From: Candidatus Omnitrophota bacterium | GTDB lineage: Bacteria > Omnitrophota > Omnitrophia > Omnitrophales > Aquincolibacteriaceae | Assembly: GCA_023247035.1 (NCBI GenBank) | Contig: JAHFHG010000005.1 | Coordinates: 7,515-71,514, forward strand | Direction: 5' to 3' | DNA: 64,000 bases | Shown: piece after piece, positions 1 through 64,000 of the stretch | Numbering within the stretch: position 1 is the stretch's first letter | How the letters are laid out: every line of letters starts with the position of its first letter | Made by a program: the position numbers and the translations under genes | The notes under the pieces: generated by a model | Seen by the model: only the letters and a program-made list of their open reading frames with translations | Database searches by the model: none | What the model was told of the DNA's origin: nothing

Positions 1-43
1 AGCGGCTGCTTTCTTAATTTGAAATTTAAAAAGGGAGCGCCGA

Positions 44-82
44 CTTGCGAGCTTATCTTGCGAGCTCATCTTGCGAGCTCAT
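44..82. repeat. 13-bp tandem repeat x3 (CTTGCGAGCTYAT)
   Basis: Units at 44-56, 57-69 and 70-82, one mismatch, no spacers. Confidence 0.9.
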
Positions 83-305
83 CCGCCGGTTTCTATAAGG
101 AGCTCCGCCGTGTAAGTGAGGTTGCGCTGTTAGAACTCTCGAGAAGAAAGCTTGAAAAAAATCTTTAAAGGAAAGAGGGTCTTTAAGAAATTCCTGCGGC
201 TGATGAAAGAAAACTTAACGACGAAGCCTGCAAGGGATCTAAGAAATAGAGCCGCGCGGCAACCTGAGCGGCCGGCGCCCGCTCTCGCCTGCCGATTATC
301 CCCTT

Positions 306-1313
306 TTACTTTTTTGAGGCAAATATCCCCATCTTTTTAAACTTCTGATACCTTTGTTCAGGCAATTCTTTGCGCGGAATTGCTTTCAACTCAGCGAGGG
401 CCTGGCCAACAAACTTTCGCACGTTCTCGGCCGTTTTTTCAAAATCCCGATGGGCGCCGCCTAAGGGTTCGGGGATGATTCCGTCGATGACGTTCAACTC
501 GAGCAAGTCCTGAGCCGTCAACTTGAGCGCTTTGGCCGCATCAGGAGCCCGGCTGGTCTCCTTCCACAAAATCGCGGCGCAGCCTTCCGGAGAGATGACG
601 GAATAATAGGCGTTTTCAAGCACATAAATTCTGTCTCCCACAGCAATGCCTAAGGCCCCCCCGCTTCCCCCTTCCCCAATGATAATCACGACGATAGGCA
701 CTGTTAGTCCGGCCATTTCACGCAAATTATAGGCAATCGCTGCGGCCTGGCCTCTTTCTTCGGCTCCAATGCCGGGATACGCGCCCGGCGTATCCACAAA
801 ACAAAGAATAGGATGCCCGAATTTTTCCGCCAGCTGCATGATCCGGATCGCCTTCCGGTAGCCTTCCGGATGGGCGCTTCCAAAACTCCGGAGAAGATTT
901 TCTTTGGTGTCTCTTCCTTTTTGATGCCCGATAATGCAGACGTTTTCTTTCCCGCCCCAGCGCGCAAACCCGCAAACGATCGCCTTGTCATCGCTAAAGT
1001 GGCGGTCTCCGTGGAGTTCCATGAAATCCTCCGTAAGATACCGGACATAATCCAAAGTATACGGCCTGAGAGGATGGCGGGCGACTTGAACGCGCTGCCA
1101 GGGAGTCAGGTTATCGAAAATTTCTTTTAAGGCCTTCTCCAGTTTTTTTTCAGCGCTTTTAATCTCACCGCTTAGGTCGATCCCTTCACTGCCGGCCGCT
1201 CTCAACTCGTTGATCTTTTTTTCCAGTTCAATGACAGGGCGCTCAAAGGCAAGGCAGGTTTCCCAAATTTCCCTCGTGCCTAAACGGATTTTCTCTTTTT
1301 TGGTTTCAGCCAT
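306..1313 (-). CDS. accA: Acetyl-CoA carboxylase carboxyltransferase alpha subunit
   Basis: LTPWQRVQVARHPLRP, GHQKGRDT, DTPGAYPGIGAEERGQ, GEGGSGGALG motifs; alternative TTG start at 1346. Confidence 0.97.
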   Translation of the reverse strand: MAETKKEKIRLGTREIWETCLAFERPVIELEKKINELRAAGSEGIDLSGEIKSAEKKLEKALKEIFDNLTPWQRVQVARHPLRPYTLDYVRYLTEDFMELHGDRHFSDDKAIVCGFARWGGKENVCIIGHQKGRDTKENLLRSFGSAHPEGYRKAIRIMQLAEKFGHPILCFVDTPGAYPGIGAEERGQAAAIAYNLREMAGLTVPIVVIIIGEGGSGGALGIAVGDRIYVLENAYYSVISPEGCAAILWKETSRAPDAAKALKLTAQDLLELNVIDGIIPEPLGGAHRDFEKTAENVRKFVGQALAELKAIPRKELPEQRYQKFKKMGIFASKK

Positions 1314-1349
1314 TTCTTCCGCCTTCTTGTGTTTTGAATTTTTCAATGC

Positions 1350-2150
1350 TCACTTGGCAATCGTTACTTCCGTGTCTAAAGGAAGAAGGGAATAAAGCTC
1401 TTCAACATCTTCATTCAGCATTCGTATGCAGCCCAGAGAAACGTGCTTGCCGATGGATTCGGGTTCGAGGGTCCCGTGGATGCCGTATCCCTTAAGGTCA
1501 AAGCCCAGCCACCGGCTACCCAGCGAATTATCCGGGCTGCCGGAAGGCACAACGGCTCCAGTCCTATACCAAGTAGGCTGTTCGATCTTGTTGACGATTT
1601 TAAAAGTCCCCTCCGGCGTTTTATCTTCCGCTCCGGTCGCCACCCGGTAGCGCTTGACCGGCTTGCCGTCAATCAACAGGAATAACCGATTGCGCGATTT
1701 ATCGATCTGTAATGTAAAAACCCCCTGCACGATCTTCAACTTCATTCCCGGATATAACCAATCGGTTTTCAGGCCATTATTCCCTTTTATCAGGTCCGTT
1801 GTAGTGCCGTACTTCCTGGCCAACTCGTAAAGCGTATCCCCTTCCGCGACCGTGTAATCCAGTTCCTTGGCGTGTTTCGCCTTGGACAGAAGGAGTTTGA
1901 TTTTAAGGATTTCGTAATCTTTCCGTATTTCTTCAATCCCGTCCGGAGACGGCTTGGTTTGGTTTTTTTTAAGGATTCTTTCGTATATTTTTATAGCCTT
2001 TTGATACCTTCCCCGCTTTTGGAGATCCTTAGCCTTTTCAACAAGGGAGACGGGCTTTGCCTCAGGGGCATTGGCCGCAGCGCACAGGAGCGCCGTTAAA
2101 ATAACCGCCGCGCATCCCAAAAAAAACTTTTCGGCTCCTCCGGCCTTCAT
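1350..2150 (-). CDS. L,D-transpeptidase with signal/TM segment, TPR-like helix pair and LysM
   Basis: LysM YTVAEGDTLYELARKYG; YkuD motif GIHGT...SLGCIRM; ATG at 2150 overlaps upstream stop (ATGA). Confidence 0.92.
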   Translation of the reverse strand: MKAGGAEKFFLGCAAVILTALLCAAANAPEAKPVSLVEKAKDLQKRGRYQKAIKIYERILKKNQTKPSPDGIEEIRKDYEILKIKLLLSKAKHAKELDYTVAEGDTLYELARKYGTTTDLIKGNNGLKTDWLYPGMKLKIVQGVFTLQIDKSRNRLFLLIDGKPVKRYRVATGAEDKTPEGTFKIVNKIEQPTWYRTGAVVPSGSPDNSLGSRWLGFDLKGYGIHGTLEPESIGKHVSLGCIRMLNEDVEELYSLLPLDTEVTIAK

Positions 2151-2608
2151 GAACGGCCTCCGCAAAATAAATAAGCCATCAGAATGCCTAAAAAAGCCCC
2201 CGCGAATACTTCAACCGGAGTATGCCCGAACAACTCTTTAAGGCGCTGCTCAGGGACCTGGCGTTTTGCATAGAGTTCGTCCAGGATCTTGTTCAAAATG
2301 GAGGCTTGACGGCCGACGTTGCGCCTCACTCCCGCGGCATCGAACATCGTGATGATTGAAAAAATGAGGACAATCAAAAAAATAACCGAGTTAAATCCAT
2401 AATAAAGGCCGGTAACCGTCGCCAAGCTGGCAACCGTCGCGGAATGGGCGCTAGGCATTCCCCCGGTATTAAAGAGCCAGCGCACGTTTATCCGTTTTTC
2501 CCGCAGCCCTCCCCGGATAAGTTTGATGATCTGAGCGACAAGCCAACTCAGAAAAACAGCCGAAAAAGCGCGCTCCTCTGAAAAGGGGGAGGACAAAGGG
2601 GTTAGCAA
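2147..2608 (-). CDS. Divergent PAP2 family membrane protein (DUF212/YuiD-like)
   Basis: GGMPSAHSA, MFDAAGVRR, LKELFGHTPVEVFAG. Confidence 0.92.
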   Translation of the reverse strand: MLTPLSSPFSEERAFSAVFLSWLVAQIIKLIRGGLREKRINVRWLFNTGGMPSAHSATVASLATVTGLYYGFNSVIFLIVLIFSIITMFDAAGVRRNVGRQASILNKILDELYAKRQVPEQRLKELFGHTPVEVFAGAFLGILMAYLFCGGRS

Positions 2609-2648
2609 GTTATTGTTCTAGCGTACTTGAATGGATTGTGAGATGAGT

Positions 2649-2678
2649 TTGACAAAGGCGGAGTATTATGATTAAATT
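2649..2678 (+). promoter_or_regulatory. Putative sigma70 promoter for comM in AT-rich divergent intergenic region
   Basis: TTGACA 2649-2654; TAAATT 2673-2678 (18-nt spacer). Confidence 0.45.
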
Positions 2679-2759
2679 AGATAATATTTATTAATTTAAT
2701 ATATATCACCTATCGTGAAGGCATTATAAAAACCGTTTTTTCAAAAAGCAAGGTTTTTA

Positions 2760-4286
2760 ATGATCTCTACTGTTAAAAGCGCGGCTTGTTTAGGAATCCA
2801 CGCGTATCCTGTCCAAATAGAAGTCGATGTGGCCAGTGGTTTGCCTCAGTTTATCGTGGTTGGACTCCCTGATTTAAGCGTCAAAGAATCCCGCGAAAGG
2901 GTCCGGTCGGCTATAAAAAACAGCGGCTTCCCTTTTCCGGTGGACAAAATCACCATCAATTTGGCGCCGGCTGACATTAAAAAAGAAGGCGCGGCCTTTG
3001 ATCTTCCTATGGCGCTGGGTATTTTAGCCGCTCAGGGAATCATCCCGGCGGAAAAAATGCAGCCGCATACCTTCCTTGGTGAGCTTGCCCTAGACGGTTC
3101 ACTGCGCCCGTTTAAGGGAGCCATTGTGATTGCCTCCAGCTTAAAAACAGACTCCCAATCTCTTGTCCTGCCTTTGGAGAATGCCGAGGAAACCTCTTTA
3201 GAAAAAAATGTTTCTGTCTACCCGGCTCAGAACTTGCAGGAAGTCGTGCAGTTTCTGAACGGAGAAAAAACAATCTCTCCGGTCACGCATGAAGCGGTCA
3301 TTCATTCAAAATTGTCCGGCCAAGATTCGGTTGATTTCGCGGAGGTCAAAGGACAGCCTTTTGCAAAGCGAGCGATCGAGATTGCCGTTGCCGGAGGCCA
3401 CAACCTTCTGTTGATCGGTCCTCCCGGATCGGGAAAAAGCATGCTCAGCAGGCGGATCCCTACGATTTTGCCGCCGCTGGCGTTTGAAGAGGCGCTTGAA
3501 ATCACAAAAATTTACAGCGTGGCCGGACTCATCAATGGGCAAAACCTCATCTGCCAACGGCCGTTTCGCGCACCGCACCACTCCATCTCAGCCGTAGGCT
3601 TGGCCGGAGGAGGGAGCTGCCCGAAACCCGGAGAAATTTCCCTTGCTCACCGGGGCGTGCTTTTCCTCGATGAATTTCCAGAATTCCGCCGGGACGTCCT
3701 AGAAAGCCTGCGCAGCCCTATCGAGGAAGGCGAAATCACCATTTCAAGGTCCCGCTTTCAAATCACTTACCCTTCTTGTTTCCTGCTCGTCGCTGCAATG
3801 AATCCGTGTATGTGCGGGTATCTGAGCGATCCGAGAAAAAGCTGCCGGTGTTCTCTTGGGCAGATCCAGCGGTACCAATCCAAGGTCTCCGGGCCGATCC
3901 TGGACCGCATTGATCTTCACGTCGAGGTGCCGGCTCTCTCCTTTCAAGCCTTAACAAGCGACCTGCCCGAAGAATCTTCAGAAGACATCCGGAACCGGAT
4001 CATCCAATGCCGCGGCCGGCAAAACGAAAGGGGCCAAGGCCGTCCTTTTAAAGTCAACGCCTTGATGCGCGCAAAAGATATCCGTGAATTTGCAATGCCC
4101 GATCCGGAAGGAAGAAAGATGATCGAGATGGCTATGAAGGAGCTCCGACTTTCGGCGCGGGCCTATTACAAAATCCTAAAAATCGCCAGAACAATTGCCG
4201 ATTTGGCTGGTGAAGAAACCCTCTCAAGCGAGCACATTGCTGAGGCCATTCAATATAGAAGCCTAGACCGGCAGTGGTGGAGATAA
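2760..4286 (+). CDS. comM: YifB/ComM Mg-chelatase-like AAA+ ATPase
   Basis: VGLPD-SVKESRERVRSA, GPPGSGKSM, PFRAPHH, LFLDEFPEF, AAMNPCMCG, SGPILDRID. Confidence 0.95.
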   Translation: MISTVKSAACLGIHAYPVQIEVDVASGLPQFIVVGLPDLSVKESRERVRSAIKNSGFPFPVDKITINLAPADIKKEGAAFDLPMALGILAAQGIIPAEKMQPHTFLGELALDGSLRPFKGAIVIASSLKTDSQSLVLPLENAEETSLEKNVSVYPAQNLQEVVQFLNGEKTISPVTHEAVIHSKLSGQDSVDFAEVKGQPFAKRAIEIAVAGGHNLLLIGPPGSGKSMLSRRIPTILPPLAFEEALEITKIYSVAGLINGQNLICQRPFRAPHHSISAVGLAGGGSCPKPGEISLAHRGVLFLDEFPEFRRDVLESLRSPIEEGEITISRSRFQITYPSCFLLVAAMNPCMCGYLSDPRKSCRCSLGQIQRYQSKVSGPILDRIDLHVEVPALSFQALTSDLPEESSEDIRNRIIQCRGRQNERGQGRPFKVNALMRAKDIREFAMPDPEGRKMIEMAMKELRLSARAYYKILKIARTIADLAGEETLSSEHIAEAIQYRSLDRQWWR

Positions 4287-4482
4287 GAAGGAACAGAAAA
4301 AGGGTAAAGATAAATTTAGAGACGTTGATTCAGAAATGGAACGGAAAACGGAAATACGAGACTCAGCGCCAAGTCGTTCTGGAGGCCATTGAAAGGATTG
4401 CCGGATCCGCCTCAAATTCAAAAAGCCGGTCGGTTTCACCCGCGCTAAGCAAAGCCGACGTTTGCGGGATCCAGCCCCGGAA

Positions 4483-4854
4483 CTAAGCGGCCTTAATCAG
4501 GCTGCGGATCGCTTGGATAAGCTTTTCGGATTCAAAGGGTTTTCCGTGCAAGGCGTAGTTCCGTCCGGCTGTAACAGGGATGGGGGGCCGGTCCTGCACA
4601 AGCGCGGACAGAAAGATCACCGGAACGGAACGGTCTAAGAGGCCCTCGGCAAGCAGTTCATCGTAGACAAGCGGGCCGTTTTTATCGCCCAGCATAATAT
4701 CTAAAATAATAAGGTCGGGCTTTTCAGAAAAGGCGCGCATTCTAAACTCCTCTTCATTACAAGCGGTGAAGACCTCAAAACCTTCGGACGTCAGCTCAAA
4801 TTTGAGCAACTCGAGGAATTGAACTTCATCATCGACCAATAGGATTTTTGCCAT
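4483..4854 (-). CDS. Single-domain response regulator receiver
   Basis: ILLVDDE, PDLIILDIML, PVIFLSA, KPF. Confidence 0.9.
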   Translation of the reverse strand: MAKILLVDDEVQFLELLKFELTSEGFEVFTACNEEEFRMRAFSEKPDLIILDIMLGDKNGPLVYDELLAEGLLDRSVPVIFLSALVQDRPPIPVTAGRNYALHGKPFESEKLIQAIRSLIKAA

Positions 4855-4963
4855 TAAAGCCTCCCCCCTACGGTGGTTCTGATATAAATTTTAATACAAA
4901 ATGCGGTTTTTAAAATTAGCAAATTCTAACATTCCTTGTGTCTGATCAATCCACCGCCCAAAA

Positions 4964-5521
4964 TCACCTCTTCGAAAGACGTCCCGGGTCCGAGTGTTTT
5001 AAAATCCAGACCCCAAGCCATCCTCCCAATATTCCGATAAAAGCTCCCGCGGCCACATCCGAAGGGTAATGGACTCCTATAAAAATCCTGGAAATTGCGA
5101 CGATGAAAGCCGCCGGATAAACAAACCGGGCCGCCCGGCCATAAAAGAAATGCAGCAGTACGGCTGCGGCAAAGGCTGCGGCCGAATGCCCGGAGGGGAA
5201 GGAGTAGGTATCCGGACGGGCAAAGAGTGTCCGGATCACGATTTCAGGCGGAAAAAAATCATAAGGCCTGGGCCGCATAAAGGCAAGTTTGAGCCCGCCG
5301 GCGAATAAATAGACTATCGTCACGACAAGGGCGAAAGCAAGATAGTCCTTCATCCATCCCTTTTGCCTGGAAATCCACATCACGCAAAATACGACGCCCA
5401 GCAAAACTTCAAGCCGCCCCAATACCGTAGGCCAGCCCAATAAATAATTGAGCCACTCTCGATCGTTGAATCTGTTCATCCACAGGAATAATCGATGATC
5501 CAGGTCAAAAATCCAGTTCAT
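4964..5521 (-). CDS. PAP2-family membrane phosphatase
   Basis: K-x6-RP (KLAFMRPRP), SFPSGH, SRIFIGVHYPSD; start taken at MNWIF. Confidence 0.92.
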   Translation of the reverse strand: MNWIFDLDHRLFLWMNRFNDREWLNYLLGWPTVLGRLEVLLGVVFCVMWISRQKGWMKDYLAFALVVTIVYLFAGGLKLAFMRPRPYDFFPPEIVIRTLFARPDTYSFPSGHSAAAFAAAVLLHFFYGRAARFVYPAAFIVAISRIFIGVHYPSDVAAGAFIGILGGWLGVWILKHSDPGRLSKR

Positions 5522-5544
5522 GCGCCTCGCAAAGGAAATCGAAT

Positions 5545-6585
5545 TTACTTGGTGGCAATAAGCATCCAGGCCTTTGGACGAATGAGAATGCGCGGCCAAA
5601 AAGTGATTTTTTGGATGAACTGATAAAGAAATTTTTGAGCCCGCGCCCAGCGGGCGAAGCTTAATTTAGAGGAGGAATGGATCCCCCTTTTTTCTTTGCG
5701 GTCGATATAGTCATCGATAAAAGAAAACAAATGAATCTTCACTTTCCGGAATCCGCCCTGCCGCGCTCTCTTTTCCCACTGCGGAATCGTATAGGCGTTC
5801 TCATTGAATCCCTCGTGAATCGCTTCCTGCAGGGCCTTGCCGGATTTATCTTCAAAAACTCCGAAGGCGCATTCGTGGAGCGCGACCACCCTCCCGTTCG
5901 GACGGAGGACGCGGCGGAATTCATGAAAGAGTTTGGACAAATCTTTGCAGTGATGAATGACGGAGTGGGAAAAAATAATGTCGAAGCTTTCGTCCTTAAA
6001 AGGAAGCGCGCTCATGTCCGCGCTGAGCCGATCGAAATAGCTTCCGTCTTGCTCAAAATAAAGGTCGGCCGTGATCAAATAATCCGTCACATCTAGGGCC
6101 ACGACCTCGCAGCCGCGCTGGGCCATACGCCAGGAAGCCCAGCCGAAACTTGCGCCGACCTCCAGGACTTTCTCCCGGCCCGTCAATCGGAGGAGTTCCA
6201 AGGTTTCAAAAAACCGCCGGGCATTGCCTGCTTGATTTTCAAAGCTCCCGCCGGGCTGGAAGTAACGGCTCCCGTCGCCCGTGGGCAATTGAAGGAAAAG
6301 ATCTTTAAATTGCGTGATGGTCTGGCGGTTGATCGAATATTTTTCCCCGCTTTCTGTGGTAAGGTAGCCGAAAGATTCGGCGTGGTCCTTTTCGTGGGCC
6401 ACTTCCTCGGGCAATATGCCGAGCGCGTTCAATATTCCGTTCTCAATCTTGTAAATTCTCCGGCAAAAGCTGCACTCCAGAATGCCTTCCCGGATTTCGC
6501 GCTCATCTTCAAGCGTCACGGTAAGATTCCACTCGGACTGCCGGCAATCCAAACAGCGGAGAAATGCCAAAAGGTCTCTTCTCAT
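5545..6585 (-). CDS. Class I SAM methyltransferase with N-terminal Trm112-like Zn-ribbon
   Basis: CLDC...CSFC N-terminus; VLEVGASFG, ADMSALPFKDESFD, RVLRPNG. Confidence 0.85.
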   Translation of the reverse strand: MRRDLLAFLRCLDCRQSEWNLTVTLEDEREIREGILECSFCRRIYKIENGILNALGILPEEVAHEKDHAESFGYLTTESGEKYSINRQTITQFKDLFLQLPTGDGSRYFQPGGSFENQAGNARRFFETLELLRLTGREKVLEVGASFGWASWRMAQRGCEVVALDVTDYLITADLYFEQDGSYFDRLSADMSALPFKDESFDIIFSHSVIHHCKDLSKLFHEFRRVLRPNGRVVALHECAFGVFEDKSGKALQEAIHEGFNENAYTIPQWEKRARQGGFRKVKIHLFSFIDDYIDRKEKRGIHSSSKLSFARWARAQKFLYQFIQKITFWPRILIRPKAWMLIATK

Positions 6586-7040
6586 AAGACAAAATCCTTT
6601 TTACCCGGCTCCCAGTAAAAAAGATTAGACCCGTGCGCTTTTCCCTGGATCACGGAGACAACCAAATAATCGACGCCCGGGTAAGCGGGCTCTCCTTCAC
6701 AAAGGGCAATGCGCCGGTCTTCCTCTGAAAAATAAGCGCCGGCGTCGATGTGCGAATGATAAATCACGCGGATCCTTTCCTTTTTTCCGCGCATCTCCTT
6801 CTGGATCGCCAATAATTCCTTGGGCTCCATGAAATAAGCGGAGGCGGCCGTCCTCGGAAAATTCACGGGATCTTTTTGATGATATTCATTTTGGACGTTT
6901 CTGCAAGGCCGGAGGCGCGAAAATTTTTCCGGATTCCCTGCCGCGGTTAAGATCAAGCCGCAGCATTCGTTGGGGTATTCGCGTTCGGCCTGCTGAAAAA
7001 TCGGCGTTAAGAATTTTTGAGGAATCGCTAAACGCTTCAT
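6582..7040 (-). CDS. JAMM/MPN+ metallopeptidase (Mec-like, M67)
   Basis: YPNECCG and YHSH-x7-S-x2-D (HSHIDAGAYFSEED); ATG at 7040 overlaps cysM stop. Confidence 0.88.
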   Translation of the reverse strand: MKRLAIPQKFLTPIFQQAEREYPNECCGLILTAAGNPEKFSRLRPCRNVQNEYHQKDPVNFPRTAASAYFMEPKELLAIQKEMRGKKERIRVIYHSHIDAGAYFSEEDRRIALCEGEPAYPGVDYLVVSVIQGKAHGSNLFYWEPGKKDFVL

Positions 7041-7769
7041 TTCATCCACAACTGCGCGCTCAGATACTTGTCTCCGCCGTCCGGGAAAACAATCACGGCA
7101 ACTCCCTCGTCTAAGTTTTTCAGGGCCTGGAAAACCCCGTGGAGCGCTGCCCCCGAGGACGGGCCGACAAGCCATCCTTCTTTGGCCGCGAGTTCGCGCG
7201 TCCATTCGTAGGCCGGCTCGGTCGGAACGGTGACTTTCTCGTCATGAACCGCAGGGTCATAAATCCGCACCGGAACCGAGGAATCCATATTCTTCAGGCC
7301 TTCGATGCCGTGGAATGATTCCGGCTGGACCGCGATGATTTTTATATTTTTGTTTTTTTCTTTCAAAAAACGGCCGGCCCCCATCAGCGCGCCCAGTCAG
7401 AGCCTTTCAAGGGATCGGTATAAATGATCCTTGCCCCGTAAGCCTCAAGGATCATTTTGCGCTCGTAGCTTACATTTTTGGGCGCGACCAATTCAACAGG
7501 AAAAACCATGGCCGCTCCGATCATCGCGTAAGCAGTGCCGGTATTGCCCGAGGTGGAATCCATTAAGGTCTGCCTTTTCCGAAAGACTCCGGAACTCAAT
7601 CCCTCGCGGATCATCCGGTAAGCAGGCCGGGATTGAACCGCTCGGCTTTCGCGTAGATCTCAAGCCTTGGCGAGATTTCCTTCAGAATCCGGCTCAAGCG
7701 CAAAAGCGGCGTGCCGCCGATATGATCCAGCACGGAAAATTTCTTTTCAGCCGTAATCGAAGCGCGCAT
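7037..7769 (-). pseudogene. cysM: Cysteine synthase (CysM/CysK family) pseudogene with two internal deletions
   Basis: From ATG 7769: IGGTPL...YAKAERFNPG, then frameshift losing GSVKD; DSTSGNTG fragment 7384-7614; C-terminal fragment MGAGR...GPSSGA...FPDGGDKYLS 7037-7384. Confidence 0.85.
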
Positions 7770-8178
7770 ACCGCATTTTACCTAAATGAAGGCTGATTGT
7801 TAATGCCTATCTGACGGAAAGCCCGGGCCATTTTTCCCGGCGGCGGGAGAACCTTTTAGACGAATTAAGACGAACGGCGCCTTATTTGAGCATCATCCGC
7901 TTGAGCGTTTTCATTTTGAGGCGTTTTTGCGGCGGGAAAGCCGAAAAAATTTATTAAACGATTCGGCAGATTTCGTTCTATTAAAGAGTTCGAAACAATA
8001 TCCTTTTCAAGCTACGACGCGAATGAAAGACAACCGGTATATTGAAAAAAGAACATAAAGATCGCGAAAAAATCCATATTTGCCGGCTCCATATCGACCG
8101 GGAGAAGGCAGCATCAAAGGGTTTGTTTCAAAAATTAGTAATGCGGCTTCCGAATGAGTAAGATTATTTCGAAGCGGA

Positions 8179-9825
8179 TCAATCTTCGTGAAGAACGCCG
8201 GCAAGGCCTTTGCCGGCTTTGAGTTCCACAAGCACATAGGGGCCCGGCTTCGAAGAGCGGGGGCGGCGGGTGCGTATTAAAAGGTTGATTCCCTCTCCTT
8301 GGGCAAACCATGCTTCTTCAAGAGGGATCGAAGGATTTTGAGCCGTAAAAGTTTTGATCTTCCGGCCTCGTTTTCCTGTTTTTCGAATGACATCCACCTC
8401 GTAAACGGAACCGTCTTGAGGCTCAAAACCATATTGGACGGCAAGGTCTTTAAAGTTCAGATGATTCCCCTGCAGCTCAAACTGATCCAGAGGATTGGAC
8501 TCCCGGAACCAGTGCTTCGCGATCAGATCGCGCCTTTCGGTTAAGACTTTTGCCAAATATTCGGCGTCTCCGGCCCGGCTCAGCTCGCCGGCTTGAACGA
8601 TCATTTTAATATCTTCATCGGTGAAGGCCGTCATGATTTTTGCAGCCCAAAAGCCGTCTGCCCGCGAAAGGTCTTTAAACGGAAAATACGGAAGCTGGGT
8701 CTTATATTGGGAAGGATCAAAATAGCGGTTATCAAAATAGCCCACGGCCGGGGAGTCGTGAACTTTCTCGCCGGCCTCGCGCCACCTTCTCTGCCAGGGT
8801 TTTTCCCATAACCCCAAACTGAGAAAGGCCTTTGCGGCCGCCCCGTAATCCAAGAAATATTCATGCCCCATGGGCGGAATCTTCGGGCCCTCCGTGGCCG
8901 AACCTAAGGTCATATTAAAATCAATGAGGTAATGCTTCAAAAATGATTTTCCATTTTCCGTGACCAGCATATCCAGCGTATTGCTCTCCCGGACATCGCA
9001 ATTATTCAGCCAGGAGGAAAAAACCTGCAGGGCCCGTATCGAGCGCCTGTCTTTATGATCCACAGGATCTTCAGGATCGTTTTTACGCCTTTTTTGAAAA
9101 CTGAAACTCCCCTTCTTTTCGCCTTTTAAAATTTTACTCGCCGACGCCCTTAACCGCCCCTCGGAATCCAAAGGCAAAAAGAGGATAAACTCTTCCAATT
9201 TATCTGGGGTCAACTTTTTCTTAAAACCCGTGGAGTCGATCACCTTCGCGTTCGGGCCCGGCACGAGTTTCTCCGGCGGGAAAACGACGTTGGTGTATTG
9301 GGGGACATGATAACCCAGGGCGTGATAAAAACGGCTGGCAATGACTTCCGCGCCCGTGGTCAGTTCAAAATAATCCTGCGGATCAAATTTTAGTAAATAC
9401 TCATCGCCCCGGCTGTCCTGAATAAAAAATCCAGGGTGCAGCCCTTCAAATTTGCCGCGGACAATCGTCAAATCGCCGCTTAAATCCGGGCCGTCCGTTT
9501 CGCGCGGACCGTCCTTGAGCTCCTGCGCTGAAAGGCGCTCGCGCCCGTGCCGGTTGACAAAAAACGCGGAATCCGGGACCTCGTCGTAAACATTGACATC
9601 CTTGGCGCGGAGACGTTTGCCGAATAAGGCCCGGTAAAGCCGCTCGAGGTGAAGAAACTGGGTGCCTTCGTAATATAAGTTCTGGTCAAAAACATCGCGG
9701 TAAAGACCTGTTTGATTTTTTTTGAATTCCACGGTCTCCGAGGCATAAACCCCGCGGCAGAGGGCGAAAGAAAAAATCGCGGCAATCAACAAGATGGGCT
9801 TAAAAAGGCGCTCGCGTCTCAACAT
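8179..9825 (-). CDS. Secreted hypothetical protein with atypical (HipA/PI3K-like) kinase motifs
   Basis: Signal peptide ending GVYA|SE; YLLKFD, ELTTGAEV, WLNNCDVRESN, YLIDFNMTLG. Confidence 0.7.
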   Translation of the reverse strand: MLRRERLFKPILLIAAIFSFALCRGVYASETVEFKKNQTGLYRDVFDQNLYYEGTQFLHLERLYRALFGKRLRAKDVNVYDEVPDSAFFVNRHGRERLSAQELKDGPRETDGPDLSGDLTIVRGKFEGLHPGFFIQDSRGDEYLLKFDPQDYFELTTGAEVIASRFYHALGYHVPQYTNVVFPPEKLVPGPNAKVIDSTGFKKKLTPDKLEEFILFLPLDSEGRLRASASKILKGEKKGSFSFQKRRKNDPEDPVDHKDRRSIRALQVFSSWLNNCDVRESNTLDMLVTENGKSFLKHYLIDFNMTLGSATEGPKIPPMGHEYFLDYGAAAKAFLSLGLWEKPWQRRWREAGEKVHDSPAVGYFDNRYFDPSQYKTQLPYFPFKDLSRADGFWAAKIMTAFTDEDIKMIVQAGELSRAGDAEYLAKVLTERRDLIAKHWFRESNPLDQFELQGNHLNFKDLAVQYGFEPQDGSVYEVDVIRKTGKRGRKIKTFTAQNPSIPLEEAWFAQGEGINLLIRTRRPRSSKPGPYVLVELKAGKGLAGVLHED

Positions 9826-11158
9826 AGAAATTTGTCCCTTCGTCGCCGTGGGCCCACTCCAATCCCAAGACGGCATGATTTAGAATGCTGATGCGGAATC
9901 CCAAGCCGTAGGACTCCTTGAAATCTTTGAACTGAAAATCCGAAAAGTCCCGAAACACCTGGCCCTCGTCCCAAAAAAGAACCGTATCGAGCTTCCAGTC
10001 TTTGTACTCCCAAATCGTATAACGGTATTCGAGGTTCAACAGCGCGTCGCTCTCGGCAAAAAATCTATTTTGAGCAAAGCCGCGCAGAGTCTGGCTTACG
10101 GAAGGATAAGCGCCGTAACCGCCCAGCTTAGCCATTTGATGAAAAGGGACGTCGCGGCCGGACAGTTCATTATTGTGCTCCCCGTGAAACCGAAGGGCAA
10201 GGACTCGGCGCGCGGAGCCTAAAGTGAAATAACGGCTTGCATCGGCTTCGTATTTGAAATAGCGCGCGGTCGAATTCCCAAGGCCTTCATTAAAATTGAA
10301 TCCCAGGCGCAGGCGCCCTCCCGCGGTCGAATTCTCCCGCTGGTTTCTCGTATCCCAGACAAACTCCGGCCCGATTGAAAGGAGTTCATCGCCGCTTAAA
10401 CCCGGAATAGACCCTGAAGAAAAGATGCGGTCGATAATCCCTCTGCCGCCGTCTTCGCCGTTTGTAATGTTAATGTTCCGGTAGGAAAATTTTAAGTCTC
10501 CGGAAAGCAAAGGATGCGGGGCATAGCCTACGTTTGCGCTGAGCGTTGTCGCCTCTAATTTATAGGATGTCCCGTCGCCCCGGCTTGTGTTTGGCCCGAT
10601 CCCGTGAAAATACTCCTCCGGACGGGATTCGTAGTTAAAAATCCCAAACGCGCGGAAGCCCGTGCCCCCGATACGCTCCAGCCCCGCTTTGGAACCCACC
10701 TCGAAAATCGACCGGTGCGCGTAAGAGGTCCAGCCCTGAACGATCAGGTCCGGGAAATGTGTTTTTTGCTGCGCCATACGGACAAAATCAAATTTTGTCC
10801 CGTTGTTGTTGAGGCCTATTTTGGGCGTAATTCCAAAATCCTGAATTTTCTCGTAGAGGTAGATGGTCTTTTCATACAAGTGTTCTTTCTCAACAAAAAC
10901 AAGGCCCTGGTCGACGGGCCATTTGATGAGTTCAAAAGGATAGACGAGAAAATGAGTAAGGGCATTTTGAGTCGAAGATTCCGGAGCCGGCTCCTTTTTG
11001 AAAATGGCGCCGTAGCGGTCGTAGCTTGCTTGCTCAGCCCAAGCTTGCAAGGAAATCCCCGCCAAGAAAAATCCCAGAAATCCGGCCGCAATTCGAGTGA
11101 AAACTGGGGTAGGTTTCAAAAGACGTGGCATAAGTGTTTCTTTATTACGGCTAGTCAT
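9800..11158 (-). CDS. Omp85 (BamA/TamA) family outer-membrane beta-barrel without POTRA domains
   Basis: Signal peptide (LQAWA|E), amphipathic strands, WDTRN, LRGFAQNRF lid motif, LEYRY, SYGLGFR, C-terminal Phe. Confidence 0.85.
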   Translation of the reverse strand: MTSRNKETLMPRLLKPTPVFTRIAAGFLGFFLAGISLQAWAEQASYDRYGAIFKKEPAPESSTQNALTHFLVYPFELIKWPVDQGLVFVEKEHLYEKTIYLYEKIQDFGITPKIGLNNNGTKFDFVRMAQQKTHFPDLIVQGWTSYAHRSIFEVGSKAGLERIGGTGFRAFGIFNYESRPEEYFHGIGPNTSRGDGTSYKLEATTLSANVGYAPHPLLSGDLKFSYRNINITNGEDGGRGIIDRIFSSGSIPGLSGDELLSIGPEFVWDTRNQRENSTAGGRLRLGFNFNEGLGNSTARYFKYEADASRYFTLGSARRVLALRFHGEHNNELSGRDVPFHQMAKLGGYGAYPSVSQTLRGFAQNRFFAESDALLNLEYRYTIWEYKDWKLDTVLFWDEGQVFRDFSDFQFKDFKESYGLGFRISILNHAVLGLEWAHGDEGTNFYVETRAPF

Positions 11159-11167
11159 TCTTTTTTC

Positions 11168-13597
11168 TTAACTTCCAAGAATTTCGTGGAAACGCGGCTC
11201 ACGTTTGATCTTTTCAAGCTGCGGCCAGTTGCGGTTCCATTGGAGTTCGGAAACCACAAAAATTCCGATCAGGGAAAACCAGCGGTCTTCAAAACCGGCC
11301 AGCCCTTCGAGAATCCCCACAGCCTCCTCTTCTTCCGTAGACGAACTGTTGGGCTCCAAAACGCTCCCTAAAATGAGAAGGACGTCCGGCTCCACGGTGT
11401 TGGACAAAAGCTCGACGGCCTGCTGGCGGACAGGGTCGGATTCCGGGTGCTCCACAATCCAGGCGTGGATGTTGTGCATCATTTCGAGAGGGTACAAGAG
11501 ATCCAGGTAATGAAAAAGGCGTTCCAGGCTTTCGTCTAAAACGGTTTTGAGCGCCACCCTTAAGTACTTCGGATTCCCGCTCTTGGTTTGACGGTCATAA
11601 AAAAAAATCAATTTTTGAAAATTCTTATAAATTTTCACTTCGCGCGCGATCTCTGTTTTGATGGAAGCCGGGTTGATGGCCAGTTTCGGATCTTTTTCGT
11701 GCATCTGATCCAGCGCTTTTGCGATCACAAACCGGAATGCGTGATCCTGGGTTTCGCTGGAAAGCTTCAGAAGCAGGTCGAGAGCCTCCTGCTTGACGAT
11801 AAATCCCAGCAGCCGCACGGCTCTGCGTTTGGCATCCAGCCCTTCTTGCCGGTTTTCCAGGATTTTTTCCAATTGGTTTAAAATTTCCTGCGGGCCGCTT
11901 TGAAGATAATCCTTCCAGGCCGCCCGATTCAAAGCCTCCGGCCGTCCGTTTAAGAAAACGCGGTGGATGAAAAACCAATAATCATCGTGCGTCAGTTCAT
12001 CCTCAAGGCTGTTTAGGCTCTGATGAACCTGGAAGGCCTCTTCGCGGATCATCCGCTCCACCAGCCGCCTGGCCGAAGCCAGGTTCTGCGATCTCGTGTA
12101 AGCGAGGCAGGCCGTGGCCGCAATTTTTCGGGTATAAGAAGAAGGGTGGTTGATCAGAAATTGTATTTGATGCCAATTTTTTTCATCGTAAAGAAAACTC
12201 AGGACGTCGGTGGCCCGCTGGGCCTTGACGACTTCGGTGTGCGGCCAGCGGTGAAGCAGATGATGGCGCAAGAGATCGGAATAATTTTTACGCATTTGCC
12301 AGGCTAGGAAAAACCAAAGCGGCATCAACGTCAAAACCAGGATGCCGAGCCGTTCATCGCTAAGGCCCAAAAACGGCGCGGCAACGGCAATGTAAAGGCC
12401 GCCCAAGGTTTTTGCGCCTCGGAAACCCAGCATATCGATAATCGGTTTAACCCGGCGCCTGAGCGAACTTGAAAGAGGAAGAAACAGGACTTCCTTACTG
12501 GCCTGCTGAATGGAATAGTTAACGCTTCCGTCGAACGTTTTAAGAAGCAGGCTCGGAATCAGGAGCGCGGGAGAAAGAAAACTGAAAATAGAAAACGCGG
12601 CCAGCCCCAGCGGGAGCAGTTGAAGGGAAAATCCTATTCCAAGATACCGCAGACAAAGGCTGGTCAAAAAAAGCTGGATCAATAAAGAAACGCCGTTCAA
12701 AGAGGCCATAAATCCGCCCAGAAAAGCGGTCCGGTCGTCTTTGCCTAGAATCGCCAGCTCGACGCTGCGGCTGAATTGATTGTCAATAATCGTCGAGGCA
12801 ATCTTGGCGATTATGACGATCAAAGCAAGCATGATCAGGTAAGACGAACGGCGGACAATTTGAGGCCGCGCAGGATTCATCAAGGTAACCGTGAAGTCCG
12901 ACGAGTTCGCAGCTTGGCGCCTCTTCTCCCGGGGGTCGGGTGACTTGCCTGGGGAAGGATCGGAAGGCGCGGCGTCCATCCAATCCCGCGCCGGGACTTT
13001 TTTCCAGATCAAAAAGTTCAGGATCCCGCACAAGAAAAGAAGGCCGGCGACTCCTAAAAGCAAATCCTCCGTCTTCAGCCAGCGCACGGCGGCCTGCGTA
13101 AAAAAACCGCCCATCACTCCTCCGAGGGAGCCGCCGCTGATGATCAATCCAAAAAGACGTTTGGCCTCCGCCGGATTGAAAATATCATTGGCGAGGATCC
13201 AGAACTGCGTGGTCATCGTAATCGAAAAAGAAGCGACCCAGACATAAAAGAATGCGGAAAGATACGGCGTGTTCCGCCGGAACAAAAACCAGAAAATAAG
13301 AAGATTCGAGATAAAAAATGCGGGCACCAAAACGGAAAAGATATTTTTAGGAATGCGTTTGGATAAATAAACGTAAACCGCCACAACAAGAATAAGAAAA
13401 AATCCTTCGCCCATATACATAAACCGCAAATTCTGGGCGCCCAGCTCGGTCAAAAAAAGCGAGCTTCGCACAGGTTTGAGGATATAGATCAGGGCAATGA
13501 TCAGAAAAAAGCTGCAGAACATAAGGAACGTTTTTTTGCGTTCCCCGGGATGGATGTCGACAAACGCGCCCAGCAGCCGGCGCAGGAGTTGGGGCAT
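11168..13597 (-). CDS. NTT/TLC (Npt1/Npt2-like) nucleotide transporter fused to HEAT-like repeats
   Basis: ~12 TM segments; YILKPVRSSL, QFWILANDIFNPAEAKRLFG, YSIQQASKEVLFLPL...KPIID; ~370-aa helical C-terminal tail. Confidence 0.85.
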   Translation of the reverse strand: MPQLLRRLLGAFVDIHPGERKKTFLMFCSFFLIIALIYILKPVRSSLFLTELGAQNLRFMYMGEGFFLILVVAVYVYLSKRIPKNIFSVLVPAFFISNLLIFWFLFRRNTPYLSAFFYVWVASFSITMTTQFWILANDIFNPAEAKRLFGLIISGGSLGGVMGGFFTQAAVRWLKTEDLLLGVAGLLFLCGILNFLIWKKVPARDWMDAAPSDPSPGKSPDPREKRRQAANSSDFTVTLMNPARPQIVRRSSYLIMLALIVIIAKIASTIIDNQFSRSVELAILGKDDRTAFLGGFMASLNGVSLLIQLFLTSLCLRYLGIGFSLQLLPLGLAAFSIFSFLSPALLIPSLLLKTFDGSVNYSIQQASKEVLFLPLSSSLRRRVKPIIDMLGFRGAKTLGGLYIAVAAPFLGLSDERLGILVLTLMPLWFFLAWQMRKNYSDLLRHHLLHRWPHTEVVKAQRATDVLSFLYDEKNWHQIQFLINHPSSYTRKIAATACLAYTRSQNLASARRLVERMIREEAFQVHQSLNSLEDELTHDDYWFFIHRVFLNGRPEALNRAAWKDYLQSGPQEILNQLEKILENRQEGLDAKRRAVRLLGFIVKQEALDLLLKLSSETQDHAFRFVIAKALDQMHEKDPKLAINPASIKTEIAREVKIYKNFQKLIFFYDRQTKSGNPKYLRVALKTVLDESLERLFHYLDLLYPLEMMHNIHAWIVEHPESDPVRQQAVELLSNTVEPDVLLILGSVLEPNSSSTEEEEAVGILEGLAGFEDRWFSLIGIFVVSELQWNRNWPQLEKIKREPRFHEILGS

Positions 13598-14002
13598 CTA
13601 AAAAAGCCCGCCGCTTTCATCGCTCACCCCAAAGGCATTATCGATGAAACGCACTTGCGGTTCTCCCTGATTCCAAAGGATCGCTAAAACGGCAAATGAG
13701 ACGGGCATTTTTTCCAATTTTTTCTCTTTCCTAAACCATTCGGCAAGATGGATCAATTTCTTTTGTTTGACAAGGCCCACGGCCTCCTCCGGCCTCCCGC
13801 GCTCCGGGGAGTTTCGCGTCTTCACTTCAATGAAGAAAAGCCGTCTGTTTTTTTGGGCGACGGCGTCGATCTCTCCGATCTTGCACCGGTAATTTTTTTC
13901 CAAAATTTTAAAGCCCGCGCGCACCAGATAACCCCAGGCAATCATTTCCCCGCGCCTGCCCAAAGAAAGCTGAAAAGGCTCTTCCCGAGGCTGGAGCTTC
14001 AT
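13598..14002 (-). CDS. yraN: YraN family putative endonuclease (UPF0102)
   Basis: LGRRGE, NYRCKIGEIDAV, FIEVKTR, PEEAV. Confidence 0.93.
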   Translation of the reverse strand: MKLQPREEPFQLSLGRRGEMIAWGYLVRAGFKILEKNYRCKIGEIDAVAQKNRRLFFIEVKTRNSPERGRPEEAVGLVKQKKLIHLAEWFRKEKKLEKMPVSFAVLAILWNQGEPQVRFIDNAFGVSDESGGLF

Positions 14003-14646
14003 CGAGACTCTTTCTCAACAAAAAAACTGCGGACGGGTGAAAAGCTTTTCCGGTGGACCGGCGAAGGGCCGATTTTTTGAATCATTCGTAAATGCCTCGG
14101 CGTCGGGTAGCCTTTGTGATTTTTAAAATCATAGGCGGGATACAGTTCATCGAGGTGGCGCATCCAGGCGTCCCTATAGACCTTTGCAACAACGGAGGCA
14201 GCGGCAATGACTGCGGATTTTCCGTCTCCTCCGACAAGGGTCTGTTGAGTTAACGGGAGATCGATTCTGGCATTCCCGTCGATCAGCAATACGTCCGGAG
14301 TTCGAGATAGAGAAAGCACCGCCCGCTTCATGGCAAGGCGGCTTGCTTGGAAAATATTCAGGCGGTCAATCTGCTCTTCATCCACGACCCCGACACCGAT
14401 CAGCGCGATTTTCAAAATGGCTTGAAAAAGGATCTCGCGCCGCCGGGCCGGCAATTGTTTGGAATCATTGAGCCCTTGCAAGGCCCCAAGAAGGCTGTTC
14501 GTTCGGATGAAAATAACCGCGGCGGCCACCACCGGGCCGGCTAGAGGGCCTCGGCCGGCCTCATCGACGCCTGCGAACCGGCCGGTCGATTTCGCGGCGA
14601 GGAGAGAATCAAAGCGAAGAAGACGCGCAGTCGTCGACGTGTCCAA
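13999..14646 (-). CDS. rnhB: Ribonuclease HII
   Basis: GVDEAGRGPLAGPV, LNDSKQL, LIDG, IAAASVVAKV, HKGYPT, HRKSF; start uncertain (ORF open to 14790). Confidence 0.95.
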   Translation of the reverse strand: MDTSTTARLLRFDSLLAAKSTGRFAGVDEAGRGPLAGPVVAAAVIFIRTNSLLGALQGLNDSKQLPARRREILFQAILKIALIGVGVVDEEQIDRLNIFQASRLAMKRAVLSLSRTPDVLLIDGNARIDLPLTQQTLVGGDGKSAVIAAASVVAKVYRDAWMRHLDELYPAYDFKNHKGYPTPRHLRMIQKIGPSPVHRKSFSPVRSFFVEKESR

Positions 14647-14764
14647 AAAATCGGGGCCTTTTAATTTTGAAAGAGAGATTCGTTCACTGAGACTTGTTGT
14701 TCTACGTATTGCTGATGCGGAAAACCGCTGCCCCAGGCTAAAGCCGGCGGCGCGCTTTGGGCCG

Positions 14765-14790
14765 TTGCGGCGTATTGCAATACGCCGCAA
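14765..14790. repeat. Perfect 26-bp palindrome (REP-like)
   Basis: TTGCGGCGTATTGCAATACGCCGCAA equals its own reverse complement; lies just after rplS stop. Confidence 0.85.
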
Positions 14791-14813
14791 GCAAACCCTT
14801 GGTTTATAGAAAA

Positions 14814-15131
14814 CTATTTCGCTTTCAAATAATAAAGTTTGGCACGCCGCGCCTTCCCTTTGCGGCTGACGGCGATTTTTTCAACGCTGGGCGAATACAA
14901 GGGGAAATGTTTCTCCACAATATCCCCGTGCGTTTCCTTAAGAACCGTAAAGCTGGCTCCGGCTCCGGTCCCCCGGCGGCGGATGCAGATACCCTCGAAG
15001 ATCTGGGTGCGGGTCTTGTCCCCTTCCTTGACGCGGATATGAACCTTGAGCGTGTCCCCTACTTTAAACGCGGGGATCTCTTTTGTGCAGAATTCTTTCT
15101 CAACAAATTGAATGGCTTCCCTTGCTTTCAC
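14814..15131 (-). CDS. rplS: 50S ribosomal protein L19
   Basis: FKVGDTLKVH, EGDKTRTQIFEG, RRAKLYYL. Confidence 0.98.
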   Translation of the reverse strand: MKAREAIQFVEKEFCTKEIPAFKVGDTLKVHIRVKEGDKTRTQIFEGICIRRRGTGAGASFTVLKETHGDIVEKHFPLYSPSVEKIAVSRKGKARRAKLYYLKAK

Positions 15132-15868
15132 AGATTAGTCTCCTTCTTGATTAAAGTAATTTTTTCCATCAGATCCGGCCGCTTTTTCCGGGTGATCTGC
15201 CGGGAAACCGTTTGACGCCACTTTTCCACTTCCCGGTGATTTCCAGAAGCGAGAATTTCCGGCACTTCCCACCCCCTGAATTTGCGCGGCCGTGTGTATT
15301 GCGGGTACTCCAGATATCCGTGCTGAAAACTTTCCTCTTTAAGAGAGTCTCGATTTCCTAAAACGCCGGGGACAAACCGGATCACGGCTTCCATAAGACA
15401 AAGGGCCGGCGCCTCCCCTCCCATCGTTACAAAATCGCCGACGGATACAACCTGGTCCGCAAGGCGTTCCTGGACGCGGTAATCCACGCCTTCATAATGC
15501 CCGCAAATCAGGATCAAACGCTTCCGCCGCGAGAGCTCTTTGGCCAGTTTCGGGGTTAAGGACTCTCCGCCGGCATCCAGGAGCACGACCCATCCGAGGC
15601 CGCCCGCGCTTTTTAATCCCGGTTTCTTCTCTTTAGCCTGAAGGGCCTCGACACACTCAAAAATGGGCTCAGGTTTCATCACCATTCCGGGACCTCCGCC
15701 GAACGGTTTGTCGTCCACGGTTTTGTGTCTGTCCCGGGTGTGATCCCGCAGATTATGGATCCGGATTTCGACGCGGCCGTTTTGCCGCGCGCGTTTGACG
15801 AGAGACTCCTCAAGCGGCCCCTCAAAAAAATCCGGAAATATCGTCAGCACATCAATCTGAAAGGCCAT
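15128..15868 (-). CDS. trmD: tRNA (guanine37-N1)-methyltransferase
   Basis: VDDKPFGGGPGMVM, CGHYEGVD, GDFVTMGGE, LEYPQYTRP. Confidence 0.98.
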   Translation of the reverse strand: MAFQIDVLTIFPDFFEGPLEESLVKRARQNGRVEIRIHNLRDHTRDRHKTVDDKPFGGGPGMVMKPEPIFECVEALQAKEKKPGLKSAGGLGWVVLLDAGGESLTPKLAKELSRRKRLILICGHYEGVDYRVQERLADQVVSVGDFVTMGGEAPALCLMEAVIRFVPGVLGNRDSLKEESFQHGYLEYPQYTRPRKFRGWEVPEILASGNHREVEKWRQTVSRQITRKKRPDLMEKITLIKKETNL

Positions 15869-15880
15869 TTCAATGACCCT

Positions 15881-16132
15881 TCAAACTTTTTTCAGCCTCT
15901 TGGCGCGCTTCAAAAGACTCCGAAGAGCACTGCTCAACTGAGCCCCTTGCTTGAGCCAATAGTCCAGCCGCTCTTTATTGACCTCGAACTTTTCATCGGC
16001 GGGAAGCGGATCGTAAGACCCGATCTCTTCGATAAACCGGCCGTCGCGCGGCATCTTTGCGTCGCTGACCACAATGCGCCACTGCTGGCGGTTTTTGGTC
16101 CCAAAACGTTTTAATCGAATATGGACAGCCAA
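15881..16132 (-). CDS. rpsP: 30S ribosomal protein S16
   Basis: MAVHIRLKRFG, RDGRFIEEIGSYDP, WLKQGAQ. Confidence 0.98.
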   Translation of the reverse strand: MAVHIRLKRFGTKNRQQWRIVVSDAKMPRDGRFIEEIGSYDPLPADEKFEVNKERLDYWLKQGAQLSSALRSLLKRAKRLKKV

Positions 16133-16157
16133 GTCAAACCTCCTTCATTAAGGTTAA

Positions 16158-16290
16158 GCACGAAATTTGAATCTCGAAATTCGAGTTTTCAAAATTTGGT
16201 TTATTAGAACTCAAGCTAGAATTTATTTCGTATTTCGCCTGCCTGCCGCCCGGAAGGGCCGGGATTTCGTGTTTCGTATTTTGCATTTCC
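16158..16290. repeat. Imperfect inverted repeat built of ~7-nt units, with nested GC hairpin
   Basis: Left arm CACGAAA-TTTGAAT-CTCGAAA; right arm ATTTCGT-ATTTCG-[CCTGCCTGCCGCCCGGAAGGGCCGGG]-ATTTCGT-GTTTCGT-ATTTTGC. Confidence 0.6.
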
Positions 16291-16291
16291 A

Positions 16292-17557
16292 TCATTCTCT
16301 TTCCCGGTGGATCGACGCCCCTAAGAAAGAAAATTTTGTTTCCAGCTTTTCATATCCCCTGTCCAGGTGATAAACGCGGTGGACTTCCGTCGTCCCCTCC
16401 GCGACAAGCGCTGCAAGAACAAGGGCCGCGCTCGCCCTGAGATCCGAGGCCATCACGGGCGCGCCGCTCAAGCGCTTCACCCCGTGGACAATGGCGCTGT
16501 TGCCCTCCAGAAAAATTTTAGAGCCCATCCGGTTCAATTCGCTGACGTGCATAAAACGGTCGGGATAAATTTTTTCCGTAATCACGCTGATCCCGGGCGT
16601 GATTGACATTAAGGCCATCATCTGCGCCTGAAGGTCGGTAGGGAAACCCGGATAAGGCAACGTCGTCACATCGACCGGTTTCAGGCGGCCGTTGCGCCTG
16701 ACCCGCAGCGTCATTTTCCCTTTATCGATACGCACGCCCGATTGTCTCAATTTATCGGCCACCGCATGAGTATGAGCCGGTTCTGTTTTCTTGATCAGAA
16801 CATCCCCGCCGGTCATGGCAGCCGCAAAAAGATACGTCCCGGCTTCGATCCGGTCCGGGATCACCGCAAACCGTATCCCCCGCAATTTTTTAACCCCTTC
16901 AATTTCGAGGATCGGCGATCCTTCCCCGATAATTTTTGCGCCCATCTTTTTTAAAAACCGCGCCAGATCCACCACCTCAGGCTCGCAGGCCGCGTTTTCA
17001 ATCGTGGTCTTGCCTTGCGCCAGCACCGCCGCCATCATGACGTTGCCGGTCGCAAGCACGGAAGATCCGAAGGAACCTCCGAGAAAAATATCCGCGCCCC
17101 TTAACTTCTTGGGCGCCCTGGCATTGACATAACCGTGCTGGATTTCGACCTGCGCGCCCAGGGCCTCCAGTCCTTTAATATGCAAATCGATCGGGCGAGG
17201 GCCGATAATGCACCCGCCGGGGATCGAAACTTCCGCCTGTCCCATTCTCGCAAGGAGCGGCCCCATCACGCAAACCGAGGCGCGCATCGTGCTTACCAGC
17301 TTGTACGGCGCCACGGGATTGAGATTTTTTCCGGGCTTGACGGTCACCGTTCCGTTTTCATACTGGGCCTTTGCGCCAAGCGCCCTCAAAAGCCGCAGCA
17401 TGGTTTGGATGTCCCTTAAATCCGGAACATTTTCAATGACCGACTCTTCTTCGCTCAGAAGGCTGGCCGCAATGATCGGAAGGGCTGAATTTTTAGCGCC
17501 GGAAATTGCAACCTCGCCCTTGAGTTTCCGCCCGCCGGTAATGACAATTTTATCCAT
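16292..17557 (-). CDS. murA: UDP-N-acetylglucosamine 1-carboxyvinyltransferase
   Basis: GAKNSALP, MRAS, PGGCIIGPRPIDLH, PDRIEAGT, PGFPTDLQ, DLRA, LDRGYE. Confidence 0.98.
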   Translation of the reverse strand: MDKIVITGGRKLKGEVAISGAKNSALPIIAASLLSEEESVIENVPDLRDIQTMLRLLRALGAKAQYENGTVTVKPGKNLNPVAPYKLVSTMRASVCVMGPLLARMGQAEVSIPGGCIIGPRPIDLHIKGLEALGAQVEIQHGYVNARAPKKLRGADIFLGGSFGSSVLATGNVMMAAVLAQGKTTIENAACEPEVVDLARFLKKMGAKIIGEGSPILEIEGVKKLRGIRFAVIPDRIEAGTYLFAAAMTGGDVLIKKTEPAHTHAVADKLRQSGVRIDKGKMTLRVRRNGRLKPVDVTTLPYPGFPTDLQAQMMALMSITPGISVITEKIYPDRFMHVSELNRMGSKIFLEGNSAIVHGVKRLSGAPVMASDLRASAALVLAALVAEGTTEVHRVYHLDRGYEKLETKFSFLGASIHRERE

Positions 17558-17566
17558 GAATCATTT

Positions 17567-18499
17567 TCAACAATTGGCCTGCCCCATTAAAACCCGCTCG
17601 ATCTTGCTGTAATCTTGAAAGATCCGTATTTCCTTAAAGGAGTTCCTTTGCATTCTTTCGGCCACGCTTGCCGCCTGCCCTTGGCCGACCTCCACCGCAA
17701 GCCATCCTCCGGGATTTAAAAATTCCGCCGCCTCGCGAAGGATGCGGTCGTAAAAGACCAGTCCGTCTTCACCGCCATCCAAGGCCTGCCGGGGCTCAAA
17801 AAAAATTTCAGGTTCTACGCTTTCCCAGTCCCGTCTTGAAAGATACGGAGGATTGGAAACAATGGCATCCCACTTTTTCGGATTTACCTTAGAAACGTTT
17901 CGCGCGGCTTCGAACAAATCCGAACGCAGAATTTCCGAACGGGCTAAAAGACCGTAACGGGCTAAATTTTTGCCCGTAATCTGAAGCGCGGCTTCGGAAA
18001 TATCCAAGAAAGTCGCGCGGGCATTCTGAAAATAGCGCAAAAGCGCAATCCCAATCGCGCCGGAGCCGCACCCCAAGTCCAAAAACCGAAAACTTTTTTC
18101 TTTAGAAAATCCGGCGACGTCGATAAAACGCTCGACCAAAACTTCGGTTTCAGGACGCGGGATTAAGCACCCTTCGCGGACTTCAAGATATTCATTCCAA
18201 AAATACGCCCCGCCCGAAATATAAGCGGAAGGGATCCTCTTTTTCCGGAGCCGGATCCACTGCCGGTATTGCTTCAGATGTTTCGCCTCAACCGGCTGTT
18301 TGGCTTTAAGATAAAGGGCCGGCCTGGAGCAGCCCGATACTTCCCGAAGCAGCTTCTCAGCTTCCGCGGCCGCTTCTTGAATTCCAAGAAATTCCAGTTC
18401 TTTTTTTCCCCACTCGAGAATTTCTTCGATACTAAAGGATTGAAAGGGCGCGGGCTTGGAGAAAACCTTGGAAAGAGTTGCCTGAAAGAGAGGATTCAT
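17567..18499 (-). CDS. prmC: Release factor glutamine methyltransferase
   Basis: [30 protein letters not shown]; follows prfA. Confidence 0.96.
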
Positions 18500-19578
18500 G
18501 CGGCATCCGTCAGTTTCCGCTCTTTTTCACTTTTTTCCAGAGCCTGGATCAGCTCGTCCAAATGGCCGTCTAAAATATCATCCAAGCTGTGCAAAGTCAA
18601 ACCGATTCGATGGTCCGTAACCCGTTGATCGGGAAAGTTATAAGTGCGGATTTTTCCGGAGCGGTCGCCGGTTCCGACCTGCTCTTTACGCTGCTTGGCG
18701 ATTTCGCGCTGATGCTTCTGCTGCATTTCATCATAAAGCCTCGCCCTTAAAACGCGCAGGGCCTTGGTTTTATTCTTGTGCTGGGAGCGCTCATCCTGGC
18801 AGCTGACCACAAGCCCGCTCGGCAGGTGTGTAATCCGGACCGCGGACTCCGTTTTATTCACATGCTGGCCGCCAGCGCCCGAAGCCCGGAAAACATCGAT
18901 CTTCAGATCTTTCATATCGATTTCCACTTCCGTCTCATCCGCTTCAGGGAGCACCGCAACGGTAACCGCCGAAGTATGAATGCGGCCGCTGGATTCCGTT
19001 TCGGGCACGCGCTGCACCCGGTGGATCCCGCTTTCATACTTAAAAAATAAATAAGGCGATTTCCCCGCGACGCTGAAAATAACTTCTTTAAATCCTCCCT
19101 TGCCCGTCGGATTGGAACTCATCACCTCGAGTCCCAGCCCTCGATTCGATGCAAATTTCGAATACATTCTGAAGAGATCCGCGACAAACAGCGCCGCCTC
19201 TTCGCCGCCGGTCCCTGCGCGGATTTCAATAATACAGTCCCGGTTTGAGTTGGGATCGGAATCCTTGAGAAGACGGCCTTCGATCTCTTCGAGAATCCGG
19301 CTTTTCCGGGCCTCCAGGCTCTTTAATTCTTCTTCGTACAGTTTTTTCATCTCCAGATCCAAATCCCGCTCCCGCAATGCGTGCCCGATATCCGTTTCTT
19401 CCCTTTCAAGCTTAAGGTAGGCGTCGTAGCCTTCGGCGACCGGCCTTAATTCGGCAAGCTCCTTTGCAAACTTCTGATACCGGGACGGATCTTTCGCGGC
19501 CGCAGAATCCGAAAGTTCTTTTTCGAGCCCTGCGATTTTCTGCCTGATTTTTTCAAGACGGCTCAAAAGCTTTGTCAT
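18496..19578 (-). CDS. prfA: Peptide chain release factor 1
   Basis: [20 protein letters not shown] (PxT), [15 protein letters not shown]. Confidence 0.97.
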
Positions 19579-19608
19579 GCCCGCAGATGCTTCCGTGATT
19601 GCAATCGC

Positions 19609-19917
19609 TTATTCGGTTTCTTTTTTGAGATCTTTCAGAGAAGTTTTGAGCGGGAGTTTTTCTTTTGCCGGCGCCGCGGCGGACTTTTTCGTTTTTTTCT
19701 GAGTGCCCAAAGCCACGCGGGAGCCGAATTTTTTCTGAAACCGGTCAATGCGCCCTGCGGTGTCCATCAATTTTTGCTTGCCCGTAAAAAAGGGGTGGCA
19801 GGCGGAGCAGATTTCGACCTGAACCACTCCTTGAAGCGTGCCCTGGGTTTCAATCACGTTGCCGCACGCGCAATGAATGGACGCGTGGCCGTATTTGGGA
19901 TGAATGTCTTGTTTCAT
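19609..19917 (-). CDS. rpmE: 50S ribosomal protein L31 (Zn-binding type, Lys-rich tail)
   Basis: [23 protein letters not shown]. Confidence 0.97.
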
Positions 19918-19967
19918 CGTTTATTCTCCGTTTTAAATTTCCGCGCACGGATTTTCTCCGCGCCGGA

Positions 19968-21353
19968 TTATTTGTCCATCTTATTCATGCTCATCAAGAA
20001 TTCGGCGTTCGTTTTTGTTTTGGAAAGCCGGTCCACAAGAAGCTCCATCGCCTCGGCGGGATTGAGTTCGTTTAAAACCTTCCGCAGCAGCCACACGCGG
20101 TTCAGCTCGTCGGGGTGCATCAGAATGTCTTCTTTGCGCGTGTTGGATTTCTTCACGTCAATCGACGGGTAGATCCGCTTCTGGAACAGGTTACGGTCAA
20201 GCTGGAGCTCCATATTGCCCGTCCCTTTGAACTCCTCGAAAATAACCTCGTCCATCCGCGAGCCCGTATCCACCAAGGCCGTGGCGATGATCGTCAAGCT
20301 CCCGCCTTCTTCGATATTGCGGGCCGCGCCGAAAAACCGCTTCGGTTTGTGGAGCGCGCTCGAATCCACTCCGCCGGAAAGAATTTTGCCGGAGTGCGGG
20401 ACGACAGTATTGTAAGCGCGCGCAAGACGCGTGATGCTGTCCAAGAGAATGACCACGTCGCGCTTGTGCTCGACAAGCCGCTTGGCCTTTTCCAAGACGA
20501 CTTCGGCCACTTGAACGTGACGCTCCGCGGGCTCGTCAAAGGTGGAGGAAATCACTTCTCCCTTCACCGAACGCTGCATATCCGTCACTTCTTCTGGCCT
20601 TTCGTCGATCAGAAGCACGATCAAGTAAGCTTCCGGATGATTGCGGGTAATGCTGTTGGCGAGCTTTTGCAAAAGGATCGTTTTACCGCTGTAAGGCGGG
20701 GCCACGATCAATCCGCGCTGGCCGCAGCCGATCGGCGTCAAAAGATCCATCACGCGCATTGAGATTTCATCGTGCGTGGTCTCGAGCATGATTCTTTTTT
20801 CCGGATAAAGCGGCGTCAGATTATCGAAAGCGATCTTATCCTTGACGCTTTCCGGATCTTCGAAGTTCACCGCTTCCACCTTCAGAAGGGCGAAGTAACG
20901 CTCCCCTTCCTTGGGCGGGCGGATGTGGCCGCTTACGGTGTCACCCGTGCGCAGATTAAACCTCCGGATCTGGCTTGGGGAAACGTAAATATCGTCGGGA
21001 GAAGGAAGATAATTATAATTGGGCGAGCGCAAAAACCCGAATCCGTCCTGCAGGATTTCCAGGACTCCCTCTCCAAACATAAGCCCAGACCGCTCGGCCT
21101 GCGCCTGCAGGATCTTAAAAATAAGATCCTGCTTTTTAATCCCCGAGGTCGGGCCGATATTGAATTTCCGGGCCAGCTCATGAAGCTCATTGACCTTGAG
21201 CCGTTTCAGGCCCGCGACGTCAAAGGTTTTTTCGCCGGGCTGCGGCGCGCGGATCTGAACATCCGCATCGTCACCGTTCATTCCATTCACCGGACGGTTC
21301 GCCCCGGCAGCAGGATCTATTTTCTTCGTTGAGTGCATCTTTTCTTTAGCCAT
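19968..21353 (-). CDS. rho: Transcription termination factor Rho
   Basis: [47 protein letters not shown]. Confidence 0.99.
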
Positions 21354-21359
21354 CTTCTT

Positions 21360-21989
21360 TTATGATCTCCTTTCAAAAACGGGACGTAGAGACTTCCAAA
21401 TTTTTTTCACTTCCCGTCGGGTTTGTTGGTAGTTTCCAGAATTATCGATAACAAAATCAGAACGTTTCTTTTTTTCTTCAGCGGCCAGCTGAGCCTTTTG
21501 ACGGGCTTCGATTTCCGCCGGCGTGTATCCTTTTTGCTTAAGCCGTCCGTACACCGATTTTACAGGCGCGGTGACGGCCACGGTTTTATCGCAAAAACGG
21601 TCAAAACCGCTTTCGTAGAGCAAAGGCGCTTCGACCGCGATGATTTTCTCCCCGGCCTTTTCAATCTCCCGCCGGATTCGATCCAGCACGTAAGGATGAA
21701 TGGCCGCTTCCAGCTTTTTTCGCCGCCGGGGGTTTTTAAAGACAAGCCGCGCCATTTTTTTACGGTCGACCCTTCCCTTGGCGTCACAGGCCTCTTGAAA
21801 TTGCCTTACGATTTGCGGATAGACCGGCGAATTTTTGCGAAGGGCTTGGTGAGCCCATTTATCGGCATCAATGACGCGCGCCCCAAGCTCTCCGAAAAAA
21901 CGCGCCGCCGTGCTTTTGCCGGATCCAAAATCCCCCGTAATCCCCACAATCACCTTGCCGGAATTTTTCGGATTCAGTTTTTGTACCAT
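21360..21989 (-). CDS. coaE: Dephospho-CoA kinase
   Basis: GITGDFGSGKS, DAD, IHP, EAPLLYE, IDNSG. Confidence 0.96.
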   Translation of the reverse strand: MVQKLNPKNSGKVIVGITGDFGSGKSTAARFFGELGARVIDADKWAHQALRKNSPVYPQIVRQFQEACDAKGRVDRKKMARLVFKNPRRRKKLEAAIHPYVLDRIRREIEKAGEKIIAVEAPLLYESGFDRFCDKTVAVTAPVKSVYGRLKQKGYTPAEIEARQKAQLAAEEKKKRSDFVIDNSGNYQQTRREVKKIWKSLRPVFERRS

Positions 21990-24718
21990 GAATCGCCGAC
22001 AAAAATATCCGCCCGCAGCGGCACGCGGAGTTGATAAGACTCTTCCATTTCCTTTTTGACCAAAGCCGTGAGGTTTCCGGATTCGCCGGCAAGCATATCA
22101 AAGACCAGCTCGTCGTGGACCTGCATAATCATCAGGCTCTCGAGGCCTTCGCTTTCAAGCCGGTTCTGGATCGCAATCATCGCAAGCTTGATCAAATCCG
22201 CGGCGGAACCCTGGATCGGAGCATTGATTGCGGCGCGTTCGGCAAACTGGCGAAGCTGCAGGTTCTTGGAATGGATCTCGGGAAAATAAGAACGGCGCCC
22301 GAGAAGGGTTTCTAAATAACCGTTTTTGCGGGCCAGCTCTTTTTGATTTTCCAGATAATCTTTGACGGCCCGGTAGCGCTGAAAATAACTTTCAATGAAC
22401 CCGTCGGCCTCGGAAACCGAAATCCCTAGATCTTGAGACAAACCGAACGGGGTTTTGCCGTAAATAATGCTGAAGTTAATGGTCTTCGCGGCATTGCGCA
22501 TTTCGCGCGTGACGTCCGCTTCCTTGACGCCGTAAAGCAGGACCGCCGTGAATTTGTGAATGTCGCGGTCCTCGCCAAACGCCTCGGTCAAGTTCTCGTC
22601 TCCCGAAAGATGGGCGAGGATCCGGAGCTCGATTTGAGAATAGTCCGCCGAAAGGATCTTCCGCGGCCCCTTTTTATCCGGGCGGGGGATAAAGGCCTTG
22701 CGAATCATCCGTCCGGTTTCGGTGCGGATCGGAATGTTTTGAAGATTGGGGTCAGAACTGGAAAGCCGCCCGGTCACGGTCGTGGTTTGATTGTAAGAAG
22801 TGTGCACAAGTCCCGTGCGAGGCGAAATCATTTCGGGAAGCGCGTCAAGATACGTGGATTTAAGCTTGGCCTTCTCGCGGTATTCCAAAATTTTTTTCGG
22901 CATCTCGTAGTCCGGCGACAATTTTTCAAGCACGTTCACGTCGGTGGAATAGCCGGTTTTGGTCCGGCGGACGACGGGCAGTTTCAACTTCTCAAAAAGC
23001 ACTTCGGATAACTGTTTCGGTGAGTTGATATTGAATTCCTCTCCGGCCAGGGAAAAAATTTCGCGCGTCAGAAGCTCGAGGTCGCGGCCCGCCTCGCCCG
23101 AGAGCTTCTTTAAAAGATCACGGTCAAGGCTCACGCCGTTCATTTCCATTTTGGCAAGCACTTCCACAAGCGGCATTTCCACTTCCCTATAAAGCTTCAT
23201 CAAGCCCAACTCCTCGAGCTTCTGCCTCAAAAGAGGCGCAAGCCGGAACACGCAGTCCGCGTCCTCGCAGGCGTAAGGCGAAATCTGCTCGAGCGGGACC
23301 TCGGCCATTGTAATTTGAGCCTTGCCTTTCCCGATTAAGGATTGTGTCGTGATCTTGCGGACGCCCAAAAACTCCAGGGTAATTTCATCCAAATTGTGGT
23401 TCAGCTTGATGGGATTGGCCAGGTAGCTTGCGACCATCGTATCCAATTCAATGCCCCGGATTGTGATCCCGAGTTTTTTCATCACGATCCAATCGTATTT
23501 AATGTTTTGCCCGTACTTTTTTTGTTTGGGATTCTCGAGGACCGGCTTTAAACCGCTTAAAACTTTTTCGATAGGGAGCCCGGAACCTTGATGTTCCTTG
23601 GGAAAAGAAACAGGAATGTAATAAGCGCGGAAAGGATCCCACGCAAAACTCAGGCCCACAAGCGCGGCCGAGACCGGATCTTCGGCGGTCGTTTCCGTAT
23701 CAAAACTAAAGGCCTCGGCCTTCTTCAGTTTGGCAATAAATTCTTCCAGTTCCTTTTCTGTCTGGACCGGCTGATAAGACCTTTGCTCTTCCTGAACGGC
23801 GCCGGCCGGCGTCACTTCCTTCAAAAAGGCGCGGAATTCAAAGCGTTTATAAAATTCGCTCAGGCCCTCCCGGTCGGGCTCGGTCATTTGGAGTTGGCCC
23901 CAGTTAAGTTCTATCGGCGCGTTCGTGTCAATCGTGGCGAGCTCTTTGGAAAGGCGGATCTTCTCGATATTCGATTTCAAAAGTTCCTGCTGGGTTTTGG
24001 ATTGAATTTTTCCAAGATCGCGGATGAGATTTTCTACGGATCCAAATTGTTGAATGAGCTTGAGGGCTGTTTTTTCGCCGACGCCTGAAACGCCGGGGAT
24101 ATTATCGGAGGCATCTCCCATTAAGGCCATCACATCGACGACCTTTTCAGGGCCCAATCCTTCGAAACGTTCCTTCACCTTTTGGGAATCGTAAATCCGG
24201 CTTTCCTTGTGAGGATTCAAAACTTTAATGTGCTCGCTTACAAGCTGCATTGCGTCTTTGTCTGCCGTGACGATGAAAATTTCATACCCTTTCTTTTCCG
24301 CTTTGACGGCAAGCGTCCCGATCAAATCGTCGGCCTCATAGCCCGGCATTTCATAAATTGCAAAACCCGAGAGGCGGCAAAATTTTTTAATCGGCTCAAT
24401 CTGCGAGACCAAATCTTCGGGCATCGGCTTGCGGTGCGCCTTGTAATCTTTAAACCGCTCGTGGCGGAATGTCGGCTCGTGCCGGTCAAAGCAGATCGCA
24501 ATGCTGTGAGGCGCCTCCTCTTTGAAGAGCTTGCGCAGCATCGTGATAAATCCATAAAGGGCGTTAGTCGGTTCTCCTTTGGAATTCGAAAGTGACCGGA
24601 TCGCGTAATAAGCCCGGTAGCAAAAAGAGTTTCCGTCCACCAAAAGGAGTTTCTTGAGGGACGTTTCTTGGAGCGCTTTTGGGGACGGTTCGTGTCCGTT
24701 ATGCTGGGTCCGTTTCAT
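21974..24718 (-). CDS. polA: DNA polymerase I (5'-3' exo, 3'-5' exo and polymerase domains)
   Basis: LVDGNS, YEADD, FDTETT, TGRLSSSDPNLQNIP, ADYSQIELR, QVHDELV. Confidence 0.99.
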   Translation of the reverse strand: MKRTQHNGHEPSPKALQETSLKKLLLVDGNSFCYRAYYAIRSLSNSKGEPTNALYGFITMLRKLFKEEAPHSIAICFDRHEPTFRHERFKDYKAHRKPMPEDLVSQIEPIKKFCRLSGFAIYEMPGYEADDLIGTLAVKAEKKGYEIFIVTADKDAMQLVSEHIKVLNPHKESRIYDSQKVKERFEGLGPEKVVDVMALMGDASDNIPGVSGVGEKTALKLIQQFGSVENLIRDLGKIQSKTQQELLKSNIEKIRLSKELATIDTNAPIELNWGQLQMTEPDREGLSEFYKRFEFRAFLKEVTPAGAVQEEQRSYQPVQTEKELEEFIAKLKKAEAFSFDTETTAEDPVSAALVGLSFAWDPFRAYYIPVSFPKEHQGSGLPIEKVLSGLKPVLENPKQKKYGQNIKYDWIVMKKLGITIRGIELDTMVASYLANPIKLNHNLDEITLEFLGVRKITTQSLIGKGKAQITMAEVPLEQISPYACEDADCVFRLAPLLRQKLEELGLMKLYREVEMPLVEVLAKMEMNGVSLDRDLLKKLSGEAGRDLELLTREIFSLAGEEFNINSPKQLSEVLFEKLKLPVVRRTKTGYSTDVNVLEKLSPDYEMPKKILEYREKAKLKSTYLDALPEMISPRTGLVHTSYNQTTTVTGRLSSSDPNLQNIPIRTETGRMIRKAFIPRPDKKGPRKILSADYSQIELRILAHLSGDENLTEAFGEDRDIHKFTAVLLYGVKEADVTREMRNAAKTINFSIIYGKTPFGLSQDLGISVSEADGFIESYFQRYRAVKDYLENQKELARKNGYLETLLGRRSYFPEIHSKNLQLRQFAERAAINAPIQGSAADLIKLAMIAIQNRLESEGLESLMIMQVHDELVFDMLAGESGNLTALVKKEMEESYQLRVPLRADIFVGDSWYKN

Positions 24719-24994
24719 TTCAAAGGGGCAAAGAGTTCGGCAGGATTCATTTTTTCGATTGTATGGCTAATAAGCGAAAATAGTGAGGCTTTCTTCTTCA
24801 AATTTGAATTAGGGATTCAAAGCTTTTTGCGTGGATTCTTGGATTGGCTTTCCCAAAACGCGGGCTTAAGATACCCGAATTGTTCTCTGCGGTCAAGGAT
24901 TTTGTTTTGGTTTGTCCTTTATTAATCCTTACCGCAGCCGGTTATAAATACGGCTTCTTACTTAAAAAGAAGAATTGGCGGTATAGCGAAAAGC

Positions 24995-26071
24995 CTACTT
25001 TTTCCCCGACACCGCGGTACGGGAAGCGCGCTCGGCAAGTTCGCGCGGATCCTGGGCCGCATCAATCATCGAGTCGTAGCTGATCATCCCGGCCTGATAC
25101 ATTTCCTTCAAATGATCGTCCAGCGCTTTCATCCCGAACCGGGTTCCTGTTTGAATTTCCGAGACCACTTGATACGTTTTTCCTTCGCGGATCAGATTGC
25201 GGATCGCGGGCGTGGCGATCATAATTTCAAACGCGCAGATGCGGCCGGAGGTATCAATGCGCGGAAGCAGGGTCTGAGAGACCACAGCGACAAGGGTTGA
25301 AGCCAGCTGGATCTTGACTTGCGCCTGCTGGCCGGACGGGAACACGTCAATAATTCTGTCCACGGTCCTGGCCGCGCCCGTGGTGTGAAGCGTGGAGAAG
25401 ACAAGATGCCCGGTCTCGGCCGCGCGGATCGCCGATTCCATCGTCGCAATGTCGCGCATTTCACCGATTAAAATGACGTCCGGGTCTTGGCGGAGCGCCT
25501 TGATCACCGCCTCGGAAAAACTGGGCACGTCCTCGCCCACTTCGCGCTGGGTGACAATGGACTTTTTGTGCGGATGCATAAATTCGATAGGATCTTCCAC
25601 CGTAATAATGTGCTTCGCGTAATTTTCATTGATGTGATTGAGCATGGTGGCAAGCGAGGTTGTCTTTCCCGATCCGGTAGGCCCGGTGACGAGAATAAGC
25701 CCGCGGGGGCGCGAGAGAAGTTCCTTAAGCTGCGCCGGAAGCCCGATCTGTTCAAATGTATAAAAACGGTTAGGGAGCTGGCGGAGGACCATCGCAAAAG
25801 TTCCCTTTTGCTTGTAGCAGGAAACGCGGAAACGCGCGTTTTCATTATACGAAAAACCAAAATCAATCCCGCCCACTTCCTCGATTTTTTTGCGCTGTTC
25901 CTCCGTGGTAATTTCCCGCGCCAGGGATTCCGTTTCCTGCGGCGTGAGCGGTTTATCGTCCATCGACACAATCGCTCCGTGAATACGCAGGGACCGCGGA
26001 CGGCCCACGCTTAAATGAATATCCGAGGCCTGTTTTTCGATCGCATCATTCAAAATCGCTTCAATGGGCAT
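24995..26071 (-). CDS. pilT: Type IV pilus retraction ATPase
   Basis: ASDIHL, GPTGSGKTT, EDPIE, LRQDPD, AAETGHLVFSTLHT, AIRNLIRE signature. Confidence 0.93.
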   Translation of the reverse strand: MPIEAILNDAIEKQASDIHLSVGRPRSLRIHGAIVSMDDKPLTPQETESLAREITTEEQRKKIEEVGGIDFGFSYNENARFRVSCYKQKGTFAMVLRQLPNRFYTFEQIGLPAQLKELLSRPRGLILVTGPTGSGKTTSLATMLNHINENYAKHIITVEDPIEFMHPHKKSIVTQREVGEDVPSFSEAVIKALRQDPDVILIGEMRDIATMESAIRAAETGHLVFSTLHTTGAARTVDRIIDVFPSGQQAQVKIQLASTLVAVVSQTLLPRIDTSGRICAFEIMIATPAIRNLIREGKTYQVVSEIQTGTRFGMKALDDHLKEMYQAGMISYDSMIDAAQDPRELAERASRTAVSGKK

Positions 26072-26093
26072 ACGTTTTCTCCTCTTTTTTCAA

Positions 26094-26102
26094 AGTATAG
26101 CA
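26094..26102 (-). promoter_or_regulatory. Putative extended -10 promoter of pilT
   Basis: TGCTATACT on minus strand ~25 nt upstream of the ATG. Confidence 0.5.
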
Positions 26103-26125
26103 CGGCCGCGCGGAACCGCCAGGGG

Positions 26126-26252
26126 TTAAGGCAAAGCCGAAAGAAAAATTAAAAAGGCAAAAGGATAAAAAATTAAAGGCGGCAAATCCGCTTGGAATAT
26201 TTCGATTTCAACTTCCAGGTTGCGCTTTTTCCTTTTCGCTTTGCCTTTTTAA
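26126..26252. repeat. Purine/pyrimidine imperfect inverted repeat (long hairpin)
   Basis: TAAGGCAAAGCCGAAAGAAAAA pairs with TTTTTCCTTTTCGCTTTGCCTT; AAAGGC units repeated. Confidence 0.55.
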
Positions 26253-26767
26253 GGATTGATCCGGAAAATAGAAACGGCCTTCAAGATCAATGCAATGACA
26301 GCCGCTAGGAAAAATAAAAACGCCGGGCCTTCCCCGTTGCGCGGAAGCGGCGTCAAGGCCAAACGGCTCCTCACGCCTCGCAGCAAAATTTGAAAAAGCG
26401 AGGCCGCCGCGGCGAGCAACGCGGAAAAATAAACACAATCCCAAAAGCTCCGGCTTCTTTCCGCAGCCAAAAAGGAAAATCCCGCGGCCGTGATATAGAA
26501 AGCCCAAGATTTTTTTTGCGTTCGCTGAAGCTCATAACCGAGAGGCAGGAGAAGCAGGATCAAGAATTCCCCGTTTCGGATTTTCTCCAAAGGCAGGACG
26601 GAAAGAATCCAGCGGCAAAGAACGGCCGCCAGCGCGCTGGCGGCAAAAATTTCGACGCCTTCTTTGATAATATGGAAAAAGTTTTTTAAAGAAATTTCTT
26701 CCCGTTTTTCCTTCTCCAAAGACATCAGCAGCCCGAGGCTGACCGCGGCAAAAAAGAGGCCGTTCAC
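26249..26767 (-). CDS. Degenerate RnfA/RsxA-like membrane protein
   Basis: C-terminal LRGVRSRLALTPLPRNGEGPAFLFFLAAVIAL resembles RnfA GIRERL...P..F.G.PI..I.A.LM.L; last gene of rnf order; GTGA overlap with upstream gene. Confidence 0.65.
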   Translation of the reverse strand: MNGLFFAAVSLGLLMSLEKEKREEISLKNFFHIIKEGVEIFAASALAAVLCRWILSVLPLEKIRNGEFLILLLLPLGYELQRTQKKSWAFYITAAGFSFLAAERSRSFWDCVYFSALLAAAASLFQILLRGVRSRLALTPLPRNGEGPAFLFFLAAVIALILKAVSIFRINP

Positions 26768-27285
26768 TTTACGATTTCCTTTCCCGGCTGGTTTTGCCAC
26801 AGCCAGGCCGCAAACGCAATCAGAAATAAGACGCCGGCAGGTTGATCAAAAAAAAGAGTGCCTGCGTTCCTGAAAATTTCTCGGCTGACTCCAAGGTAAA
26901 TCAAAATCGCCGCAAAACCGATCCCCCTCGGCACCGCAGAGCCCGGGCTTGCGATCCAAGAATCCGGAGCGCTGAGTTTCAATTCCTTGATAAAATAAAA
27001 GGAGAGGAGCAACAGAAGGCTCAAAGCGCAAAAAGGGCTAAGGCCCTCGCCGGCGGTATACGTGAGAGCCGCTTCTGTCCACGCCGCAATCCAAAGGACG
27101 ATTGAGATTCCCAGCCCTTTTTTAGGAAACAGAGGCCGGCTTACTTTGAAAAAAAATATCGTGAGCCAAAAAATTGATACGACAACCCCTGAGATTTTCA
27201 AGGCCGCAGAAAAAGAATCGGCTTTATCTAAAAGGGGGAGGGCGGCTAAAACTATATTTAAAAATGCCCGTTCACTGCTCTTCAT
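26764..27285 (-). CDS. Degenerate RnfE/RsxE-like membrane protein
   Basis: GIGFAAILIYLGVSREIF...QPAGVLF resembles RnfE GLGF..VLG..REILG...PPGAF; LAALPLL in place of LGLCPLL. Confidence 0.7.
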   Translation of the reverse strand: MKSSERAFLNIVLAALPLLDKADSFSAALKISGVVVSIFWLTIFFFKVSRPLFPKKGLGISIVLWIAAWTEAALTYTAGEGLSPFCALSLLLLLSFYFIKELKLSAPDSWIASPGSAVPRGIGFAAILIYLGVSREIFRNAGTLFFDQPAGVLFLIAFAAWLWQNQPGKEIVK

Positions 27286-27601
27286 AAGAAAGGCCGGGAG
27301 AATGTTCTTCCGACGCGGCTTGAAAATACCTCAGAAATTTTCGACTGACGGATGGATCGAGAAAAGATTCTTTATTCTTAACTTGAGTTCCGGGCGGCTC
27401 TTTTTGAAAAGCCGGCCCGTGTTTCGCGCGGGCTTCCAGACCGCTCGGGAATCGGAGCTCCCCGCCTTGTTTTAAAAATCGAACGAGATAAACGAGGCCG
27501 CCTAAGGCCGCAAGAAAAAGAATAAAAAATAAGCGGCGGAACATTTCGATGAAAAATTCCTTCGGCGGGAAAGTGAAAAAATGCGGCGGGCGCGTTTTCA
27601 T
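27272..27601 (-). CDS. Small single-TM protein at the rnfG position
   Basis: ATGA overlap with rnfD stop, 14-nt overlap with rnfE start; TM LFFILFLAALGGLVYLV; no FMN motif. Confidence 0.55.
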   Translation of the reverse strand: MKTRPPHFFTFPPKEFFIEMFRRLFFILFLAALGGLVYLVRFLKQGGELRFPSGLEARAKHGPAFQKEPPGTQVKNKESFLDPSVSRKFLRYFQAASEEHSPGLSYEEQ

Positions 27602-28506
27602 GGGTTTTGAATCGAAGCCCGGGCGCGCTTCGGGCGAACCCATTCGTCAATCCACGGGGTTAAGGCATTCATGAAAAGGACGGCAAAAATAATCCCGCCG
27701 GAGGGCGATCCCCGGCGCATAAAAACCGTGCAAACGGCCGCCCCCAGCGCAAAAAGCCAGTTTCCTTTTTGAGTCGACGGCGTCGTGACGGGATCTGTGA
27801 TGAAAAAAAAGGCGGCGAAAAAAGCGCCGCCCCACAAAAGATTCTTCCAGGGATCCAAGCCCGCCGCGCGAGAAAACAAAAAGAGGGCCCCTAAAAAAAT
27901 GGCGGGGACCCTCCAATCGATATATTTTTTCCAGATCAGCGCCAACCCTCCGGCTAAAAGCGCGGCCGCGCTCGTTTCACCGATCATCCCGGCGTCGTGG
28001 CCCAAAAAAAGACCGGGCGCCGGCAATCCCCCGCCGTCAAGGCTGAGCGGATGATTTGTCAAAATTCCGGTAAGCGGCTCTGGAGTCCGGCTCATCCCTT
28101 CCGGGAAAATGGCCCACAAAAAACCGGCGCCCAGAAGCGACGGGTGAAACGGATTTGCGCCCAAGCCTCCGAAAATTTCCTTCCCGAATAAAACCGTCAC
28201 GAAGCCGCCAAGAATGACTCTCCAAAAGGGAATGCCGGCCGGCATCAGCATTGAAAAAAGAAGGGCGGATAAAACTGTAAACCCGTTATAAAATGCCGGC
28301 TTTTTCCCAAACAGACGCGCGCTTAGGAATTCCGTAACCAGCCCCGTCAAAACCGCGGTGAAGACAATCCTTGCGGCATCCCAGCGGAACCAAAAAAAAG
28401 CGCTCGCAAGCGATGGAATAAGAGCCGCAACCGTAATCCAGAATCGCTGAGGCACGGAATCAAACGCTTTGATATGAGGCGGAAAAGTTGTGCGGTAAGG
28501 GGTCAT
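27598..28506 (-). CDS. rnfD: RnfD/RsxD family membrane subunit (divergent)
   Basis: PPHI, GKEIFGGLGANPFHP, GMIGETS, FFITDPVTTP, FAVLFMNALTPWID. Confidence 0.88.
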   Translation of the reverse strand: MTPYRTTFPPHIKAFDSVPQRFWITVAALIPSLASAFFWFRWDAARIVFTAVLTGLVTEFLSARLFGKKPAFYNGFTVLSALLFSMLMPAGIPFWRVILGGFVTVLFGKEIFGGLGANPFHPSLLGAGFLWAIFPEGMSRTPEPLTGILTNHPLSLDGGGLPAPGLFLGHDAGMIGETSAAALLAGGLALIWKKYIDWRVPAIFLGALFLFSRAAGLDPWKNLLWGGAFFAAFFFITDPVTTPSTQKGNWLFALGAAVCTVFMRRGSPSGGIIFAVLFMNALTPWIDEWVRPKRARASIQNP

Positions 28507-28611
28507 TGGAATGCCGGCAAAGCGTCTGTCTTATGTAACTTGAGTTGTGCAAATTTTGTTTTTCTTTCCGTCATTGTAAGAATGAAAAGGGTTATCTTTG
28601 ATGAAAGACCC

Positions 28612-29907
28612 TTAGGATTTTTTGGCCGTCCCGCCCAACTCGTTTTGAACAATCTTCTCAAAATTTTCGTACGGCTGAGCCCCGGAAACAGGATTGCCAT
28701 TGATAAAAAACGCCGGCGTTCCTCTGACCCCGGCAGCCTCGCCCGCCGCGATATCCTTTTTAACCGAATCCTTGTATCTCCCTTTGGCGAGGCATTCCTC
28801 GAATTTTTTTCTCTTCATCCCGGCCTCGTCCGCCAGACGGCTCAAGACGGCGTCGCCTTCGGCCAGGGCCGCCTGATTTTCAAAAAGCTTGTCGTGATAT
28901 TCCCAGAATTTTCCTTGTTCGGCCGCGCACTGAGACGCCTCGTGAGTCCGCTGGGACCCCTGATGAAAACTCAAAGGAAAATGCCGCCAAATTCTGCGGA
29001 CTTTTTTAGGATAATTTTCCAGCAGTTTATCGAGCGTCGGGCCTACCCTTTTACAAAAAGGGCAGTGGAAATCACTGAACTCGACGAGCGTAACCGGCGC
29101 GGATTGCGGGCCCTTCGAAGGTTTCCCCTCAAGATCACTGAAGAAAACCGGTTTCTTCGGCTCCGGGGAAACCTGCCGCGGCGCAGCCCTTGAAGGAGCC
29201 GCGGGCTGATTTTGATTTCCCCTCTTGGGATTCAAAATACTCTCCATAAGCTGCTCAAATTGCTCCGGCACGAACGTGCCCGAGCTCCGGTATTCATTGG
29301 CGACCTTAATCACAAAAGTGGGCGTTCCGAAAATATTATCTTCCTTGGCCCGCCGGATTTCTTCCTGAATAGCCTTCCGGTATTTTCCGCTTTTCAGGCA
29401 TTCTTGAAAGCGGTTCGGCTCGACGCCTGCGCCTTGGGCAATACGCGCAAGATCCAATTCCTTCGGAGGTTCTGGGAGATCAAAAACAGCGTCGTGAAAC
29501 GGCCAAAATTTTCCTTGCTCATAAGCGCACGCCGAGGCTTCGTGAGTGAAGAACGCGCCGGAGCCGGGAGAAGAGCCCGCATTGGGGAAATGGCGGAAAA
29601 TCATACGGACTGTCGTGGGATACTGCGTCATTATTTTTTTCACGCTCGCAGCCGCCAACCGGCTGTAAGGGCAATGAAAGTCCGCATATTCGATAAGGGT
29701 TACCGGGGCTTTATCGACATACCGGTAAGGCGCGGCCAGCTGGGCTGAGTTATCCGATAGAACAGCTTTCTCCTCGGCCTTGCTAAAAAGGCATTTTGAA
29801 CCTAAGCGCGGGATCGAAACGCCGGCGGCCTTGATCAGCAGGATCAAGAGCATTGAAAGAACCGCTCCTGACATAAGGCCTAAAAAGAAAAGTTTATTTT
29901 TCTCCAT
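28612..29907 (-). CDS. Membrane-anchored tandem DsbA/thioredoxin-fold protein
   Basis: N-terminal TM; two domains DFHCPYS...FRHFP...GTPTF and DFHCPFC...WRHFP...GTPAF; start MEKNK overlaps rnfC stop. Confidence 0.9.
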   Translation of the reverse strand: MEKNKLFFLGLMSGAVLSMLLILLIKAAGVSIPRLGSKCLFSKAEEKAVLSDNSAQLAAPYRYVDKAPVTLIEYADFHCPYSRLAAASVKKIMTQYPTTVRMIFRHFPNAGSSPGSGAFFTHEASACAYEQGKFWPFHDAVFDLPEPPKELDLARIAQGAGVEPNRFQECLKSGKYRKAIQEEIRRAKEDNIFGTPTFVIKVANEYRSSGTFVPEQFEQLMESILNPKRGNQNQPAAPSRAAPRQVSPEPKKPVFFSDLEGKPSKGPQSAPVTLVEFSDFHCPFCKRVGPTLDKLLENYPKKVRRIWRHFPLSFHQGSQRTHEASQCAAEQGKFWEYHDKLFENQAALAEGDAVLSRLADEAGMKRKKFEECLAKGRYKDSVKKDIAAGEAAGVRGTPAFFINGNPVSGAQPYENFEKIVQNELGGTAKKS

Positions 29908-31255
29908 AAGAGGAAGTAACGGCTGTTTCAACATTTGTTTTAGAATTTTGCGTTTCAAATTGCGCAGGCTCGGGATCCGGCTTGGAAATGCGCGAAGAAG
30001 CATAACGCAAAAGTTCCAGCATCGGGCGCTTCGAGGGGCACACGTAAGAGCAGTTTCCGCATTCGATGCAGCGCTCGACGCCGTAATCGCGGGCCGTTTC
30101 GAAAAGATCCCGTTCCGCGGCCAGCGTGATCATCACGGGAGAAATTTCAACCGGGCAATGGGCCACGCATTCCCCGCACCGGATACACGGTTCGACTCGC
30201 CCGGGCTTGGCAATTTCCGGAGGAAGCCCCAGGACCGCCGAGGTCGAAGCGATGACCGGCACGGCAAGATGTTCCTGCGCCATTCCCCTCATCGCCCCGC
30301 CCATAATGATTTTCTCTGGCCGGCGAAGCAAACCCCGCGCGCTTTTAATCAAGAATTCAAAATCCGCTCCGATGCGCGCCCAAACATTCTGTGGTTCCAC
30401 GATACATTCTCCGCCCACCGTCACGACCCTTTCATAAAAAGGCTTCTGAAGCGCGACCGCTTCGTAAGCCGCAAACGCGGCGGCCGGTTCAAAGACAGCG
30501 ATCGAATCTTCTGTTTCCTTGGAGCGAAATTGTTCAATGAGCAAAGAGGGCTCGTCTTGAGGAAATAGGGACGGAAAGATCCGGACCTCAAAATTTTTCC
30601 ACTTGAGGAAATAAATCTTGCTCTTCAGGATCTCCGCGGACTCCATCTTATCCGTTTCGGTCGCAATCATGACCCGTTCCGCCTCCGCCGCGCGCCGCAA
30701 AATCTCCGCGCCCTTCAAAAGTTCCAAAGGATGCGCCATCATTAACGCCTGGGCCGCGCTCACGTAAGGATCGGATTCGCAGGCGTTGATCACCATCGTG
30801 CGGATTCCCCGATGTTTCAAGATTTTTACGTGAAGGGGCATATTTTCGCGCTTGAAATCCGTGAGCCCCGCGTCGCGAAAAAGATTCAAATAATCTTCCG
30901 CGGAAAAAATCTCCCAGCCTTTTCTTTCAACGCCGATTTCGGCAAGCCGGCTGTCGCGCGAATCGGAAGTAATCTCAACACCGGAAGCAATGCCTTTTAA
31001 AGGATGCGGGAAAAATCCGAGGCCCGTCACTTCTCCCGCCACGCTGGAATGAATCGCGAGAGATTCGCCGCCGGAAGGAAGCGCGATCGTTTCTCCGACT
31101 TTCACGCGCGCGCCGAGGGCGACGCAGGGAACCGCCGGAGGCCCTGAAAAATCATCGTAAGGGATCCTGACTTTTGCCGGTGGAAACGGGCGGCGGATCT
31201 TGCAGGAAAGCAGGCTCGATTCTTTTTTGGATTTAAGAAGGATTCCCGGTGACAT
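29894..31255 (-). CDS. rnfC: RnfC/RsxC family subunit (divergent)
   Basis: IHSSVAGEV, INACESDPY, ERVVTVGG, two [4Fe-4S] motifs CIRCGECVAHCP and CIECGNCSYVCPS. Confidence 0.88.
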   Translation of the reverse strand: MSPGILLKSKKESSLLSCKIRRPFPPAKVRIPYDDFSGPPAVPCVALGARVKVGETIALPSGGESLAIHSSVAGEVTGLGFFPHPLKGIASGVEITSDSRDSRLAEIGVERKGWEIFSAEDYLNLFRDAGLTDFKRENMPLHVKILKHRGIRTMVINACESDPYVSAAQALMMAHPLELLKGAEILRRAAEAERVMIATETDKMESAEILKSKIYFLKWKNFEVRIFPSLFPQDEPSLLIEQFRSKETEDSIAVFEPAAAFAAYEAVALQKPFYERVVTVGGECIVEPQNVWARIGADFEFLIKSARGLLRRPEKIIMGGAMRGMAQEHLAVPVIASTSAVLGLPPEIAKPGRVEPCIRCGECVAHCPVEISPVMITLAAERDLFETARDYGVERCIECGNCSYVCPSKRPMLELLRYASSRISKPDPEPAQFETQNSKTNVETAVTSSYGEK

Positions 31256-31320
31256 GATTTTGTGTGTTGTTGATTTCAATAAAAAAAATAATTTTATTGC
31301 CCCCTGCAGAATCAATTTTA

Positions 31321-31390
31321 AGGGCGTATGGCAACCTGCCGGCTCGCCTTTCGGCGGACCTGCGGCGAGCGAGGCAGGTACGCCCCTACA
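31321..31390. repeat. REP-like palindrome interrupted by a 44-bp CCTGCC...GGCAGG hairpin
   Basis: AGGGCGTATGGCAA[31335-31378]TACGCCCCTAC; outer part matches the palindrome at 14765. Confidence 0.75.
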
Positions 31391-31399
31391 GTGGGAACG

Positions 31400-32224
31400 T
31401 CAGTTTTGAATCTTCAACCCGTCGTTTAATTTTCCTTGGCGATACCCTTCCGGATCAATCTCAACGGATTCAAACCCGAGCTGCTTCAATTTTGAGGAAA
31501 TTTTTTCAGTGAGCGCCGGATCCGAAATGAGACGGGCCAATTCCTCTTTTCCTAATTCCACTTTCGCATCATTTCCAAAATGCCGGAGCCGGACGATCCG
31601 GAATCCGCACGATTTTAAAAAAGCCTCGCCTAAATCAACTTGCCGGAGTTTGGCCGGCGTAATTTGCTCGCCGTAAGGAAAACGGCTTGAGAGGCAGGCG
31701 GCGGCGGGCTTATTCCAAGTCGGAAGCCCCAGTCCGCGGGAAATTTCCCGGATCTCGCTTTTGATAAGGCCCGCCTCCACAAGCGGGCTTTTAATCTGAT
31801 GCTCCGCCGCCGCGACCAGCCCGGGACGCCAATCGCCGAGGTCGTCTACGTTCACTCCATTGGCAATCGTTTTGATCTTCCACCGGCCGGCAAGATTTGT
31901 AAGCTGAGTATAAAGCTCCGTTTTGCAAAAGTAGCAGCGGTTGGCGGGATTGGCGGCGTAATTCGGATTTTCAATCTCCCGCGTTTCGATCCAGGAATGG
32001 TCAATGTCAAACTGATCCTTCAAGGATTCCACTTCTTTGAGTTCGGCCTGCGGCAGGGATTCGCTCTTTGCGGTCACGGCCTTTATCCGTTCACGTCCGA
32101 GGACGTCCCGCGCCACCTTCGCCACCAGCGCGGAATCGCAGCCCCCGGAGAAAGCAATGATCACGCTTTCATAGGAAGCCAGAATCTTTTTAAGGCTCTC
32201 GTATTTCTCAGGCAAAGGAATCAA
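31400..32224 (-). CDS. larE: LarE-like ATP-dependent sulfur transferase (PP-loop)
   Basis: AFSGGCDS, NPANRCYFCK, DDLGDWRPG, ACLSSRFPYG, GYRQGKLN; TTG start after GGAGG. Confidence 0.88.
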   Translation of the reverse strand: MIPLPEKYESLKKILASYESVIIAFSGGCDSALVAKVARDVLGRERIKAVTAKSESLPQAELKEVESLKDQFDIDHSWIETREIENPNYAANPANRCYFCKTELYTQLTNLAGRWKIKTIANGVNVDDLGDWRPGLVAAAEHQIKSPLVEAGLIKSEIREISRGLGLPTWNKPAAACLSSRFPYGEQITPAKLRQVDLGEAFLKSCGFRIVRLRHFGNDAKVELGKEELARLISDPALTEKISSKLKQLGFESVEIDPEGYRQGKLNDGLKIQN

Positions 32225-33305
32225 TCCAGCCTCCTCCCAAAACGCGCGGGCCGTCGTAGAAAACCGCGGCCTGGCCCGGGGTGATGGCATCTTGCGGCTC
32301 GTCGAAAGTAACTCTTACAGACTTATAATCGCTTCCGACTTCCAGCGCTGCGGGAGCCTTTTTGTGCTGGGAACGGATTTTCACCTGAGCGCGGAAATGC
32401 AGCCTCTCGCCCGGATTTAAGAACCAGTTGACCTTTCCCACTTCACAGGTACGATTGAAGACCTCCTCCTTGGCGCCGACCACAATTTCGTTTTTTTCAG
32501 GATCCGTATCGATCACGTAAAGCCGCTCCGAGTGGGCGACTCCCAATCCTCTTCGCTGCCCTCTTGTATAATGAAAAAATCCCGAATGTTCGCCTAAGAT
32601 TTTTCCGTCTTTTGTGCGGATTGCGCCTCGAGATTGAGCCTGAGCAGCCTCTGGTTTTTCGCGTTTCAAAAACGTCCCGTAATCATTGCTCGGGATAAAA
32701 CAAATTTCCTGGGAATCGGGCTTGTCCGCGACGCAAAGATTCCTATTTTTGGCCTCGGCTCGGATCTCAGCCTTCGTGTAGCGGCCCAGCGGAAGCGTAA
32801 GATGTTTTAAAACATCGCTGTCCAGAGGAAACAAAACATAAGACTGGTCTTTGGAGCTGTCCAGGCCTTCTGAAAGAAAAAAAGCTTCGTTTGGAGCGTC
32901 GTAATCCAGACGGGCGTAATGGCCGGTGGCGATAAAATCGTAGCCAAGCTGGCGCGCGCGGGAAAGAAACAGACGGAATTTAATGTGCTCATTGCAGGCA
33001 ATGCAGGGATTCGGCGTGCGGCCTTTGAGGTATTCGGCGGTAAAATAATCCACGACGTATTGCTTGAACTCTTTTTCGAAATTAAAAACCCAATAACGAA
33101 TGCCTAAAGTATCCGCCACCTCGCGCGCGTCTTCAACTCCCGTAAGCCCGCAGCACGTTTTGGTATTACGGTCCGCGCACGTCTCCGAGGCCCAGGTGCG
33201 GATCGTAGCTCCGGCCACCTCGTGGCCTTCCTCTTTCAACAAGGCCGCCGCCACCGAGCTGTCCACTCCGCCGCTCATGGCCACAAGGATTTTTTTTCTG
33301 TCCAT
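32208..33305 (-). CDS. mnmA: tRNA-specific 2-thiouridylase
   Basis: AMSGGVDSS, TPNPCIACN, ATGHY, KDQSY, DSQEICF, GQRRG, TPGQAAVFY. Confidence 0.98.
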   Translation of the reverse strand: MDRKKILVAMSGGVDSSVAAALLKEEGHEVAGATIRTWASETCADRNTKTCCGLTGVEDAREVADTLGIRYWVFNFEKEFKQYVVDYFTAEYLKGRTPNPCIACNEHIKFRLFLSRARQLGYDFIATGHYARLDYDAPNEAFFLSEGLDSSKDQSYVLFPLDSDVLKHLTLPLGRYTKAEIRAEAKNRNLCVADKPDSQEICFIPSNDYGTFLKREKPEAAQAQSRGAIRTKDGKILGEHSGFFHYTRGQRRGLGVAHSERLYVIDTDPEKNEIVVGAKEEVFNRTCEVGKVNWFLNPGERLHFRAQVKIRSQHKKAPAALEVGSDYKSVRVTFDEPQDAITPGQAAVFYDGPRVLGGGWIDSFA

Positions 33306-33334
33306 AAAATTTCCCGGAAATTATTTGAAAACGA

Positions 33335-34075
<741 letters not shown>

Positions 34076-34134
34076 TTAAAGGAACGTGCAATCCGCCGAG
34101 GATCGTGATGGATCGTCATTGTGATTTGAACGGC

Positions 34135-35523
34135 TCACTGATCTTCCGCTTCTTCCCGAATGGATTCATAGGTGACATCAAGCAGAAAATTTAATTCCTC
34201 ATGAGAAATCGTTAAAGGCGGCATCAAAACAATCACCGGGCCCAGCGGGCGCAGGATCACACCTTTTTTTTTGGCGCGCCGGGTCACGCGAAGGCCTATC
34301 TTTTCGCGCCAGGGGAAAGGCTCCTTTGTCTTCGCGTCCTTCACAAGCTCAATGCCGATCATAAATCCTGCCTGCCGAATATCGCCGACAATCGGAATGT
34401 TATAAAAATCCGCAAGCCTTCGCTGCGCAAGACTGATTTTGAGTTCCAGTTTTTCCAGGACCCTGTTTTTTCCAAAAAGCTTCAAGCTCGCAAGCGCGGC
34501 GCTGCACGCTAAGGGATTGGCCGTAAATGTATGGCCGTGGAAAAAAGTTTTGAATTCTTGGTACTCTCCCAGGAAAGCGCTGTAAATTTTTTCGGTTGCA
34601 AGGGTCGCAGCAAGGGGAAGGTACCCGCCGGATAACCCCTTTGCGACGGCCATAAGATCAGGGGCCGCATTTTCCTGCCGGCTTGCAAACAAGCTCCCCG
34701 TTCTCCCAAAACCAGTTGCCACCTCGTCGGCAATAAGCAGCACATTATACTTTCTGGTCAGTTCCCTTGCACGCGAAATGTAGCCGGAGGGCTGATCAAT
34801 CATTCCCGCCGCGCCCTGCATCAGAGGCTCCAAGACAAGCGCCGCGATTTCTTGATGATGCCGGGCGAGCACCTTCTCAAGCCCGCTCAAGGCCTCGTCT
34901 CGGACCCTGTCGGCCTCACTTCCTCCCGGCCACCGGTACCGGTAAGGAGAAGGGGCGCTGAAGGTCTCAAAAAGAAGCGGCCTGTAAATTTCGTGGAAAA
35001 GATCAATCCCTCCGACACTTACGGATCCCAGGGTATCGCCGTGATAAGCGTTGACCAGCTTGACAAATTTGGTCTTGGCGGGTTTGCCGGTCTGGCGCCA
35101 GTATTGATACGCCATCTTCAAAGCAATTTCAACGGCCTCGGAACCGGAGTCGGAATAAAAAACCCGCGCCAATCCCGCCGGGGCGATACGGATTAATGCT
35201 TCGGCAAGCAGGATCGCGGGGCCATTGGAAAGCCCAAGGAAGGTGGAATGAGAAATGGCGTTAAGTTGTTTTTTGACGGCCGCGTCGATTTCTTTGACGC
35301 GGTGGCCGTGGACATTGCACCAAAGGGAGGAAACGCCGTCCAAATAACGTTTGCCGTCCATATCCTCAAGCCAGACGCCGCTGCCGCTGCGAATAATCGT
35401 GATTTTTTCCTTCTCCCAATCTTTCATTTGGGTAAAAGGATGCCACACGTATTTTTTGTCTTTGGCTTCTAAGGATCGCTTTTTATAAGCCTTTTTTTTT
35501 ACGGCCGTCTTCACCGATTGCAT
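34135..35523 (-). CDS. bioA: 7,8-diaminopelargonate aminotransferase
   Basis: WHPFTQM, SSLWCNVHGH, SGSEAVEIALKMA, YHGDT, DEVATGFGRTG, AKGLSGG. Confidence 0.97.
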   Translation of the reverse strand: MQSVKTAVKKKAYKKRSLEAKDKKYVWHPFTQMKDWEKEKITIIRSGSGVWLEDMDGKRYLDGVSSLWCNVHGHRVKEIDAAVKKQLNAISHSTFLGLSNGPAILLAEALIRIAPAGLARVFYSDSGSEAVEIALKMAYQYWRQTGKPAKTKFVKLVNAYHGDTLGSVSVGGIDLFHEIYRPLLFETFSAPSPYRYRWPGGSEADRVRDEALSGLEKVLARHHQEIAALVLEPLMQGAAGMIDQPSGYISRARELTRKYNVLLIADEVATGFGRTGSLFASRQENAAPDLMAVAKGLSGGYLPLAATLATEKIYSAFLGEYQEFKTFFHGHTFTANPLACSAALASLKLFGKNRVLEKLELKISLAQRRLADFYNIPIVGDIRQAGFMIGIELVKDAKTKEPFPWREKIGLRVTRRAKKKGVILRPLGPVIVLMPPLTISHEELNFLLDVTYESIREEAEDQ

Positions 35524-35600
35524 TTCTTGCAGCTTTTCGCCTTCCGCCCTGACGAGCGGGCCGGGGACAAAGGCTTTTAAATCAGAACAACGATTGATTT

Positions 35601-36359
35601 TTAAACGAGCGGCGGGCCCTCTTCGCAGTGCAGGAGCCGGGTCTTCTTCCTCAGCGTCCTAAGGACAATGTAAACAAAAAAGCCGATACTCAAAAAGAAA
35701 ATCCAAACCGGCCGGAATTCAAGCTCGTGGTTCCCCAATAATTCAGCAAAGAATTTAATGGCGACGAACCCGGCGATGATGCCGAAGAAAGTTGAATATT
35801 CGCGTTTCAAGACCATACGCCACGAAAATCGGGCCGCCGGCCTGCGCCACTTCCGCAGATTGGGGAAAAACGCGGGCGTTGCGTCGGCCCATTTTTGGAA
35901 AGTTTCTCCAAATTCCTTTTCGAGGAATGCCTCCTCCGCAAAAATAATCCGCTCATAAAAAAGGCAGAAGAGGAGCGAAAACATAACGACGAACCACCAC
36001 ACCTGAACAAACAAGGCAAATCCGAGGGTGATCATGAAATTTCCAAGGTAAAGCGGATGCCGCATCATCGAGTAAGGGCCTTGGGTATTCAAAAATTTGG
36101 CAAGTTGGCCCTGGGTGTTCCGGCCCGATGTACCTTCCGGAACCCAGCCCACCGTGAGCATCCTCAGCCCAAGGCCGCTGAAGGAAATAAGAATACAAAA
36201 GATTTCCCATACCGTCTGCACTCCGTCCCCAAAATGCCGGCCGATATATTCGGAGTCCCTTAAAGCAGCGAGCAGCAAAGGAAGGATCAGCAGCGGGAAA
36301 TAACTGCGGCGCCTAAAAAGCCAGTTGCCTCTTTTTTCGAAATCGCGGCTGAGATTCAT
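35601..36359 (-). CDS. ICMT/PEMT-family membrane methyltransferase, LmtA-like
   Basis: FEKRGNWLFRRRSYFP, GTSGRNT, GPYSMMRHPLYLGN, YERIIFAEEAFL. Confidence 0.8.
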   Translation of the reverse strand: MNLSRDFEKRGNWLFRRRSYFPLLILPLLLAALRDSEYIGRHFGDGVQTVWEIFCILISFSGLGLRMLTVGWVPEGTSGRNTQGQLAKFLNTQGPYSMMRHPLYLGNFMITLGFALFVQVWWFVVMFSLLFCLFYERIIFAEEAFLEKEFGETFQKWADATPAFFPNLRKWRRPAARFSWRMVLKREYSTFFGIIAGFVAIKFFAELLGNHELEFRPVWIFFLSIGFFVYIVLRTLRKKTRLLHCEEGPPLV

Positions 36360-36364
36360 GGAGA

Positions 36365-37135
36365 TTAAAAACTTAAAACCGCAGGGCTGTCCTGGCCGCC
36401 GGCGATACAGCAAATCCGTTTCTTGCCCTGGCGTTTGGCCTGGTCCAGCGCCGCTTGAGCGCGAGAAGAAAACTCCTTCCTCTCCTCGCCGGTTTGATAA
36501 GAAGTGATGCCTGCGCTAAAACCGATATCCATTTTCTCCTCGGCCTGAATGAGAAGGCGGGAAAGAAGTTTTTCAGAACGGACAAGGTCGGTGTGAGGAA
36601 GCGCAATGCAAAAAGTGTCGTTTTCAACGCGGGTTAGAATGTCCGAGGAGCGGGTATGCCCCTGCAGAAAATGGGAGAATGTTCTTAATACCTCGTCGCC
36701 CCGAGCCCGGCCAAACTGCTCATTGCAGGAAGTAAAATGATCCAAATCCAAAAAACACAGCGCGATTGGAAAATGATAACGGCCGGCCCTCCGCAATTCA
36801 TTTTCAAGGGCCTGTTCAAATCCGGCGTGGTTCATCAATCCGGTGAGATCATCGCACAAAAGCCTTCTCTCAAGCTCAAGCCACCGCTTGCGGAAAAGCA
36901 AGGCTGAAACGCCCAAAAGAAGATTCAAAACACAAAGGCCGCCTACCCCGGCCCACAATCCTGCTTCCCTCTTGTTTTGAACAAGCCCTGCCCAATTTCC
37001 TTTAGTAAGATAAAACAAAATGCCTAACGCCAATACGCTGCAAAACCCCGTGGATTTAAGGAAAATTTCTTCGAGCCTTCTGCAGGAGTCCCGCTGACTG
37101 GTAAGATGATGATTTGCTAAGCGGTCAAATTTCAA
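36365..37135 (-). CDS. Membrane-anchored degenerate GGDEF-domain protein
   Basis: 2 TM; DDLTGLMN, DLDHF, GDEVL, SAGI, AKRQGK; active-site motif reads VENDTF. Confidence 0.85.
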   Translation of the reverse strand: MKFDRLANHHLTSQRDSCRRLEEIFLKSTGFCSVLALGILFYLTKGNWAGLVQNKREAGLWAGVGGLCVLNLLLGVSALLFRKRWLELERRLLCDDLTGLMNHAGFEQALENELRRAGRYHFPIALCFLDLDHFTSCNEQFGRARGDEVLRTFSHFLQGHTRSSDILTRVENDTFCIALPHTDLVRSEKLLSRLLIQAEEKMDIGFSAGITSYQTGEERKEFSSRAQAALDQAKRQGKKRICCIAGGQDSPAVLSF

Positions 37136-37201
37136 TCGATGGGTCCTTTTTTCAAGAAACGCGTGTCGGTGTTGCGCGTCATTATCGCACAGCCGGGATC
37201 T

Positions 37202-38386
37202 TTAGGCTATGGGAGATTGTTTGCTTTTCCCCAGGCAAGAAACCAACGCCCCAAGAAAGCGTTCGATATCTTCTTCCGTGTGATCCGCCCTCAATGTCAC
37301 GCGAAGCCTCGCCTTTCCCTTCGGGACCGAAGGCGGCCTGATGGCCGGCGCCAAAAAACCCTGATCCCTGAGACGATCAGAGACCGCAAGGGCGTCTTCT
37401 TCGGAACCTATAAGAATGGGAAAAATGGGAGAAGAAATCTTTTCCTGCAAAAGGCCTGCCTCAAAAAGCCCCCGCGTCATTTTTTGGACATTTCGCGCGA
37501 GATCAGCCCGCAGCCCCGGTTCCTCTCGAATAAGGCGCAAGGCCTGCGAAGCCGCTGCGCACACCGCAGGCGGAAGGGCCGTTGCAAAAATAAACGGCCG
37601 GGCGTGATTGATCAGGTATTCCCAGATGGTTTTAGAAGTTGCCGCAAAGCCGCCGAGACACCCCAGCGACTTCGACAAAGTCCCGACAATGACGTCGACC
37701 TCATTTTCGAGTCCGGCCTCTTCAACCGCTCCCCGTCCCCCCGCGCCGAGAACTCCCGTGCCGTGCGCGTCGTCGAGAATAAGCAGGCACTCATATTTTT
37801 TTTTCAGCCTCGCAAGCTCGTTCAGATCCGCGCAGTCTCCGTCCATACTGAACACGGTATCGGAAACTAAAACCCGCCGCCGGTAATTTTTGCTTTTCTC
37901 AAGGATTTCGAAACAGCGTCTGTAATTTTTATGGGGGAAAACGCGGATCGCGGCCCCGGACAGCCTGGCCCCGTCAATCAGCGAGGCGTGGCATAATTTA
38001 TCCATCACGATAACGTCTTTTTCATTCGCAAGCGCGCTTACGACTCCAATGTTGGCAAGATAGCCTGCGGTAAAAAGAAGGGCCTTTTCCTTTTTTTTGA
38101 AGTCTGCGATTTCCTTTTCAAGCCGGGTGTGAAGATCCGTGGTGCCGGAAATCAGACGAGCGGCTCCGGCCCCTACGCCGTAAAGTTCCGCGGCCTGTTT
38201 GAAGGCGCGGATCAGGCGCGGATGATGGGCCAATCCCAAATAATCGTTGCCGCAAAAAAGCAAAATTTCCCGGCCGTCCAGGAACGCATATTTTCCTTTG
38301 GGATCGGAAAGGAAACGCAAGCTGCGGTGCGAATGGCTGGCGCGAAGAAGGGCAAGCTCCTCCTCAAAGACCTGAAGAACGCTCAT
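37202..38386 (-). CDS. bioF: 8-amino-7-oxononanoate synthase
   Basis: NDYLGL, HASLIDG, VFSMDGD, DDAHG, GTLSKSLG, IRPPSVP. Confidence 0.95.
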   Translation of the reverse strand: MSVLQVFEEELALLRASHSHRSLRFLSDPKGKYAFLDGREILLFCGNDYLGLAHHPRLIRAFKQAAELYGVGAGAARLISGTTDLHTRLEKEIADFKKKEKALLFTAGYLANIGVVSALANEKDVIVMDKLCHASLIDGARLSGAAIRVFPHKNYRRCFEILEKSKNYRRRVLVSDTVFSMDGDCADLNELARLKKKYECLLILDDAHGTGVLGAGGRGAVEEAGLENEVDVIVGTLSKSLGCLGGFAATSKTIWEYLINHARPFIFATALPPAVCAAASQALRLIREEPGLRADLARNVQKMTRGLFEAGLLQEKISSPIFPILIGSEEDALAVSDRLRDQGFLAPAIRPPSVPKGKARLRVTLRADHTEEDIERFLGALVSCLGKSKQSPIA

Positions 38387-39606
38387 CGCTTTGTCTGGGC
38401 AAGGGCAATGGCGGCGATATGCCCTCCAAATCCCATTGAAAGAGAGACCGCGGTTTCGACCTGGGCCTTGCGTGCCTTTAAGGGCGTGTAATCCAGATCG
38501 CAGACAGGGTCACGTTCTTCGAGACCGGCCGTGGGAGGGATAAAGCCTTCATTCATTGCGAGGAGACACGCGATAATCTCAACCGCGCCCGAGGCGCCAA
38601 GCATATGTCCGGTCATTGATTTGGTTGAGCTCATCGGAATGCGACAGGCCTCGCGCCCGAACGCTTTTTTAAGCTGATCCGTTTCGTAAATGTCGCCGCT
38701 CAACGTTCCTGTGCCGTGCAGATTGATGTAATCGATCGTTCGCGGATCAAGCCGCGTTTTCTTCATGAGGTCACGCAGCGTTCTTTCCAGCGTATTGTTC
38801 TCCTTCTTAAAATGGAGAGGATCGGACGAGTCGATTCCGTAAGCGCCGCCTAAAATTTCTCCATAAATCCGGGCGTTTCTGGCTTTTGCGCTTTCCATCG
38901 TTTCAAGAAACACGATCCCCGCTCCCTCGCCGATTAAAAAACCGCTCCTCCGCTTGTCAAAAGGCCTCATTGAATCCTTGGCCAGGACTTTCATCTTCTT
39001 ATATCCTGCCAAAAGGAGCGGTACGATCGAGGCGTCGCTGGCGCCGGCGATACAATAATCAACCACGCCGTCGGAAACCATCCGCGCTCCCTCAAGAACC
39101 GCAACCGTGCCTGTGGCGCAGGCCGCAACGTAGCACTTGGCCGGGCCCTGGATCTTCCAGCGCCGGGCAATCCACTGGGCCGCAAAGTTCGGAACCGTAT
39201 TGGAATAAATCCGAGCGCCAAGAATAGCGCTCGGGTGTTTGGCGAACCGCTCCTTAAACCGGTCCAGCGTATGCATTCCGCCCTTGCTTGAACTGACTGA
39301 GATTCCGATCCGGTAACGGTCTATGGTTTCGGGATCAAAATAGGCGTTTTGAATCGCTTCGCCCGCCGCGGCGACGGCGTATTGAATAAAAGGATCCAAA
39401 AAATGGGCCTTGTGGGCGCGCGCCTCGAAATTTTTTACCTCAAAGGCCTTCGTGACGGGAAAATTAGAACAATCAAAACAGGTAATGCGTCCTTCCCCGG
39501 AAATCCCGCCGGAAAGATTTTTACAAAACGCGGGAACCCCGATGCCGATCGGGGAGACAACGCCCATTCCCGTCACCACAACCCGCCTTGGCAAATTAAT
39601 CCTCAA
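38383..39606 (-). CDS. FabF-like beta-ketoacyl-ACP synthase
   Basis: VVVTGMGVVSPIG, AACATG, RPFD, GEGAG, HGTGT, KSMTGHMLGASG, GFGG. Confidence 0.9.
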   Translation of the reverse strand: MRINLPRRVVVTGMGVVSPIGIGVPAFCKNLSGGISGEGRITCFDCSNFPVTKAFEVKNFEARAHKAHFLDPFIQYAVAAAGEAIQNAYFDPETIDRYRIGISVSSSKGGMHTLDRFKERFAKHPSAILGARIYSNTVPNFAAQWIARRWKIQGPAKCYVAACATGTVAVLEGARMVSDGVVDYCIAGASDASIVPLLLAGYKKMKVLAKDSMRPFDKRRSGFLIGEGAGIVFLETMESAKARNARIYGEILGGAYGIDSSDPLHFKKENNTLERTLRDLMKKTRLDPRTIDYINLHGTGTLSGDIYETDQLKKAFGREACRIPMSSTKSMTGHMLGASGAVEIIACLLAMNEGFIPPTAGLEERDPVCDLDYTPLKARKAQVETAVSLSMGFGGHIAAIALAQTKR

Positions 39607-39706
39607 TCCTTTTTATGAACCGGCGCCGCCTTGCGCGATGGGTGTAAAATAAAAAATAAAAAACAGACGGGGCGGGCTGGAGATAACGGTTCGAAAATCT
39701 TTAAGA

Positions 39707-41542
39707 TCAAAGCGCCGTTTCTGAAGATGAGCGAAGAACCTTTTCGGATTCAAGCAGGGCCAGGATTTTCTTGGCGTTTTTATTGACCGCATCTTGAGGA
39801 TCTAAGTTTAAATCGACAATCCCTTCCCGGAAACTATTCTCTCCCACGTTTACAATAAACATATCCGCGCGGTCCGCCACTTCCTGCAGCAGTCTCAGCT
39901 CCTCATCATTAAGATTGCTGGCGGTTGCAAGAACGATCAAGCCCGCATCCATCAGAAGGTGCGAGACTTCCCCGAGCCGGCGGACGTGCTCTCTTCGCGC
40001 GGAGCGGTCTTTTTCAAGATCCGCGTCCAGCCCGCGCAGCAGATTGCCAATGCCTAAAAAATATGTTTTTGCCTCTCGTTCAAAGAGGATTTTTTCCACT
40101 TCCTTGGCGATCGATTTTTTGTCGACCCCGACTTTCCCGGTGAGCAGGATCAGCTTGGGGCGGTGGCCGTAGCGGGCCTCGCGTGCCTTGGGATCTACAA
40201 TGCTGAAATCCCATTTCATTTCGCGCTTCTGGACCTGTTCCCGGACCTCAGCCTGATCATCTTTGACCAGGGCGGAAATAATCCCTCCGCCCGAAATATC
40301 ATATTTGTCCACGATCACGAACCGGCCGGTGGCTTCGATGCTGCTTGCGAGATCAAAGGCGACCGGCGAAGCGCACTCCAGAATAACTTGCGCGACGTCG
40401 TGCCGGTCAATGCGGTTTTTTTTTCTTTTTTTCAGATCCGAGGCGTCGATAATTTTTTTGATCTTCCGGAGCCGCGCCGGGACCTTGGCGGCCGCGATCT
40501 TCAATTGGTATTCCTTATCAAGGGCCATAGGCTCCTTGCCCATCCAGAAAATTTCCGCCTGGATCAGCGTGCTGACCCACGGGGGAGGCTCCTCGAGCTT
40601 GCACATCATGTCCCCGCGGTTGATATAGATCTGCTCCTTCAAGGTGAAGCCCGCCGAATAACCGGCCGCTGTCTTTTTGCGCGGCGCCGCATTGAATGCT
40701 TCGATCGATTTGATTTCCGAACGCTTGTTGGAAGGCAGAAAAACCACCTTGTCTCCGGCCGCGATCGAGCCGGATTCGATCTTACCGGCAATGATCCTCC
40801 GGTCGTCCCCGGCTTCGGTGAATTTGTAGACCGCCTGCACCGGCATACGGAAGGGTTTTTCCTCAAGGCTCTTGGCGTTTTCAAAAGAATCCAGCACCTC
40901 AAGAATCGATTCCCCTGAAAACCATGCAAATTTGGGTTGTTCGGGCAGAATATTTATGCCTTTAAGGGCGGAGATCGGAATAAAGAATTTGGGTTCGATA
41001 TCAATTTGCTTCAAAAATTTCCGGTATTCATTCTCAATCTTTCTAAAAACTTTTTCGTCATTGCCGACAAGATCCATTTTGTTGATGCAAACCGCGATCT
41101 GGCGAATGCCCAACATGGAAAGCAGATAACCGTGCCGGCGGGAATTTTCCTGCACGCCCTCCTTGGCGTCGATCACAAGCAGGGCCGCCTCGGCGCGCGC
41201 CGCGCCGCTCACCATATTTTTGAGGAATTCAATATGCCCCGGCGCGTCAATGATGAGGTATTCCCTCTTCCGGCTCCTGAAAAAACAACGGGCGCTGTCA
41301 ATGGTGATCCCTTGAGCTTGCTCATCTTTAAGGGCGTCTAAAAGAAAGGCGTACTCAAAAGGTTTGGCGTTTCGGGCGCACTCCGCGCGGACCTGTTCCA
41401 GCTTGCCTTGGGGAAGAGAACCGGTGTCGTGAAGGAGCCGGCCGATCACCGTGCTCTTGCCGTGATCCACGTGGCCGACAATCACGATATTCATTTTTTC
41501 ATTTGAAGATTTTTTCATAGCGGAATGGGCGGGCCGGCTCAC
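39707..41542 (-). CDS. cysN: Sulfate adenylyltransferase large subunit with degenerate APS-kinase C-terminal domain
   Basis: [27 protein letters not shown]; C-terminal [11 protein letters not shown]...DAGLIV. Confidence 0.92.
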
Positions 41543-42420
41543 ATATAACCTTCGCGGCGCAGGGTCTCGAGTCCGCCGCCGTCTTCTTTATCCTGCGCGC
41601 GGCCGGCTCGTTCGGCCACATGGGCGAATTTTCCGGTCTTGAGCTCGGCGATAATTTCTTTCACGTTTTTAGCGGTCGATGGAACGGGAAACGTGCACGG
41701 GTAGCAGCCGAGCGACCGGTACCTTTCCCCTTTTCCGTGATCAAAATAAAGAGAAACGACCGGGATGTTCTCGCGGTCAATGTATTCCCAAATATTCAGT
41801 TCCGTCCAATCCAGAAGCGGATGGATCCGGACGTGGGTCCCTGGAGCGAAATCCGTTTTAAATTGGTTCCAAAGTTCGGGCGGCTGGTCTCCGACATTCC
41901 AATCGCTTCGCTTATCGCGCGGTGAAAAATACCGCTCCTTTGAGCGGCTTCCCTCTTCATCCGAACGCACTCCGACAATGACGCCGGTATAAGGCTCTTT
42001 ATTTTTATCCGGGACATATTTTTTCTGCCGATGATCCAGCCGGTAGCGCGTCCACTGGCCGGATAACGTATTCCTCAAGGCGTCTGTTTTAAGCGTCCGG
42101 CAGCAGGAGATCCTGTCCAGCGCGCCGTCGGGAAAGGTCTGCTTCTCGCGGAGCGCCTGTTCATTTTGCCCGTAAATCATATTCAGCTTCCACTCCAGGG
42201 CCAGCTTGTCGCGGTATTGAATCATTTCAGGAATTTTATAGGCGGTATCAATATGCGCCAGCGGAAAAGGGACGTGGCCGAAAAACGCCTTGCGGGCAAG
42301 CCATAAGAGGACTGTGCTGTCTTTGCCGATGGACCACAGCATTGCGAGGTTTTTAAATTGGCTGTAGGCCTCCCGCAAGATATAAACGGACTGGCTTTCG
42401 AGTTTTTCTAAATGATCCAT
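41539..42420 (-). CDS. cysD: Sulfate adenylyltransferase small subunit
   Basis: [37 protein letters not shown]. Confidence 0.96.
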
Positions 42421-42442
42421 CTTCTCCCTCAGAAAAGGCCGT

Positions 42443-42451
42443 ATTATAACA
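42443..42451 (-). promoter_or_regulatory. Putative extended -10 promoter of cysDN
   Basis: TGTTATAAT on minus strand ~22 nt upstream of the ATG. Confidence 0.55.
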
Positions 42452-42752
42452 TAATTCCGCTTGAGATCTCGCGCAGGGATAGAAGGCTATTAGCATAAGG
42501 AAGTTTTTTTCAGCGTCATTCTTATTCGAAAGGCGAGAAAGCGGAAAAAATAACACGGCTGGGGGGAAAAATGCAAACCACGAAAAACTGCCGGAACCCT
42601 GAACCAAGTCCTGGTTTATCGCGTGGAGTCGAAAGGGCTCATTCGTTAAGAACCTAAGACTCGCTGCGCCTGCTGGCAGGCAGATTCGCTCAGGATAAGG
42701 CCCCGTTTGTAGAGATCAAGAATTTCCGAGGACTCAAATCATATAAGATCGG

Positions 42753-42843
42753 CGGAGAGTGAGCGATTCGAACGCTCGAGGGCGGCTTTCACCACCCCAG
42801 CGGTTTAGCAAACCGCCGCCTTAGACCACTCGGCCAACTCTCC
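42753..42843 (-). tRNA. tRNA-Ser(GCT)
   Basis: Acceptor GGAGAGT/ACTCTCC, anticodon arm GCGGT-TTGCTAA-ACCGC, long variable arm, GTTCGAAT, G discriminator; CCA not encoded. Confidence 0.95.
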
Positions 42844-42907
42844 GCGATAAGAGGAATGGGAAACAAAAAATAAATCAGAGGGCAAGTCCCTCCAGATCGA
42901 ATAATAT

Positions 42908-42990
42908 CGGAGGGCGAGGGACTCGAACCCCCAAGTCCTCGCGGACGGCGGTTTTCAAGACCGCTGCCATACCAGTTAGGCGAGCCCTCC
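42908..42990 (-). tRNA. tRNA-Ser(TGA)
   Basis: Acceptor GGAGGGC/GCCCTCC, anticodon arm GCGGT-CTTGAAA-ACCGC, variable arm, GTTCGAGT, G discriminator; CCA not encoded. Confidence 0.95.
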
Positions 42991-43113
42991 TAAAATCAGT
43001 TTGACGGATCGGAAACGATTTCCCCGCCAAACTTCGCGGCGGGCGCTCGTCCCCTCTTTCTTGTTAAGATTATCGCGGATTTCACCGCGAATTTCAGCAG
43101 AAAGTTTAGAAAT

Positions 43114-44406
43114 TTATCCTAACCGCGATTCCAGATAAGGCCTTAGCGCTTTCGGGAATTGTTCCGCGCTTCGGATCCCGTCTCGGGTCTGGATATTTTC
43201 AAGGAGGCATAAGACAATCCGCGCCAGCGCCAGGCCCGAACCGTTTAGCGTGTGAACGTACTCCGGTTTCTGATTCGCCCGGCGCCTGAATCGAATGTTC
43301 ATCCGGCGCGCCTGAAAATCCCCAAAAACACTGCAGCTTGAAACCTCAAACCATTTCTCCGTCGCCGGCGCCCACACTTCCAAGTCGTAACATTTTTCCG
43401 CCGCGAAGCTCAAATCCCCGCTCCCAAGCAGGACGACACGATAAGGCAGCTCGAGGGCCTGCAAAACCTCCTCCGCGTCTTTGACTAAGAATTCCAGCTC
43501 GGCCTGGGAGTCTTCCGGCTTCACAAATTTCACAAGCTCGATCTTATCAAACTGATGGACCCGCGAAAGGCCGCGCGTCTCTTTTCCATAAGAGCCCGCC
43601 TCCCGTCTGAAACAGGGAGAGTAGGCCGTAAATTTTTTAGGCAGATTTTCTTCATTAAGAATTTCGTCGCGTAAAATATTGGTCACAGGAACTTCGGCCG
43701 TGGGGACAAGAAAAAAATCCTCGTCTTTTAACCGGTACATATCTTCTTCCATTTTGGGAAGCTGCCCCGTGCCGGTCATTGACTTGCGATTCACCAGCGC
43801 AGGCGGCCAAACCTCGGTATACCCGTGCTTCGTGGTGTGCCAATCAAGCATAAAATTGATCAAGGCCCTTTGGAGTCTCGCCCAAAGTCCAAAAAAGACC
43901 GGAAAACCGGAGCCCGTGATTTTGCTTCCTGTTTCCATTTGAAGACAGCCTATATCAACCGCCAGCTCTGCTAACTCCAGATGATCCCTAGGCTTAAAAT
44001 CAGTGAATTTTTTGGGTTCTCCCCAGGAGCGGACGATCTTGTTCCCGCTGGAACCTTTCGCCACAGGAACTGTATTATGTGGAATATTTGGGATGATTAA
44101 TAAAATTTTATCGGTTTCTAAAGAAATAAACCCCACTTCGTCATCAATTTCTTTTATTTTTTGGGATAATGTCTTTAAATCCCTTATAAGGGCTTCAGCC
44201 TCCGCGTTACGGCCTTCTTTTTTATAGCGGGCAATGGCGTCGTTGGCGTTGTTGCGCTGGGATTTGAGCTGCTCGACCTCGGCAAGGAGGCGCCGGCGCT
44301 GTTGATCCAGTTTTAGGAGGCGGTCAAGATCAAAGGGGGTATTTTTTGCGGCTAATCCGTTACGGACCTTCTCTGTATTTTCGCGTATCCACTTAAGATC
44401 AAGCAC
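43114..44406 (-). CDS. serS: Serine--tRNA ligase
   Basis: GTGQLPK, PTAEVP, FRREAGSYG, RVHQF, EVSSCS, HTLNGSGLA. Confidence 0.99.
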   Translation of the reverse strand: MLDLKWIRENTEKVRNGLAAKNTPFDLDRLLKLDQQRRRLLAEVEQLKSQRNNANDAIARYKKEGRNAEAEALIRDLKTLSQKIKEIDDEVGFISLETDKILLIIPNIPHNTVPVAKGSSGNKIVRSWGEPKKFTDFKPRDHLELAELAVDIGCLQMETGSKITGSGFPVFFGLWARLQRALINFMLDWHTTKHGYTEVWPPALVNRKSMTGTGQLPKMEEDMYRLKDEDFFLVPTAEVPVTNILRDEILNEENLPKKFTAYSPCFRREAGSYGKETRGLSRVHQFDKIELVKFVKPEDSQAELEFLVKDAEEVLQALELPYRVVLLGSGDLSFAAEKCYDLEVWAPATEKWFEVSSCSVFGDFQARRMNIRFRRRANQKPEYVHTLNGSGLALARIVLCLLENIQTRDGIRSAEQFPKALRPYLESRLG

Positions 44407-44424
44407 AGGTGAACTCCCCGCCGA

Positions 44425-46938
44425 TTATTTTTCCTCTTGCTCGTCTTCTTCCTGGAGTTCAAGCTGATCGGACCCCTCTGCGGATTCCGCTCCTTCTTTT
44501 TCGACGACGCGGATCGCGGCGGCGACGCGCTGCTTGTCTTTTAATCGAATGACGTGCACGCCCTGCGCGTTTCTTCCGGAAGTCCGAATCTGGCTCACGG
44601 GGCAGCGGACGACCATTCCGCCGGTGGTGACAATAACCAGTTCGTCTTCCTCGTGAACGGTCAGGACATTAACCACGGGACCGTTTTTCGACGTGACTTT
44701 GACATTAATAATTCCCTTCCCGCCGCGCGACTGGACGCGGTATTCTTTGAATTTCGTCTTCTTGCCAAAACCGAGCTCGGTCACGCTTAAGCACACCGCT
44801 TCAGAATCCGCAATCTCCATTGCGATCACTTCGTTTTTTTTCTCGAGCCGGATGCCGCGGACGCCCGAGGCGGTGCGGCCCATATCCCTGACTTGTTTTT
44901 CTGAAAAACGAATCGCCTTCCCGGTGCGTGTCGCAAGAAAGATTTCGTCTTTTCCGGACGTCAATTTACAGGATACAAGCTCATCTTTGTCGCGCAAAGT
45001 GATCGCGTTAATTCCCGTAGTGCGCGGATGGGAATAGTGAACAAGGTTCGTCTTTTTGATGATCCCGTTTTTGGTGGCCATCAGGACGTATTGTTTGTCA
45101 TTGAATTTTTTGACCTGAAGGAAACTTGAAATCTTCTCGTCCTGGCCCAGCGAAAGAAGATTCACAATAGCCTTGCCTCGCGCCTGTCGCGACGCCTGGG
45201 GAATTTCATAAGCCTTCCGCCAATAGACGCGGCCCTTATTCGTAAAAAAAAGGATCGAGTCGTGCGTAGAAGACAAAAACATGTGCTCGATAAAATCTTC
45301 CTCGTCCCGCATTCCGGCCCCCGTAACGCCCGTGCCGCCGCGGCGCTGCTTGCGGTACATCGAAACCGGAATCCGCTTGATATATCCGGCGTGCGAGATC
45401 GAGATCAAAACGTCCTCTTCGGCGATCAAATCCTCGATTTCAATTTCTTCTTCCGCGGCCACAATCTGGGTCCGCCTTTCATCGCCGTATTTTTTAGCCA
45501 ATTCTTCGCATTCGGCCCTTACGATTTCCAGCACCCTTTTGCGGCTTTTGAGCACCGCGCGGTAATCTTCGATTTTTTTGATCAGCCCCAAGTATTCCTC
45601 GTCGATCTTCTCCCGCTCAAGGGCCGTCAGCCGCTGGAGCTGCATTTCCAAAATCGCCTGCGCCTGGACTTCCGTAAGTTTAAAATTCTCCAGTAAGCCT
45701 TGTTTCGCGGCCTCCGGGCTTTTTGAAGCGCGGATCACCTTGATGACTTTATCCAGATTCGCAATCGCGATCTTGAGGCCTTCTAAAATGTGCGCGCGCT
45801 TTTCGGCCTTTTCCAGCTCGAAGCGGGTACGCCGGATCACCACCTCCACGCGGAATTCTATAAAATGCTCAATCGCCTGTTTGATCGTCAGCACGCGCGG
45901 CTGGCCGTCGACCAAGGCCAGCATAATCACGCCGAAGGTTTCCTGCATCTGAGTGTGTTTGTAGAGCTGGTTCAGAACAATCTGAGGCACGGCGTCGCGC
46001 TTGATTTCGATCACCGCCCTCATTCCGTCGCGGTCCGATTCGTCGCGGATATCGTGGATGCCTTCTATTTTTTTGGCCTCCACTAAATGCGCTATCGACT
46101 GAATCAAATTGGCCTTGTTGACCTGGTAAGGGATTTCCGTAATGACAATCGCGTCTTTTTTCGTTTTCGAAGTTTCGATCACGGCCTTCGCGCGCACCAC
46201 GATCCGGCCGCGCCCCGTCTCTTGAGCGCTCCTGATCCCGTCTCTTCCCAAAATCAATCCGCCCGTCGGAAAGTCAGGGCCTTTGATAATCTTGGAAAGT
46301 TCCTTGATCGTGACTGCGGGATTTTCAATCGTGGCGATAATTCCCGACACGATTTCTCTAAGGTTGTGCGGCGGCACATTCGTCGCCATTCCCACCGCGA
46401 TTCCGCTCGATCCGTTGACTAAAAGACTGGGCAGGCGCGCGGGCAGAAGCGTCGGCTCTTCCAAGGACTCGTCGAAATTCGGCGTGAAACTCACCGTCTC
46501 CTTGTCGATGTCCGTCAGAAGCTCGTTGCTGATCGCTGAAAGCCGTGCCTCGGTATACCGCATCGCCGCGGGATTGTCGCCGTCGATCGATCCGAAATTC
46601 CCCTGGCCTTCGACGAGCGGGTAGCGCAGGGAAAAATCCTGGACCATCCTCACCAGCGCGTCATAAACCGCCATATCGCCGTGCGGGTGATATTTCCCGA
46701 GCACTTCTCCGACGATACGCGCCGCTTTTTTATAAGGCCTATTGTGCGCCAGCCCCAATTCATTCATCGCATAAAGAATGCGGCGGTGAACGGGCTTGAG
46801 CCCGTCGCGGACATCCGGCAAAGCCCGGCCGACAATGACGGACATTGCGTAGTCAATGTATGAATGCCGCATTTCGTCTTCGATTGGGGTCGGGACTATT
46901 TTTTCATTCATTGCGTAAAGATTCATATCGTCGGGCAT
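44425..46938 (-). CDS. gyrA: DNA gyrase subunit A
   Basis: [29 protein letters not shown], GyrA-box QRRGGTG. Confidence 0.99.
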
Positions 46939-47055
46939 ATATAATTCCTATTTTATTCTCTCGTTTAAAGGATTCTCAAAATTGTCGTGGGGCTTCGCCG
47001 CTGGGTTCTCGCGATGACGCAAGATAAGGTTTTTATTCGCAGGCCCTGCAGCGCA

Positions 47056-49560
<2,505 letters not shown>

Positions 49561-49585
49561 TTAACCTTTTTGGTAAATTCATGTT

Positions 49586-49876
49586 CTAACGAAGCTGGCC
49601 CACATAAATGCGGACGGTTTTAACTTCTTCTCCCAGCTCCGCCTGTGCGCGCTTTAAAAGCGTGCGTTTGTATCTTTGATTGAGTTCAAAGGCCAAAGCC
49701 GCCTGTTCGACCCAAACGGAGAGCTCACCGTTTTTTCCCAGGCAAGGCTTGGTGCAGGAACTGATTTTAGAGCCCGCAATGCTCGGCCATTTTTCCACAA
49801 GCCGGCTTCTTTTCAGCGCCAAAGGGGTCATTAAATTTTGAAAAACCGCGGGCAGAATATCTTTGACGGCCTGCAT
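49586..49876 (-). CDS. dciA: DciA/DUF721 family protein
   Basis: W..IAG..I...T.P, LSVWV..AALAFEL; position between dnaN and gyrB. Confidence 0.8.
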   Translation of the reverse strand: MQAVKDILPAVFQNLMTPLALKRSRLVEKWPSIAGSKISSCTKPCLGKNGELSVWVEQAALAFELNQRYKRTLLKRAQAELGEEVKTVRIYVGQLR

Positions 49877-50976
49877 TAATTCAATTGCATAGGCATCACC
49901 ACGTAGAGATACCCGTCCTTTCCGCGCACAAGGCCCGGCTTATCGGGATCGGTCAGCGAGAGAGAGATTGTTTCAATATCCAGATTTTTTAAGACATCAA
50001 TAAGATAGTGAGGATTAAACCCTATCGCAACTTCATCGCCCGTCACCTCGGCGGGAAGCTCTTCTTTGGCCTCGCCAAGATTCGGCGAGCGCGAAGAGAC
50101 AAGGATTTTGCCACGGATAAAATCCAGTTTGACGGCGGGTGAATCAGGCGAAGTCAGAAGCGCTGTTCTTCGTATCGCCTGGAGAAACTCCTCCCGATTT
50201 GCGGATGAAGTTGTTTTTTCCGTCTTGGGGATAACCTGTTCATAATTTGGAAAATGCCCTTCGATAAGCCGGGAAAACAACTGAGTTTCTCCTAAATTGA
50301 AAATGGCCTGATTTTGAGAAAAAACAATTTGCATTGTCCCTTCCCAAGCAAGCAATTTAAGAAGTTCTTGCACAGCCTTCACAGGGACAATCATCTCGAA
50401 GTGGCGATTATTTTTATTCTTAAACTCTTTTTCAATATAAGCCAGCCGGCGGCCGTCTGTGGAGACAAAGCGGATTTGATTCCCTTTGACTGAAATAAGA
50501 ACTCCATTTAAAACATAACGTGTTTCATCGTAAGAAATTGCAAAGGAAGTTAATCCGAGGCTTTCTTTAACTAAGGACTGCTCAATTTCTATTGCGTCTT
50601 CGCTGGACCATTCGGGGAATTTTGGATAATCCTCTTTGGCCAGGCCCATAATTTTAAAATACGCGGTTCCTGACTTGATATTAACGGCATTGTTTTTCGC
50701 AACTGTAATCTCAATCTCTCCTTCGGGAAGTTCGCGCACAATTTCATAAATTTTTTTAGAGGGAATGGTAATACTTCCAGGTTTGATCACGTGCGCGGGA
50801 ATATTTGTGGAAATCCCAACCTCTAAATCTGTGCCGATCACTCGAAGAGTATCTTGAGTCACGGTCTCAAAGAGAATATTTCCTAAAATAGGGAGTGTGT
50901 TTGTTCGCTGAGAAGCAACGTTTGAAACGTTCCCCAACACCTTTGAAAGGGTGTTCTTTAAAATCTTAATCTCCAT
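49876..50976 (-). CDS. dnaN: DNA polymerase III beta clamp
   Basis: LPILGN, TDLE, STDGRRL, SRLIEGHFPNY, FNPHYL, VVMPM. Confidence 0.98.
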   Translation of the reverse strand: MEIKILKNTLSKVLGNVSNVASQRTNTLPILGNILFETVTQDTLRVIGTDLEVGISTNIPAHVIKPGSITIPSKKIYEIVRELPEGEIEITVAKNNAVNIKSGTAYFKIMGLAKEDYPKFPEWSSEDAIEIEQSLVKESLGLTSFAISYDETRYVLNGVLISVKGNQIRFVSTDGRRLAYIEKEFKNKNNRHFEMIVPVKAVQELLKLLAWEGTMQIVFSQNQAIFNLGETQLFSRLIEGHFPNYEQVIPKTEKTTSSANREEFLQAIRRTALLTSPDSPAVKLDFIRGKILVSSRSPNLGEAKEELPAEVTGDEVAIGFNPHYLIDVLKNLDIETISLSLTDPDKPGLVRGKDGYLYVVMPMQLN

Positions 50977-51114
50977 AAATATTCTCCTTTGTTTCTAATA
51001 AGACTTTATATTTTAACAAAATAGTCGTCATAATAATAGGCTTTGTTTGTATGTGGATAAATATTTTAACTTGTTTTAAACATTAAAGTTATAAAAATTA
51101 AAAGTTGTGGATAA
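50977..51114. other. oriC unwinding region (DnaA boxes, DnaA-trios, AT-rich DUE)
   Basis: Perfect TGTGGATAA at 51052-51060 and 51106-51114; TAG-TCG-TCA-TAA-TAA-TAG-GC at 51022-51041; very AT-rich; gene-strand switch nearby. Confidence 0.88.
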
Positions 51115-52509
51115 TTAACCCCTTCTTTTCAACAAATCCACAAGCTCCTCAATTTGTCTTTTGGTTTGTATATTCTGTTTAACCTCGGCGCCAAGTTTAT
51201 TAAAAGCATGAAGCACGGTTGTGTGGTCCCTTCCCCCAAAATATTCCCCAATTTCAGGCAAAGAATGAGTTGTTACCGACCGAATCAAATACATTGCAAT
51301 TTGACGGGGCCTGACGATTGACCGGTTGCGTCTTTTAGCTCTTAAATCGGAAACCTTCAAATGGAAGTAGTCGGCCACAATGCGCTGAATTTGTTCCATA
51401 CTGATTTTTTGTTCTTCTTCTTTCAAGGAATCCCGTAAGATTTCTTGGGCAAGTTTGAGATTAAGCGCCTTTCCGGTAAGCGTGCAGTAAGCCACCACGC
51501 GGATAAGGGCCCCTTCCAGCTCCCTGATATTCGACCGGATTTTGCTGGCGATAAAAAAGGCGACATCATCCGGAACAACCACCGTTTCCTTTTCCATTTT
51601 TTTTCTCAGGATAGCCACCCGAGTCTCGAAATCAGGAGGTTGAATATCGGTCACCAATCCCCAGCTAAACCGCGAAACAAGGCGCTCTTCTAATCCGGGA
51701 ATATCTTTGGGCGGGCGGTCGCTGGAAACAATGATTTGTTTGTGGGCATCGTAGAGCGTATTGAAGGTGTGAAAAAACTCTTCCTGCGTCGCTTCTTTTT
51801 CCGCGATAAAGTGGATGTCGTCGATCAACAAAAGATCCAGCGTCCGGTATTTATTCCGGAACTGGTGCGTGGAGCGGTTCTGAATGGCTGTGATGAGCTG
51901 GTTGGTGAATTTCTCGCTTGAAATATAAAGCACACGGAAATCCGGGCAGCGTTTTTTAATCTCGTGGGCGATGGCTTGCATCAAATGAGTTTTTCCTAAA
52001 CCCACGGGGCCGTAAATAAAGAGAGGATTATACTGGCGCGCCGGCGCTTGGCAAACGGCCAGGGCCGCGGCGTGGCCAAAACGATTGCTGGGCCCCACCA
52101 CAAAATTTTCGAAAGTATAATGGCTGTTCAACGCGCTGTCGGGCGCATCCCCGTAAGAGCGGCTCTTTGCCGCCTCATTATTTTTGACTGACGCCGAACG
52201 CGGCGGCTCGACAATTTTATATTTGATTTGAAGCGCCGCTCCAAGCGTTTCTTCAACCGCGCTGGAAATCAGGTTTTCATAATGAGTCTTGAGCCAATGC
52301 CCATAATAACTATCAGGCACGCTTAGCGTTATAGAATTTCCGTCCAGATCCAGACAGCGCACAGGCTCAAGCCACGTCTTGAAGGATTGTTCACTGAGCT
52401 CTCGGGCCAAAACTTGCCTGATTTTGTTCCAGGCATTGAGGAACCGTTCAGCCTTTTTTACGACGTCGGGCTGAACAGTTGATAAAGAGGGTATTGAGAA
52501 ATTATCCAC
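51115..52509 (-). CDS. dnaA: Chromosomal replication initiator
   Basis: YTFENFVVG, YNPLFIYGPVGLGKTHL, LLIDDI, QEEFFHTFN, GGRDHTTV. Confidence 0.99.
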   Translation of the reverse strand: MDNFSIPSLSTVQPDVVKKAERFLNAWNKIRQVLARELSEQSFKTWLEPVRCLDLDGNSITLSVPDSYYGHWLKTHYENLISSAVEETLGAALQIKYKIVEPPRSASVKNNEAAKSRSYGDAPDSALNSHYTFENFVVGPSNRFGHAAALAVCQAPARQYNPLFIYGPVGLGKTHLMQAIAHEIKKRCPDFRVLYISSEKFTNQLITAIQNRSTHQFRNKYRTLDLLLIDDIHFIAEKEATQEEFFHTFNTLYDAHKQIIVSSDRPPKDIPGLEERLVSRFSWGLVTDIQPPDFETRVAILRKKMEKETVVVPDDVAFFIASKIRSNIRELEGALIRVVAYCTLTGKALNLKLAQEILRDSLKEEEQKISMEQIQRIVADYFHLKVSDLRAKRRNRSIVRPRQIAMYLIRSVTTHSLPEIGEYFGGRDHTTVLHAFNKLGAEVKQNIQTKRQIEELVDLLKRRG

Positions 52510-52521
52510 AGCCTATCAACA
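52477..52521. promoter_or_regulatory. DnaA boxes at the dnaA 5' end
   Basis: Perfect TTATCCACA 52502-52510 overlapping the GTG start; weaker boxes at 52477-52485 and 52513-52521. Confidence 0.8.
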
Positions 52522-52620
52522 ACGGTTAACGAAGATAATTTTAGGAGATCCTAAAAAAAGACAGAAAAACCAAATGAATCCGCCGGAATTCAGGAGTTTC
52601 TTAAAAACCAGGGCGCGCAC

Positions 52621-52649
52621 ATTATCATCCGGCGTTTTGAAATTGTCCA
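52621..52649 (-). promoter_or_regulatory. Putative dnaA promoter
   Basis: TGGACA-N17-GATAAT on minus strand. Confidence 0.5.
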
Positions 52650-52731
52650 AGGATTTGTTCAATTCAATCCTGCCGGATTAACTGTAGCGGCGGGCGAGCC
52701 CGGGAAAAAAGAATAAAAAAACGCGAAATCG

Positions 52732-52759
52732 TTGATTCCGGTCTTCTTTTTGCTATAAT
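52732..52759 (+). promoter_or_regulatory. Putative rpmH operon promoter
   Basis: TTGATT-N16-TATAAT with extended TG. Confidence 0.65.
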
Positions 52760-52805
52760 CGCAAAACTTTATGAAAATCAGAAAGCGGGAAGATCATAAA
52801 ATCAA

Positions 52806-52949
52806 ATGAAGAGAACATATCAGCCCTCCAAAAGAAAAAGACGCAACAAGCACGGCTTCCTTAGCCGGACAAGGACTCAAGGAGGCCGCAAGGTTCTTCG
52901 CAGGCGGCGTAAAAAAGGAAGAAAACGCCTCATACCGATTTACTCCTAA
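52806..52949 (+). CDS. rpmH: 50S ribosomal protein L34 (not in ORF track)
   Basis: Manual translation [47 protein letters not shown]. Confidence 0.98.
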
Positions 52950-52995
52950 GGTCTTGTCATTAGAAGGAGATCAAAGCGCGCGATCGTTTTTGAAA

Positions 52996-53361
52996 ATGAG
53001 CCTTCCCTTACCGCGAAGTCAAAGGATTCGGAAGCAAGGGAATTTTCAGCTCATATTCAGCAAAGGAGAGTTTGCGAAGGGCGAGTTTCTTTTGATGTGG
53101 ACTTATCATTCTTCCAGAGATGCCAAGGGCGGCGCGGCGCCGAAAGTCGGCATTATCGTAAGCCGGAAAACAGACCGACGGGCGACCCGCAGGAATCTGT
53201 GGAAGCGAAGGATCCGGGAAGCCTTTCGGGAACTTCAGGTGAAGGTAAAAGAAAACGCCGAGATTCTTATCAAGTCCAGAGAATGCAATATGATACCTTC
53301 GTATCAGGAAATCAAGCGGGAATTGGAAACGCTTTTGCGCAAGACTGAGAGTCTAAAATAA
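52996..53361 (+). CDS. rnpA: Ribonuclease P protein component
   Basis: KVGIIVSRK, ATRRNLWKRRIRE; follows rpmH. Confidence 0.93.
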   Translation: MSLPLPRSQRIRKQGNFQLIFSKGEFAKGEFLLMWTYHSSRDAKGGAAPKVGIIVSRKTDRRATRRNLWKRRIREAFRELQVKVKENAEILIKSRECNMIPSYQEIKRELETLLRKTESLK

Positions 53362-53573
53362 TGAACGCGTTGTTTCTTTTTATCGTCCGCCAATACCGCA
53401 GGCTGATTTCGCCTCTCTTGGGAAGGCGCTGCCGGTTTTTTCCTTCCTGCTCCGATTACGCCGAACAAGCGCTGATGAAAAAATCAGCGCCGCGGGCCTG
53501 CGGGCTTATTTTCAAAAGACTTCTGAAGTGCCACCCCTTTTATTCTGGAGGCTATGATCCCCTTGAATCCTGA
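53361..53573 (+). CDS. yidD: Membrane protein insertion efficiency factor
   Basis: ISPLLGRRCRFFPSCSDY, KCHPF..GGYDP. Confidence 0.95.
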   Translation: MNALFLFIVRQYRRLISPLLGRRCRFFPSCSDYAEQALMKKSAPRACGLIFKRLLKCHPFYSGGYDPLES

Positions 53574-55209
53574 ACGGAAACCGGACCGGAATTACTGGAT
53601 CTTTTTAGCCTTATCAATGATCGTTTTGCTGGCGTATCCGTTTTTTCTAAAAAAAGCCGGCCGCCACGCCAATCCGCTGCCTCAAGAAGAAATTTCCCAA
53701 TCGTCGGCAAAAAGCTACGCCGGGAGGCGGCTGCAGAGCGCTTTAACCACTCCCGAAGGGCCTTTTTTAGAAAGGGCCGCGGCCCCCGCCATTATTCCTT
53801 TTGAGAATGATTTATATGAGGTGAAATTTTCCACCCTGGGCGCATCAATCGTGTATTTAAAATATAAGGGCCAAAACGGAAAACACCGGCTGCCGCCGAC
53901 GCTTTTCTATGAGGGAGAAACAGACGCCTCGGGTCTTTTCGGGACCCGTCTTTCCAACGAAGAAGTGGAATTAACGGAAGCGCAATTCAAGCTTTACCAT
54001 CGTGACGCCCAGGACCAAAGCTTTACTTTTATTTATGAAAAGCCGGAGGAATACCGGCTGGTCAAACAGTACAAGTTTCCCGCTGAAAAGCCGGCGATCC
54101 AGATCAATATTTCCGTTGAAAATTTATCGCCGAGGGAAAAACATTTTCCGCTGGAATTTTTTTACGGAATCGATACTCAAGGGCAGACGCCGCAAAGCGA
54201 GCCCGAGGCCCTTGTCTTTGAGGATAAGGTCAGGTCTGAAAAATTGGGAAGGATTTCGAAAAAGGGATTTCAAGTTTCAGGTCAGATCCAGTGGGCCGGA
54301 CTTTTAAAAAAATACTTTGCGGTCCTTGTCAAGCCGGACTGGAAAATTATTGCGCAGCAGGCGTATTTTAAGCCTCCTACCCTCTGGTCTCAGCTCAAAA
54401 TGGAGCCCCTTTCTTTAGCTCCCGGTGAAAAGGCCGCGAAAGGATTTTTGATTTACGCCGGCCCGCAGCAGTACGAGACGCTTCGGAAATTTGACGTGGA
54501 TTTTGAGCACGTGCTCTCTCGCGGGTTTTTTGGAATCTTCAAGATCTGGTTTTTGATCGCGCTGAAATTTCTGACTCAATTCACGCACAATTACGGCTGG
54601 GCCATTATCCTTTTGACGCTTGCCCTGAAGGGAGCTTTTACTCCCCTCACGCACATGAGTTATGAGTCGATGCGGAAGATGCAGGCGCTTCAGCCCAAGC
54701 TGAAATCCCTTCAGGAAAGATATAAAAAAGATCCCACCAAACTTCAGCACGAAATGATGCAGCTTTACCGGCGTAATCACGTTAATCCGATGGGCGGCTG
54801 CCTGCCGATGCTCTTGCAGATACCGATTTTTATCGCGTTTTACCAGGTTTTAAACGAAACAGTCGAAATCAAGGGCGCGCCTTTTATTTTTTGGATTCAA
54901 GATTTGTCCGAACCCGACCGGCTTTTTCATTTCCCGTTCATGATTCCTTTGATCGGGCAGAGTTTTAATCTCCTTCCCCTTCTGATGCTGGGCTCGATGG
55001 TGTGGCAGCAAAAACTCACTCCCCAGGCCGGCGCGACTCCCGAACAAACGAAGATGATGGCCTTTATGCCGCTTATTTTTGGATTTTTGTTTTATCAAAT
55101 GCCTTCCGGATTAGTCCTCTACTGGTTTATCAATAATATGCTGACCATTCTTCATCAGACGTTCATCAAAAAAATGGCCGTTGTCCTCCACCACGAAGAC
55201 CGCGAATAG
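53554..55209 (+). CDS. yidC: Membrane protein insertase
   Basis: YAGP, NYGWAIILLT, NPMGGCLPMLLQIPIF, WIQDLS, PSGLVLYW. Confidence 0.97.
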   Translation: MIPLNPERKPDRNYWIFLALSMIVLLAYPFFLKKAGRHANPLPQEEISQSSAKSYAGRRLQSALTTPEGPFLERAAAPAIIPFENDLYEVKFSTLGASIVYLKYKGQNGKHRLPPTLFYEGETDASGLFGTRLSNEEVELTEAQFKLYHRDAQDQSFTFIYEKPEEYRLVKQYKFPAEKPAIQINISVENLSPREKHFPLEFFYGIDTQGQTPQSEPEALVFEDKVRSEKLGRISKKGFQVSGQIQWAGLLKKYFAVLVKPDWKIIAQQAYFKPPTLWSQLKMEPLSLAPGEKAAKGFLIYAGPQQYETLRKFDVDFEHVLSRGFFGIFKIWFLIALKFLTQFTHNYGWAIILLTLALKGAFTPLTHMSYESMRKMQALQPKLKSLQERYKKDPTKLQHEMMQLYRRNHVNPMGGCLPMLLQIPIFIAFYQVLNETVEIKGAPFIFWIQDLSEPDRLFHFPFMIPLIGQSFNLLPLLMLGSMVWQQKLTPQAGATPEQTKMMAFMPLIFGFLFYQMPSGLVLYWFINNMLTILHQTFIKKMAVVLHHEDRE

Positions 55210-55310
55210 CGGATACTTTTTGCTACAGTTCGTTTTGATTTTATTGTAGACTGCCTCCGCGCGAATACTCCGCTATTCTCTCGAATCCAAAATCCTTATC
55301 GCCGTTGATC

Positions 55311-57146
55311 ATGACGAACAGCAGAAAATACGACTCTATTATCGTGGGCGCCGGACACGCCGGCGTTGAAGCTTCGCTTGCTCTGGCCAGGGCCGGCTAC
55401 GAGATCCTTTTGTTGACGATGTCGCTGGATTCGATTGCAAAGATGTCCTGCAATCCCGCTATTGGAGGACTCGCTAAAGGGCATATGGTCCGCGAAATCG
55501 ATGCCTTAGGCGGGGAAATGGGACGCGCTGCGGATGCAACGGGCATTCAATTCCGAATGCTCAACCGCTCCAAGGGGCCGGCGGTTTGGGCGCCCCGGGC
55601 GCAGGCCGATAAAAAGCAGTATTCTCTTTATATGCGGCGCGCGGTGGAACGTGAGCCGAATATTGATTTAAAGCAGGGCGAGGCGGCGGAGATTCTTATC
55701 AAAAATGGGGCCTGTTATGGGATTGTTACTAAAGATCAGGAAGTTATTTTTTCACAAACGGTTATACTCACCACAGGGACGTTTCTTCAAGGCCTTATCC
55801 ACATCGGAGACGTGAATTTTCCAGGCGGCCGCGGGGGCGAACAGCCCGCCGTAGGTCTATCGGCTTCGTTGAGGAACCACGGCATTGAACTTATCCGGTT
55901 TAAGACAGGCACTCCGCCCAGGCTGCAGGCGGCGAGCATTGACTGGGATAAAACCGAAGAGCAAAAAGGAGACGATCCGCCGCTACCCTTTTCCTTTAGA
56001 ACAGAAAAGCTGTTCGTGGATCAGCTTTCCTGCTATTTAACCTATACGAACGAAAAAACCCACGATTGGATCCGTAAAAACCTCCACCGTTCGCCTCTTT
56101 ATGCCGGAAAGATTACAGGCGCTGGCCCGCGCTACTGCCCTTCGATTGAAGATAAAGTCGTGAAATTTTCCGACAAGGCCCGCCATCAGATTTACTTAGA
56201 GCCTGAAGGAAGGGATACGGACGAAATTTATGTGAACGGGCTTTCGACAAGCCTCCCCGAAGATGTTCAATATGAAGTGGTGCATTCGATCCTGGGTTTG
56301 GAGAACGCAAAATTTATCCGTCTGGCTTACGCGATTGAATATGATTGTGCGCCGCCCACGCAGCTCAAACATTCCTTGGAAACAAAGAAGATCGAGAATC
56401 TTTTTTTGGCTGGCCAGATCAACTGTACTTCCGGATACGAAGAGGCTGCAAGCCAAGGTCTTATGGCAGGGTTGAATGTTATACAAAAATTGCGCCGGCG
56501 TCCCGCTTTTGTACTGGATCGCTCGGAAGCCTATATCGGCGTCCTTATTGATGATCTCGTAACTCGTGGCACTCAAGAGCCTTACAGAATGTTTACTTCA
56601 CGAGCAGAATTCCGGCTGCTGCTTCGCCAGGATAATGCAGATGAACGGCTAACAAAATACGGTTTTGAGTTCGGCCTTATTGAATCAGAGCATTTTGAAA
56701 AATTTCGAGAGAAATCCAAACGGATAAAAGAAGAAATCGTGAGATTAAAATCAACCCGTTTCGAAAACGGAACTTTGGATAGATTTTTGAAAAGGCCGGA
56801 GATTTCTTATCAAGATTTGATTCAAAGAGAAATGCACAGCACAAGTCTAAGCAATGAGGACATCGTTCATGTTGAAAATGAAATTAAATATGACGGGTAT
56901 ATTTCTAGGCAGCTTGCGGAAGTGAAGCGGTTCAAAAAAGTAGAGCAAAAGCAAATTCCAAATCATATTGATTATTCTAACATTGCTGGGATGAGCCGGG
57001 AGGCAAAGGAAAAACTAAGTAAACTCAAGCCGTTTTCTTTAGGCCAGGCAGCCAGAATTCCAGGGATTTCACCCTGCGATCTTTCTCTTTTAGCTGTTTT
57101 TATGGAGAAAAATGCTAGAAGTTATGTTTCACGTGAAACACAATAA
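55311..57146 (+). CDS. mnmG: tRNA U34 carboxymethylaminomethylation enzyme MnmG (GidA)
   Basis: GAGHAG, SCNPAIGG, KTGTPPR, GPRYCPSIEDK, YRMFTSRAE. Confidence 0.99.
   Translation: MTNSRKYDSIIVGAGHAGVEASLALARAGYEILLLTMSLDSIAKMSCNPAIGGLAKGHMVREIDALGGEMGRAADATGIQFRMLNRSKGPAVWAPRAQADKKQYSLYMRRAVEREPNIDLKQGEAAEILIKNGACYGIVTKDQEVIFSQTVILTTGTFLQGLIHIGDVNFPGGRGGEQPAVGLSASLRNHGIELIRFKTGTPPRLQAASIDWDKTEEQKGDDPPLPFSFRTEKLFVDQLSCYLTYTNEKTHDWIRKNLHRSPLYAGKITGAGPRYCPSIEDKVVKFSDKARHQIYLEPEGRDTDEIYVNGLSTSLPEDVQYEVVHSILGLENAKFIRLAYAIEYDCAPPTQLKHSLETKKIENLFLAGQINCTSGYEEAASQGLMAGLNVIQKLRRRPAFVLDRSEAYIGVLIDDLVTRGTQEPYRMFTSRAEFRLLLRQDNADERLTKYGFEFGLIESEHFEKFREKSKRIKEEIVRLKSTRFENGTLDRFLKRPEISYQDLIQREMHSTSLSNEDIVHVENEIKYDGYISRQLAEVKRFKKVEQKQIPNHIDYSNIAGMSREAKEKLSKLKPFSLGQAARIPGISPCDLSLLAVFMEKNARSYVSRETQ
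57125..57140. promoter_or_regulatory. parS site 1
   Basis: Perfect TGTTTCACGTGAAACA inside the mnmG 3' end. Confidence 0.95.
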
Positions 57147-57245
57147 GGCCACAATTTTTCTATCGCTATTCAAGAATTCCAAAAATTTGACGATTTAATT
57201 TAAAAATTATCCTATAATGATCCGGATTCTTTATCGGAAACGTTC

Positions 57246-57261
57246 TGTTTCACGTGAAACA
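57246..57261. promoter_or_regulatory. parS site 2
   Basis: Perfect TGTTTCACGTGAAACA just upstream of the parA RBS. Confidence 0.95.
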
Positions 57262-57272
57262 TGGGAGAAATT

Positions 57273-58115
57273 ATGAAAAATATATTTGCCTTTTGTAATC
57301 AAAAAGGAGGAGTCGGAAAGACAACCTCTGTGGTTAATATTTCGGCTGTTTTGGCTCAAGAATGCCAACGTGTTCTGGTTATTGATATGGATGCTCAAGC
57401 AAATGCAACAAGCGGATTTGGAGAAGAAAAGCCGGGTATAGAATTCACAACTTATCAACTTCTTGTGGAAAATGATCAGCCCCAAAAAGTGATTAAGAAA
57501 ACGGCTATTCAAAATTTGGATTTAATCCCCTCAAATACGGATTTATCAGGCGTGGAGTTGGATTTAATCTCCCGTCAAAGAAGGGAATACATCCTGAAAG
57601 AAAAGGTCAGCCTTATTTCAGCGGATTACGATTACATCTTTATCGATTGCCCGCCCTCGCTTGGCCTGACCACGATTAATGCTCTTTGTGCAAGCGATTA
57701 TTTAATCATCCCAATGCAGTGCGAATATTATGCCCTGGAAGGACTCAGCCACCTTTTAGGCACATTTCAGCTGGTCCAGAAAAACCTGAATCCTTCTTTA
57801 GAAATCGGCGGAGTCATTTTAACGATGGCGGATTTCCGCACCAACCTTACCCAGCAGGTCATTGAAGAGGTGAAGAATTTTTTCAAAAATAAAGTATTTG
57901 ATACAGTCATCCCGCGATCCGTGAGGCTTTCTGAGGCGCCGAGTTTTGGAAAGCCGGCCGTGATTTACGATCCGCTTGCAAAGGGATCAAAATGTTATCA
58001 GGCCATTGCTCGAGATTTTATGAAACGATTCGGTTCGAAAATGGAATTGAAGGAGCCGAAAACACCAGCCTGCGATCAGGAAAAAAGCCGCCAAAAAGAG
58101 GAGATCAAAATATGA
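57273..58115 (+). CDS. parA: Chromosome partition ATPase ParA/Soj
   Basis: NQKGGVGKTT, DCPPSLG, EYYALEG, LSEAPSFG. Confidence 0.97.
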   Translation: MKNIFAFCNQKGGVGKTTSVVNISAVLAQECQRVLVIDMDAQANATSGFGEEKPGIEFTTYQLLVENDQPQKVIKKTAIQNLDLIPSNTDLSGVELDLISRQRREYILKEKVSLISADYDYIFIDCPPSLGLTTINALCASDYLIIPMQCEYYALEGLSHLLGTFQLVQKNLNPSLEIGGVILTMADFRTNLTQQVIEEVKNFFKNKVFDTVIPRSVRLSEAPSFGKPAVIYDPLAKGSKCYQAIARDFMKRFGSKMELKEPKTPACDQEKSRQKEEIKI

Positions 58116-59017
58116 AGAAGGCCTTAGGAAAAGGATTAAGCGCTTTAATACCAGATAGTTATATAAATGAAATAAAATCTTTGTCTTCCTCACAGGCAAC
58201 AGACAATACGCCGGAAGCGGCCAGTTTTCAATTGATTCCTCTTTCTGATATTCTTATGAACCAGGATCAACCGAGGCGGGATTTCCAGGAAGCAAAAATA
58301 GAGGAGCTGGCGGCTTCGATCAAGGAAAACGGGATTTTACAGCCCGTTGTTGTAAAGCAGATTGAAAATGGAAAATATAGGCTCATCTGCGGCGAGAGAA
58401 GATTCCGGGCCGCGCGGCTTTGCGGATTAAACGAGATCCCTGCCGTGGTCAAAGACGTTGCTCCGGAGCGGTTTTTAGAATGGGCTTTAGTAGAAAATAT
58501 CCAGCGCGAGGATTTGAATCCGCTGGAAGAGGCCGAGGCTTACCGCAGGCTTGTGGAGGAGCAAACGCTTTCCCAAGATGAGATTGCAAAGCGTGTCGGC
58601 AAAGACCGCTCCACGGTTGCGAATATGCTGCGTTTGCTGAGGCTTCCTCAAGAAGTCAGCCAATATGTTGAGCAGGGAAGGCTGACTGCCGGGCACGCCC
58701 GCGCCCTTTTGGGGCTGCTGACGCCTGAGCATCAAAGGCAATTAGCGAAACGGATTGTCGAGGAAAATCTTTCGGTGCGCCAAGTGGAACAGATCGTCAA
58801 TCGAAGCGCGGCTCACAAACGCAGAGCGAAGCCGGCGCGGTATCTGGGGCCGGAAATTATGGATTTGGAAAACCGATTAAGCCGTTATCTCGGGACTCAA
58901 GTTAAAATTTTTTCTAGAAAGAGTCAAAAAGAAGGCCGCATTGAGATCCGCTATTTTTCTTTAGACGACCTGGAGCGGCTCCTTGATAAAATAGGGTTAA
59001 CCCCTTCCCAAATTTAA
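58112..59017 (+). CDS. parB: Chromosome partition protein ParB/Spo0J
   Basis: LGKGLSALI, QPR, GERRFRA, ENIQREDLNP, GHARALL; ATGA overlap with parA. Confidence 0.97.
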   Translation: MKKALGKGLSALIPDSYINEIKSLSSSQATDNTPEAASFQLIPLSDILMNQDQPRRDFQEAKIEELAASIKENGILQPVVVKQIENGKYRLICGERRFRAARLCGLNEIPAVVKDVAPERFLEWALVENIQREDLNPLEEAEAYRRLVEEQTLSQDEIAKRVGKDRSTVANMLRLLRLPQEVSQYVEQGRLTAGHARALLGLLTPEHQRQLAKRIVEENLSVRQVEQIVNRSAAHKRRAKPARYLGPEIMDLENRLSRYLGTQVKIFSRKSQKEGRIEIRYFSLDDLERLLDKIGLTPSQI

Positions 59018-59025
59018 AGTTAGAA

Positions 59026-59053
59026 TTGACACGCGAAGGTTCTATGATATAAT
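59026..59053 (+). promoter_or_regulatory. Consensus sigma70 promoter of the sugar locus
   Basis: TTGACA-N16-TATAAT with extended TG. Confidence 0.8.
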
Positions 59054-59139
59054 TCCAGAACTTTTCAAAAGCTTTAAAGATAAGTCGCTTTAATTAAATT
59101 CTTCACAAAAAATTTAATGTTTTCCGCGCCTCACAAATC

Positions 59140-60426
59140 ATGGATTTAAAAATTTTCCAGAAAATTTTTATCGCGATCCTTTTCACAATCCTTTCCGGAT
59201 GCGACCGTATGATCCCTCAAGAAAACGTAACGCCCGTGAAGGTCACTTTTTGGGGGAGCCCGGAAGAAATCGACATTATTACTCATTCGATAAGCGACTG
59301 GCAGGCCGCGCATCCGGAAATCAAAGTTGTTTTTGAACACACTCCCTACGGCGGTTATGACAGCAAAATCCTTACGCGGATTGCCGGCGGCGCCGCGCCC
59401 GACCTCATTGCAACCGAGGTTGATTATTTTGTCACCTTCGCAAGCAAAAAAGTTTTGGAGGATTTGACGCCTTATATCGAAAGCGACGTCGGGTTTTCGA
59501 AAGCCGATTTTTTCCCTACGATCCTGAACCGTTTTACCGTGGACGGCCGGATCTTGGCAATCCCGCGTGACGTGGCGCCTTTTGCCTGCGTTTTTTATAA
59601 TAAGGATTTGTTCAGCCAAGCCGGTCTTCCTTATCCCACGGACGATTGGACATGGGATGACCTGCTCCGCCTGGCCCGGGCGTTGACCAAGAAAGACGCG
59701 AGCGGCAGGGTTGTGCAGTACGGCTTTTACGGATGGGCGTGGCAGAATTTTGTTTACGGAAACGGCGGGGCCCTTGTCGATAATATCAACCATCCGACCC
59801 GCACCCTTATTGAAGATCCCAAATCCGTCCAGGGCCTGCAATTTTATTCCGATCTCGTGAACCTTTATAACGTGATGCCGGCTCCCGTAGCCTTGGCCAA
59901 TATGGGAATGGGCGTCGATCTTATGTTTGCAAGCGGAAGGCTGGCGATGTTTCTTTCCGGGATCTGGGAAACGCCGGGCTTGAGAAATTACAATTTCAAT
60001 TGGGACGTTGCGATGTTTCCCAAAAGTTCCAGCGGAATGCGTGCTTTTGGGTCCGGCGGATCAGGCTACGCGATTTTGAAATCTTCCAAACATAAAAAAG
60101 AAGCCTGGGAAGTGATTAAGGCTCTGACCGGGCCGAAAGGGCAGGAAAAATTAGCCGAGCGAGGGCTTGCCCAGCCTTCACGGATTTCGGTCGCAAAGGG
60201 TCCTTCCTGGGGAGAGCATCCGGCCCCTCCGGCCAATAAAAAAATGTTAAACGAAGCGGTAACGCACGTTGTTTTCAGCCCGTTTCATCCGCGCTGGCGC
60301 GAGATCGAAGAAAAGTACCTTAGACCTCAGCTTGATCTTGTTTTTAATGGGAAGGAAACCGCCGCCGAAGCCGCCCGAAAAATCGCCTCCCGAATGAATG
60401 CGGTTTTGCAATCCAAAGAAAATTAA
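59140..60426 (+). CDS. Sugar ABC transporter substrate-binding lipoprotein
   Basis: Lipobox LSGC; FYNKDLF..AGL..P...WTWDD, FASGRLAM, GGSGYAI. Confidence 0.92.
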   Translation: MDLKIFQKIFIAILFTILSGCDRMIPQENVTPVKVTFWGSPEEIDIITHSISDWQAAHPEIKVVFEHTPYGGYDSKILTRIAGGAAPDLIATEVDYFVTFASKKVLEDLTPYIESDVGFSKADFFPTILNRFTVDGRILAIPRDVAPFACVFYNKDLFSQAGLPYPTDDWTWDDLLRLARALTKKDASGRVVQYGFYGWAWQNFVYGNGGALVDNINHPTRTLIEDPKSVQGLQFYSDLVNLYNVMPAPVALANMGMGVDLMFASGRLAMFLSGIWETPGLRNYNFNWDVAMFPKSSSGMRAFGSGGSGYAILKSSKHKKEAWEVIKALTGPKGQEKLAERGLAQPSRISVAKGPSWGEHPAPPANKKMLNEAVTHVVFSPFHPRWREIEEKYLRPQLDLVFNGKETAAEAARKIASRMNAVLQSKEN

Positions 60427-60498
60427 AAGTTGCCTTTTCGGCGCCCGCTTTTTGGAGGGATACGCCGCGAAATTATTTCTACATTGAAAGGATTAAAA

Positions 60499-62970
60499 AT
60501 GCCGAAGACAACGTTAGAAAGGAAAGCCAAAGCAGTGAGCAAAAATAAAGTAAAGACCAAACCGCCTCAACCTAAAGAGGAGCGGAAATTCGAATCGAAA
60601 TACGGGTATTTTACGGCCGACGGCCGTGAATATGTGATCACCCGTCCCGATACGCCGAGACCGTGGGTCAATGTGATTTGTAACGGGGATTACGGCATTA
60701 TCGAAACGCAGACCGGCTCCGGATTTTCTTGGCGGGATAATTCGAATCTTTCGCGCATTACGCGCTGGGAACAGGATCTGATCCGCGACAGCTGGGGAAA
60801 ATATATTTATGTCCGCGACAAAGAGACGGGAAAATTCTGGTCCGGAACCTGGAAACCCTGCTGCATGAAAATGGATTTTTATGAAGTCCGCCACGGCCAG
60901 GGGTACTCCGTTTTGAAAAGCCGGGTGAACGGCATCACCTTTGAAAAAACAATTTTCGTGGATGCCGAGGAGCCGGTCGAAGTCTGGAAAATCGTTTTAA
61001 CGAATGAAGGAACCCAAAAGCGGCGGCTGAGTTTGTTCACCTATTTTGAGTGGTGCTTGGGAAATGCGGGAGACACCCACCGTGAATTCCAGAAGACCTT
61101 TATCGAAACGCGCATTGACCGTAAAAACGGGGCGCTTTTCGGCCTGAAACGCGCGCCGCTTGTCCCAGGATTTATTTCTACGGGAATGACCGAAAAGCCG
61201 CTTGAGGCTTTTCACGCTTCCAACGTCAAGCCGGCAAATTATGAAGGGGACAAGGAAGCCTTTTTCGGGCGCTACGGCGAGATCCAGGCCCCGAAGGCTG
61301 TTGTTGAAGGGAAGTTGAATAATACAGAAGGCAAGTGGGGCGATTCCATCGCAAGCCTTCAGGTGGACGTTGAGCTGAATGCCAAGGAATCCAAAACAAT
61401 CATTTTTACGGTCGGCTCCACGCGCTCCCGCGAGCAGGCTGAAAGGATCATCAAGAAATATTTGAATCCAAAGAATGCGGACCGGGAGCTTTCAAAAGCA
61501 AAAGCCCTGTGGGATTCTTTTGTCAACGCCACCACGATTGAAACGCCGGATGAATCCATGAATTTTATGACCAATATCTGGATGAAATACCAAACCATTT
61601 CGGGGCGTTTGTGGGGACGCTGCGGTTATTATCAATCCAGCGGCGGATTCGGGTTCCGCGACCAGCTTCAGGACTGCCAGATTTTTTTTGCGACCAAGCC
61701 CGAGCTTGCCCGAAAGCAAATTCTGCTCCACGCCGAGCAGCAATTCCCGGACGGGACGGTTTATCACTGGTGGCATCACGGGACGAGTATGGGCGCGATT
61801 ACCCACTGCTCGGATGATCTTCTGTGGCTTGATTTCATCACCTTGAATTATCTGGATGAAACGGCGGATGAATCTATTTTGGACATCCAAGTAAAATTTC
61901 TTCCGGACCCGAAGACAAAAGAAGTCACGGAAGGGCCGCTTTACGAGCACTTGATCCGCGCGATTGACAAGGTGTTCACGAGATTTTCCGAGCGCGGCCT
62001 GCCGCTTATGGGCGAATGCGATTGGAATGACGGCTTGAGCCACGTCGGAATCCGCTGGAAAGGGGAATCGATTTGGCTGGGGCATTTTCTTTACGGGATC
62101 CTGACGCGGATTGCCCCTCTTATTGAAAAGCGCGGTGATAAAAAGCGTGCGGCGGATTATTTGAAGCGCGCCGGGGCGTTAAAAGAGGCCCTCAATCTTC
62201 ACGGCTGGGACGGAGAGTGGTATCTGGGCGCGACGCGCGACGACGGCCGTCCGCTCGGCAGCAAAACCTGCGACCAGGGAAAAATATTTTTGAATTGCCA
62301 AACGTGGGCCGTGATCACGGGCGTTGCTTCACCGGAGCGCGCAAAGCAAGTGATGAGCGCCGCGGCAAAGCACTTGTACCGGGAATACGGGCCGCTTCTT
62401 TTGACGCCGGCTTACCACGTGACCGACCCTACTATCGGATACATTACACGGTACGCGCCGTCGGTGCGCGAAAACGGAGGCCTGTATACGCACGCCGGAA
62501 CCTGGGCCGTGCAGGCTGAGGCGATGATGCGAAACGGCGAAAGGGCTTATGAGGTTTACCGGAGCTTTAATCCCGCGGTTCGCGGGCTGGATCCTGATCT
62601 CTATTTTGTGGAGCCTTATGTGACTCCCGGCAACGTGGACGGCCCGGACTCTCCGAATTTCGGACGCGGCGGGTGGAGCTGGTATACGGGTTCCGCAGCC
62701 TGGTATGCCGTAACCCTATTGAATTGGTTTTTGGGCATACGGCCTGTGAAAGAAGGGCTGTTGATTGATCCGGTGATCCCAAAAAAATGGCCCGGATTCC
62801 GCGTCAAGCGGCTCTTTCGAGGCGCCACATATTGGATCGAGGTTAAAAATTCCGGCGGGACCGGGCAGGGAGTAAAACAAATTACGGTTGACGGCAAAAA
62901 AATCGCTTCCAAGATTGTTCCCGCTTTTAAGGATAGTCGCGAACACCGCGTTGAAGTTGCGCTGGGGTAG
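60499..62970 (+). CDS. GH94 glycoside phosphorylase
   Basis: TPRPWVN, YQSSGGFGFRDQLQD, DWNDG, GESIWL, ENGGLYTHA, WYTGSAAW. Confidence 0.93.
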   Translation: MPKTTLERKAKAVSKNKVKTKPPQPKEERKFESKYGYFTADGREYVITRPDTPRPWVNVICNGDYGIIETQTGSGFSWRDNSNLSRITRWEQDLIRDSWGKYIYVRDKETGKFWSGTWKPCCMKMDFYEVRHGQGYSVLKSRVNGITFEKTIFVDAEEPVEVWKIVLTNEGTQKRRLSLFTYFEWCLGNAGDTHREFQKTFIETRIDRKNGALFGLKRAPLVPGFISTGMTEKPLEAFHASNVKPANYEGDKEAFFGRYGEIQAPKAVVEGKLNNTEGKWGDSIASLQVDVELNAKESKTIIFTVGSTRSREQAERIIKKYLNPKNADRELSKAKALWDSFVNATTIETPDESMNFMTNIWMKYQTISGRLWGRCGYYQSSGGFGFRDQLQDCQIFFATKPELARKQILLHAEQQFPDGTVYHWWHHGTSMGAITHCSDDLLWLDFITLNYLDETADESILDIQVKFLPDPKTKEVTEGPLYEHLIRAIDKVFTRFSERGLPLMGECDWNDGLSHVGIRWKGESIWLGHFLYGILTRIAPLIEKRGDKKRAADYLKRAGALKEALNLHGWDGEWYLGATRDDGRPLGSKTCDQGKIFLNCQTWAVITGVASPERAKQVMSAAAKHLYREYGPLLLTPAYHVTDPTIGYITRYAPSVRENGGLYTHAGTWAVQAEAMMRNGERAYEVYRSFNPAVRGLDPDLYFVEPYVTPGNVDGPDSPNFGRGGWSWYTGSAAWYAVTLLNWFLGIRPVKEGLLIDPVIPKKWPGFRVKRLFRGATYWIEVKNSGGTGQGVKQITVDGKKIASKIVPAFKDSREHRVEVALG

Positions 62971-63160
62971 ATTATTTTCACGGTGGAACGAACGGCCCCT
63001 CGCCTTCAATTGAAGACCTTCGGATCCGTCATCTTCGCGGGAGATCACACAGCGAGGAAATCCCTGCTTGTCCGGCAGGCAAGTGACCCATCCAAAATCA
63101 ATCTGAGAATGACAAATTAGAAGATCTTGGGGCAGCCTTGATTTTCTCCGATCAGGAATT

Positions 63161-64000
63161 ATGCCGCAACAGCGAGACAGAGGGATTCCGCCCTTACCTC
63201 TTGAGGATGCCTTGCGAATAGGAACCTACCTTCGAATTCTCTCCTTTTTTTTATTTCTGATTTTTTTATGCGGCACTTTTAATCCTCCCGCCTTTTGCCT
63301 TCCTTCCACAGATCCGGCCGCAGAAGTTTATCAAACTGTTTCAGGTGAAAAATCCCTGGCAACGTCGCCTCATTTTGTGGTTGTAGATGATTTCAACACC
63401 GGTCAGTTGAACACCCAGAACGGCGCAGTTTGGCGCACCAAAGCCCCCGGAATGGGCGCGCTGGATCTTAGTTTGGAGAAGGAAGACTCACGCCGGCCCC
63501 GCGGTTATTCCTTGAACGCAAATTTTAATTTGCTGGCCGGCGAGACGGCCTCCTTGCAAGGTTTTTTAAAGCGTCTGGACGTCAGTCAAGCAGAGTCCTT
63601 GGTCTTTCAAGTCCGGTTAAATCTCAAAGAACCTCGAGGCTCTTCTGCGGGCGTCAAATTGAAAGTGGCGCTTGAGGATTTCAGGCGCCGAGAAAAAGTT
63701 CGCGAGGTTGTTTTGCCTCCTTCGCGCCTTTGGAAGGCCTGCGAAATCCCGCTGTCTTTTTTTGAAGGAGTTGATTTGAACCAGCTTTTTCTCCTGCGGT
63801 TTACGCTGGTAGCCGGAGAAAATAAAACGACAGGCTTTCTGGGGATCGATGAAATCGCCTTCTTCGGATCGAAGGACGTAGCTTTTGAAAGCCGCCGCGA
63901 CAACCTTGCCGGATTTCCTCAAAAAGTTTGTGATTCGAAAAGGCGCGAAAAAATAAGACGGAAAAAAAAGGACGGGGATCTCCTCAAAGAGATCGCGCGC
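63161..64000 (+). CDS. Partial exported protein with CBM11/CIA30-like carbohydrate-binding domain (runs off window; not in ORF track)
   Basis: Manual translation, 280 codons without stop: hydrophobic leader, VVVDDFNTG, LDVSQAESLVF, WKACEIPLSFF..VDLNQL, FLGIDEIAF. Confidence 0.7.
   Translation, partial: MPQQRDRGIPPLPLEDALRIGTYLRILSFFLFLIFLCGTFNPPAFCLPSTDPAAEVYQTVSGEKSLATSPHFVVVDDFNTGQLNTQNGAVWRTKAPGMGALDLSLEKEDSRRPRGYSLNANFNLLAGETASLQGFLKRLDVSQAESLVFQVRLNLKEPRGSSAGVKLKVALEDFRRREKVREVVLPPSRLWKACEIPLSFFEGVDLNQLFLLRFTLVAGENKTTGFLGIDEIAFFGSKDVAFESRRDNLAGFPQKVCDSKRREKIRRKKKDGDLLKEIAR

Follow-up and report, generated by a model that had tools for sequence, protein, structure and literature searches.

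A cluster of six minus-strand genes related to the Rnf complex lies within the window, i.e. the whole 64,000-nucleotide stretch of Candidatus Omnitrophota DNA analysed here (genome G000). It comprises, in order, rnfC' (453 aa; 29894..31255), encoding an RnfC fold with a dismantled flavin/NAD pocket and both [4Fe-4S] motifs kept; a gene for a DsbA-like protein (28612..29934) that has two thioredoxin domains (CPYS and CPFC) and is hydrophobic at its N-terminal anchor; rnfD' (302 aa; 27598..28506), in which the FMN-binding Thr is replaced by His152 and an Asn by His121, with the riboflavin-pocket Asp238 kept; a 109-aa single-transmembrane ORF in the rnfG slot (27272..27601), read as a remnant of the RnfG membrane anchor; and rnfE' (173 aa; 26764..27285) and rnfA' (172 aa; 26249..26767), both without Fe-S cysteines. 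All six frames are open, in agreement with the gene order without frameshifts described in an earlier note on this DNA. For RnfA', the GTG at 26767 is a more probable start than 26800; it gives the 172-aa product and overlaps the rnfE' stop by 4 bases.

The conserved downstream neighbour is pilT (24995..26071, minus strand), and upstream of rnfC' lies a block (31400..34057, minus strand) that we take to be bioD-mnmA-larE, labels based on motifs and not on a family match. This block is common to two canonical rnf loci (L056 and L103) and is ancestral synteny, as is the pilT neighbourhood, since pilT adjoins canonical rnf in L056 too. The dsbA gene is a later, patchily inserted passenger outside the operon core; it is found at the locus in part of family f1 only, and the same slot elsewhere holds other inserted genes. 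DsbA was rejected as an electron client of the complex given this distribution and the lack of conserved Cys in RnfD', RnfE' and RnfA'; VKOR, checked for the same idea, was found in 1/5 genomes.

It is very improbable that the complex is a redox sensor gating the neighbouring type IV pilus retraction ATPase PilT. While most loci have pilT after the cluster, type IV pili are described as common in Omnitrophia (PMC10066038), and one genome from which the whole cluster is deleted (G033, 92% complete) also lacks pilT at the locus, that genome retains PilT elsewhere without RnfC', canonical rnf is likewise flanked by pilT (L056, L122), and pilT is missing at the site in four stripped loci (L037, L038, L045, L051).

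Motifs lost and retained in the subunits

RnfC' scores 275 bits against TIGR01945 (cut-off 245.95), and most copies from related stripped loci also exceed this NCBIfam cut-off. When aligned to RnfC of 7ZC6, 9ERI and 8AHX, the FMN/NAD motif AGIVGMGGATFP reads AGLTDFKRENMP, and residues 130-142 (30830..30868, minus strand) correspond to the former Gly-rich FMN loop (GLTDFKRENMPLH). The loop motif G[LM]GGxxFP is present in 28/28 canonical sequences and in only 2 of the 67 stripped ones, both belonging to family f7. The RnfC' model superimposes on 9ERI chain C with a TM-score of 0.88 and an rmsd of 2.1 Å; together with the alignments, this rules out cofactor ligands at shifted positions, and the absence of cofactor motifs from RnfC, RnfD, RnfA and RnfE asserted in the earlier note is borne out. 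RnfC lacking the flavin loop also occurs in spirochaetes, where it has a separate origin. Both CxxCxxCxxxCP ferredoxin motifs (residues 357-406; 30038..30187, minus strand) were said to be retained, which holds here and throughout the stripped set, all eight cluster cysteines being present in 67/67 sequences. We consider it very improbable that RnfC' oxidizes NADH through an unrecognised flavin site: several residues near the pocket are kept (N157, E160, E162-P163-Y164, YP and GGPMxG), as is the loop motif in family f7, but in the other 65 sequences conservation is lowest in loop 133-144 and segment 235-258, and the QGxEKQL motif is found in 0/67.

A comparison of 43 stripped with 14 canonical RnfC sequences, with genera thinned, placed the greatest loss of conservation at residues 133-144 (-0.54 mean pairwise identity) and the greatest gain at residues 208-219 (+0.49), whose adjoining windows fall in the lowest tenth of conservation among canonical sequences. 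The gain lies in a helix (residues 205-219, ESAEILKSKIYFLKW; 30599..30643, minus strand) carrying a probable surface motif, E-x3-S-K...YFLKW, that is conserved far above its level in canonical RnfC. Its core, E-x3-[ST]K-x-[YFR], occurs in 66/67 stripped and 3/28 canonical sequences, the latter three all from the same class; in the thinned set E208 is found in 43/43, S212 in 42/43 and K213 in 43/43, and in 3/3 canonical sequences of that class. Helical periodicity would place E208, Y215 and W219 at the surface, and the helix is likely a partner-binding surface, although the motif could instead reflect internal repacking. C159 is present in 60/67 stripped and 1/28 canonical sequences; a C159/C284 dithiol was dismissed as a new feature, as C284 is also Cys in 14/28 canonical sequences, and C159 alone therefore counts as new.

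RnfD' matches PF03116 at 251 bits, the only family found in it. Thr156 (A. woodii numbering), which carries FMN, is His152 within ILTNHPL, and the FMN-Thr motif is found in 0/62 stripped and 25/27 canonical sequences; the median periplasmic linker is 30 aa, compared with 64 aa in canonical RnfD. The N-terminal PH loop, the GGxG loop and the Asp, which form the cytoplasmic, RnfC-docking, riboflavin side, are kept. In A. woodii the riboflavin pair is N123/D249, and the N123A variant is inactive; here Asp238 is retained and His121 takes the place of N123, a point left unmentioned in the earlier note. The pair (H/N/Q121 plus D/E238) is complete in 51/62 RnfD' sequences and incomplete in 11/62. In genus g15 RnfD' has eroded to 14-27 bits beside an intact RnfC', and still keeps the riboflavin-pocket Asp.

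The 109-aa ORF has no Pfam or NCBIfam match, including to the RnfG profile, and the FMN motif [ST]GAT occurs in 0/34 stripped slot ORFs (canonical, 21/27). It had been described as a single-transmembrane protein lacking the FMN motif, which stands; its most plausible identity is the membrane anchor of RnfG and not an unrelated gene, based on position, ATGA coupling and a series of remnants in relatives graded in length from 240 to 33 aa, with a peptide of 33-49 aa in 26 of the 46 loci examined. RnfE' reaches only 18 bits against PF02508 and RnfA' has no Pfam or NCBIfam match; both are true homologues of RnfE and RnfA (hhalign 94% and 98%). The RnfA' profile matched RnfA from the PDB with E 2e-13, and the RnfA' model aligned with NqrE and RnfA at Z 11.6 and 11.5 over ~160 residues; Foldseek alone gave no RnfA' match at E<=0.001, its top seven entries being RnfA/NqrE. 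Alignment of these homologues confirms that the four cysteines of the membrane [2Fe-2S] cluster are gone: the GxCP motif is found in 0/47 RnfE' and 0/44 RnfA' (canonical, 26/26 and 19/26), and the NC motif in 2/47 and 0/44 (canonical, 26/26 each).

Distribution, selection and staged loss

The cluster is the sole rnf locus of one Omnitrophota order and is vertically inherited. The trees built were a quick RnfC tree and an MnmA tree that leaves the order unrooted, its outgroups having been removed by a motif filter. An RnfC homologue is present in 71/76 genomes of the order, and one (sister) family retains canonical rnfCDGEAB at the same chromosomal site (L056). The reported absence of rnfB from the cluster extends to the rest of G000 (92.8% complete), in which rnfB, FMN_bind, ApbE and a second rnfC or rnfD were not found; a second canonical operon was thus discarded as an explanation, there being a single RnfC match per genome across the order. 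The RnfB domain PF04060, used because TIGR01944 was too insensitive (10/17 canonical genomes detected), occurs in 2/48 stripped and 17/17 canonical genomes, and ApbE in 10/48 and 17/17, respectively.

RnfC' and RnfD' are the minimal core: RnfE' and RnfA' are cleanly absent in 6 of the 53 loci having a downstream flank, and in L048 RnfC' and RnfD' are naturally fused, with pilT directly after. This fusion, found in one genome only, could be an assembly slip; a weak search among proteins of 794-2265 aa revealed no longer fused forms, and a single-protein scan of genome contigs returned nothing. The earlier note had offered redox sensor, scaffold and ion conduit as possible new roles. A sensor or electron dock and a scaffold remain candidates, whereas the conduit is disfavoured by the loss of RnfE' and RnfA' at these loci and of their conserved residues, the Na+ path in A. 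woodii being formed by RnfE and RnfA. A passive ion or solute conduit made of cofactor-free membrane subunits would fit the urea/ammonium-transporter-like topology of RnfD, the large deletion of its occluding periplasmic linker and the retention of Asp238, but RnfD', RnfE' and RnfA' are the least constrained parts and the soluble RnfC' is invariant; we hold such a conduit to be very improbable.

Almost the whole order keeps the stripped genes intact under purifying selection. Frames are open across the order at 33-52% amino-acid identity, and in the best-sampled genus, g12, median dN/dS is 0.13 for RnfC', 0.16 for RnfD', 0.11 for RnfE' and 0.21 for RnfA' (PilT, 0.055; PolA, 0.074), which upholds the earlier view of maintenance rather than decay. 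Values range from 0.11 to 0.41 in every genus tested, with dS of 1-2, non-independent pairs and no congener of this genome included. Constraint is relaxed relative to canonical subunits (0.03-0.18), RnfD', RnfE' and RnfA' reaching 0.33-0.41 in genera g15, g42 and g44. Gradual neutral decay of an operon that serves no purpose would account for this relaxation, the piecemeal loss of G, E and A and the complete loss in G033; it is largely refuted by the open frames, the dN/dS values and the invariance of the new residues, and retains almost no probability. The loss that the earlier note called coordinated took place in stages and not all at once, as seen in the f7 loop motif and the graded RnfG remnants.

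Stripping coincides with complex I, as one evolutionary event and not 48 independent ones. NuoD-type matches of at least 330 bits, a line chosen after the scores were seen, occur in 45/48 stripped and 0/17 canonical genomes, and NuoF above cut-off in 29/48 and 0/17. G000 encodes an 11-subunit complex I without NuoEFG. The idea that RnfC' is its missing input module is not supported by genera g15 and g44, in which only the long NuoD type is present in 5/5 genomes and RnfC' is nevertheless kept.

A candidate iron-sulfur dock

Five losses interrupt the route ferredoxin-B-AE-G-D-C-NAD+: those of RnfB, the flavin motif of RnfG, the cysteines of RnfA and RnfE, the FMN-Thr of RnfD and the flavin loop of RnfC. 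Judged from these motifs, the complex is predicted to be non-pumping and unable to act as a normal ferredoxin:NAD+ oxidoreductase, which supports the earlier claim to this effect. Our preferred, still tentative, reading is that it may be a membrane-tethered redox dock with two [4Fe-4S] clusters for a cytoplasmic partner. It would represent the lineage's own Rnf operon minus the subunit for ferredoxin input and the transmembrane cofactor motifs, shaped by one-sided selection that kept the cytoplasmic half (RnfC' cysteines, docking and riboflavin side of RnfD') and dropped the periplasmic FMN linker. RnfC' would still carry two clusters and be tethered by RnfD', with riboflavin probably still bound in most lineages and RnfE', RnfA' and the G anchor presumably serving as accessory packing. 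Helices 201-219 and 176-189 would bind the partner; the dock is predicted to retain single electrons and to exchange them with it. As the riboflavin pair is incomplete in 11/62 RnfD' while the RnfC' cysteines are invariant, an electron path through RnfD' is not universal.

Two alternatives differ in what the retained cofactors do. The first, a non-redox scaffold in which RnfC' is kept for its binding surface, RnfD', RnfE', RnfA' and the G stub act as anchor and the clusters are structural, is unlikely, though it ranks next after the dock. No catalytic flavin site remains, the new helix motif varies as little as the cysteines do, the G anchor survives as a short peptide, RnfD' is eroded in g15, and NqrA, an RnfC free of cofactors whose role is presumed to be structural, offers a precedent (PMC12174285). 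NqrA without clusters stays in its complex, hence docking alone does not need them, and clusters lost in NqrA are never lost in RnfC'; the persistence of the riboflavin-pocket Asp in even the most eroded RnfD' also argues against a scaffold. Still, the clusters may persist only because the RnfD'-docking domain needs them for folding.

The second, rather less likely again, is a non-pumping ferredoxin:quinone relay in which reduced ferredoxin would bind in the cleft vacated by the flavin, with electrons passing via cluster, cluster and riboflavin to a membrane quinone, as from NqrB riboflavin to ubiquinone. The retained chain is exactly this Fe-S/Fe-S/riboflavin segment (PMC9588780), complex I is present in the lineage, 2-oxoacid:ferredoxin oxidoreductase and riboflavin synthesis are each encoded in 5/5 genomes, and free ferredoxins are present. 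However, two N-terminal helices that RnfD lacks are reported to make up the quinone site of NqrB (PMC12174285), RnfD' has no N-terminal extension of this kind, its riboflavin pair is not always complete, and complex I lacking NuoEFG is already encoded.

For the dock, a history can be sketched that we regard as possible, if somewhat more doubtful than the dock itself: a respiratory pump was dismantled in stages after a switch to complex I, the RnfC' helix having been gained before the loss, and the two RnfC' clusters today determine or signal a partner's redox state. The E-x3-S-K core appeared in this class at a time when its Rnf was canonical, so a second, partner-binding role is probably older than stripping; it would have persisted after complex I had taken over coupling and the pump role had ended. 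If so, this lineage and the separate spirochaete case would amount to a repeated evolutionary exit from Rnf.

Comparison with known systems

We found no description of a stripped Rnf system in the literature searched. Because RnfC' exceeds the NCBIfam cut-off, genome models will assign a ferredoxin:NAD+ pump, predicted to be absent, to its hosts, ultra-small bacteria that are widespread. The order offers a sampled, staged record of the dismantling of a bioenergetic machine (canonical sister family, f7 loop, G remnants and C-D fusion), and suggests that RnfC has a function other than catalysis, the same question as for NqrA, with E208, S212, K213, Y215, W219 and C159 as candidate residues.

Compared with RnfABCDGE of C. 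tetanomorphum (7ZC6), A. woodii (9ERI) and A. vinelandii (8AHX), the locus is orthologous and in the same order (C-D-G anchor-E-A), and shares the RnfC fold, both RnfC cluster motifs and the riboflavin-pocket Asp. It differs in lacking RnfB, the C FMN loop, the D and G FMN-Thr and the A/E cysteines, with ApbE mostly absent, in the new conserved helix surface of RnfC', and in the dispensability of RnfE' and RnfA'. E. coli RsxABCDGE, described as an Rnf homologue that signals redox state to a cytoplasmic Fe-S protein (SoxR reduction) in a cell respiring with complex I (PMC12174285), retains all six subunits and cofactor motifs, unlike the stripped complex. Two-subunit Nqr/Rnf-like complexes likewise have an RnfD-like subunit without the flavinylated threonine. 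They are reported to export electrons by means of a flavinylated RnfG-like subunit, which they have retained, and a fused NAD-binding domain (PMC10979944); the stripped locus has instead lost the G flavin domain and kept an RnfC-type Fe-S subunit, RnfD' matches PF03116 only, and G000 has no FMN_bind match. NqrA of Na+-NQR is also an RnfC descendant that has lost its flavin and is membrane-bound via an RnfD homologue (PMC9588780, PMC12174285). RnfC' resembles its structure more weakly (TM-score 0.68) and matches RnfC with a far higher score than NqrA, and the locus has neither the flavinylation motifs nor the D/E-type cysteines of Na+-NQR. NqrA lost both clusters within a complex that keeps every membrane cofactor; in stripped Rnf the reverse is found, making it a mirror image of the origin of NqrA.

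Reading frames and cofactor motifs in the window

All six minus-strand ORFs of the Rnf-like cluster are open, and most are coupled by overlaps of 4-14 bases, as an earlier note on this DNA had described. RnfC', the RnfC homologue of the window (RnfD', RnfE' and RnfA' are named likewise), exceeds the TIGR01945 cut-off of 245.95 with 275 bits, and RnfD' scores 251 bits on PF03116; RnfE' reaches 18 bits on PF02508, and family-profile searches with RnfA' and the 109-aa ORF in the rnfG slot returned no match for either. E' and A' are recognised by profiles built from relatives (hhalign 94% and 98%, and ≤6% in cross-comparisons), the A' profile matches PDB RnfA at E 2e-13, and the A' model (pLDDT 91) has NqrE (Z 11.6) and RnfA (Z 11.5) as top structural matches, with the next unrelated one at 7.4. 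E' and A' are RnfE and RnfA homologues by profile, and A' also by predicted structure.

Aligned to solved Rnf chains, RnfC' carries GLTDFKRENMP for the flavin loop GIVGMGGATFP, ESDP for ECEP, and FPQDEPSLL for YPQGAEKQL. Passages of bioRxiv 10.1101/2024.06.21.599731 give T156 as the FMN carrier and N123 and D249 as riboflavin ligands of A. woodii RnfD; in RnfD' the T156 position is His152, the Asp is retained as D238, and the Asn is replaced by His121. The RnfC flavin loop and the RnfD FMN-Thr motif are missing, as claimed. The RnfC' model (pLDDT 93, pTM 0.90) superposes on A. woodii RnfC (9ERI chain C; TM 0.88, rmsd 2.1 A), which rules out ligands merely conserved at shifted positions. The search suggested earlier for rnfB, rnfG, apbE and a second rnf operon covered the source genome, G000 (92.8% complete), and yielded no RnfB match above cut-off, no FMN_bind, no ApbE and no further copy of rnfC or rnfD.

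Loss, descent and selection across the order

Among 95 loci compared, 67 with RnfC of the form lacking cofactor motifs ("stripped") and 28 canonical, G[LM]GGxxFP occurs in 2/67 stripped versus 28/28 canonical RnfC, ECEP in 1/67 versus 28/28, and QGxEKQL in 0/67 versus 17/28. The RnfD FMN motif is found in 0/62 versus 25/27, and the linker bearing it has a median length of 30 aa versus 64. Stripped loci have GxCP in none of 47 E' and none of 44 A', confirming the reported loss of these RnfA/RnfE cysteines. A TM-bearing ORF occupies the G slot in 34 of 46 loci (26 stubs of 33-49 aa; eight of 109-240 aa); six are matched by the profile of canonical RnfG (E<0.005), and none of the 34 has [ST]GA[TS] ([ST]GAT occurs in 21/27 canonical), as the earlier note had said of the slot in the window. 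Whole genomes were compared on a panel of which 48 are stripped, 17 canonical and 3 without RnfC: the N-terminal domain of RnfB was found in 2/48 stripped versus 17/17 canonical, and ApbE in 10/48 versus 17/17. One stripped genome has an RnfB-N-terminal-like gene (G060:C57:225-503, 158-aa frame) distant from its rnf locus, and a canonical operon (L125, genome G099) carries a minimal 92-aa RnfB. The loss had been called coordinated; it was staged: the two proteins of family f7 (L058 among them) retain the C flavin loop.

Named records with this RnfC' are Candidatus Omnitrophota, including Ca. Taenariivivens baikalensis (L150), which the PMC10066038 supplement places in class Omnitrophia, order Omnitrophales; from this we infer the same order for the window. 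One RnfC homologue is present in 71 of 76 genomes of the order (each ≥80% complete). Among the five RnfC-less genomes, two have the locus running off contig ends, one also lacks polA and bioD (unassembled), and in G033 (92% complete) mnmA lies 0.5 kb from polA and the Rnf cluster is deleted. Full-length RnfC scores from a 161-genome phylum sample have a bimodal distribution, with 465-555 bits for other classes, for family f11 and for genome G029, and 232-392 for all remaining members of the order. The locus reads bioD-mnmA-(larE)-C-D-G-E-A-pilT-polA (mnmA, larE and bioD being putative labels based on motifs), and at the same syntenic site G029 has canonical rnfCDGEAB in full (L056). A quick tree built from 60 RnfC sequences puts the stripped set on one side of a branch (SH-aLRT 99), with G029 adjacent and then f11, which fits one origin by descent; a separate MnmA tree could not be rooted.

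Several features accompany the locus. Upstream, in the same direction, lies what motifs suggest is a biotin block (bioD, bioA, bioF-like, fabF-like; window 33335-39606). Insertions occur between C and D in L061, L064, L092-L094 and L033: DsbA-like genes encoding 249-964 aa, an amidohydrolase gene in L033, or unrelated stretches of 7-9 kb. G000 has additional DsbA-like paralogues (G000:C56:4134-5894 and G000:C3:13695-14180, one three-domain), and VKOR was not found in it. In many canonical loci and some stripped ones, a gene for a small thioredoxin comes after the rnf genes (L056, L049, L060, L062, L100, L102, L104-L106).

The window's genus is a single genome; dN/dS is given for other genera (NG86, pairs with dS<2.5, dS near saturation). 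Medians in genus g12 (14 genomes) are 0.13 for C (77/91 pairs), 0.16 for D (76 pairs), 0.11 for E (57 pairs) and 0.21 for A (65 pairs), with 0.055 and 0.074 for the neighbours PilT and PolA; other stripped genera reach 0.41, and canonical subunits span 0.03-0.18. Judged from these coding sequences, selection is purifying but relaxed. Neutral decay in relatives, which the earlier note had named as a counter-explanation, is not what these values show, and decay is hardly credible despite the relaxation.

E and A are cleanly missing in 6/53 loci with a downstream flank, and L048 has a single 680-aa C'-D' fusion 44 bases from pilT; C' and D' are therefore the core of the system. The RnfD' at L042:6460-7788 is extended at its C-terminus, where it finishes with an RnfA'-like tail, and pilT follows directly.

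Complex I is distributed along similar lines. NuoD-type matches of at least 330 bits occur in 45/48 stripped genomes (in one more, the match is a fragment at a contig edge) versus 0/17 canonical, and NuoF over cut-off in 29/48 versus 0/17; nine of the 17 canonical genomes have matches of 230-263 bits, which we interpret as group-4 hydrogenase subunits. Complex I is encoded twice in G000, by operons at G000:C49:26185-36938 and G000:C21:4907-12380, one with nuoABCDIHJKLMN without nuoEFG, the other with nuoABCD, fused nuoEF, nuoG and nuoH; many relatives have the same pair. As stripping is a single evolutionary event, the association is a coincidence in time and does not amount to a statistical test. 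It fits the class split in PMC10066038, which assigns Rnf to acetogenic Omnitrophota classes and respiration to Omnitrophia.

Retained cluster motifs, a gained conserved segment and possible roles

The eight RnfC cluster cysteines are complete in 67/67 stripped loci, in line with the claim that both [4Fe-4S] motifs persist. In D', P10, G113, G114, G116, P122 and P243 are conserved in 92-100%, H11 and D238 in 81-82%, and the pair H/N/Q121 with D/E238 in 51/62; these residues mark the riboflavin pocket and RnfC-docking loops. Conservation change, computed on 43 stripped versus 14 canonical RnfC with genera thinned, rises most at RnfC' 208-219 (+0.49), is likewise up at 175-192, and falls by 0.35-0.54 at 133-144 and 235-258. 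E-x3-[ST]K-x-[YFR] occurs in 66/67 stripped versus 3/28 canonical (all three from the same class), the full SK[IVL][YF]FLxW in 50/67 versus 0/28, and C159, inside the old flavin pocket, in 60/67 versus 1/28. The gained segment ends helix 201-217 of the predicted model, whose geometry suggests that E208, Y215 and W219 point outward. The core of this predicted surface is older than the motif loss.

The electron route is broken in five places and is not expected to support pumping, and these sequences support the earlier claim that a normal ferredoxin:NAD+ oxidoreductase role is impossible. Hidden NADH activity of RnfC' is remote in our estimate, and an ion conduit scarcely less so. What remains would be a cluster-cluster-(riboflavin) half on a membrane anchor, together with the new RnfC' surface; we tentatively favour a dock with two clusters that is tethered to the membrane and serves a cytoplasmic partner; the partner was not found. 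A ferredoxin:quinone relay through the same half is distinctly improbable, and a sensor acting on PilT, whose gene adjoins the cluster, very unlikely. A pure scaffold is unlikely, though less so: RnfC' clusters are never lost, whereas NqrA, according to PMC9588780 and PMC12174285, stays complex-bound without clusters. By that analogy perfect cluster retention argues for a redox role, though the clusters may instead serve folding. The stripped system is real, order-wide and under selection, and the mechanism proposed here is plausible.

Literature, similar loci and comparison with Rnf

No description of the stripped form was found in the non-subscription literature searched, nor in passages of PMC9588780, PMC12174285, PMC8542988, PMC10979944 and bioRxiv 10.1101/2024.06.21.599731; 'rnf' occurs 0 times in the main text of bioRxiv 10.64898/2026.06.07.730766. 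Of 18 'Rnf' mentions in PMC10066038 supplement 4, ten were covered and all ten concern Gorgyraia or Velamenicoccia; Omnitrophia could still appear in the remaining eight or in the module table.

Outside Omnitrophota, 9 of 20 loci, a biased set chosen by an ESEP-type pattern, have flavin-loop-less RnfC (L189-L192, L196, L202, L203, L205, L207), seven of them in named spirochaetes. These nine have GVV[DE]TExPG-type sequence at the loop and retain both cluster motifs; RnfB is retained in 7/9, E/A are weak, and neither an RnfG match nor the SKIYF motif was found in them. The nearest Atlas clusters are likewise Spirochaetota/Thermodesulfobacteriota. Three Bacillota loci (L193, L195, L197; Oscillospiraceae/Eubacteriales records) have RnfC with a changed Gly-rich loop, and in L193 the D-G-E-A-B set is complete and its motifs are retained. 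Stripping in the nine flavin-loop-less loci looks independent. The stripped system of Omnitrophota is derived from Rnf but is predicted not to be a functional member of it.

Follow-up and report, generated by a model that had tools for sequence, protein, structure and literature searches.

A KAS II-fold ketosynthase with lysine at the FabF back-gate position, encoded with bioF in Omnitrophota: a candidate enzyme of pimeloyl-ACP synthesis

Which enzyme provides the pimeloyl arm of biotin in a bacterium in whose genome none of the known genes for this task is found? Four routes to the arm were counted in December 2025, namely BioC-BioH, BioI/BioW, BioZ and BioE (PMC12704756), and the question is raised here by a 64,000-nucleotide stretch of DNA from a Candidatus Omnitrophota bacterium (the window, to which all coordinates below refer), in which the gene of a FabF-like ketosynthase (KAS) is coupled to bioF. 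The original prediction saw in this pair a possible new pimeloyl-ACP route and in the KAS a functional analogue of BioZ, with a lysine in its acyl pocket. That the KAS is a biotin-precursor ketosynthase is real and well supported, its known counterparts being BioZ and a gene cluster of Desulfovibrio. Here, we describe the locus and the protein, follow related enzymes through other phyla, and weigh the ways in which such an enzyme might work.

The bioF-linked ketosynthase gene and its genome

The features of the locus are all encoded on the minus strand.

42751..42990, minus strand: two tRNA-Ser genes, which occupy the site of bioB-fabG in relatives and mark the break point of a larger operon
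41539-42420, minus strand: cysD
39707-41542, minus strand: cysN
38383..39606, minus strand: ketosynthase of the KAS II fold, carrying Ser107-Lys108 and Tyr202, 407 amino acids from a TTG start (open reading frame, profile and Foldseek)
39283..39285, minus strand: codon of Lys108, the back-gate position Ile108 of FabF
39118..39120, minus strand: codon of the catalytic Cys163
39001-39003, minus strand: codon of Tyr202
38716-38718, minus strand: codon of His297
38605-38607, minus strand: codon of His334
38383..38386, minus strand: ATGA, overlap of the KAS stop and the bioF start
37202..38386, minus strand: bioF, 8-amino-7-oxononanoate synthase, 394 amino acids (TIGR00858, 456.6 bits against a cut-off of 426.45)
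36365..37135, minus strand: GGDEF-domain gene, an interposed bystander
35601..36413, minus strand: LmtA/ICMT-like membrane methyltransferase gene, an interposed bystander (LmtA profile, 214 bits, below the cut-off of 325)
34135..35523, minus strand: bioA (TIGR00508, 536.8 bits, passes the cut-off)
33335..34057, minus strand: bioD (TIGR00347, 164.5 bits, passes the cut-off)

The overlap of the KAS stop with the bioF start at 38383-38386 is as first described. The gene does not, however, stand at the head of the biotin cluster as had been proposed, because cysD and cysN precede it on the same strand across a gap of 100 bases; relatives' cysD-cysN are located between bio-fabG and the KAS gene, and the pair is missing from most relatives' operons. 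The proposed bioF..bioA-bioD cluster holds as far as its genes are concerned, since BioF, BioA and BioD all pass their family cut-offs, but bioF and bioA are split by the GGDEF and LmtA/ICMT-like genes. In several relatives (e.g. L129, L132, L138 and L162) bioA lies within about 200 bases 3' of bioF. The interposed methyltransferase was considered as a stand-in for BioC and rejected because many relatives lack it. The true start of the KAS is likely to be a second TTG at 39594, which would give 403 amino acids, has GAGGA five bases 5' and agrees better with the lengths of the homologues. A search for BirA-type operators gave two matches at three mismatches, far from the locus and at chance level, and a promoter and terminator scan also stayed at chance level.

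The source genome measures 1.85 Mb and is 92.8% complete. The genes bioC, bioH, bioW, bioI and bioZ, noted at first as missing from the cluster, were not found genome-wide either: none of 14 BioC matches exceeds the cut-off (best 53.6 bits), BioH gives one weak partial match (32.5 bits), neither BioW nor a P450 is found, and there is a single FabH and no second one. The genome also gave no CoA-transferase family III gene (CaiB; PF02515) and no homologue of two BioE-like proteins of Bacteroidota, a label read from gene position and from PMC12704756. A tblastn search of the genome with the genes of a Desulfobacterales locus (L279) and with five FabG proteins from relatives' bio operons returned none of the dedicated ACP, FabZ-like, FabG-like and nitroreductase genes of the Desulfovibrio type. 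The five FabG proteins match only the housekeeping FabG here, at 31-35%, against 38-66% among the relatives, so that the operon FabG usual in relatives is lacking; a 465-479 amino acid protein without Pfam domain, found in the bio operons of family f24, has no homologue in the genome either. Among six KAS II-like genes is a separate housekeeping fabF (motif GSGIGG), encoded on contig C22 in the operon plsX-fabH-fabD-fabG-acpP-fabF and 37-38% identical to the bioF-linked KAS. The genome further contains bioB (contig C50), a biotin carrier protein and, by tblastn, no BioF-like gene other than the bioF of the KAS locus. With neither the private FabG nor the known alternatives found, the KAS is therefore the only dedicated candidate gene in this genome, and its standing alone is new compared with the relatives' operon, which includes a private FabG.

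A basic residue at the back gate of a KAS II fold

The KAS is predicted to adopt the FabF fold (Foldseek TM 0.91 to Bacillus subtilis FabF; mean pLDDT 85.6), with low confidence of the AlphaFold model near Lys108 (pLDDT 69 for its block and 50 for the next). The Cys-His-His triad (C163/H297/H334) is intact, as had been noted from the sequence, and the gate phenylalanine F393 is present. In a gap-free part of the phmmer alignment with B. subtilis FabF, the SSSKGG lysine occupies the sole column that separates structure 4ls5 (Ile) from the I108F mutant 4ls6 (Phe), which confirms its placement at the Ile108 position. In FabF, I108 and F202 form the back gate at carbons 7-8 of the bound chain, and the I108F mutation limits the enzyme to C6-to-C8 (PMC9006962).

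Compared with FabF/KAS II (TIGR03150; PDB 4ls5, 1e5m and 2gfw), the KAS shares the fold, the triad, the gate phenylalanine and 33-39% identity. It differs in having Ser-Lys for G107-I108, Tyr for F202 and Asp for E191, in a Gly-Asp in the N310 region and in the deletion of about six loop residues; it thus lacks the hydrophobic I108-F202 gate, is encoded outside the fab operon and scores 377.9 bits against TIGR03150, below the equivalog cut-off of 493.75. Lys108 occurs in 120 of 120 homologues among the matches listed, in which S107, D191, Y202 and G304 are likewise invariant, and in all 50 KAS loci examined; the named homologues are Candidatus Omnitrophota. An ESM Atlas search with the KAS returned generic KAS clusters only. 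Judging from the residues alone, Asp191, which replaces the FabF glutamate throughout the Omnitrophota family (120/120 among the matches listed), could pair internally with Lys108, and this counts against a mechanism in which the lysine binds substrate.

Distribution of Ser-Lys/Arg ketosynthases and BioC

In Omnitrophota, bioF lies directly 3' of the KAS gene in 41 of 46 distinct genomes; four of the other five end at a contig edge and one has bioB-fabG 5' instead. Across a sample of 251 Omnitrophota genomes, the KAS (counted at E <= 1e-95) occurs in 71, full-length BioC in 75 and both in none, one partial BioC match (8e-26, G106) being left out of the count. The linkage to bio genes and the anti-correlation with BioC that the original prediction proposed as a check are thus both found. 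With three further copies that lie beside bioF but fall below the threshold (G001, G138 and G068), the KAS is present in 74 of the 78 genomes of the source's class, and at the threshold in 0 of 173 outside it; because this is one lineage split, the exclusion counts as a single event. Absence of BioC does not demand a Lys108 KAS, since 15 bio operons in families f20, f23, f24 and f53 carry neither in the stretch fetched, and no Lys108 KAS was found in nine of these searched genome-wide. Of 48 loci with the relatives' operon FabG, among which five genomes appear two times, 45 have an arginine after its catalytic serine, against 0 of 21 other FabG rows. The FabG-like gene of f24 was considered as part of a KAS-free version of the module and rejected: it lacks this arginine and resembles a relocated housekeeping FabG. 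Methyltransferase genes follow bioF in G136 and G142, in G136 of class I and alongside a KAS. A pattern scan of genome contigs kept 80 loci, mostly of unrelated ketosynthases, with eight of the Omnitrophota type, two planctomycete and two cyanobacterial; a profile search of representative genomes was swamped by modular polyketide synthases and gave eight two-domain KASs without the motif.

A similar enzyme, also named FabF2, is found in Cyanobacteriota, annotated as PRK05952 (NF004618). It shares with the KAS the dyad of Ser107 and a basic residue 108 (here Arg), the loop deletion, the lack of a private ACP or reductase and a distribution complementary to BioC. It differs in being only 30-33% identical, the KAS scoring 242.2 bits against an NF004618 cut-off of 455, and is annotated just as a beta-ketoacyl-ACP synthase, a literature search having given no function. 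Among 101 Cyanobacteriota genomes, the 70 with bioB comprise 31 with PRK05952, 38 with full-length BioC, none with both and one with neither (G310), and neither gene was found in the 31 without bioB; four genomes with partial matches only (E about 1e-23) were left out of the BioC count. The GSSR motif is present in 31/31 PRK05952 proteins, and the gene follows a cyclophilin gene in 27 of 31 and usually lies outside bio operons; in Pseudanabaena it lies 57 bases before bioY.

An rpoB tree was built for 40 Cyanobacteriota genomes, and a later one with 29 rows, from which G340, G280 and nine others had been dropped. Six of the small BioC genomes were placed and fall outside the oxygenic clade; the reading of the 34 small BioC genomes as picocyanobacteria was therefore rejected, and these genomes, 34 of the 38, carry little weight. 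Four members of the oxygenic clade (G272, G293, G308 and G323) have a bioH-bioC cassette, joined by bioF and/or bioD, and no FabF besides the housekeeping one. On starred branches they occupy two positions, on the best tree three (29 rows). All swaps in this clade go in the predicted direction, and they are too few for a sign test. G344 has none of bioB, bioF, BioC and PRK05952, and the KAS is present in G348, its sister on a starred branch, which makes one co-loss. Only two to three independent swaps and one co-loss therefore underlie the cyanobacterial pattern.

In Synechocystis the name FabF is given to two genes, sll1069 and slr1332 (PMC5798194), and a review describes the pimeloyl-ACP synthesis step there as undetermined (PMC7133116). 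In a CRISPRi screen (PMC10615215), fabF2 scored below zero in each of 11 conditions (fitness -0.5 to -3.1; adjusted p < 0.05 in two), next to -3.1 to -6.0 for fabF, -1.8 to -3.0 for bioB and -3.1 to -4.8 for bioF. From a by-eye reading of the guide and antisense entries, 'fabF' there would be the housekeeping gene of structure 1e5m, 'fabF2' would be slr1332, and slr1332 would be of the PRK05952 type. The fabF2 profile, computed from the screen's rows, resembles that of bioB (r 0.80) but neither that of bioF (0.24) nor that of fabF (0.02), weak evidence because these coefficients come with no null distribution. No paper on a Lys/Arg108 KAS II in biotin synthesis or on a link between slr1332 and biotin was found among the matches listed, in a search with most subscription journals and bioRxiv supplements outside its coverage. 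It is likely that the Arg108 enzyme PRK05952 does the pimeloyl-precursor job in most cyanobacteria.

Nine of 131 Planctomycetota genomes encode a Ser/Thr-Ser-Lys KAS, in one of the nine seen beside bioF (G446, whose KAS gene overlaps a bioF scoring above the family cut-off), and two other genomes have full-length BioC. In Bacteroidota, bioA occurs in 101 of 201 genomes, and 40 of the bioA loci were fetched as 13-kb stretches rather than whole genomes, mostly from non-Bacteroidales-sized genomes. These loci carry bioC in 22 cases, a GSSR KAS beside bioA in five, fabH-like genes in two, BioE-like genes in two and none of these in nine; no locus carries two of them, and the five GSSR loci are without bioC within the 13 kb. 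The Bacteroidota and cyanobacterial enzymes mostly keep Glu191 despite Arg108. It is a new observation that three phyla have either BioC or a KAS with Ser107-Lys/Arg108. In Desulfobacterales, three of 23 bioF loci show the arrangement known from Desulfovibrio, a KAS clustered with ACP, FabZ-like and, in L279, nitroreductase genes; positions 107-109 of these enzymes read Gly-Pro-Asn, with Arg193 instead, and their lack of a basic residue at 108 is likewise new.

Whether these enzymes form one family was approached with trees (LG+G4, no mixture model, 18-19 listed rows left out). The Omnitrophota enzymes form a starred clade. Together with the planctomycete and cyanobacterial enzymes and four other ketosynthases they stand on a 95/97 branch in one tree, and in another the three groups unite at 86/62, a grouping that dissolves when the motif columns are removed and that two other trees do not resolve; their monophyly is not rejected (p 0.47). 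The enzymes of Bacteroidota and those of Desulfobacterales lie apart on long branches, with unions not rejected (p 0.08-0.27), and the loop deletion common to the KAS and PRK05952 also occurs in three unrelated ketosynthase rows. Common ancestry of the Ser-Lys/Arg enzymes across phyla is weakly supported, and the trees would fit either a single family or the independent arrival of several at one gate residue.

Proposed role and alternatives

It is highly probable that the KAS serves biotin-precursor synthesis, and gene coupling, triad, residue identity, missing known routes and complementary distribution with BioC are all observed. Two published systems are close to it. BioZ (PMC7645780; PMC8024396) is likewise a single condensing enzyme that replaces BioC-BioH, with host reductases finishing the product (FabG, FabA and FabI process the C7 dicarboxylic intermediate in its assay; PMC7645780), and polar and basic residues are proposed at its pocket end; the KAS, too, is encoded among bio genes, and bioC and bioH were not found in its genome. 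BioZ differs in being a FabH-type enzyme with a Cys-His-Asn triad, not a Cys-His-His enzyme of the KAS II fold, and in taking glutaryl-CoA made by CaiB, a family of which no gene was found in the source genome. Of the proposed functional analogy to BioZ, the biotin-precursor role passed the checks that could be run; against the analogy stand the missing CaiB-type source of glutaryl-CoA, the finding that malonyl-CoA is not a primer for BioZ (PMC7645780) and the partial activity kept by the BioZ Arg147 mutant R147A (PMC8024396).

Desulfovibrio offers the second parallel, with a FabF-like KAS among bio genes (D. vulgaris DVU2558-DVU2565 and DVU1220). The presence of such a gene among biotin genes has been published before (PMC545781, PMC10102598); the gene is needed for growth without biotin and has been proposed to act in two rounds from malonyl-ACP (PMC10102598). 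What sets the present enzyme apart is its basic residue: in the three Desulfobacterales clusters that we used as stand-ins for DVU2563, the KASs have Gly-Pro-Asn in place of Ser-Lys-Gly, are 27-28% identical to the KAS and occupy a separate long branch in all free trees, union not being rejected in AU tests (p 0.27 and 0.08). The Desulfovibrio cluster also has its own ACP, FabZ-like domains, FabG and nitroreductase, none of which was found in the source genome, and of which Omnitrophota relatives have FabG only.

The reading that we favour, with modest confidence, is that the KAS extends acyl-ACPs with a free carboxylate to pimeloyl-ACP with the help of host reductases. KAS II enzymes accept ACP primers and no CaiB was found, so two rounds from malonyl-ACP are our first choice. 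In this model, the KAS would make pimeloyl-ACP for BioF in place of BioC-BioH, starting from an acyl-ACP with a free terminal carboxylate, presumably malonyl-ACP and then glutaryl-ACP. Lys108, beside Ser107 and Tyr202, would hold the carboxylate at the gate near carbons 7-8, the held primer would be condensed with malonyl-ACP, and the product of each condensation would be reduced on the host ACP by FabG, a dehydratase and an enoyl reductase of the housekeeping set. The Lys/Arg gate may bind a C3 or C5 carboxylate and block C7, so that the chain would stop at C7. Two findings on BioZ and its substrates count against this model: malonyl-CoA did not prime that enzyme, and glutaryl-ACP has not been seen in cells (PMC7645780).

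A single BioZ-like step, in which the KAS condenses only an externally supplied glutaryl thioester with malonyl-ACP to give pimeloyl-ACP, is unlikely, although it would spare the enzyme a malonyl group on its active-site cysteine, where malonyl risks decarboxylation. No CoA-transferase family III gene, the one source of glutaryl-CoA looked for, was found in the genome, KAS II enzymes take ACP primers, and the relatives' private FabG with its basic pocket residue suits short dicarboxylic intermediates. It does have the precedent of BioZ (PMC7645780), and a C5 carboxylate would come nearer to the C7-C8 gate, as placed in PMC9006962, than a C3 one.

Turning from the two-round model to its premise, the KAS might have nothing to do with biotin and, in a mixed operon, serve short chains or a special lipid, for instance octanoyl for lipoate or a sulfur-lipid made with cysDN. 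The cysD-cysN and other non-biotin genes on the same strand, the short-chain specificity conferred on FabF by a bulky residue at 108 (PMC9006962) and the 27 of 31 cyanobacterial copies behind a cyclophilin gene, away from bio genes, would fit. This is nevertheless quite improbable: such enzymes are encoded next to bio genes repeatedly, in Omnitrophota, in a planctomycete, in Bacteroidota and in one cyanobacterium, loss in cyanobacteria accompanies gain of BioC or loss of bioB and bioF, and cysDN is no regular part of the relatives' operons.

Least probable is that the KAS serves biotin with a merely structural lysine, a K108-D191 pair closing the pocket while other residues deal with the carboxylate or a methyltransferase that has escaped recognition masks it. 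Although the invariant D191, the residual activity of BioZ R147A (PMC8024396), the Desulfobacterales enzymes without a basic residue at 108 and the methyltransferases after bioF in G136 and G142 point that way, the cyanobacterial and Bacteroidota versions mostly combine Glu191 with Arg108, and neither BioC nor BioH was found in the genome.

The Ser107-Lys/Arg108 KAS II enzymes may well constitute a fifth route to pimeloyl-ACP that is oxygen-independent and takes a single dedicated gene. An entire order of Omnitrophota would use it, as would some Planctomycetota and Bacteroidota and the majority of oxygenic cyanobacteria, in which PRK05952, long annotated as a 'second FabF' (slr1332 in Synechocystis), would be the missing first biotin enzyme. 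The finding gains in value because no other dedicated gene accompanies the KAS in this genome and because cyanobacteria have either BioC or an enzyme with the same gate residue. If true, the open step in Synechocystis would gain a named gene in a model organism, biotin production would gain an entry to pimelate that takes one gene and neither SAM nor oxygen, and one enzyme family would supply the pimeloyl step in most cyanobacteria and in several phyla without cultured members.

The split biotin operon

In the genome that carries the window, the larger operon of its relatives, in which bioB, fabG, cysDN, the Lys108 KAS (a second KAS II-fold ketosynthase, with Lys at the position of FabF Ile108) and bioF follow one another, is split. 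Its bioB lies on a contig other than that of the window, behind ThiS-like and NIL-domain genes, with no FabG downstream; the private FabG of the relatives' operon, most copies of which carry Arg after the catalytic Ser, was not found anywhere in this genome. Elsewhere, at L008, L011, L096 and L137, bioB is followed directly by the KAS gene. AccB is present, and a Desulfobacterales BirA query for the biotin ligase gave no match in the whole genome at E 1e-4.

Features of this genome
L001:1450-2508, bioB
Window 27598-33305, same strand as bioD and after it: mnmA, larE, rnfC-like, two-domain thioredoxin-like and rnfD-like genes
C22:23267-23713, AccB

Methyltransferases and BioC-like frames beside bio genes

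Two f11 genomes have a class I methyltransferase gene after bioF. The KAS is retained in G136 and absent from G142, and both genomes have Gln at the Arg position of the private FabG, which may reflect an ongoing replacement. Behind a BioH-like gene, the locus L160 holds a long frame, missed by the BioC search, which from its sequence is an apparent BioC-BioD fusion.

Methyltransferase and BioC-like features
L135:1783-2457, class I methyltransferase, f11
L164:5516-6190, class I methyltransferase, f11
L160:319-2616, long frame with a BioC-resembling start and a BioD-matching end

Omnitrophota operons with neither BioC nor the KAS in the stretch

In f24 (L154-L158, five genomes), a conserved protein of 465-479 aa, with no Pfam match, is encoded between bioF and bioD, and these stretches hold neither BioC nor the Lys108 KAS. 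The f23 operons (L146-L151), in which gcvT- and gcvH-like genes follow bioB-bioF-bioA-bioD, contain no pimelate gene, and the three of six f23 genomes searched have no Lys108 KAS. At L152, L153 and L161, a BioU-like gene (at L152 scoring 383.9 bits, below the 600 cut-off) takes the position of bioA, with no pimelate gene nearby.

Other phyla

The 5.4-Mb genome G344, from the oxygenic clade of cyanobacteria, lacks bioB, bioF, BioC and PRK05952, the cyanobacterial Arg108 KAS, and likely belongs to a biotin auxotroph. In Bacteroidota, two loci (L388 and L389) have a FabH-like gene flanked by bioA and bioF, a placement like that of BioZ.
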